Shown here piece by piece: positions 1 to 32,680 of a stretch of DNA of 32,680 nt. Every line of letters starts with the position of its first letter. Position 1 is the stretch's first letter. The notes under the pieces are model-generated. The model was not told the origin of the DNA. It worked only from the letters and a program-made list of their open reading frames with translations, and searched no databases. A program made the translations under genes and the position numbers. The stretch is from an uncultured Synergistales bacterium. Its GTDB lineage: Bacteria; Synergistota; Synergistia; Synergistales; Aminobacteriaceae. Location of the stretch: contig CALCQG010000093.1 in NCBI GenBank assembly GCA_937897575.1, forward strand, positions 1 through 32,680, in the 5' to 3' direction.

Positions 1-2291
1 TCCTCCGTGGCAGCACGGCCTACCGTGGCAAAGGTCGGGTCCGTCAGGGTCTTGTTGGACAGCCCCGTGACGGTCCCCGTGGCCCCGCTTATGGTGACCG
101 CATTGGTCCCGCTGGTGACATAGGTGGGGGCGGTAACGGTCCCGGTAAAGACGGGAGCGTCGGCCATCTGGAGGAGGATGGCTCCGTTGGTGGGGTCCGT
201 CACGGTCTTGATGTTTGCCCCGCTGTAGGTTCCTGTCGTGGTGGCTCCGCCCGTGATGGCGAGGGTGGTGCCGAGATCCCTGTGGACCACGCCCGCCGTG
301 GCGTCGTTGGCCGTGAAGTCAAGGCCCGAGGTACCGACGGAACTTGTCACCATCTTGAGCTGAGCCACGTTCACGGCGTCGGTATCCTCGGTACCCGCAG
401 CGAGGCCGGTGATCTGCCTCGTCTGCTCGAAGGCGCCCCCGGCCGTGGTGTCCGCGCCGATGGAGACAGCGGTACGGGTGCTCTTCCAGGTGGGTGTCGT
501 CTCTGTGGATGTGGTTCCCGTGATGGGGTCGTAGCCGGCAAAGCCGCTGCCAATGGAGGCCATGGACCCCTCGCCCAGCGCCACACCACTTGCCACTGTG
601 ACGCCCGACGCGCTGCCCAGGGCCACGGCCCCCGAGACATCGGTTTCGCCGCTGAAAGTGGCCGTCCTAGTCGCATAATCCGCTGTAGCGCCTGTGGCCC
701 CGATCTTCACCGCGTTGCCCAGGATGAAGACGTTGCGGGACGTGGAACCCACGATGTTGCTGTTCCCCATGACGTAGCTGGCGTTGCCCCCCACGTAGTT
801 CGGGTTGGTATAGGCACCGGCCTGTGTGATGCTTTGCGGGCCGCCGAAGGCACCGGATATGGCCCCGGTGACCACGTTCCTCGCGCCGATGGCCAGGGAG
901 GCCGGGCCTGTCGTAAAGGACTGCGGTCCGATGACGACGCCGTCGTGGGCGGCTGCCACGGCGTAGTCCCCCACCGCGACGGTCCTGTAGATCGTCAATC
1001 CTGATGCGGCGGAAGCAGTCTCCCCCCCTGCCTGCATTCCGATGGCGACGTTGCCGCTGCCCGTAATTCGCGACCCTGCGTTCAGTCCAGTCGCTACGTT
1101 ATAATTGCCTCCAACGGAAACACCGGCTCCCATGCCTGTGGCGATGTTGGCTAATCCACTGGCATTTTGCCCCGCCTGATTCCCGATGGCGACGTTCATC
1201 GTGCCCGCGGAACCCGTCCCGGCGGAGTAGCCGATAATCACACTTGCTGTCGCCGTTGAGGAGGTGCCCGCATCGTAGCCGATGGCTACAGTCTTATTGC
1301 CCGCGGCACGGGCCAGCAGCCCGATGGCTATGGCATCCGTCCCGGTTGCGCCGTCGTTGGCGTAGTTGCTCCCCGTTCCCGTGGCGGTGCTCTTCACGCT
1401 AAAGTAGTGAACAGCACCGGCTTCTGCAGTGATGGAGACGGCCTTGAGCTGGGCCACGTTCACGGCGTCGGTGTCTTGAGTTCCCGCGGCGAGGCCGGTG
1501 ATCTGCCTCGTCTGCTCGAAGGCCCCCCCGGCCGTGGTGTCCGCGCCGATGGAGACAGCGCTGCGGGTGCTCTTCCATGTTGGGGTGACGCTTGTCGAAG
1601 GCACCTTTGTGACCGGGTCGTACCCGGCAATGCCGCTGCCGATGGAGGCCATGGACCCCTCGCCTAATGCAACGCCGCTTTGCACCGTGACGCCCGACGC
1701 GTTGCCCAGGGCCACGGCGCCCGAGACGCTGGTTGTGTCAACCCCGGTGGAAGTGGCCCCGAGATATACATTGTTTCCCAAGGCGAAGGCGTTGTTGGTG
1801 GTGGACCCTATGGTGTTGTTGTTTCCCACGCTGTAGCTGTCGGTGCCGTTGATGATGGAGGGGTCGCCGATGGCGCCGGACCGCGCCCCCGTCACCACGT
1901 TCCCCGTGCCGATGGCGATGGAGCTCGTCCCAGTGACGGTGTTGTCCACTCCGACAGCTAGGCTGTTCAATCCTGTTGCCACGTTGTTCGCCCCGATGTG
2001 AAAGCTGTAGTTCGCGGGTGCAGCTCCGGTGTAGAAATCGACATCGCTGAAGACAATGGTGATGTCCCAGATATCGACTGCTGGCTGCGTCGTGTCCGGC
2101 AATCCCGTAGCCGTGTCGACGGGGTACCAGTTGCCGTCCGTATGCCGTTCCACCCTTGCGTCGTTCAGGGTGTTGACGTAAATAGCGTAGTCGGCCCCCG
2201 CGGCGGGGACAACGGAGCCTCCCATCAAAGCCGCGATGAGGATGAGGGCGAAGAGTCTGTGCAGTGCTCGCGAAAATTTCCGTGCGTTCAT
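1..2291 (-). CDS. YadA-like trimeric autotransporter adhesin, N-terminal part (continues beyond the left edge of the window)
   Basis: Manual translation of the minus strand: ATG at 2291 after SD AAGGAGG (2304-2310), signal-peptide-like MNARKFSRALHRLFALILIAALMGGSVVPAAGA, many YadA-head repeats (SIAIG, AVALG, NVAIG), two neck motifs RQITGLAAGT(Q/E)DTDAVNVAQLK and stalk motif GLSNKTLTDPTFATVGRAATE. No stop before position 1. Confidence 0.92.
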   Translation of the reverse strand, partial: MNARKFSRALHRLFALILIAALMGGSVVPAAGADYAIYVNTLNDARVERHTDGNWYPVDTATGLPDTTQPAVDIWDITIVFSDVDFYTGAAPANYSFHIGANNVATGLNSLAVGVDNTVTGTSSIAIGTGNVVTGARSGAIGDPSIINGTDSYSVGNNNTIGSTTNNAFALGNNVYLGATSTGVDTTSVSGAVALGNASGVTVQSGVALGEGSMASIGSGIAGYDPVTKVPSTSVTPTWKSTRSAVSIGADTTAGGAFEQTRQITGLAAGTQDTDAVNVAQLKAVSITAEAGAVHYFSVKSTATGTGSNYANDGATGTDAIAIGLLARAAGNKTVAIGYDAGTSSTATASVIIGYSAGTGSAGTMNVAIGNQAGQNASGLANIATGMGAGVSVGGNYNVATGLNAGSRITGSGNVAIGMQAGGETASAASGLTIYRTVAVGDYAVAAAHDGVVIGPQSFTTGPASLAIGARNVVTGAISGAFGGPQSITQAGAYTNPNYVGGNASYVMGNSNIVGSTSRNVFILGNAVKIGATGATADYATRTATFSGETDVSGAVALGSASGVTVASGVALGEGSMASIGSGFAGYDPITGTTSTETTPTWKSTRTAVSIGADTTAGGAFEQTRQITGLAAGTEDTDAVNVAQLKMVTSSVGTSGLDFTANDATAGVVHRDLGTTLAITGGATTTGTYSGANIKTVTDPTNGAILLQMADAPVFTGTVTAPTYVTSGTNAVTISGATGTVTGLSNKTLTDPTFATVGRAATE
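354..638 (-). repeat. Intragenic repeat copy 2 (head-neck module) of the adhesin
   Basis: Near-identical to 1443-1727 at an offset of 1089 nt (363 codons); both encode VSGAVALG...WKSTR.AVSIGADTTAGGAFEQTRQITGLAAGT.DTDAVNVAQLK. Confidence 0.9.
1443..1727 (-). repeat. Intragenic repeat copy 1 (head-neck module) of the adhesin
   Basis: Shares long exact stretches such as gaggccggtgatctgcctcgtctgctcgaagg and ccggccgtggtgtccgcgccgatggagacagcg with 354-638. Confidence 0.9.
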
Positions 2292-2462
2292 CGAATCGTG
2301 TGACCTCCTTTATGAGGACTCGGTGGTTCCTGGGATGGACGCTTTTCGTAATGGACGGGCCTGTCACCTCACTGTCTCGATCGCCTGCACGCACAACAGC
2401 GAAAGTGAATCGCTCGCACATGCTCTTTTCTCAAATACAGAAGACGTTCAATTGCAATGGGC

Positions 2463-2485
2463 TGTATACCTAGATACGGTATACA
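2463..2485. promoter_or_regulatory. Perfect inverted repeat TGTATACC-N7-GGTATACA, candidate operator upstream of the adhesin
   Basis: Seen directly in the AT-rich divergent intergenic region; regulatory function is inferred. Confidence 0.45.
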
Positions 2486-2737
2486 AGTGCATTACGGCAA
2501 GTAAGAATGAGAATACCATAGTTTGAATCACATTGCATTATTTCGTCCCTTCTATTTATGGAATGTCATATATTCCATTGTAATTGGACTCGAGTGTGAC
2601 GAGAGGCTTCGTATGCTCCGTGACGTCCCGGGAAGCACACTCGGAACGAGCGAACTTTTCTATAGTCTCGCCTTCTGCGGCAGCGCTTATGAGTCCGATG
2701 GCAGAGAAGTGGAAGGTGGCGAACGGGCCGGAGGTTG

Positions 2738-2743
2738 TATAAT
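2738..2743 (+). promoter_or_regulatory. Putative sigma70 -10 box for mscL
   Basis: TATAAT about 40 nt upstream of the mscL ATG; SD GGGAGG precedes the ATG; no clear -35. Confidence 0.45.
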
Positions 2744-2782
2744 GACATCTGACTCAGAAAGATCAAAGGGAGGGTTTCGGAA

Positions 2783-3232
2783 ATGTTCAAGGAGTTCAGG
2801 GAGTTCGCGGTCAAGGGGAACGCGCTGGATATGGCCGTCGGCCTCATCATCGGCGCGGCGTTCGGTGCCATCGTCACGTCGCTGGTGAACGACGTGATCA
2901 TGCCGCCCATCGGGGCCATCCTCGGGGGCATGGACTTCAAGGATCTGTTTGTCGTGCTGAAGGAGGGGACCACCCCGGCGCCCTACGCCTCCCTTGCCTT
3001 GGCGAAAGAGGCCGGTGCAGTGACGCTGAACTACGGGGCTTTCGTCAACGCCGTGGTGAATTTCCTCATCGTCTCGTTCTCTATCTTCATGATGGTGCGC
3101 AGCATCAACAAGTTCCGCAAGCCCGCTCCGGCGGCTCCTGCGCCTGCCGTGAAGAAGTGCCCCTTCTGCCTGACGGAGGTCCCGGAGGCTGCGAAGCGGT
3201 GCCCGGCCTGCACGTCGAACCTGGAAGGGTAG
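2783..3232 (+). CDS. mscL: Large-conductance mechanosensitive channel with C-terminal CxxC-x10-CxxC zinc-ribbon extension
   Basis: [41 protein letters not shown] and [15 protein letters not shown] are MscL signatures; tail [22 protein letters not shown]. Confidence 0.97.
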
Positions 3233-3280
3233 CGGCCTGGCCGGGAGCACAGACGCCGGAAAGGTGCCGTACTGGAAGTC

Positions 3281-3321
3281 ACCCCCGAGGTCGGTCGATG
3301 TCCGGCCCGGGGGTCTTTTCT
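3281..3321 (+). terminator. Rho-independent terminator after mscL
   Basis: ACCCCCG(A)GGTCGG-loop-CCGGCC-CGGGGGT hairpin followed by CTTTTCT. Confidence 0.7.
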
Positions 3322-3757
3322 ATGACGGAGTATGAGCGTTCCATCTTCACCCCGTCCGGCGTCTCTGCTTCCGATCTCAAGAGCGAAGCCGCGGAGGTTG
3401 CAGATGACCGCGGTGCGCAACCCGCGGGGGTGTACACGTTTCGGAGCGGATACTCTCCCCTGAGACGAGGTGTTGCAGGAAAGGACGGCCGGTGACCGGC
3501 GATTCTCCAGCGGAGAGAGTCTTCCTTTTTGTGTGGCGACTGGCTTGACGCTCCGGAAATGCCCGTCGGTCATACTCCTTGAGACAGGGTGAAAAGGGCG
3601 ACTCGCACTCTTCGCTCCCGCTCAACAGGTCACGGTCATCGTCCTGTTCGGCGGCTCGCTGCTGCCGCTCGCGGTCCATGGCACATTTGGCGTCCCTTCG
3701 CCGGGCGGTCGTGTGTCCTCTCGTTCTTCACGACGAAAGGTTGTACGTACGTCCTCG

Positions 3758-3766
3758 TGGTACACT
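3758..3766 (+). promoter_or_regulatory. Extended -10 promoter candidate (TGgTACACT)
   Basis: Matches TGnTAnnnT, about 65 nt upstream of the SD-preceded ATG at 3830. Confidence 0.4.
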
Positions 3767-3829
3767 TCTCGTAGAGCGTTCCCTCATGACCGGCCGCTAC
3801 TGATCGCAGGAAATCCTCCAGAGGGAGGC

Positions 3830-3937
3830 ATGGAAACGGTGCGTATTCCGCTGAAAGAGGACGATTTGCCAGGTGCCTCGCGCAGGTCTTCGAATCGGAG
3901 GTCTTCCGCCCTGATTCAGGGGCGTGCTCTGCGCTGA
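3830..3937 (+). other. 35-aa leader ORF or gene stub (METVRIPLKEDDLPG...), possibly the N-terminus of a TrpB2-like gene
   Basis: Strong SD GGGAGG directly before the ATG; stop TGA (3935-3937) lies 1 nt before the GT ATG (3939). TrpB2 resemblance is from memory of about 14 residues only. Confidence 0.4.
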
Positions 3938-3938
3938 T

Positions 3939-4952
3939 ATGTCCCTCTTTTTGACCGTAATCGTGCCCGCATACAACATAGAGGGATATATAGGAGCGTG
4001 CCTTGACTCCCTGGCAAGCCAGTGGAGCGATGACGTGGAAATTCTCGTGGTGGACGATGGTTCCACGGACAAGACGGCGGATATCGTCTCGTCTTTCGTG
4101 GCGCGGTGCCCCGGCATGAGGCTGATCCGCCAGGAGAACCGGGGGCTTTCAGGGGCGCGCAACAGGGGAATTGCGGCGGCTCGGGGAGAGTATATTCTCT
4201 TTGTGGATGGAGACGATCTGGTTGCCTCCGGTATGTTTGCTGCGCTTCGCGAGGCCTTGGCGGACGGGGTGGACGTGCTGCAGTTCGACTTTCTGCAATT
4301 TCGGGACGGAACGGTCTCCGAGGCTCCGTGCCCGCGCCCCTCTCGCTCCGTGGGGACCGGGCGCAGTTTTTTCAGTCGTCTTGTGCGGGAGAACGCATAC
4401 TGTGCCATGGTCTGGACCCGAGCCGTCCGGACGGATTTCCTGCGAACGAAGGAGCTCTGGTTCGCCGAGGGACTCTTGCATGAGGATGAGGAGTGGACGC
4501 CCAGAGTTTTCCTCCACGCCGAGCGGGTGCTGTACCTTCCTGGGACGCTCTATTACTATCGGGTCGATCGTCCGGATTCCATCATAACATCCTTCGGGGC
4601 CGGAGGGTTGCGCGAGGAGCGGTGCCGCTCGCTGCTCTCCATAGTGGATGGTCTCAGGGCGCTGGCGGAGGGCGTGGGGCGGGAGGACCCCTTCTTCGAG
4701 GCGGCCATGGCCGTGGCGTCCAGAATCTTGGTGAATCTGTGCTGCGCCGTCGGCGAGCGGGGCGACGGACCCCAGTGTCGTCGATACGGCGCGGCAATTG
4801 ACGAGCGGTGGGATGGTCTCCTCCCGTGGATTCGAACTCTGAAGAGGTGGCGGTTTCTCTGTCTGTTGAAGCCGTTCGTAGGGGTGAGAAATTTTCTGCG
4901 GATGTATCGCGTTCGCGCCCTATTGAGGTGCCTCGGAGGACTCGGGCGATGA
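3939..4952 (+). CDS. Glycosyltransferase family 2
   Basis: LTVIVPAYN, VVDDGSTD, NRGLSGARNRG, FVDGDD, HEDEEW motifs; ATG 3939 chosen as start. Confidence 0.93.
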   Translation: MSLFLTVIVPAYNIEGYIGACLDSLASQWSDDVEILVVDDGSTDKTADIVSSFVARCPGMRLIRQENRGLSGARNRGIAAARGEYILFVDGDDLVASGMFAALREALADGVDVLQFDFLQFRDGTVSEAPCPRPSRSVGTGRSFFSRLVRENAYCAMVWTRAVRTDFLRTKELWFAEGLLHEDEEWTPRVFLHAERVLYLPGTLYYYRVDRPDSIITSFGAGGLREERCRSLLSIVDGLRALAEGVGREDPFFEAAMAVASRILVNLCCAVGERGDGPQCRRYGAAIDERWDGLLPWIRTLKRWRFLCLLKPFVGVRNFLRMYRVRALLRCLGGLGR

Positions 4953-6028
4953 CGGCGGGAAACGAGATGCGGGTCTCGGTGGTGGTGCCGGCTTGGAATC
5001 GGAAGGACACCATTCGGCGCTGTCTGGACAGCCTCTTCGCCCAAGACTTCGAGGGGTTGGAGATCATCGTGGTGGACGACGGGTCCACAGATGGCACGGC
5101 GGACGCGGCTCTGGAGTACGAGGGACGACCCGGTTTCTCCCTTCTTCGGCGTCCGAGAGGCGGAGTGGCCGTTGCGCGCCGGGACGGTTTCAGGGCGTCG
5201 AGGGGCGAATGGATGCTCTTCGTCGACTCCGACGACTACGTCGCCCCGAACATGGTACGGACCTTGTACGAGGCAGCGCTTCGGGAGGAGGCCGACGCGG
5301 CGGTCTGCGGGTGGTGCAGGGACCGGAACGGTGTCGTCACGCCGTTGAAGGTCTACAAAGGGATTCCCCCAGAGAACGGTGCCGATGCGATGGCGCGGAT
5401 CGTCCTGAAGGAGGGGAGCCGCAGCGGTGCGCTCTGGAACAAACTCCTGCGCAGGAGTTTGTTCTGCGAGGAGGACTTCGACGCGACGGAGGGAATTTGC
5501 CACGTGGAGGACTATCTGCTCGTGGCGCTCGTCCTGCGGCGGGCTGAAAGGGTGGTCTACGTTCCGGACATTCTGTACTACTACGTGCACACCCCTGGGT
5601 CCGTCACCGCGACCCCTTCCTTCGAGGCGGCGCGGGATATCTTCAATGTGGCGCTGTTCATCCATGACCTCTGTCTCGCCTCCGGCGTGACGTCGTGGAG
5701 GGCCTTGGCGCCGTCTCTTCTAGCCTCCGAGGCCATATATCCCATGCGTCTGATGAACCGAAAAAAGTCCTCCGAGGCGAGGGAGGCGAAGCGGGCCATG
5801 GCCCGAAGAGTCGCCCGGATCCGAATGACCGAAGCGACGGACGTGAACGTCAGGGTGCAAATGGAGCTGCTGCTCCTCAAAGCGGGGCTGTTCCACCCTC
5901 TGTACACTCTGTGCGACGTGCTGGGGTTGCACGGTATCCTTCGCTTCATGAGACGGCTTACCGCTGTTTGTGCAGAATGGAAGACAAGGATCTCTCCCGG
6001 AGGGAAGAGGGACGGAACGATTTCATGA
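4949..6028 (+). CDS. Glycosyltransferase family 2
   Basis: VSVVVPAWN, VVDDGSTD, FVDSDD, LWNKL, VEDY motifs; ATGA overlap with the upstream GT stop. Confidence 0.93.
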   Translation: MTAGNEMRVSVVVPAWNRKDTIRRCLDSLFAQDFEGLEIIVVDDGSTDGTADAALEYEGRPGFSLLRRPRGGVAVARRDGFRASRGEWMLFVDSDDYVAPNMVRTLYEAALREEADAAVCGWCRDRNGVVTPLKVYKGIPPENGADAMARIVLKEGSRSGALWNKLLRRSLFCEEDFDATEGICHVEDYLLVALVLRRAERVVYVPDILYYYVHTPGSVTATPSFEAARDIFNVALFIHDLCLASGVTSWRALAPSLLASEAIYPMRLMNRKKSSEAREAKRAMARRVARIRMTEATDVNVRVQMELLLLKAGLFHPLYTLCDVLGLHGILRFMRRLTAVCAEWKTRISPGGKRDGTIS

Positions 6029-7542
6029 GCAGGACGAAGAACTCTGCGCTGAACGCCGCCGTGTCCGTTGTCACCCATGCGATCAGCCTCGTGACGGGCT
6101 TCATCTCGCGGAGCGTCTTCGTACGTACGCTCTCGGCCGAATATCTCGGGATCAACGGGCTCTTCTTCAACATTCTGAGCATGCTGTCCCTGGCGGAGCT
6201 CGGCATCGGCGCGGCGATCGCGTACAGTCTCTACCGACCCATCGCCCTGGGAGACACGAGGAGCGTCCGGATCCTCATGGCTTTCTACAGGAGGGCCTAC
6301 CTGTGGATCGGCGCCGTCGTCTTCCTGCTGGGGGCGGCCATGACCCCCTTCCTGAACCACCTCTTCAAGAGCGTGCCCGATATCCCGCATCTGCGGCTCT
6401 ATTTCTTTCTCTTCCTCCTGAACAGCACCGTATCCTACCTCTACGCCTACAAACGCTCCCTGATAATCGCCCATCAGAAGGAGTACATCGCGACGGCCTA
6501 TTATCAGTTTTTCTACGTGCTGCGGCAGGTCGCTCAGATCGTTCTGCTCCTGACCACGGGCCGCTTCCTGTTCTATCTGCTGGCTCAACTGGTCTGTACG
6601 CTCCTCGAGAATGTCCTGCTGTCCAGGAGGGCCGACCGCATGTATCCCTATCTCAAGGAGCCCTGCGGGGAGCGTCTCGACGCTGAAACCTTCGGCACGA
6701 TCCGGAAAAACACGGCGGCCATGCTCTTTCATAAAATTGGAGGCGTCATGGTGTTCGGCACAGACAGCATTCTGATCGCAAAACTGGCGGGGGTCGTCCA
6801 GGTGGGGCTGTATTCCAACTACTGCATGATCATTGACGCTCTCGCCACGATTTTTGGCCGACTGTTCTGGGCCACGACGGCCAGTGTGGGGAACGTGGGG
6901 GCCACGGAGCGGACGGAGAGAGCCCGATCGATCTTCGGCGCCGTCGACTTGGCGGCCTTCTGGGTCTACGGTTCGGTCTCGCTCTGCCTTCTCGTCCTCG
7001 TCAATCCCTTCATCACCCTGTGGCTCGGGCCGAAGTACCTGTTCCCCATGGGCGTCGTGCTGCCCTTGGCCCTCAACTTCTATCTGACGGGCATGCGCCA
7101 GAGCGTCCACGTATTCAAAAACGCCCTCGGACTCTTCTGGCAGGACAGGTACAAGCCGCTCTTCGAAGCGGCCGTCAACCTGGCGGCATCCATCGCCCTC
7201 TTCCGGGTCTTCGGCGTGGCGGGCGTCGTGCTCGGCACGACGGTCAGCACCGTTACAGTATGCGTGTGGGTTGAACCCTACGTCCTCTACCGGTTTGGCT
7301 TCGGCCATTCCGTTCGGGAGTACTTCGCCCGGTATGCGACCTACGGTGCCCTGCTGCTCGCCGCCGGGACCGCCGTGCGGTTCGTTGACGGACTGATCGT
7401 CGGACAGGGGCTAGGCATCCTCCTGCTCAGAGCACTCGCCTGCGTGGCCGTGACCAACGCGCTGTTTTTCGCGGCCCTGTTCAGAAGGAAGGAGTTCCGC
7501 TTCCTTCTCGAACATGGCCGGATGCTCTTCCACAAAGGGTGA
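6025..7542 (+). CDS. wzx: Wzx-type (MOP superfamily) oligosaccharide flippase
   Basis: About 505 aa, many TM segments, MSRTKNSALN...YLGINGLFFNILSMLSLAELGIG...YSLYRP motif, GLYSNY; ATGA overlap with the upstream GT. Confidence 0.88.
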   Translation: MSRTKNSALNAAVSVVTHAISLVTGFISRSVFVRTLSAEYLGINGLFFNILSMLSLAELGIGAAIAYSLYRPIALGDTRSVRILMAFYRRAYLWIGAVVFLLGAAMTPFLNHLFKSVPDIPHLRLYFFLFLLNSTVSYLYAYKRSLIIAHQKEYIATAYYQFFYVLRQVAQIVLLLTTGRFLFYLLAQLVCTLLENVLLSRRADRMYPYLKEPCGERLDAETFGTIRKNTAAMLFHKIGGVMVFGTDSILIAKLAGVVQVGLYSNYCMIIDALATIFGRLFWATTASVGNVGATERTERARSIFGAVDLAAFWVYGSVSLCLLVLVNPFITLWLGPKYLFPMGVVLPLALNFYLTGMRQSVHVFKNALGLFWQDRYKPLFEAAVNLAASIALFRVFGVAGVVLGTTVSTVTVCVWVEPYVLYRFGFGHSVREYFARYATYGALLLAAGTAVRFVDGLIVGQGLGILLLRALACVAVTNALFFAALFRRKEFRFLLEHGRMLFHKG

Positions 7543-7572
7543 TGCCCGCGCCTCGAAGGACAGCGGAGGGAC

Positions 7573-8319
7573 TTATTTCAGTCGGAGCAGTCTGACGGCG
7601 ATGTTCCAGAGGACGGAGCGAAGGCTCTTCGAGGTGGAGAGCCCCTCAATGTTTCTGAAGAGCTGCCACTGGTCTCGCAGGAGCCGGAGTTTGTCCCCCG
7701 ATATGGAGCCGGGGTGCTCCCTGTAGCATGCCAGAGGTTTCGGGATGCAGAGGGCGTAGGGGACGACGCGGAGCAGAGAGAGCCAGAGGCCGTAGTCGTG
7801 GGCTATCCGGAGATTTGGCATAAGGGCCTTGCCGAAGTATTGGGTATCGTACATGGCCGTGAGGCAGCCTATCCAGTTGCTTCTCAGCATGTCCTCGTAG
7901 GTCACTTTCGAAGGCCGGGTGGCGAGCCTCCTGTTTCCGCCCCGCTCGTCCATTTTTTCGAAGTAGGTGTAGGTGAAGGGACAGCCCGTGTCCTCCATGA
8001 AGGCGACCTGTCGTTCGAGCTTCCCGGGCATCCAGAGGTCGTCGCTGTCGAGGAAGGCCATGTACCGGCCCAATGCTGCCTCGATAGCGCGATTTCGCGC
8101 CGCCGCAGCCCCTTGGTTGCGCTCGAGGGCGAACACGCGGACGCGACGGTCCTCTGCTTCCATCGTCCGAGCCATGGCGATTGAGTTATCCCGGGAGCCA
8201 TCGTCGACGACGATCCACTCCCAGTGGGGGAGTGTCTGGGCACGGATGGAGTCGCAGGTCTCCTGAAAGTACTTCTCGCTGTTGTACAGTGGCGTGATGA
8301 TTGAGACCAGAGGCGGCAC
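7573..8319 (-). CDS. Glycosyltransferase family 2 (TuaG-like)
   Basis: LVSIITPLYN, VVDDGSRD, AFLDSDDLW..KLERQVAFM, HDYGLWL; GTG start at 8319 after SD GAGGAG (ORF open to 8385). Confidence 0.92.
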   Translation of the reverse strand: MPPLVSIITPLYNSEKYFQETCDSIRAQTLPHWEWIVVDDGSRDNSIAMARTMEAEDRRVRVFALERNQGAAAARNRAIEAALGRYMAFLDSDDLWMPGKLERQVAFMEDTGCPFTYTYFEKMDERGGNRRLATRPSKVTYEDMLRSNWIGCLTAMYDTQYFGKALMPNLRIAHDYGLWLSLLRVVPYALCIPKPLACYREHPGSISGDKLRLLRDQWQLFRNIEGLSTSKSLRSVLWNIAVRLLRLK

Positions 8320-8480
8320 CGTCGCACGCTCCTCACGTTGGTGGTCGGGACAAATACGGACAAGTATATCATGCCGCTTCCGCATGGCAGGAAGGGGTGG
8401 CGCGCAAACACCTTTCCCGTGCGATCAAGAAAGAAGTTCTTACAGGTAATCGAGGCCGTAGTGCGGGTGCATCGTCTTGG

Positions 8481-9443
8481 TCACCTCCCGGTGAGACGCC
8501 GTGCGAGTGCGCGAAGATGCTTGTAAAGGGGGAGACCGACGTAGAGGGCCAAAGCGAGGATTTTCCTGTGCGGTCGAATCCCGGGCGAGAGAAAATGTCT
8601 CGGAATCTCCGCCCGTATGTCCGCGGTCAGCCTAACCATGTCGGTATCCTTCCGAAGCCCCGAGAAGAGCATGCGGTCGAGCAGAGACATCTTCACGTTC
8701 GTCACGCGGGCCTCCGCGATCCCGGCAAGTTCGGGGGAGAGCTCCTTGACGAAGGCCACGGTCTCCGAGGCGGCCCACAGGGCGTCCAGGGCGCGGCGGT
8801 CATAGGGCCGCATCATGACGCTGTCCTCTCGCTGCACATAGTGATAAAGCGCCCGGTCCGTGTGCGTTACTTTTCGCGCTTTCGCCAACAGACGGGGCAT
8901 GATCCATTCGTCCTCGTGGACTCGCCCCTCCGGAAAAGAGAGGCCGGAGAAGAGCGATTGCCTGTAGACTTTGTTCCACGGCGCCGGATGTATTGTATGA
9001 ACGAGGAACCGGACGAGGGCCTCTCGACCGGATATGGTGCCATCGCCGCAGGAGTTGCGGTGAATGGTTCTCTCCCCCGGCAGATAGTGAATCAGCCCGC
9101 AGCAGACCATGTCCACGTCGTCCTCGGCCAGGGCGCGAAGTTCCTCGAACATTCGAGGCTCGACCCAGTCGTCGGAGTCCACGAACCCCACCCACTCCGT
9201 GTCCGCGACCGCCAGACCGGCGTTGCGCGCGGCTGCGGCCCCCCGGTTCTCCTGATGACGAGCGGTTACGTTGGAGTGCCGGGCGTATCGGTCGCAGATC
9301 TCGCCGCTTCCATCAGTGGAGCCATCGTCCACGAGAACGATGTTCACCGGAAGGGTCTGGGCCAGAAGGCTCTCGATGCAGCGTCCGAGCCAGGGGGCCG
9401 TGTTGTAGACGGGCACGACGACTGTGATATCCCGTGTTTTCAT
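8481..9443 (-). CDS. Glycosyltransferase family 2
   Basis: ITVVVPVYN, LVDDGSTDGSG, FVDSDDW, PWNKVY, FPEGRVHED; ATG 9443 after SD GGGAGAG. Confidence 0.93.
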   Translation of the reverse strand: MKTRDITVVVPVYNTAPWLGRCIESLLAQTLPVNIVLVDDGSTDGSGEICDRYARHSNVTARHQENRGAAAARNAGLAVADTEWVGFVDSDDWVEPRMFEELRALAEDDVDMVCCGLIHYLPGERTIHRNSCGDGTISGREALVRFLVHTIHPAPWNKVYRQSLFSGLSFPEGRVHEDEWIMPRLLAKARKVTHTDRALYHYVQREDSVMMRPYDRRALDALWAASETVAFVKELSPELAGIAEARVTNVKMSLLDRMLFSGLRKDTDMVRLTADIRAEIPRHFLSPGIRPHRKILALALYVGLPLYKHLRALARRLTGR

Positions 9444-9884
9444 CAAGGCTCTCCCATGCACATTGTTCCAGATAAAAAAGAGGTCTGTTCGACCGTTGCC
9501 GGAGGTACTGTGAAAGTCATACACTACGGCCGATACTGTATCACGGCGCTGCAGACAGGACAATGTTGAATCCAGGATGACAGGAAGCCGCGACTGCCTT
9601 GAGCGTATTCCGTCGGTTTTTCCGATCTGTTGTATATACTCCGTCGCCATGACGGTCCCTATTGAAAATCATAGTCTTCGTTCCTTCTCCGTATGAATAC
9701 CATGCGTCGCAAAACTGTGGCTGTCCCAAGGGGCTTGACTCCGGTTCCTCACGATCCTTCGGAACGGAAAAGCGAATCGTGCCTCGCTCCTTCGTGGCAA
9801 TGAAAATACGCTGAACGGCATGGAAAGGGAACAAGTCGCAGGGACAGGACGTCCTCTCCCCAACGTCCCCAGGGTCATCTGGGG

Positions 9885-10997
9885 TCAGTCTCGGGTCTCC
9901 AGTCGACGATACAGGGCCAGAAGCTTAGCCTCTTCGCTCGTCCACTGGTACTTTTCCTGCACGGCCCTCCGGCCGTTCAAGCCCATCTCCGCTCCGCCGC
10001 ATAAAAGGGTCTGCACGGCCGCAGCCATCTCCTCGCGGTTGAAAATGGGGTCAACGCAGACGCCGCAGCGATTGGCCTCGATGAGGGATGCCCATACGCT
10101 GAACCGGGAGGCGAGTATGGGGATGCCGTACTGCATGTACTCGAAGAACTTAGTTAATTCTTTCCTGCAGTAGTGCTCCGATGGAGGGAAGAGCGCAAGC
10201 CCCGCCGTCCAGCCGCCGGATTCGTAATAGCCTGTTATGGTATCAAAAGGCATGTACTCGCCTGCGCCCACGATATGCAGTCGGTTTTCGTCTTTTCCCG
10301 CATGCGCCCGTATCTGTTCCGCGAGGGATGGGGTGCATCTGCCGATCATATAGACGTGAAGCGAAGGGTGGATATCGAGAAGGCTGACATGGGTGAAAGC
10401 GCCCCGTTCTTGCGTGATATTCCCCGTGTAGATCACGCGCAGGGGTTCTCGAACCGGAAGGTGGGATCGGCCGGCTGGCTTATGCTCCGGGAGCGGATAG
10501 TTGAGTATCTTTTCCGCATTCGGCAAGCGCTCTTCGTAGTATTTCTCCGCAATAATCGTCTGAAAAACTCTCGCTACGCAGGGTTCAAAAATGCGGATCA
10601 CGAGGGCGAGAAAACGCCTCACGAATGGGGGCAGGTGTTCTACCTTCGCGATACTTGTCGCGTAGTCCTCGTGGACGTCGTACACGACTTTTTTGCCGGA
10701 CAGCCTGAACAGCAGCCCCGCCGGGATGAGTTCTGGGTCGTGAAAGTGGTAGACGTCGCATCGTACCTTTTTCGCGGCGACGAACATGCGCAGAACATCT
10801 CTCGTCATCCGCCGCAGCCGCATGCAGGACCTGGCTCCGATGTCGATTATGGCGACTCCGTTCTTTCGTTCGTCTCCCTGGCCGTCCGCAACGAGGAGAA
10901 AGACCTCATGGCCGCCTTCGGCCAGGCTTGTGCATTCTTTGAGAAAAATGCGGGGGTCCCGGCGGTCGTGGACCGTGGTCAGGTGAGCGACGCGCAT
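9885..10997 (-). CDS. Glycosyltransferase family 4
   Basis: MRVAHLTTVHDRRDPRIFLKEC, YHFHDPEL, VYDVHED, KFFEYMQYGIPILAS GT-B motifs. Confidence 0.93.
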   Translation of the reverse strand: MRVAHLTTVHDRRDPRIFLKECTSLAEGGHEVFLLVADGQGDERKNGVAIIDIGARSCMRLRRMTRDVLRMFVAAKKVRCDVYHFHDPELIPAGLLFRLSGKKVVYDVHEDYATSIAKVEHLPPFVRRFLALVIRIFEPCVARVFQTIIAEKYYEERLPNAEKILNYPLPEHKPAGRSHLPVREPLRVIYTGNITQERGAFTHVSLLDIHPSLHVYMIGRCTPSLAEQIRAHAGKDENRLHIVGAGEYMPFDTITGYYESGGWTAGLALFPPSEHYCRKELTKFFEYMQYGIPILASRFSVWASLIEANRCGVCVDPIFNREEMAAAVQTLLCGGAEMGLNGRRAVQEKYQWTSEEAKLLALYRRLETRD

Positions 10998-11133
10998 TGT
11001 TTCGTACGCCTTGTGTTTTCAGCGATTTGTCGTGCTCTTTGTCCGACACGACGGTTCCGTGGACCCGCTGGAAAAGGGGCGGTGCAAGGATGAAGTGAGG
11101 GGTGTGCTGCAGCTGCCGGAAAGCGCGTGTTTC

Positions 11134-11889
11134 TCATCTGTACAGGCAGGAGAGCATTTTTATGAAGAAGAGGTGGGCGATGAGGGAGACGCTTCGATAC
11201 ACCGAGAGATGTTCGAGGTCCCGGTATACCGTCCAGTGATGTCGTACCAGAGCTAATTTGTTGCTCGACAGTGACCCGGGCCGCACTCTATACTGCATCA
11301 GGACATCGGGCATTCCGTAGATGAACTTCTCCTTCTTCAGTATCTGCAGCCAGAGAGCATAGTCATTCCGTTTCCTGATGTCCGGGACGATGAACTTCCC
11401 CAACGAGAGGGCATCGTACATCACAGACGAATTCCCCACGGGGCCATGCAAGAGTAAGTCGTCGTAGCTCATCTTTTCTCGTGCCCGGACGACTTTTCCT
11501 GTCGGGGATCCCCCTTCGTCCATTTTTTCATAGGAGGTGCACGTAAAGGCGACCCCTGTCCTCTCCATGAAGGAGACCTGTTTTTCCAATTTGTTCTCCG
11601 CCCACAGGTCGTCGCTGTCGAGAAAGGCGATGTATCTGCCGGCCGCGAACGCCATACCCTTTGTCCGGGCGGCCGCCGTGCCGGAATTCTTATCAAGGGC
11701 GTAGTACCGGATTCGTCTGTCGAGCTGAGCGTAGTTTTTGAGAAGAGCCGGCGTTTCATCCGTGGACCCGTCATCGACGACAAGCATCTCCCAATACGGG
11801 TACGTCTGGTGACGGACGGACTCGATGGTATGGGACAAAAATGCTCCGCTGTTATACGTCGGCGTGACGATGGAGACCAGACTGTGCAT
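11134..11889 (-). CDS. Glycosyltransferase family 2 (TuaG-like)
   Basis: LVSIVTPTYN, VDDGSTD, AFLDSDDLWAENKLEKQ, RKRNDYALWL, SLSSNK; start uncertain (ATG 11889; frame open to 11961). Confidence 0.92.
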   Translation of the reverse strand: MHSLVSIVTPTYNSGAFLSHTIESVRHQTYPYWEMLVVDDGSTDETPALLKNYAQLDRRIRYYALDKNSGTAAARTKGMAFAAGRYIAFLDSDDLWAENKLEKQVSFMERTGVAFTCTSYEKMDEGGSPTGKVVRAREKMSYDDLLLHGPVGNSSVMYDALSLGKFIVPDIRKRNDYALWLQILKKEKFIYGMPDVLMQYRVRPGSLSSNKLALVRHHWTVYRDLEHLSVYRSVSLIAHLFFIKMLSCLYR

Positions 11890-12114
11890 TCGGGCAGATA
11901 CCCTCTTTTCACTACGAGACACAAGACGGCATTCGACGATATCGGGCCTCTTGCTTCTCACCTCAAGGCAAGCACGTCAGAATCTTGTGGTACGCTTATC
12001 CTTTTTCGTGCAAAGTATCATAACACGCTCCAGATCTCCGCGCCAAGCGCTCGCTTGGTTACCTGCGTCCTCCATATGGCCTCGGACGAGGGGACAGTCC
12101 CCTGATTGCGCCCT

Positions 12115-12142
12115 TTGTACCGATGACTCCGTGGTATATAAT
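12115..12142 (+). promoter_or_regulatory. Putative sigma70 promoter for the Ldh2 gene
   Basis: TTGTAC-N16-TATAAT upstream of SD AGGAG and ATG 12219. Confidence 0.55.
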
Positions 12143-12218
12143 CCTAGGGATTGCGCCGTACGCGGAGAAAGACCTCGTGCCGATGAAGAGCGTGCGACCC
12201 CGGTGAAAGGAGAACAAC

Positions 12219-13322
12219 ATGTTTCCCGTAGACCCTAACAGTCTCTATGTCCGCTCTGAAGCCCTGCGTGCCTTTATGGAGGATGTGTTCAGAACCCTCG
12301 GCGTTCCTGAGGGGGACGCCCGCATCGGCGCCGATGTGCTTCTGGAGGCGGACCTCCGGGGTATCGACAGCCACGGGTCGGGACGGCTCTGGATCTACGT
12401 GGACCGGTTGAAGGCGGGTAAACAGCCCTCCATCACGACGGTAACCACCGTCACCGAAGACCCTGGGACGGCGCTGCTCGACGGCGGTTCGGGGCTGGGG
12501 CACGTCGTGGCCGTCAAGGCCATGGAGGTTGCCTTGCGCAAGGCGAAGGAGACGGGGATTGCAGGCATTGCCGTACGGAACTCGAGCCACTTCGGCTTCG
12601 CCGGGTACTACCCCCTCATGGCGATCGAGCAGGGCATGGTGGGCATGGCCTTCACCAACGCCCGGCCGTCCATCTGCCCCACCTTCGGCAGCGAACCCAT
12701 GCTGGGGACCAACCCCATCGCCTTCGGCGCGCCCACGGACGTGGAGTTCCCCTTCCTGTTCGACGCCGCCACGTCCATCATCCAGCGAGGCGCGGTGGAG
12801 CTCTACGACCGCCTCGGCATGGACCTCCCCGAAGGGCTCGTCATTGACCCCGAGGGCAAGTCCCTCTCCGACCCCGCCGCCGTATTGAAAAGCATGGTGG
12901 AGGGAAGCGCCGCGCTTCTGCCTCTGGGGGGCCTGGGCGAGGCGACGGGGGGCTACAAGGGGTACGGCCTCGCCGCCATGGTGGAGATACTGTCCGCCGC
13001 CTTCCAGAACGGCCCGTATCTGAGGCAGGTGACGGGCGTCGGAATGGGACACTTCTTCATCGTCATCGACGTGTCGCGGTTCCTCCCGCTGCCGATCTTC
13101 AAAAGCGTGGCGGGGAACATCCTCCGAGACCTTCAGGGTTCGAGAAAGATCCCCGGGGAATCGCGCATTTATGTGGCGGGAGAAAAAGAGTATGATACAC
13201 GAAAAGAACGGCTCGAGCGGGGAGTCCCCCTTTCCAGGGAGACGCTGATGCAGCTCGACGCCATGGCCGAGGACTTGGGTGTATCTCCTCTGGATCGGTC
13301 CGGAAAGGAGCGTCGCTCATGA
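12219..13322 (+). CDS. Malate/L-lactate dehydrogenase family 2 (Ldh_2) oxidoreductase
   Basis: ADLRGIDSHG, VRNSSHFG, LGTNPIAFGAP, GGYKGYGLA, VAGEKE motifs. Confidence 0.93.
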   Translation: MFPVDPNSLYVRSEALRAFMEDVFRTLGVPEGDARIGADVLLEADLRGIDSHGSGRLWIYVDRLKAGKQPSITTVTTVTEDPGTALLDGGSGLGHVVAVKAMEVALRKAKETGIAGIAVRNSSHFGFAGYYPLMAIEQGMVGMAFTNARPSICPTFGSEPMLGTNPIAFGAPTDVEFPFLFDAATSIIQRGAVELYDRLGMDLPEGLVIDPEGKSLSDPAAVLKSMVEGSAALLPLGGLGEATGGYKGYGLAAMVEILSAAFQNGPYLRQVTGVGMGHFFIVIDVSRFLPLPIFKSVAGNILRDLQGSRKIPGESRIYVAGEKEYDTRKERLERGVPLSRETLMQLDAMAEDLGVSPLDRSGKERRS

Positions 13323-13618
13323 CCTTCGTATCGGAACAGGCCGCAGTCCATGACACAACACACCTTGGACTGAATGTCATCATCGAGGACGATGTGGAGA
13401 TCGCGGGGGCCGTGGAGATCGGGCACAACATGGTCCTCCGATCGGGCGTCCGGATCGGTGAGAACTCGAAGATACTGGACGGAACCGTTCTGAGGAAACT
13501 GCCGACCAAGACGTCCCTCTCCGCGACGACGGGGATAAAAACGTCTTTGCACTGTTTTGGCAAAGAATTCGGTAGTCTCCCGCTTGATACCGCCGGAACT
13601 TTGCTAGGTTTCATCTGA
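13319..13618 (+). pseudogene. Truncated hexapeptide-repeat (left-handed beta-helix) sugar N-acetyltransferase
   Basis: Hexapeptide repeats (LGLNVII, IGHNMVL, IGENSKI) and KLPTKTSLSATTG, then coding signal and GC break at about 13535; no acetyl-CoA-binding C-terminal half. ATGA overlap with Ldh2. Confidence 0.75.
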
Positions 13619-13650
13619 GGCTTTCCCCACACTACCAAGGATCAGCAACC
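13535..13650 (-). pseudogene. RelE/StbE-type toxin remnant
   Basis: Manual minus-strand translation VADPW*CGESLR*NLAKFRRYQAGDYRILC matches the RelE/ParE pattern DPR..G..L.G.L..FWRYRVGDYRI.C, with two in-frame stops; N-terminus lost. Confidence 0.75.
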
Positions 13651-13710
13651 CTTCGGCTGTGCCCATATGTTCCGCCTTACCTTTTCGGATGTCTAGGTTG
13701 TTCCACCTGC

Positions 13711-13866
13711 CTAAAGGCTTTGTTCATATGCAGCGACATCGAGTCCATGGCCGTCGAGGCATCGCTCCAACGTTTCACGCGTATATGAGCCTCGAAAACG
13801 ATCGGTCCGTTTCGACAGCGTTTCCTGATGTTTCTGTAATTTCTTGTCGAGACGCACGGCAAGCAT
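13711..13866 (-). pseudogene. Ribbon-helix-helix (CopG/RelB-like) antitoxin, degenerate
   Basis: SD GGAGAGGTG then ATG 13866: MLAVRLDKKLQKHQETLSKRTDRFRGSYTRETLERCLDGHGLDVAAYEQSL*, matching the MLAVRL...L.KRTGR....Y.REA.E..L pattern; upstream of the RelE remnant; TGcTATGCT extended -10 at 13894-13902. Confidence 0.72.
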
Positions 13867-13954
13867 TCACCTCTCCAATTTCCATTGAGACAAAGCATAG
13901 CAGAAATGCACTGATTACGGAAGAAAAAGCCGATACCTTCATCATGTCATAAGG

Positions 13955-13960
13955 TATAAT
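13955..13960 (+). promoter_or_regulatory. Putative -10 box for the rml operon, inside an imperfect palindrome
   Basis: TATAAT within TCATAagGTATaATACTATGA, about 110 nt upstream of rmlB. Confidence 0.4.
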
Positions 13961-14069
13961 ACTATGATCGTGTTCTTTATAAGTGGGTGTAAAAACTCGC
14001 AGCGTTGTTACCGTGAAACTGTACAGAACGCCACTTGTAAATAATTGTCAAAAGGAGGAATATACTTCA

Positions 14070-15125
14070 ATGAATTTCCTCATAACAGGCGGGTGTGGCT
14101 TTATCGGATCCAATCTTGTTAAGGCCGCTCTTGCATTAGGGTACTCGGTGGTCAACCTCGACAAACTCACCTATGCAGGCAATCTTTTCTCTCTTGCTGA
14201 CGTGGAGAATGCCCCCGGCTATACCTTCGTCCACGGTGACATATGCGATGGAGAACTTCTGGATGAATTATTCCGTGAGCACCAGCCCGACGGGGTCCTT
14301 CATCTCGCTGCTGAAAGCCACGTGGATCGATCCATCGATGGACCTGAGGCTTTCATCCAGACTAACATCGTGGGTACATTCCGCTTGCTTGAAGCCGCAA
14401 AGAAATACTGGAAAACTCTTCCCGAGAAAAAAAAGAACTCTTTCCGCTTCCTTCACGTCTCAACGGACGAAGTGTACGGCTCTTTAGGGCCCGAAGGCTT
14501 CTTTACAGAGAAGACCCCGTACGCCCCCAACTCGCCCTACTCGGCGTCCAAGGCTTCTTCTGACCACCTTGTGCGATCCTATTATCACACCTACGGTTTG
14601 CCCATCGTCACCACCAACTGCTCCAACAACTATGGGCCGTGCCAGTTCCCAGAAAAACTTGTGCCGCTCGTTCTCAACCGTGCGGTGAAAGGGGAGTCCC
14701 TTCCTGTATACGGAGACGGTATGAACATCCGAGACTGGCTCTACGTTGAGGACCACTGCAGCGCTCTGCTGACTGTTTTTGGAAAGGGGCGTCCGGGTGA
14801 GACCTATAACATTGGGGGAAACAGCGAGCGGACAAATATCCACATCGTCCGCACGCTTTGCGGTCTCCTCGACGAATTCCGCCCCCGGAAAGACGGCATG
14901 AAGTACGAAGAACAGATTGCCTTTGTCCCCGATCGCCCAGGCCACGACCGTCGCTACGCCATCGACGCGAGCAAGATAAAGAGCGAGCTCGGCTGGCAGC
15001 CTCAGGAAACCTTCGAGACTGGCATCCGCAAGACCGTCCTCTGGTACTTGAACAACAGCCGGTGGACCGAATCCATCCTCGACGGTACCTACCGGTGCGA
15101 ACGCCTCGGATTGGGAGGGAAATGA
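14070..15125 (+). CDS. rmlB: dTDP-glucose 4,6-dehydratase
   Basis: [67 protein letters not shown] before ATG 14070. Confidence 0.97.
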
Positions 15126-15126
15126 C

Positions 15127-15180
15127 TTGAAGGGCATTGTCCTTGCGGAGGGGCGGCAACTATCTACACTCCATAACTGA
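15127..15180 (+). pseudogene. rmlA: N-terminal stub of glucose-1-phosphate thymidylyltransferase
   Basis: TTG AAG GGC ATT GTC CTT GCG = MKGIVLA right after the rmlB stop with SD GGGAGG; frameshifted GGAAT..LHSIT follows (cf. [18 protein letters not shown] at 22912), then homology ends. Confidence 0.8.
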
Positions 15181-15454
15181 GACCGGTACGACCATTAATA
15201 ACTGAACAGGCTCGTCCTTGAGCTCCTTGTTGGTGTGCTTGAGTTGATCATTATGGTAACTTGTATGATCCATGTCTGTTTGGTGGCAACAGTTCCAATG
15301 GTAGAGAGATTATCGGGTATTCTGAGAATATTGCATTAACAACATTTTGATATGCACGAGATGGATTCGAAATGCGTAAATCGAAAAGACTCAGACTTGT
15401 TGGATGGGAACAGTTGCGGCTATTACTTAACATAATTTATATAGGAGAGAATAA

Positions 15455-16006
15455 ATGAATGTTTTAGAAACACCCCTTTCTGGATTGAAAGTTATCGAAC
15501 CACAAGTTTTTAAAGACAAGAGAGGCTTCTTTCTTGAGACTTGGAATTGGCAACGATACACTGAAGTCGGTATCAAGGAAAAATTCGTTCAAGATAACCT
15601 TTCATTTTCAAAAGGAGGAGTTGTTCGAGGATTGCATTATCAATATCCTCACACTCAGGGGAAACTGGTTTATGTTTTGCATGGAGAGGTATTTGATGTT
15701 GCTGTGGACATTAGAAAAGATTCTCCAACTTTTGGCAGGTGGGAGGGAGTTATTCTCTCTGGTGAGAATAAAAAACAATTTTACGTCCCTGCGGGATTCG
15801 CTCACGGTTTCTGTGTCCTTAGTGAAAGTGCTCTATTTGCTTACAAATGTACGGATATCTACGTACCAGAAGCTGAGGGGGGGATCCTCTGGAACGATCC
15901 GGAGATAGGAATAGAATGGCCGATTTCTAATCCTATACTCTCTCAGAAAGATGAAAGATACCCTCTCCTGAAAGACTGGATTACTCAAGGTATTCCTGAT
16001 TTTTAG
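15455..16006 (+). CDS. rmlC: dTDP-4-dehydrorhamnose 3,5-epimerase
   Basis: DKRGFFLET, FVQDNLSFS, RGLHYQ, GEVFDVAVDIR, GFAHGF, ILSQKD. Confidence 0.97.
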   Translation: MNVLETPLSGLKVIEPQVFKDKRGFFLETWNWQRYTEVGIKEKFVQDNLSFSKGGVVRGLHYQYPHTQGKLVYVLHGEVFDVAVDIRKDSPTFGRWEGVILSGENKKQFYVPAGFAHGFCVLSESALFAYKCTDIYVPEAEGGILWNDPEIGIEWPISNPILSQKDERYPLLKDWITQGIPDF

Positions 16007-16215
16007 GAACGATTGATGCTTGAAAAAAGAGATGCTAACTCTCCTTACTACGATCAAGATCAACAATAACTCAAATGTAACGGAGCATTACTAATGTATA
16101 CGCTCATTCCTCTGGGTAAGACAGGCGGATTTTTAAAAGATGCAAGAATGGCCTAAAAATGAAACAGGAGAAAGCTAATAACTGAAATTTTTTCTTCACG
16201 AAGGAGGAGTAGATT

Positions 16216-17358
16216 ATGGCAATCCAACTTTTTGTTCCAACATTCGATGTTGAAGCTTGTATCGAAGAGATTAGAGAATGCCTCGAAAAAGGATGGACTG
16301 GATTGGGATTCAAAACAGTACAGTTTGAAGAGGCGTGGAAAAAATACACCGGATTCTCCAATGCTCATTTCCTAAATTCAGCAACAGTGGGTTTAAATCT
16401 CGCCTTTGAAATTTTAAAAGAACAATATGATTGGTCTGAGGGAGATGAGGTGATTACCACGCCTCTGACGTTTGTTTCCTCAAACCATGCAATTCTTTTA
16501 TCAGGTTTAAAACCTGTTTTTGCAGATATTGATGCTTATCTCTGTCTTGATCCTGTTGATATAGAAAAGAAAATAACTCCGAAGTCAAAAGCGGTTTTAT
16601 TTGTGGGTTTTGGAGGAAACACCGGGCAATACGAACGAGTTGTAGAATTGTGTGTAAAAAACGGGCTGAAGTTGATAGTGGATGCAGCCCATATGTCCGG
16701 TACCCGTCTTAACGGTAAGATTCCTGGTGATGAAGCAGATGTTCTCGTTTATTCCTTCCAGGCTGTGAAAAACCTTCCTACAGCGGATAGTGGGATGATC
16801 TGCTTTAAAAATACTGATTTCGACACTATTGTCCGCAGAAAAACTTGGTTAGGGATTAATAAGGATACCTATGCGCGTTTTGCTAACGAAAATGCAACGT
16901 ACAAATGGAAATACGATGTCGAGTACGTAGGATATAAGTATCATGGGAATTCGATTATGGCAGCAATCGGTTTAGCACAGATGCCGCACCTTGACATTGA
17001 CAATGCCTATCGCCGACAGATTGCGGAATGGTACACGAAAGGTTTTGAAGAATATAGTGAGAAGATTAAAATAGTACCGATTCCTAAAGGGTGTGAACCG
17101 TCCCGTCATCTTTTTCAGATTATAGTTGAGGATAGAGATGGATTGATGGCTTATCTAAATAAGAATGAGATATATCCAGGTGTCCATTATACAGACAATA
17201 CCCAGTATAGAATGTACGCATATGCTAATGGGACATGCACAAAAGCTGCTTATGTAAGTGACCATGTCATCTCGCTCCCCATGCATCTGAGGCTCTCTTA
17301 CGATGACGTTCAATATGTCATCAAGACGATATTGGAATATGTCTGCAATAATGGATAG
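16216..17358 (+). CDS. DegT/DnrJ/EryC1/StrS family NDP-sugar aminotransferase
   Basis: NSATVGL, GDEVITTPLTFVS, DAAH, YSFQAVKNL (PLP lysine), ISLPMH; SD AGGAGG. Confidence 0.95.
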   Translation: MAIQLFVPTFDVEACIEEIRECLEKGWTGLGFKTVQFEEAWKKYTGFSNAHFLNSATVGLNLAFEILKEQYDWSEGDEVITTPLTFVSSNHAILLSGLKPVFADIDAYLCLDPVDIEKKITPKSKAVLFVGFGGNTGQYERVVELCVKNGLKLIVDAAHMSGTRLNGKIPGDEADVLVYSFQAVKNLPTADSGMICFKNTDFDTIVRRKTWLGINKDTYARFANENATYKWKYDVEYVGYKYHGNSIMAAIGLAQMPHLDIDNAYRRQIAEWYTKGFEEYSEKIKIVPIPKGCEPSRHLFQIIVEDRDGLMAYLNKNEIYPGVHYTDNTQYRMYAYANGTCTKAAYVSDHVISLPMHLRLSYDDVQYVIKTILEYVCNNG

Positions 17359-17881
17359 ATCCTCAAAGTCGGCTATAAAGATCCGACCAATTCGGTTGGA
17401 TGATACACATTACATTATAAGATGGCGAAATGATGAAAATGTAAAAAGAAATCTCTATTCTCAGTCTGATTTAACGGAAGCGCAACATCTTAACTGGTTC
17501 CATAATCAGATCACAACAGGTCGATGCAGTCAATTCATTATTGAAGAGAATTGTCTTGGCGGAAGACCGTTGGGTACGGTGTTCATTAAGAATATAGATA
17601 AAAAAAATCAAAAAGGTGAATTCGGTATTTTTATTGGTGAAGCATGGGGCAGAGGAAAAGGATATGCCAGCCTTGCAACTGCCCTTATCCTTGACTATGC
17701 GTTTAAAGAATTAAAGTTAAACCGCGTTTACCTCACAGTTTTTTGTGATAATTTGCCGGCGATAAAAGCATATGAACGGGTTGGTTTTGTAAGAGAGGGG
17801 TTGCTTAGGCAAGATTATCTTCGCAGCGATGGTTTTGTCGATGTGGTGTATATGGGTATAACAGCGGAATTATGGGATTGA
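17351..17881 (+). CDS. GNAT (RimJ/PseH-like) NDP-aminosugar N-acetyltransferase
   Basis: RWRND, EFGIFIGE...GKGYA, LNRVYL.V..DN..AIKAYERVGF..EG.LR; overlaps the aminotransferase stop. Confidence 0.88.
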   Translation: MDRSSKSAIKIRPIRLDDTHYIIRWRNDENVKRNLYSQSDLTEAQHLNWFHNQITTGRCSQFIIEENCLGGRPLGTVFIKNIDKKNQKGEFGIFIGEAWGRGKGYASLATALILDYAFKELKLNRVYLTVFCDNLPAIKAYERVGFVREGLLRQDYLRSDGFVDVVYMGITAELWD

Positions 17882-18284
17882 CAATGAAAAGGATCACTTC
17901 TGCATGGAAGCATTGCTTTGTCCATGGAGGTTGCTCTTTATTTAGAAACACCCTAAATGTAAAAAAACATATCGTTGTTTACACGAACCTTGTTTCTCTT
18001 GGAAAGGATCAGGAGGCGTAAGCGATCATGAATATCCACAAAAAAACCGGTCTCACTTCTCTTCTCTCTGAAGAGGAGTGAGACGCAAGACACCACAATG
18101 AGCACATCAAGGTCAGTGACTTGGACTTGGCCAATTTATATCACGTCTTCTGTCCTACGGTCTACAATATCCTTGCCCGCGGAAAAGCACGAATACTCAG
18201 TTCCACGCAGTGGAGGGTGCTGCCTTGAAAGATAGAAAGGACCTTGAAGAGCGATTAAAGAAGGGGGCGAAATAGCATAAGCGA

Positions 18285-18350
18285 TAACCGGCGATATGAG
18301 GTGAACCGAATCAGTCGCTTGTGCCGAACGAAGTGAAGGCGAATCAAGGT
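18285..18350 (+). other. Structured non-coding insert 1 (about 66 nt) within the IS481 transposase
   Basis: Separates the K-R-Y-N-K-like segment from YPG; closed by GATAACC (18283-89)/GGTTATC (18348-54); contains in-frame stops; exact limits ambiguous. Confidence 0.65.
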
Positions 18351-18464
18351 TATCCTGGGCAGATGGTCCGCGGCGATACGAAACGTCTTCCGCTTCTCAA
18401 GGGGCAGAGAACAAGTGATCCGAGAAAGTATCTCTTTCTAGCGGCGGATGACTTCAGCAGAGAG

Positions 18465-18580
18465 CCACTGATGGTAGATGATTGAAACGGTAGTATCGAC
18501 TCGTGTCAGTCACTATCTTGAGCGGAACGATGGGCCGAGTGAAGCGTGCAAATCGCAACCCCGAAAGGGGTAGCAAAGAA
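18465..18580 (+). other. Structured non-coding insert 2 (116 nt) within the IS481 transposase
   Basis: Separates DDFSRE from LYTAILPDK; hairpin 18473-18517 and GCaACCCC-GAAA-GGGGTaGC hairpin 18555-18574. Confidence 0.75.
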
Positions 18581-19132
18581 CTCTACACAGCCATTCTTCC
18601 CGACAAGACATCCGCCTCGGTTCGTCGCTTTCTGGACGACGTCTCGTAAGAAGTGTCCTACATCGTGGAGGTGTACTACACGGACAATGGGTGGAAGTAC
18701 ACCGATTCTCCTGACGCTCACACCTTCATAACGCAGCGCCGGGAGGCAGAAATAGAACAGAGTTTCGCCCGGCTCGAAACACCCCGGACGAACGAGAAGG
18801 CGGAGCGAGTTGTCCGGACAATTAGGGGGAGCTGTCTGAGAAGACAGAGTTTCAGTCGAGTGTTCATCGTAAGAATGAGTTGAGAAGGTTCGTGAACTGG
18901 CACCAGTGAATGAAACTCTGCAAGGGTATAGGGAAGTTGACGCTTGGGGAAAAGTGGCGAGAGTATCTTACCCTGAGAAACTGTAAGTAACACTCCGGAT
19001 TCTTACGCCCTAAATATAGGAAAATTAAAAAAAATTCTAAAATAAAGAGGGTAGGAATATAACCATAGTTGCACAACAATGATTTAAAACTTAAAGAATG
19101 CTGTAGTGAACACTTCTGTTTTTGAGGTGAAA

Positions 19133-20227
19133 ATGTATATATTTATATTTGGTATAACACTAGTTTTTTTTCTACTCAAATTTAAGCGCAATGGTGTAAG
19201 TATTGTTGACCCTTTTAGAGTTTCGATGCCCGGCGGACAATGCTTGGCTCATCTTCTAGTGGCTTTTTTTTTGATAGCGGTCATAGGGCTCCGAGGGATC
19301 GAGATAGGAGATGACACTCTCGTTTATCATTATAGATTTAACCTCTTGTTACATGGAGTTCAAGAAAGTACACAAAGATTTTTTTATATTGAAGGTATGG
19401 AATTCGGATATTACCTTTTTCAGAAATTCTCTTTGTCTTTGTCTGGGAATTTTTCTTTCTTGTTAATGCTTTCTGCTTTTTTAATCACGCTTCCAGTTAT
19501 TTTTGTGGTACATCGTTATTCACGAATTCCTCTTTTTAGTTATTGGATATTTTTAACATACGGTTTTTTCCTTGCATCAATGGCACTTATCAGACAGTCG
19601 ATTGCACTGGGTTTTTGCTTTTTAGCATATCATTTTATAGTACAACGGAAACTTTGGCTATTTTTGATATGTATAACAGCTGCTTTTTCTTTCCATATGA
19701 CGTCGATTGTTTTTCTGCCTTTTTATTGGTTGTCAAGAATCAAGTACAGATCATTTTATCCGGTAATTTTTTTACTGCTGCTTCTCACGGTCAATGCTTT
19801 ATTCTTTTTTACAATGGATGAAATTTTGCAGTGGGGAGCGAAATTCTCCAGAAATGTTTACGTAGTGACGGGAACATCCTCTTTTTTAAAGATATCTGTT
19901 TTCTTTGTTTGTTCGATGCTATTGTGCGTCTTTTTCACCGGACAATATTTCAATAGCGACATCATTTTAAAAACAAGTTGGTATTCTGTCGCAATATATG
20001 TAGCCCCGTTATACGCCACTGCAATGAGTCCCGCTCTAGAGAGATTATTCTTGTATTATAAATTACCAATAATTTTGCTCCTACCAAATGTTGCTGCACG
20101 CATTGAAAGCAAGGCGTTACGCAGATTGTTTATGCTCTTCTTTGTTGCAATGGGTTTTTATATGTATTATCGAAATTTGTTCGGGTATGATTTACATTAT
20201 TACCCTTATAAGTTCTTTTGGGAATAA
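19133..20227 (+). CDS. wzy: EpsG-family / Wzy polysaccharide polymerase
   Basis: Very hydrophobic, AT-rich; GLR..IGDDT..Y, EFGY, IRQSIA, FH.TS motifs of the EpsG family; ATG 19133 after GAGGTG. Confidence 0.85.
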   Translation: MYIFIFGITLVFFLLKFKRNGVSIVDPFRVSMPGGQCLAHLLVAFFLIAVIGLRGIEIGDDTLVYHYRFNLLLHGVQESTQRFFYIEGMEFGYYLFQKFSLSLSGNFSFLLMLSAFLITLPVIFVVHRYSRIPLFSYWIFLTYGFFLASMALIRQSIALGFCFLAYHFIVQRKLWLFLICITAAFSFHMTSIVFLPFYWLSRIKYRSFYPVIFLLLLLTVNALFFFTMDEILQWGAKFSRNVYVVTGTSSFLKISVFFVCSMLLCVFFTGQYFNSDIILKTSWYSVAIYVAPLYATAMSPALERLFLYYKLPIILLLPNVAARIESKALRRLFMLFFVAMGFYMYYRNLFGYDLHYYPYKFFWE

Positions 20228-20231
20228 ATAT

Positions 20232-21674
20232 ATGAACAAAATCACGGGGAAAGTATTCGCTCAGAACGCAATTTGGAAATTCCTAGAACTATTTGGTGCA
20301 CAGGGCATTACACTTATATTAGCGGTGATATTGGCGCGTATCCTGGCTCCTGGAGACTATGGGATTATTTCGTTAACGATGATTTTCGTTTCTTTTTCGG
20401 ATATTTTGGTTCAGGGCGGTTTTTATACTGTTCTGGTTCAAAAAAAAGAGGTAGCTGATGCAGATTATTCTGCGGCGAACTATTTAAGTTTGATATTTGC
20501 GTTCTTATTATATAGCGCGAACTTTTATTTTTCCTCAATTATCGCGAAATATTATACTATTCCATTGCTAGAGAGCGTACTGAAAACCGTAGCAGTGACA
20601 TTGTTTTTTAACGCTTTCAGTGTAGTCCTTTCAGCGCGTTTGGTGAGGGGATTACAGTTTCAAAAGCTTTTTTATGTTCGTATGTTAAGCGCTGTCATTT
20701 CAGGTATTCTAGGAATATGGCTCGCTTATTCAGGTTATGGAGTGTGGTCGTTAGTATGGCAGAAGTTCGCACAACAACTTCTGTTCGCTCTTCTTCTGGT
20801 GGTAGTGACGGGCAAAATTCCTATTATGTTTTTCCCTGTAGAACGTGCAAAAGTATTGATGGCGAACGGATTGCAGGTATTATCGGGGGTAATGGTTGCC
20901 TTTTTGGGTGACAGCCTTTACGGAGTGACTGTGGGGAAGGCATATTCGCCGGAGAGTTTGGGCTTTCTCGACAAAGGAGATCAGCTCCCAAAGGGACTGA
21001 TTCTGAATGCAAACGCAGCTATTGTAGGTGTAACACTTCCTACTCTGTCTTTTTATCAAGGTGATTTAATTTTATTAAAGAGAGCCGTGCGCCGAATTAT
21101 TAGAGTATCGTGTTATGTCATTTTTCCTTTATCAATCGGTTTAGCGGCGTCTTCGAACTTGTTGATACGAATATTACTGACAGAGAAATGGATTTATTCA
21201 ACGCCAGTCATGCAATTATCGTGCTTTTTTTATGCTACGGCAACGATTTTACAGATACAAACACAGGTTTTTTATTCGATAGGGAAAAACGGAGTACGTA
21301 CCGCTCTTGAAAGCTTCAAGTTAATTATTACTATTGTCCTCGTGCCATGTGCTGTATTTATTCTTGGTTTCCATATTTACTTGTTAATGGCATTGAAAGT
21401 TGGGATTTCTATTGGAATGATAATGATCACTGCTCTTTTTAGTAAAAAATATATAGATTATAACTTGGCGGAACTATTTTCTGACGTTGTTCCGGCTTTT
21501 TGTCTTTCGGTCTTAATGGTAATACCAGTGATATCTATCCCGTTGTTTGGGTTTCCTGACCTGGTTACGCTTCTTTTGGAAGGAATTACCGGCATACTCG
21601 TTTATGTTTTTCTTTCAATACGATTTAATGTTTCTGCTTTTTTTGAACTTAAAGAACTTCTAAAAAGAAACTAA
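20232..21674 (+). CDS. wzx: WzxC-like polysaccharide flippase
   Basis: ILARILAPGDYG, GYGVWSLVWQ, ILLTEKW motifs; about 480 aa, multi-TM. Confidence 0.9.
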   Translation: MNKITGKVFAQNAIWKFLELFGAQGITLILAVILARILAPGDYGIISLTMIFVSFSDILVQGGFYTVLVQKKEVADADYSAANYLSLIFAFLLYSANFYFSSIIAKYYTIPLLESVLKTVAVTLFFNAFSVVLSARLVRGLQFQKLFYVRMLSAVISGILGIWLAYSGYGVWSLVWQKFAQQLLFALLLVVVTGKIPIMFFPVERAKVLMANGLQVLSGVMVAFLGDSLYGVTVGKAYSPESLGFLDKGDQLPKGLILNANAAIVGVTLPTLSFYQGDLILLKRAVRRIIRVSCYVIFPLSIGLAASSNLLIRILLTEKWIYSTPVMQLSCFFYATATILQIQTQVFYSIGKNGVRTALESFKLIITIVLVPCAVFILGFHIYLLMALKVGISIGMIMITALFSKKYIDYNLAELFSDVVPAFCLSVLMVIPVISIPLFGFPDLVTLLLEGITGILVYVFLSIRFNVSAFFELKELLKRN

Positions 21675-21709
21675 CATAAAACTAGCGTGGGAAAGGAGGG
21701 AGCAGACTC

Positions 21710-22915
21710 GTGACGAATGTTCTTGTAGAATATGAAAAATTAAACCCCTCATTTCTGCTCGTGAAAGAGATATTTGATGCTTTCGCATCAAAGTATGATA
21801 CGAAGTTCAGATATTTACGTTCGAGTATAATTTCCAGCCATGATATCGCATGGAGTGACATTGTAATTTCGATAAGAGGGTTTGTTAATCTTTCTTTGGA
21901 TATTTGTTTGGAAGCAAAAAGAAATGGAAGAAAACATATTCTTTTTATTGATGATGATTTGTTAAATTTACCCAAAGATTACAGGGTGTTGGCAGACAGA
22001 AAGAGAGCATTAAGGGGAATTTTAGATCAAACAGATTTAATAATGGCCGTCAATCCTATTTTGGGTAAGAAATACGGTAATCTGACCAAATCAAGGAAAT
22101 ACACGTTAATTAATGTAATTGAGGGTAGTTTTATAAGACCAAGGCCTGAGAAGAAATGCGGAGGAAAGACAAAAATAGTTTATGCTGCAAATAAGGGGCA
22201 CGTAAAAATTTTTGATAGGTATATACTTCCCCTACTTCCTGCCCTCTGTAAGGAATTCAAAGATAAAATAACAATGACGTTTATTGGTGTTAAACCTAAT
22301 TTGTCAATATTTGAGAACGAGATTGAGATACGATATTTACCGACGATGGCCTTTGAAAAATATAGGCAATATATGCAGGATAACAAGTTTGACATAGGGC
22401 TTGCTCCAATAAATAACGATGAGTTTTCTAATTGTAAATATTATAATAAATTTATCGAATATACTTTAGCGGGTGTTATGGGTATTTACACAAAATGTCC
22501 ACCGTACTCCTTGATTATTGAAGACAGGGTTAACGGTATATTATGCGAAAACACCGTTGAAGATTGGCTGAATGCTTTTAAAGAAGCGATAAATAATCTT
22601 GAAATGCGAAAGTTTTGCGTGATGAATGCCCAGAGATTGCTTCGCGAAAATTTTAGTAAAGAAAAAGTTTTAAGATCAATAGCCATTCAAATTCCTGATC
22701 TTATTCAATACAAGGCCAAAGTTGTAAGAAATAAAAGGATCTGGGGATTAAAAAAAATTAAGTATGTTTTTTTTCAACTTAAAGAAAACCTTTTTTTTAC
22801 GCTCATTCACTTGGTGGAGGATGGTCTAATCATCACATGTAAAAAAGCCTACCAGCATATTGTTGATACAAAAGAGTACAATAAGGGCAATGTAAAGAAG
22901 GAGGAGAGGATGTGA
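21710..22915 (+). CDS. Putative GT-B (GT4-like) glycosyltransferase
   Basis: FIDDDL, DIGLAP...F..CK..NKFIEY..AG..GI, NGIL motifs; GTG start after AGGAGG. Confidence 0.75.
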
Positions 22916-23796
22916 AGGGAATAATTTTAGCAGGTGGAGCTGGGACGAGATTGTACCCTTTGACTATGGTGACTTCAAAACAACTTCTGCCTGTTTATGA
23001 TAAACCAATGATTTATTATCCCTTGTCGACATTGATGTTGGCTGACATAAAGGATATATTGATTATTTCGACTCCGACTGACCTGCCGAATTTTGAACGC
23101 TTGCTCGGGGATGGGCGTCACATTGGCATCAATCTTTCTTATGAAGTGCAACCATCGCCAGATGGTCTCGCACAAGCATTTATTATAGGTGAAAGATTTA
23201 TTGGGCAGGATTGCTGCGCTATGATATTAGGAGACAACATATTTTATGGCGGTGGATTGGTCAGCAAACTGCAGAAAGCCGTAGAGAATGCCAAACAGGG
23301 ATATGCTACGATCTTTGGATATTATGTAAGCGATCCTGAGCGTTTTGGAATAATGGAATTTGATGCAAAATGGAATATCCTTTCAGTGGAAGAGAAGCCT
23401 GAATATCCTAAATCAAATTATTGCATTACGGGTTTATATTTTTACGATAATAAAGTAGTGGATTATGCGAAGAAAGTTGAACCTTCAGCGCGAGGAGAAC
23501 TTGAAATAACGACGTTGAACGATATCTATCTAAAAAAAGAAAAGCTAAAAGGGCAGGTTCTCGGGAGAGGGTTTGCTTGGTTGGATACAGGGACGATCGA
23601 CAGTCTTAATGATGCGTCTGATTTTGTTCGTATGATAGAAAAAAGGCAAGGGGTTAAAATCTCTGCGCCTGAAGAAATAGCCTATCGAAATGGCTGGATC
23701 AATAAGGAGAAATTGCTGGAGTCTGCTGAACGCTATGGGAAATCTCCATACGGGGAGCATTTGAGAAAGGTCGCTGAGGGAAAGTTCATTTATTAA
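22912..23796 (+). CDS. rmlA: Glucose-1-phosphate thymidylyltransferase
   Basis: [57 protein letters not shown]. Confidence 0.98.
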
Positions 23797-24024
23797 TCAA
23801 TCGACAATTATGCATGGTTTATTGTGCTTGTGCGCGTTATTAATAAATACAGAAAAACCATCAGACCTGATGCTGTTCTTGACTTTTTTACGCTGAGTGG
23901 TGATGTGAATGTCCTTAAATCAAGGGAGATTCTTAGGAAATAAAAAACCAGAAAATAAAATGTAGTTTCCATTTGATTGTGCCTATTTCATCCACTTTTA
24001 GCAGCGCAATAAAGGAGGGAAACA

Positions 24025-24987
24025 ATGACAATAGTAGGCAACGTTTTTTTTATTCGACCAAACAATAATAACGATTTCACTTTCGAAAATATAAGGAAAT
24101 CGGGATACCAGATAGATGTTCCCTACAAGGGGAACTCAATATTTTTCAGGATTATTAGAGAGATATGGTTTAGATTGAATCTGCCGTTTCAATTTCTTTG
24201 GTATAACAATGATGTTAATAAAACGGATTGTAACACGTTGATTGTATACGATCCTTTGATAGTGCCAGAGTACCTTGTTTGGTTAAGAAAAAAAAACTTA
24301 AAAAAAAGGATAGTTTTGTTTTACGGTAATCCTGTTAACAGAACTATTAACCCCGATTTAATACCTGATGATTGTTGCGAAAAATGGTCTTGGGACCTAG
24401 GGGATTGCGAAAATTATGGAATGAATTATGTCAGGTCGGGTTATTGGGAAGGTTTGAAGGTAACAAAAAAGGTTCTTTTATATGACATTGTATTTGTTGG
24501 TCGTGATAAAGGAAGAGCGAAAGATTTATTAGAGCTTAAAAAAATTTTTCGAAAAATGCGATTGAAAATAAAGATGCATATAGTTGCCGATAGACGTTAT
24601 CAAAGATATTTTAAACCGTTCTATGGCAGAATTCTTAAGTATGATGAGATTCTGGGTCTTCTTAGCCAAAGTCGAGCGGTACTGGACATCGTCCAAGAGA
24701 ACCAATCAGGTCTCAGTGCGCGCGCGATGGAGTCTTTATTCAATGAAATTAAGTTAATAACGGATAATAGGAACATTGTTAAATATGATTTTTATGACAA
24801 GGAGAATGTGTTTATTATAGATCAAGATGACATTGCGCTATTGCCAGAATTCTTAAGGCGACCCTATAAGAAGATAGATCATGAAATTGTTAGTTTGTAC
24901 ACATTTGAAAATTGGATTAAGAAGATATTGAGTACAGAGGGCACTATGAAAAAAAAAGCACAACTATTGCGAAATACCAAAACGTAA
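24025..24987 (+). CDS. Putative polysaccharide glycosyltransferase (GT-B-like)
   Basis: SD AAGGAGG; YDIVFVGRDKGR, LDIVQENQSGLSAR..E......KLITDN motifs seen in polysaccharide-locus proteins; specificity unknown. Confidence 0.65.
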   Translation: MTIVGNVFFIRPNNNNDFTFENIRKSGYQIDVPYKGNSIFFRIIREIWFRLNLPFQFLWYNNDVNKTDCNTLIVYDPLIVPEYLVWLRKKNLKKRIVLFYGNPVNRTINPDLIPDDCCEKWSWDLGDCENYGMNYVRSGYWEGLKVTKKVLLYDIVFVGRDKGRAKDLLELKKIFRKMRLKIKMHIVADRRYQRYFKPFYGRILKYDEILGLLSQSRAVLDIVQENQSGLSARAMESLFNEIKLITDNRNIVKYDFYDKENVFIIDQDDIALLPEFLRRPYKKIDHEIVSLYTFENWIKKILSTEGTMKKKAQLLRNTKT

Positions 24988-25034
24988 GTACGAGGTCCAC
25001 TTTCTTCAAGTCAGTAATGTTGTTGCAGTGATTT

Positions 25035-26060
25035 TTAAGATTTCAGATACCAGTCAGAAGCTTTTCGCAACCCATCTTGTATGAAGAATTGAGGATGGTA
25101 TCCGAGCAATTCGCGGCCCTGAGAAATATCAGCGAGGGAATGACGGATGTCACCCTGCCGAAAGTCCTCGTATTTGGGTTCAATGATCTCCGCTTCAGGG
25201 TGTTTTTTTGAAACTTCGTCCCGAATAAGGGTCACTAGTTTATTGAGGGTGGTTTGGCAACCGCATGCTACGTTATAGGTGCGGTTCCATGCACTCTCAT
25301 TTGAGGTTGTCGCCGCCAGAATGTTCGCTTGGACGACATTTTCTACATAGCAAAAATCTCTGCCTGTCTCGCCGTCGCCGTAGATCAGGGGTTGTTTGCC
25401 ATTTGAGAGGGCTTCGAACCACCTTGGGATTACGGCTGCGTAGGGGCCGTTCGGGTCCTGTCTCGGGCCGAATACATTGAAGTATCGCAGCCCGATGGAC
25501 CTGAAACCGTAGCACCTAGCGAAAATTTGAGCAATCTGTTCATTCTGAAGTTTTGTAAGGGCGTACGGAGAAAGGGGATTACCGATGCGATCCTCCTTTT
25601 TGGGAAGATTTGGTTCGTCCCCATAAACGGAACTCGAAGAAGCGTAAACAAATGATTCAACCCCTGCGTCCCGAGCCGCCAGGATCATATTGAAGAAGCC
25701 GTTGGCATTCACGGAGTAGGTCGAAAGAGGATCCTTAAGTGACCGTGGTACCGAACCGAGTGCTGCCTGGTGGAGGATCATTTCTTTCCCTTCGCAGGCC
25801 TTCCGGCAGGCCTCCAAGTCCCGAATGTCGCCAGAAATCAGGTGAAAACGGGCCGCATTCTCAGTGGTAGTTTTTAAGAGTGCGTCATCAATGTTTTGCT
25901 GCGATCCTGTCGCGAAGTTGTCCAACCCGGTTACGGTTTGCCCGAGAGCAAGAAGGTTCTCAACAAGATGGCTGCCAATGAAGCCAGCTGCTCCGGTGAC
26001 GAGCCATGACTTTGGTTTCATTTTGAAGGTTTCTTTTCTCTTTTCGTAGGTCTTGTTCAT
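25035..26060 (-). CDS. wbpP: UDP-GlcNAc(A) C4-epimerase, WbpP/TviC-like
   Basis: [64 protein letters not shown]. Confidence 0.9.
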
Positions 26061-26061
26061 T

Positions 26062-27360
26062 TTACAAGCTCCAGTATGTAATGGTTTCCGGAAACTGTTC
26101 TGGTGAGAAGAGGGACTTTACATCAACAAAGACGCCGTCGTTGTTTCTTAAGTGTGATATTAGAGTTGATGCACCCTGTTTGATATATTCTTCGTGCCCT
26201 ACAGCAAGTATAAGGGCATCCAAATCTCTGATTTCTTCAAAGGATGAGAGGGAAATACCGTATTCCCTGAATGCGTCATCAGGGGCCACGAGGGGATCAT
26301 GCACCAGTGGCTCAATGCCGTACTGTCTCAGCTCTGCAGCGATGTCCGGGACTCTGCTGTTGCGCAGATCTGGAACATCTTCCTTGAAGGTGAGTCCAAG
26401 AATTGCTACTCTGGAAGAGGCAATACTACTGTTTCCTTTAGCGCAGAGCAGCTTCACTGTCTTCTCAGCGATGGTTTTACCCATGCTGTCGTTGATCCTT
26501 CGTCCCGACAGAATGACCTGGGGAATGTAACCCATTTCCTCAGCTTTGTAGGTAAGGTAATAGGGGTCCACTCCGATGCAGTGTCCTCCGACAAGGCCAG
26601 GGGTAAAGGGCAGGAAGTTCCATTTTGTCCTCGCAGCAGCAAGGACGTCGGCTGTCCGGATTCCAAGTTTGTCGAAGATCAAGGCCAGTTCATTCATGAG
26701 AGCGATATTGAGGTCCCGCTGCGTATTTTCGATAACTTTTGCAGCCTCTGCAACTTTGATTGAGGGTGCTCGATGGATTCCAGCTTTTACTACTTGTCCG
26801 TATATTGACGCGAGTATGTCCAGGGTTTCCTCATCTTCACCCGCAACGATCTTGGTAATTGTCTCAAGCCTGTGTTTTTTATCTCCCGGATTGATTCTTT
26901 CAGGAGAATAACCAATTTTGAAATCTATTCTTTGTTTGAATCCTGAGGCATTAGCAAGAACGGGACCACAGATATCTTCTGTGACTCCCGGATAGACCGT
27001 AGATTCATAGCAAATTATGGCATGTTTTTTCATATGTCTACCCACTATCTCTGAGGCGTGGAGAATAGGTGTCAAGTCAGGGCGGTGAGCTTGATCGATG
27101 GGGGTGGGTACTGCGACGATGAAGACGTCAATTTTTTTCAGTATTGAAGGGTCAGCACTAACTTCCAAAGAAGTAGCATAGAGATCTTTGGCCTCAATTT
27201 CCCCAGTTTTGTCGATACAAGCTTTGAGATCTTCTACTTTCTTTTGGTTTATATCAAAACCTACAACATTAGGAAAAACCTTCGCGAAAGAGATGGCCAG
27301 TGGCAATCCAACGTAACCGAGGCCAATAATAGCGATGCGTTTTTCTTTCTCTAAAGTCAT
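26062..27360 (-). CDS. wbpO: UDP-N-acetylhexosamine 6-dehydrogenase, WbpO/TviB-like
   Basis: GLGYVGLP, ESTVYPG, YSPERINPGD, KVIENTQRD, GLVGGHCIGVDPYYL, FKEDVPDLRNS. Confidence 0.92.
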   Translation of the reverse strand: MTLEKEKRIAIIGLGYVGLPLAISFAKVFPNVVGFDINQKKVEDLKACIDKTGEIEAKDLYATSLEVSADPSILKKIDVFIVAVPTPIDQAHRPDLTPILHASEIVGRHMKKHAIICYESTVYPGVTEDICGPVLANASGFKQRIDFKIGYSPERINPGDKKHRLETITKIVAGEDEETLDILASIYGQVVKAGIHRAPSIKVAEAAKVIENTQRDLNIALMNELALIFDKLGIRTADVLAAARTKWNFLPFTPGLVGGHCIGVDPYYLTYKAEEMGYIPQVILSGRRINDSMGKTIAEKTVKLLCAKGNSSIASSRVAILGLTFKEDVPDLRNSRVPDIAAELRQYGIEPLVHDPLVAPDDAFREYGISLSSFEEIRDLDALILAVGHEEYIKQGASTLISHLRNNDGVFVDVKSLFSPEQFPETITYWSL

Positions 27361-27441
27361 AAGGCACCTCTTTAATTAAAAAATATTTTAACTACAAAAT
27401 AAGTACGCGGCATTTCGGTCAATTAATTGATTTGGAAAAAG

Positions 27442-28641
27442 CTATTGATTTTTGCCAAATAGCGTTTTGTAAACATCTAGTGTTTTAGAAACAACTTTTT
27501 CTTCTATAAAATCCGAACAAACGATCTCCCTGCCCCGTTGTCCCATCTTCTCAATTTTCGCATGCGATTCAAGGAGCAGTCTCATTGCATGGGATAGAGC
27601 TTCCGCATTATGAACAGGCACAAGAAAGCCGTTGGTATTGTGACTGACAATTTCTTTGCATCCGGGAATATCGGTCGTAACTATAGGACGCCCACAAGCT
27701 GCTGCTTCGAGAAGGACTTTCGGAAGTCCTTCATGGTAGGATGGTAGCGCAATAATCGTGGTTTTGGCAAGAACCTCAGGCATCTCATATGGTTCTTTAG
27801 CTCCCCACCATTCCAAGTATGAGTGCGAAGCCGTCCATTCGGTTATAGTCTCGCAGCTGATTGCACTGGGATTTTCGTCGTCTGCAGGACCGACAAGGAC
27901 AAATTTGGCATTGGGAAATTCCGGATGTAATATCTCGGCGGCCCGGATGAACTCAGCTACTCCCTTATCCCAGAGCATACGAGCGGGCAGCATAATGACT
28001 GGGTTTTCAGGAAATGGAGAAGGAATGAATTTGGAGCAGTCGACGCCAGAACCACGAATCAGGACCATTTGTTCCTTTCTTATCAAGCCAGCGTTCAACA
28101 TAATCTCCATATCCGATGGATTCTGAAATATGGTGATGCTCTTCGGGTTGCCCAATGCCATTTTATAAAAACGGGAAACGGCATGTCTTAGAAAAGCAGC
28201 TTTCCTTTTTTGGGAGAAGACATATCCTAGTCCGCTGATTGCATTGACGACGGGCCAAGCATTAAAAAAACGCGATAAAAGAGAACCGTACAGTACCGGT
28301 TTTATAGAGACGGTATGAAGCAGATCTGGTTTCGTTCTTTTTAAAAAATTAAAGATCGCATGAACTGTGATCGATTCTTGGAATATGCTTGTGCCCTGTC
28401 GTGAGAAAGGGAGAGGAACGAAGTGAATTCCTTCTTTTTCTAAGGTTACACCCTTCCCAGTATCGCCTGCAGCAACAATAACCTCTGCTCCAGCATCCCT
28501 GGCAGCTCTGGCTAGAGGGAGTCTGTGGGAAATAAAGAACCAGTCGACATTGACTAAGTAGACAATTTTTTTTGAAGCTAAGAAGGAGAGATCCGTAGTC
28601 TCTTTTCCTTCAGTTGTGAATAAATGTGCGTTGTAGGTCAC
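27442..28641 (-). CDS. Glycosyltransferase family 4 (CapM-like)
   Basis: NVDWFFISHRLPLA, KPVLYG, IFQNP.D, RMLWDKG, PSYHEGLPKVLLEAAACGRP. Confidence 0.93.
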   Translation of the reverse strand: MTYNAHLFTTEGKETTDLSFLASKKIVYLVNVDWFFISHRLPLARAARDAGAEVIVAAGDTGKGVTLEKEGIHFVPLPFSRQGTSIFQESITVHAIFNFLKRTKPDLLHTVSIKPVLYGSLLSRFFNAWPVVNAISGLGYVFSQKRKAAFLRHAVSRFYKMALGNPKSITIFQNPSDMEIMLNAGLIRKEQMVLIRGSGVDCSKFIPSPFPENPVIMLPARMLWDKGVAEFIRAAEILHPEFPNAKFVLVGPADDENPSAISCETITEWTASHSYLEWWGAKEPYEMPEVLAKTTIIALPSYHEGLPKVLLEAAACGRPIVTTDIPGCKEIVSHNTNGFLVPVHNAEALSHAMRLLLESHAKIEKMGQRGREIVCSDFIEEKVVSKTLDVYKTLFGKNQ

Positions 28642-29588
28642 TCTTCAGGTATCTTTCTCTCAGTTTGTTTTTGTAGCCCCCAAAGCCAAGACGCAGTTGT
28701 CTCTATTCCGGTGGGAAGGGTATAGGGCAACGTAATGGAAAGAAGTTTCTTAACTCGTTCATTTGAAACAACGAGGGAACGAGTCAGTTTTTTTATGGTA
28801 TCACTCTTTCCTAAAAAATTCCCCAGTTTCTCCAACACTATTGATGAACAAGGAAAAAGCCTAGGAGTTTTCCCCAAAGCTAAGGCCATAATGTGTATCA
28901 GTTCTGATGTGGAAACTGCTTCATTGTCTGCGATATGGAAAATACGGTCTATTGAAGCGTGTGATTCTACAGCAATTTGTATGGTATATGTGAGGTTATA
29001 TACATTAAGCATGCTCCTAGCATTTTTTACTTTGGCAAAAGGTAATGGGATGCCTTTTTGTACTGCGTTCATGAGTTTAAGAAAATTGCCTTTGACTCCT
29101 GGACCGTAAATCAGCGGAGGTCTTAATATTAAAGTCTCTATTGATCGTGAGTTCTTAAGAATCAATTCTTCAGCTTCTCTTTTTGTAATGCCATAACAGT
29201 CCTCGGGGTTACATGGACTTTCTTCTGTAAATGATTGATCAATTGGAGTTTCTTCACCCACGGCTTTAATGGAGCTAAGGTAGACGAATCTTTTTACGCC
29301 ATAGTCTTTGGAGGCTTCGAGTAATGCTCTCGTGATGCCGACATTGACGCGCCGATAAGTTGATAATGCAGATGGATCTCTTGCGTCCGCAGCGTGAGTT
29401 TTAGCAATCAGGTGAATAACTGTTGCGCACTCTGCTTTCTCAAGCGCTGTCCTCCATGATTCAACAGAATAGGGATCGCAAAGGTCACCTTTGCTCACGG
29501 AAGAGATTTCGTATCCTTTTTTTAACAAATGGTTCTTAAGATGTTGTCCGACGAAGCCTGTCATCCCTGTGATAAAGACTTTTTTCAT
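28638..29588 (-). CDS. NAD-dependent epimerase/4-reductase (WbpV/WbpK-like)
   Basis: MKKVFITGMTGFVG, YLSSIKAVGE, YGITK, RPPLIYGPGVKGNF, NARS; ATG 29588 overlapping the upstream stop. Confidence 0.9.
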   Translation of the reverse strand: MKKVFITGMTGFVGQHLKNHLLKKGYEISSVSKGDLCDPYSVESWRTALEKAECATVIHLIAKTHAADARDPSALSTYRRVNVGITRALLEASKDYGVKRFVYLSSIKAVGEETPIDQSFTEESPCNPEDCYGITKREAEELILKNSRSIETLILRPPLIYGPGVKGNFLKLMNAVQKGIPLPFAKVKNARSMLNVYNLTYTIQIAVESHASIDRIFHIADNEAVSTSELIHIMALALGKTPRLFPCSSIVLEKLGNFLGKSDTIKKLTRSLVVSNERVKKLLSITLPYTLPTGIETTASWLWGLQKQTERKIPEE

Positions 29589-30613
29589 GTTACTCTTCCT
29601 TCCCTCTCTCGTGCTCCGGAGGAAAAACGGTAATAGAGTAGCATCCATATTACCCCAAGTAGGCCATAGGTTGCTATAAACAGTAGAAAAACAAATTGTG
29701 ATAAAAAGAATGTTGCAAGCGAGATGCAGAAACTTAACGAGAGAGTGCTGGTCGTTACAGCAGCATGTTTGAAACCCGCTTTTAAGAACTGATGGTATAG
29801 ATGATCTCGATGGGCTTCTGACAGGCGTTTCCGCTGTCTTGCTCGCATAATCAGAGTAAGGGTGGCGTCCACTACGAAGACAGAGATCAGTACGGCCCAA
29901 ACGAGGAGGGACATTGTATTTGTGTTTTCACTGTAGAGGGCGAAGCAGAAGAAAGCGAAGCCTAAGAAACCGCTACCTGTGTCCCCCATGAACACTTTTG
30001 CAGGTGACCAATTCCAGAGCAGAAAGCCGAGAACTAAGGCAGCCAATGTGAATAGCGCAAAAGAGGTGGAAGTCCCTAGTGTAAGAAAGGCGCCTGCAGA
30101 TGCAACCAGAACAGCTTCTCCTGCAGCGAGGCCATCGACGCCATCCATGAAATTATAGAGATTGATCAGCCAGATACCTCCTATAAGACCGAGAACATAT
30201 CCAAAAGCACCGAGAGAAACGTGATATTTCCCCATGAAAAGAGAGGGAAGCCCTCCATTGTTGAAAAGGGTCCACAAGACGGCCAGTGCGTGGACTAGGA
30301 GACGTGTTCGGGCTGGCAAGTTCTTTCGATCATCGATCCATCCAATAGTCGCTATCAGTGTGCCTCCCCCGAGAAGGGAACTCCACAAAGGGGCTTGCTG
30401 AGGATAGGAGAGTGCAAAAAAGCAGATGGAGAGGAGAAAAAGAGATACAAATACGATCCCGCCGCCCCTTGGAGTGGGAATCGTATGGGAGCTTCGCATA
30501 TTAGGGATGTCGAGAATGGCATTCTTTCTGGCATAACCGATGTACAGTTTTGTCCCGAGAAAAGAGGCGAGAAAAAGGCCAAAATATATTGTCACAGAGG
30601 AGAGGAGAGTCAT
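29585..30613 (-). CDS. wbpL: Undecaprenyl-phosphate HexNAc-1-phosphate transferase (WbpL/WecA family)
   Basis: DIPNMRSSH.IPTPRGGG, GWIDD, NLYNFMDGVDG, FMGDTGS, AHRDHLY; ATGA overlap with wbpM. Confidence 0.92.
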   Translation of the reverse strand: MTLLSSVTIYFGLFLASFLGTKLYIGYARKNAILDIPNMRSSHTIPTPRGGGIVFVSLFLLSICFFALSYPQQAPLWSSLLGGGTLIATIGWIDDRKNLPARTRLLVHALAVLWTLFNNGGLPSLFMGKYHVSLGAFGYVLGLIGGIWLINLYNFMDGVDGLAAGEAVLVASAGAFLTLGTSTSFALFTLAALVLGFLLWNWSPAKVFMGDTGSGFLGFAFFCFALYSENTNTMSLLVWAVLISVFVVDATLTLIMRARQRKRLSEAHRDHLYHQFLKAGFKHAAVTTSTLSLSFCISLATFFLSQFVFLLFIATYGLLGVIWMLLYYRFSSGAREREGRVT

Positions 30614-32472
30614 AGTGCCTCTTGCCCCTTGCACACGGTGCACTGGGGTACGATGCGCCCCAGGACGGTCCGGATGGCGTCGCGGTTTTCCCCCTCGGCG
30701 GTGGAGCGAAGCTCCACGAGGAGCGTGGCGAAGTCCTCGGAAAGATCGTTGTCCCGGGCCATGAAGATCTTCTTGAAGTGCGAGGCCTCGGTGCCCTCTT
30801 CGGCGGTGAGGAGCTCCTCGAAGAGCTTCTCCCCCTGACGCATCCCAGTGAAGACGATCTCGATGTCTTCCCCCGGCACGAACCCCGAGAGCGTGATGAG
30901 GTCCCGGGCCAGGTCCACTATCTTCACGGGCTCTCCCATGTCGAGGACGAAGACCGAGCCGTTGCGTTTCATACCCCCCGCCTGGAGGACGAGCTGAGCC
31001 GCCTCAGGAATGGTCATGAAGTAGCGGGTCATGTCCGGGTGAGTCACCGTCACAGGACCGCCCCGACGGATCTGCTCCTTGAAGATGGGGATGACGCTGC
31101 CGCGGCTGCCCAGCACGTTGCCGAACCGGACCGACACGAAGACCTGGCCTTCGGCGGCCTTCATGGCCGCGTTTCGCACCACCATCTCGGCCACCCGTTT
31201 CGACGCCCCCATGACGGACGTGGGGTTCACCGCCTTGTCGGTGGAGATGTTCACGAAGGCCTCCACACCTCCGGAGAGAGAGAGGTCCACGAGGTTTTTC
31301 GTGCCGAAGACGTTGTTCAGCACCGCCTCCTCGGGATTCTCCTCCATGAGGGGGACGTGCTTGTGCGCCGCGGCGTGGAACACTACCTGAGGCTGGAAGT
31401 GGTCGAAGACCCGGCTCATGCGCTCTCTGTTCCGCACGTCCGCCACGACCACGGTGAAGGCGGAGAAGGACCTGGTTCTGAGCTCCTGCTGTATCTGGAA
31501 GAGGCTGTTCTCCCCCCGCCCCAGGAGCACCACATGCCGAGGGAAGAAGGGCAGGATCTGCCGGACGATCTCGCTGCCGATGGACCCCCCTGCCCCGGTG
31601 ACGAGGACTCGCTTGTCGCGGATGTACCCCGCTATTTCGTCCAGGTCGAGCTGGACGGGGTCGCGGTTCAGCAGATCCTCGACCTCCACGTTGCGGATGC
31701 TGGAGATGGAGACCTTGCCGGAGATGACCTCCCAGACGCCGGGGATGATCCGGGCCGGTATCTCCTCGTCCCGGGCGGCGTCGAGAATGGAACGGATCAC
31801 GTCGCCTCTGGCGGAGGGGATAGCGATGAGGATCTCATCCACCGCCATCTTTTTCGTCACGGCGGCCAGGAGGTCCACTCTCCCGAACACGGGATACCCC
31901 ACGAAGGTGGTGCCGATCTTCCCGGGGTCGTCGTCCAGGAACCCAACGGGAAGGAGCCCTGCCTCCGGTTGGCGGAGCATTTCCCGGGCGATCATGGTGC
32001 CGGCCTCGCCGGCCCCGATGATCAGCACTCGCTTGTCGTCTCCCTTTCGCAAAGACCGGAGCCGCTCTTCCTGAAAAATCCGTGCCGCGAGGCGGACGCC
32101 GCCCCAGCAGATAAAGGTCAGCAGGGCGTCGATGGAGGGGATGCTTCTCGAGATACGATAATCGGTTCCTAAAAGAAAGGACGCGGTGGCAAGAATGAGG
32201 AGCAGCACCACAACCGCCCGGAAGAGCTGGATGAGGTCGCGAATGCCGATGTTGCGCCAGGACTGCCTGTACAGCTTGAAGAAGAGTTCAACGGCAAGTT
32301 TGACGGCGATGCTGAGGGCGATGTAGACGATCTCGCTGCGTCGGTGCAGTATAGGGATCGGAAAGCCGAAGCGCATGGCATAGGCACCCCATGCGGAGAG
32401 CGCCGCAAGGACCATGTCGATGCCGAATTTGATGGGAAACGAGGACTGAAGCACCACGTTTTTCGCGTTCAT
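30610..32472 (-). CDS. wbpM: UDP-GlcNAc 4,6-dehydratase (WbpM/CapD/PglF family)
   Basis: N-terminal TMs, IIGAGEAG, VTGAGGSIGSE, FHAAAHKHVP, STDKAVNP, VRFGNVLGSRGSV, MTRYFMTIPEA, GEKLFEEL. Confidence 0.95.
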   Translation of the reverse strand: MNAKNVVLQSSFPIKFGIDMVLAALSAWGAYAMRFGFPIPILHRRSEIVYIALSIAVKLAVELFFKLYRQSWRNIGIRDLIQLFRAVVVLLLILATASFLLGTDYRISRSIPSIDALLTFICWGGVRLAARIFQEERLRSLRKGDDKRVLIIGAGEAGTMIAREMLRQPEAGLLPVGFLDDDPGKIGTTFVGYPVFGRVDLLAAVTKKMAVDEILIAIPSARGDVIRSILDAARDEEIPARIIPGVWEVISGKVSISSIRNVEVEDLLNRDPVQLDLDEIAGYIRDKRVLVTGAGGSIGSEIVRQILPFFPRHVVLLGRGENSLFQIQQELRTRSFSAFTVVVADVRNRERMSRVFDHFQPQVVFHAAAHKHVPLMEENPEEAVLNNVFGTKNLVDLSLSGGVEAFVNISTDKAVNPTSVMGASKRVAEMVVRNAAMKAAEGQVFVSVRFGNVLGSRGSVIPIFKEQIRRGGPVTVTHPDMTRYFMTIPEAAQLVLQAGGMKRNGSVFVLDMGEPVKIVDLARDLITLSGFVPGEDIEIVFTGMRQGEKLFEELLTAEEGTEASHFKKIFMARDNDLSEDFATLLVELRSTAEGENRDAIRTVLGRIVPQCTVCKGQEAL

Positions 32473-32516
32473 CTCGTTTGCGCGGTATCCTGCGTCTGCC
32501 TCCCCGCTCTGCTGTG

Positions 32517-32680
32517 CTACGCAGTGCCCTTCTGTCTCCTGCCCTCTGCGAACGCCGCGATCAGGGCGCCGAAAACCCCCGCAAAAAGCCCGAGCACCCC
32601 GGAGAGGGCGACGATGAGCTTTCTGTTGGGTGCGACGGGTTTTGTCAGGACCACGGGCTGTTCAATGACCCGGATGGAGT
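32517..32680 (-). CDS. wzz: C-terminus of a Wzz-type chain-length determinant / polysaccharide co-polymerase (partial)
   Basis: Manual translation SIRVIEQPVVLTKPVAPNRKLIVALSGVLGLFAGVFGALIAAFAEGRRQKGTA*: proline-rich motif followed by the Gly-rich TM2. Confidence 0.85.
   Translation of the reverse strand, partial: SIRVIEQPVVLTKPVAPNRKLIVALSGVLGLFAGVFGALIAAFAEGRRQKGTA

Follow-up and report, generated by a model that had tools for sequence, protein, structure and literature searches.

Palindromic repeats inside protein-coding genes are familiar from the Rickettsia palindromic elements, which lie in frame and are translated. A different kind of interruption is bypassed by the ribosome in phage T4 gene 60, in which the open reading frame contains a non-coding gap of 50 nt with a hairpin at its start and a stop codon at the take-off site. 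Closest to the sequences described here are repeats of the REP/BIME type. As portrayed in sections of a survey of GTAG- and CGTC-type repeats, REP and BIME are extragenic palindromes that form mosaic arrays in both orientations, mainly 3′ of genes (PMC3733652). The same sections state that the TAG end of GTAG-tagged repeats often serves as the stop codon of the upstream gene, that the stems of GTAG and CGTC repeats include G-T pairs and GA mismatches, that some REP-type copies are intragenic, with two inserts in uvrA of O. terrae, and that there are CGTC-type families without a dedicated transposase (PMC3733652). Modular small interspersed repeats are also represented by BOX, RUP and SPRITE of Streptococcus pneumoniae, of which SPRITE resembles a Rho-independent terminator, according to parts of Croucher et al. 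2011 (PMC3049150).

We analyzed a 32,680-nt stretch of DNA, hereafter the window; it corresponds to contig C93 in a draft genome of 2.37 Mb (173 contigs, 96% complete). It contains the relic of an insertion sequence (IS) whose transposase gene is split by two inserts (Table 1). We conclude that these inserts are most probably fossil units from a lineage-specific, REP/BIME-like family of intergenic palindromes and that they sit in an IS that would have been disabled once and multiplied later.

The relic is flanked by a GNAT acetyltransferase gene on one side and an EpsG-family gene on the other, both named by Pfam. Its right end was placed at 19006, exactly after which the contig of one paralog departs, and its termini are worn inverted repeats (...GTTGTTTACA, read from the paralog alignment). 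Given the 8-bp target duplication, this copy to all appearance arrived by transposition. As to class, the transposase of an intact relative (genome G070) matches Pfam rve with 51 bits, the domain starting at residue 97, and rve_3 with 70 bits; against the IS481 model NF033577 it scores 190.9 bits, which is below the 224-bit equivalog cut-off yet the best match by far. At the left end of the IS there is a long palindrome (window ~17975-18020; C1 copy, L002:1626-1675; TTTACACGAACC..hairpin..GGTTCGTGTAAA), which overlaps the inverted repeat directly 5′ of the transposase start and may shield the start site against read-through transcripts. It gives a weak partial match to the covariance model R1 described below (8.1 bits, E 0.2), probably by chance. 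On a larger scale, the window has a low-GC island at ~13500-30000, where most 500-nt bins have 33-49% GC and one has 57%, between flanks of 54-68% GC. Its genes include a DegT-type aminotransferase, the GNAT acetyltransferase, the EpsG-family gene and a flippase-type gene, and the island looks like an exchangeable surface-polysaccharide cluster enclosing the IS relic.

Table 1. Positions of the IS relic, its two inserts and associated features in the window.
Feature	Position	Strand	Basis
Target-site duplication, left copy, 8 bp, CCCTAAAT	17951..17958	.	identical to 19008-19015
Decayed IS481-type insertion sequence, ~1.05 kb	17959..19006	+	aligned with paralogs and the G006 copy
Transposase pseudogene with several stops and frameshifts	18028..18990	+	three-frame translation
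Insert 1, putatively a single worn repeat unit, short hairpin at its apex	18279..18341	+	family profiles, alignment
Native IS sequence CAGCAGAGAG, with a worn repeat at 18571-18580	18455..18464	+	three copies in alignment
Insert 2, a ~70-nt repeat unit followed by ~45 unmatched nt	18465..18580	+	R1, intergenic-only HMM, fold
Target-site duplication, right copy, CCCTAAAT	19008..19015	.	read from the window sequence

To compare the transposase gene with its relatives, we searched 261 genomes of the order with the transposase protein and found it in eight, the own genome among them. Outside copies with open frames occur in G070 (285 aa) and, twice, in G055 (275 aa each); the copy of G006 has one frameshift, and additional copies are present in G197 and G068. 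In the DNA alignment the outside copies (5/5; G006, G070, G055, G197 and G068) run unbroken through both sites, with the uninterrupted motifs KRYNK(S/N)YPG and DD(F/Y)SREL(Y/F)AAILPD. The second-site motif of the relatives, DD(F/Y)SRELYAAILPDK, is contiguous in intact or near-intact copies. Because all five outside copies read through without interruption, both stretches are true insertions, and the statement in the initial annotation that KRYNKxYPG and DDFSRELY are normally contiguous was correct. Frame 0 of the window reads ...LEERLKKGAK*HKR*...YPGQMVRGDTKRLPLLKGQ...DDFSREPLMVDD*, with KELYTAILPDK... in another frame, and three-frame translation agrees exactly with the peptide pieces given there. 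Contigs from an independent study match the window at 18075-18892 with 0 differences; thus, the inserts are not an assembly artefact. No insert-less variant was found in the contigs of four DNA runs, contigs being apt to drop rare variants, and the sole joints in them came from paralogous IS copies. All four insert-bearing copies are dead, and the open copies (G070, and G055 twice) are all without inserts. Otherwise intact IS481 homologs with inserts at these codons, for which the initial annotation had proposed a search, were looked for, and the open copies carry neither insert.

The own genome holds further decayed IS copies on contigs C82, C1, C91, C140 and C85. Its seven transposase matches are all short broken pieces, with a longest open frame of 96 aa and stops in 5/7, and an intact helper copy of the IS was not found in this 96%-complete, 173-contig assembly. 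Four decayed paralogs are 68-77% identical in the backbone, and insert 2, at 74-80% identity among copies, has diverged about as much as these flanks. In the tree the own copies group together with 100% support in a star-like pattern, and their terminal branches measure 0.14-0.29 substitutions per site; the placement of C91 has a support of 38%, at which the tree does not decide between an earlier split and a loss of insert 2. About 75% of the substitutions among the copies are transitions, with a mild GC-to-AT excess. We considered hypermutation as the source of their divergence and rejected it, the substitution spectrum being ordinary. Taken as a whole, the inserts would be older than the copying burst of an already disabled IS, and we infer a single origin for each of them. 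Two of the relics have surroundings worth recording. The C82 relic (L001:1708-1961) adjoins three tRNA genes, Lys-CTT, Arg-TCG and His-GTG. The C91 relic ends after ~14471 and is followed by unrelated low-GC DNA (L003 ~1070-2100; C91:14470-15500), in which an open frame carries a ..TSPPFPL.. motif typical of DNA methyltransferases; the IS tail seems to pick up again further along.

Insert 2 lies directly after the second catalytic-Asp motif, DDFSRE. Alignment to the uninterrupted relatives yields the 116 nt initially reported, and the size across copies is 116-118 nt. The insert is present at an identical position in 3/4 own copies (C93, C82 and C1) and in 0/5 outside copies; C91 has a clean unbroken junction at this site. 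A left (L) motif, TAGATGATTG, lies at 18475-18484, a right (R) motif, GTGTCAGTCACTATC, at 18503-18517, and a CCCC-GAAA-GGGG hairpin in the final ~45 nt. There is an in-frame TGA seven codons into the insert. On the + strand it folds with -39.5 kcal/mol (z -3.3), which 0/200 shuffles equal, and on the - strand z is -1.0. In C93, C82 and C1 the insert is flanked by the 10-nt direct repeat CAGCAGAGAG, a repeat that would reflect either duplication of the target or microhomology with the L motif.

A profile of insert 2 led us to intergenic DNA on C5 and, more weakly, to both ends of C70. Modular repeat arrays are present on C5, C27, C67, C70, C79, C88 and C116. Units of 60-110 nt are chained in both orientations directly 3′ of stop codons, each in the order left motif TAGCAGAYGACC, variable apical hairpin, right motif GTGTCRGNYRCTAT, short second hairpin and next left motif. 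The left and right motifs pair with each other, the pairing being interrupted by a small internal loop; the apical hairpin often has a GC stem between an A-run and a T-run, resembling a two-way terminator, and the second hairpin has the form CC(C)GAG...CGAGG(G). From these arrays we built an HMM (seed, 15 intergenic units) and the covariance model R1 (seed, 14 units), keeping the IS inserts out of both; the calibration of R1 was short and its E-values are rough. R1 has 34 matches at ~10 loci in the own genome, 31 of them outside IS copies and these mostly in arrays right behind gene ends.

The predicted stem is supported by covariation. RNAalifold on the 14 seeds gave 19 pairs, 13 of them with compensatory changes, and one stem pair is U-A in seven seed units, C-G in seven and broken in none. 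Among 13 distinct units from ten other genomes, 92.1% of cells pair and 13/19 pairs show compensatory changes, in an alignment (A2) that was fitted to R1 and is biased toward the structure; 0/500 shuffles reach the pairing of these outside units, and controls with slid partners pair at 28-44%. With regard to insert 2 itself, the intergenic-only HMM gave genome-wide E-values of 1.7e-5 (C1), 0.013 (C93) and 0.17 (C82), and R1 gave 1e-4, 0.0023 and 0.012 for the same copies. When R1 was run on the four IS loci alone (10.5 kb), insert 2 matched at E 4.5e-7, 1e-5 (window) and 5.5e-5, the window match spanning 18466-18558. These profile and covariance searches, which the initial annotation had recommended, thus turned up intergenic homologs outside the IS and an intergenic-only model that recognizes insert 2 in three copies, with strong stem covariation. 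On this evidence we would firmly place insert 2 in the intergenic repeat family. Its last 45 nt stand apart: searched with a profile at E<=50, the own genome shows no homolog of them beyond the three IS copies. By eye, the second half of the insert had seemed similar to a stretch of the C116 array, a candidate that we dropped because of that blank result.

R1 matched 32/107 genomes and 12/20 genera of this bacterial family. In a sample of the phylum it matched 16/57 genomes of the family as compared with 0/93 genomes from 12 other families, a result that doubles as a control for the specificity of R1. Copy numbers within a genome can be considerable, BLAST with a single locus giving 53 matches in G076 and 36 in G008. 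In the own genome, 6/8 arrays begin with a left motif that contains the stop codon of a long open frame lying upstream, and G009 likewise has a stop codon inside the left motif. One orthologous spacer measures 23 nt in G080, ~120 nt in G076 and ~400 nt in G077, which indicates that arrays come and go; the site in this genus (g9) is empty in G080, and the filled forms are complex arrays. The g9 arrays (G077, L049:1240-1640) have, alongside the L/R units, other short tandem modules, among them a repeated CATCCCGAGGTGTTCGCCAACTTGTCT and CTCGGGATGACAGGAAAA. The same unit lies 3′ of the same outer-membrane-type gene (..SLIWTF end) in two genera (G009, L059:3034-3148; G068, L055:1501-1623), suggesting that some units are old and kept in place and not recently moved; the second hairpin of these two units differs by fully compensated changes. 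In the window, positions 3392-3484 give a weak match to the intergenic-repeat HMM (E 0.087 genome-wide), with an GCAGATGACC start, near the end of an open frame, and are possibly another worn unit.

We also looked for an enzyme that might accompany the repeats. The Y1 transposase domain PF01797 had 0 matches in the own genome and was present in 3/5 relatives tested; at six Y1 loci of three relatives, ~1.7-3.4 kb each, there was no R1 match better than E 0.7. Two inverted units of G009 had suggested a REPtron, which we rejected, as the enclosed gene encodes a 488-aa secreted-type protein and not a transposase. Rfam 15 gave nothing but sub-threshold noise for the inserts (17900-19100, E<=10) and for eight intergenic arrays (E<=1).

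Insert 1 is assigned less firmly. It lies where the HTH region meets the rve domain and is found in 4/4 own copies covering the site and in 0/5 outside copies of the alignment. The initial annotation gave its length as 66 nt; we measured 63 nt in the window and in one other copy and 64 nt in C91 and C1, the boundary being uncertain by 2 nt. The insert opens with an L motif (AGC-GATAACC in the window, AGCAGATGACC in paralogs) and contains the R motif TCAGTCGCT; direct flanking repeats amount to AA at most. A TGA occurs at a matching position of the insert in C91 and C1, in frame with the upstream coding sequence, and likewise in the other two copies after allowing 1-nt indels; in copies keeping the frame the insert brings a +1 shift. 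In C1 the apex of insert 1 holds an additional, nested unit. As for the fold, insert 1 is no better than shuffles (z 0.06), so that the claim that both inserts fold on the + strand stands for insert 2 and falls for insert 1. A profile made from the four IS copies and searched in 4.7 Mb had family units as its two best non-IS matches (C79:241-195, E 0.12; C5:90011-90074, E 1.2), both aligned left motif to right motif in the family register. Across the four IS loci (10.5 kb in total), R1 found insert 1 in C91 (E 0.016), C82 (0.21) and C1 (0.22) and did not find the window's own insert 1 at E<=10. The intergenic-only HMM, run genome-wide, found it in C91 (E 0.28) and C1 (E 1.1). Since R1 misses the window copy, the membership of this copy depends on its paralogs and on weak E-values; insert 1 probably belongs to the intergenic repeat family.

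Given these assignments, the two inserts are related, as initially proposed, but the relationship is visible only through the profiles of the larger family: in direct pairwise comparison 142/2000 shuffles score at least as high as the inserts do. Part of the second similarity originally quoted (..AATC) is native IS sequence. The broader statement that two clean insertions of related structured sequence are not random decay is supported by the uninterrupted relatives together with the family profiles.

What the inserts might do, or might have done, for the IS was the attractive part of the initial proposal, which saw in them a built-in RNA or ssDNA device or a mini-intron. That they are a regulatory device of the IS, whether miniature introns, self-cleaving RNAs or bypass elements, with removal or skipping needed to make transposase, could draw on the folding of insert 2, which beats shuffled folds on the mRNA strand only (z -3.3 vs -1.0), on the fact that a ribosome hopping from the first AGA-GAG to the second would restore ...FSRE/LY... 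exactly at insert 2, and on the multiplication of the IS after it gained the inserts. However, Rfam at E<=10 returned noise and no family match, insert 1 has neither matching take-off and landing codons nor a fold (z 0.06), at insert 2 the presumed take-off site is not immediately followed by a stop, and the same sequence family occupies intergenic arrays unrelated to the IS. Self-splicing introns are far larger than 63 and 116 nt. Like the gap of T4 gene 60, insert 2 is a non-coding hairpin gap in an open reading frame with matching codons flanking it, but the gap would be 106 nt as compared with 50, the take-off stop is missing, insert 1 has none of these features and no functional copy exists. 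The TGA and frameshift of insert 1, and the insert-bearing copies, all four dead while the open ones are insert-free, weigh in the same direction, and we consider such a device extremely improbable; read in this way, the sequences speak against a mini-intron, ribozyme or built-in expression device, for which we see nothing in support. Two more specific candidates were also dropped: a hammerhead-like GATGA..GAAAC..GUC, whose GAAAC lies within the variable hairpin and whose stem II is missing, with Rfam silent, and a CRISPR-repeat reading (ATTGAAAC), which gave sub-threshold Rfam noise only. A related idea is that insert 2 alone was a reversible switch, a hairpin between in-frame 10-nt repeats (AGA-GAG ... 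AGA-GAG) that governed whether the transposase was on or off. If replication slipped or a ribosome hopped from one repeat to the other, the DDFSRE/LY junction would be restored exactly, as found in C91. If true, units of this hairpin family could enter and exit cleanly and act as an on/off governor of transposase genes, and the multiplication of the element after insertion would be explained. We hold this to be very improbable, as plain target duplication or left-motif microhomology would account for the same facts.

The suggestion that a small element targets this IS proved right as to a small repeated element and wrong as to the target. In its full form, an IS-parasitic MITE specific to the IS481 lineage would have inserted independently at the same codons in each copy. 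The same two sites are indeed filled in several diverged IS copies, both sites have a CARCARGAG-like stretch, similar to the left motif of the units, that could serve as a target, and C1 bears its additional unit within insert 1. Against specificity, 31/34 genome matches are outside IS copies, and the IS family is without inserts in seven other genomes, of which G068, G070 and G006 nonetheless hold the repeats. Against independence, the insert divergence is similar to the flank divergence, and the insert-1 copies are mutually close (E 1e-18) as compared with the best intergenic unit (E 0.12) and have oddities in common, as one event predicts. We regard this possibility, too, as improbable. To coding extensions, that is, in-frame peptide loops encoded by repeats as in the Rickettsia palindromic elements, we give next to no credence: insert 1 is 63 nt in two copies, and REP-type repeats within expressed genes are documented in sections of the repeat survey (PMC3733652), but insert 1 has a conserved in-frame TGA and 64 nt in C91 and C1, and insert 2 has 116-118 nt and its own in-frame TGA after seven codons.

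Returning to fossil units of an intergenic repeat family as the preferred reading, we suggest the following course of events. A single IS481-type element would have received copies of two repeat units in its transposase gene, the first at the junction of the HTH and catalytic domains and the second directly after the DDFSRE motif. Insert 1 would have supplied the in-frame TGA and the frameshift, and because of these the gene would have been dead from its arrival. An IS killed in this way was still copied several times, from which we infer that it was mobilized in trans, most likely via an intact helper copy since gone from the assembly. All IS copies would afterwards have decayed neutrally, and the inserts at their present positions would do nothing. 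The units may have been copied in by an enzyme that recognizes hairpins, or by template switching where the sequence resembles the left motif.

How does the family compare with known repeats? Within what the cited sections of the survey describe (PMC3733652), the present family resembles REP/BIME in forming dispersed two-orientation mosaics near gene 3′ ends, in stop donation and in intragenic copies, whereas its units are longer (60-110 nt as compared with 20-40 bp for REP) and combine a conserved base stem with a variable apical hairpin. Unlike the unpaired terminal GTAG of REP, the TAG here pairs with GCTA in the consensus structure; TAG is retained in 11/14 seed units and the full GTAG in 5/14. 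Also unlike RAYT-linked REP, there is no RAYT link in the own genome or at the six Y1 loci of three relatives. The family would thus work like REP/BIME but with a paired TAG and no RAYT link, and we compare it with that class and do not count it as a member. With SPRITE, as presented in parts of Croucher et al. (PMC3049150), it has in common that many apical hairpins are terminator-like, but it differs from BOX, RUP and SPRITE in its unrelated sequence, in its different phylum and in the L/R stem that encloses the terminator-like hairpin. Like the Rickettsia elements, the inserts are palindromic repeats within a coding gene; unlike those in-frame translated repeats, they bring stops and a frame shift, and the host gene is dead. 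As regards MITEs, the L/R motifs are inverted repeats and insert 2 is flanked by the 10-nt direct repeat, insert 1 by AA at most, and we identified no parent IS for a MITE origin of the units.

The word Synergistetes is absent from the main text of the GTAG/CGTC survey (PMC3733652), and full-text literature yielded nothing that pairs Synergistetes with ‘repetitive extragenic palindromic’ or ‘miniature inverted-repeat’. We did not find the repeat family in print, and its description will be useful for annotating genomes of this group. The analysis also removes a tempting false lead: no new class of intron or bypass element is present. The common inserts provide a natural marker by which a disabled IS can be seen to have been copied at least four times, and the family would be one more case of REP-type repeats spreading without a dedicated transposase.
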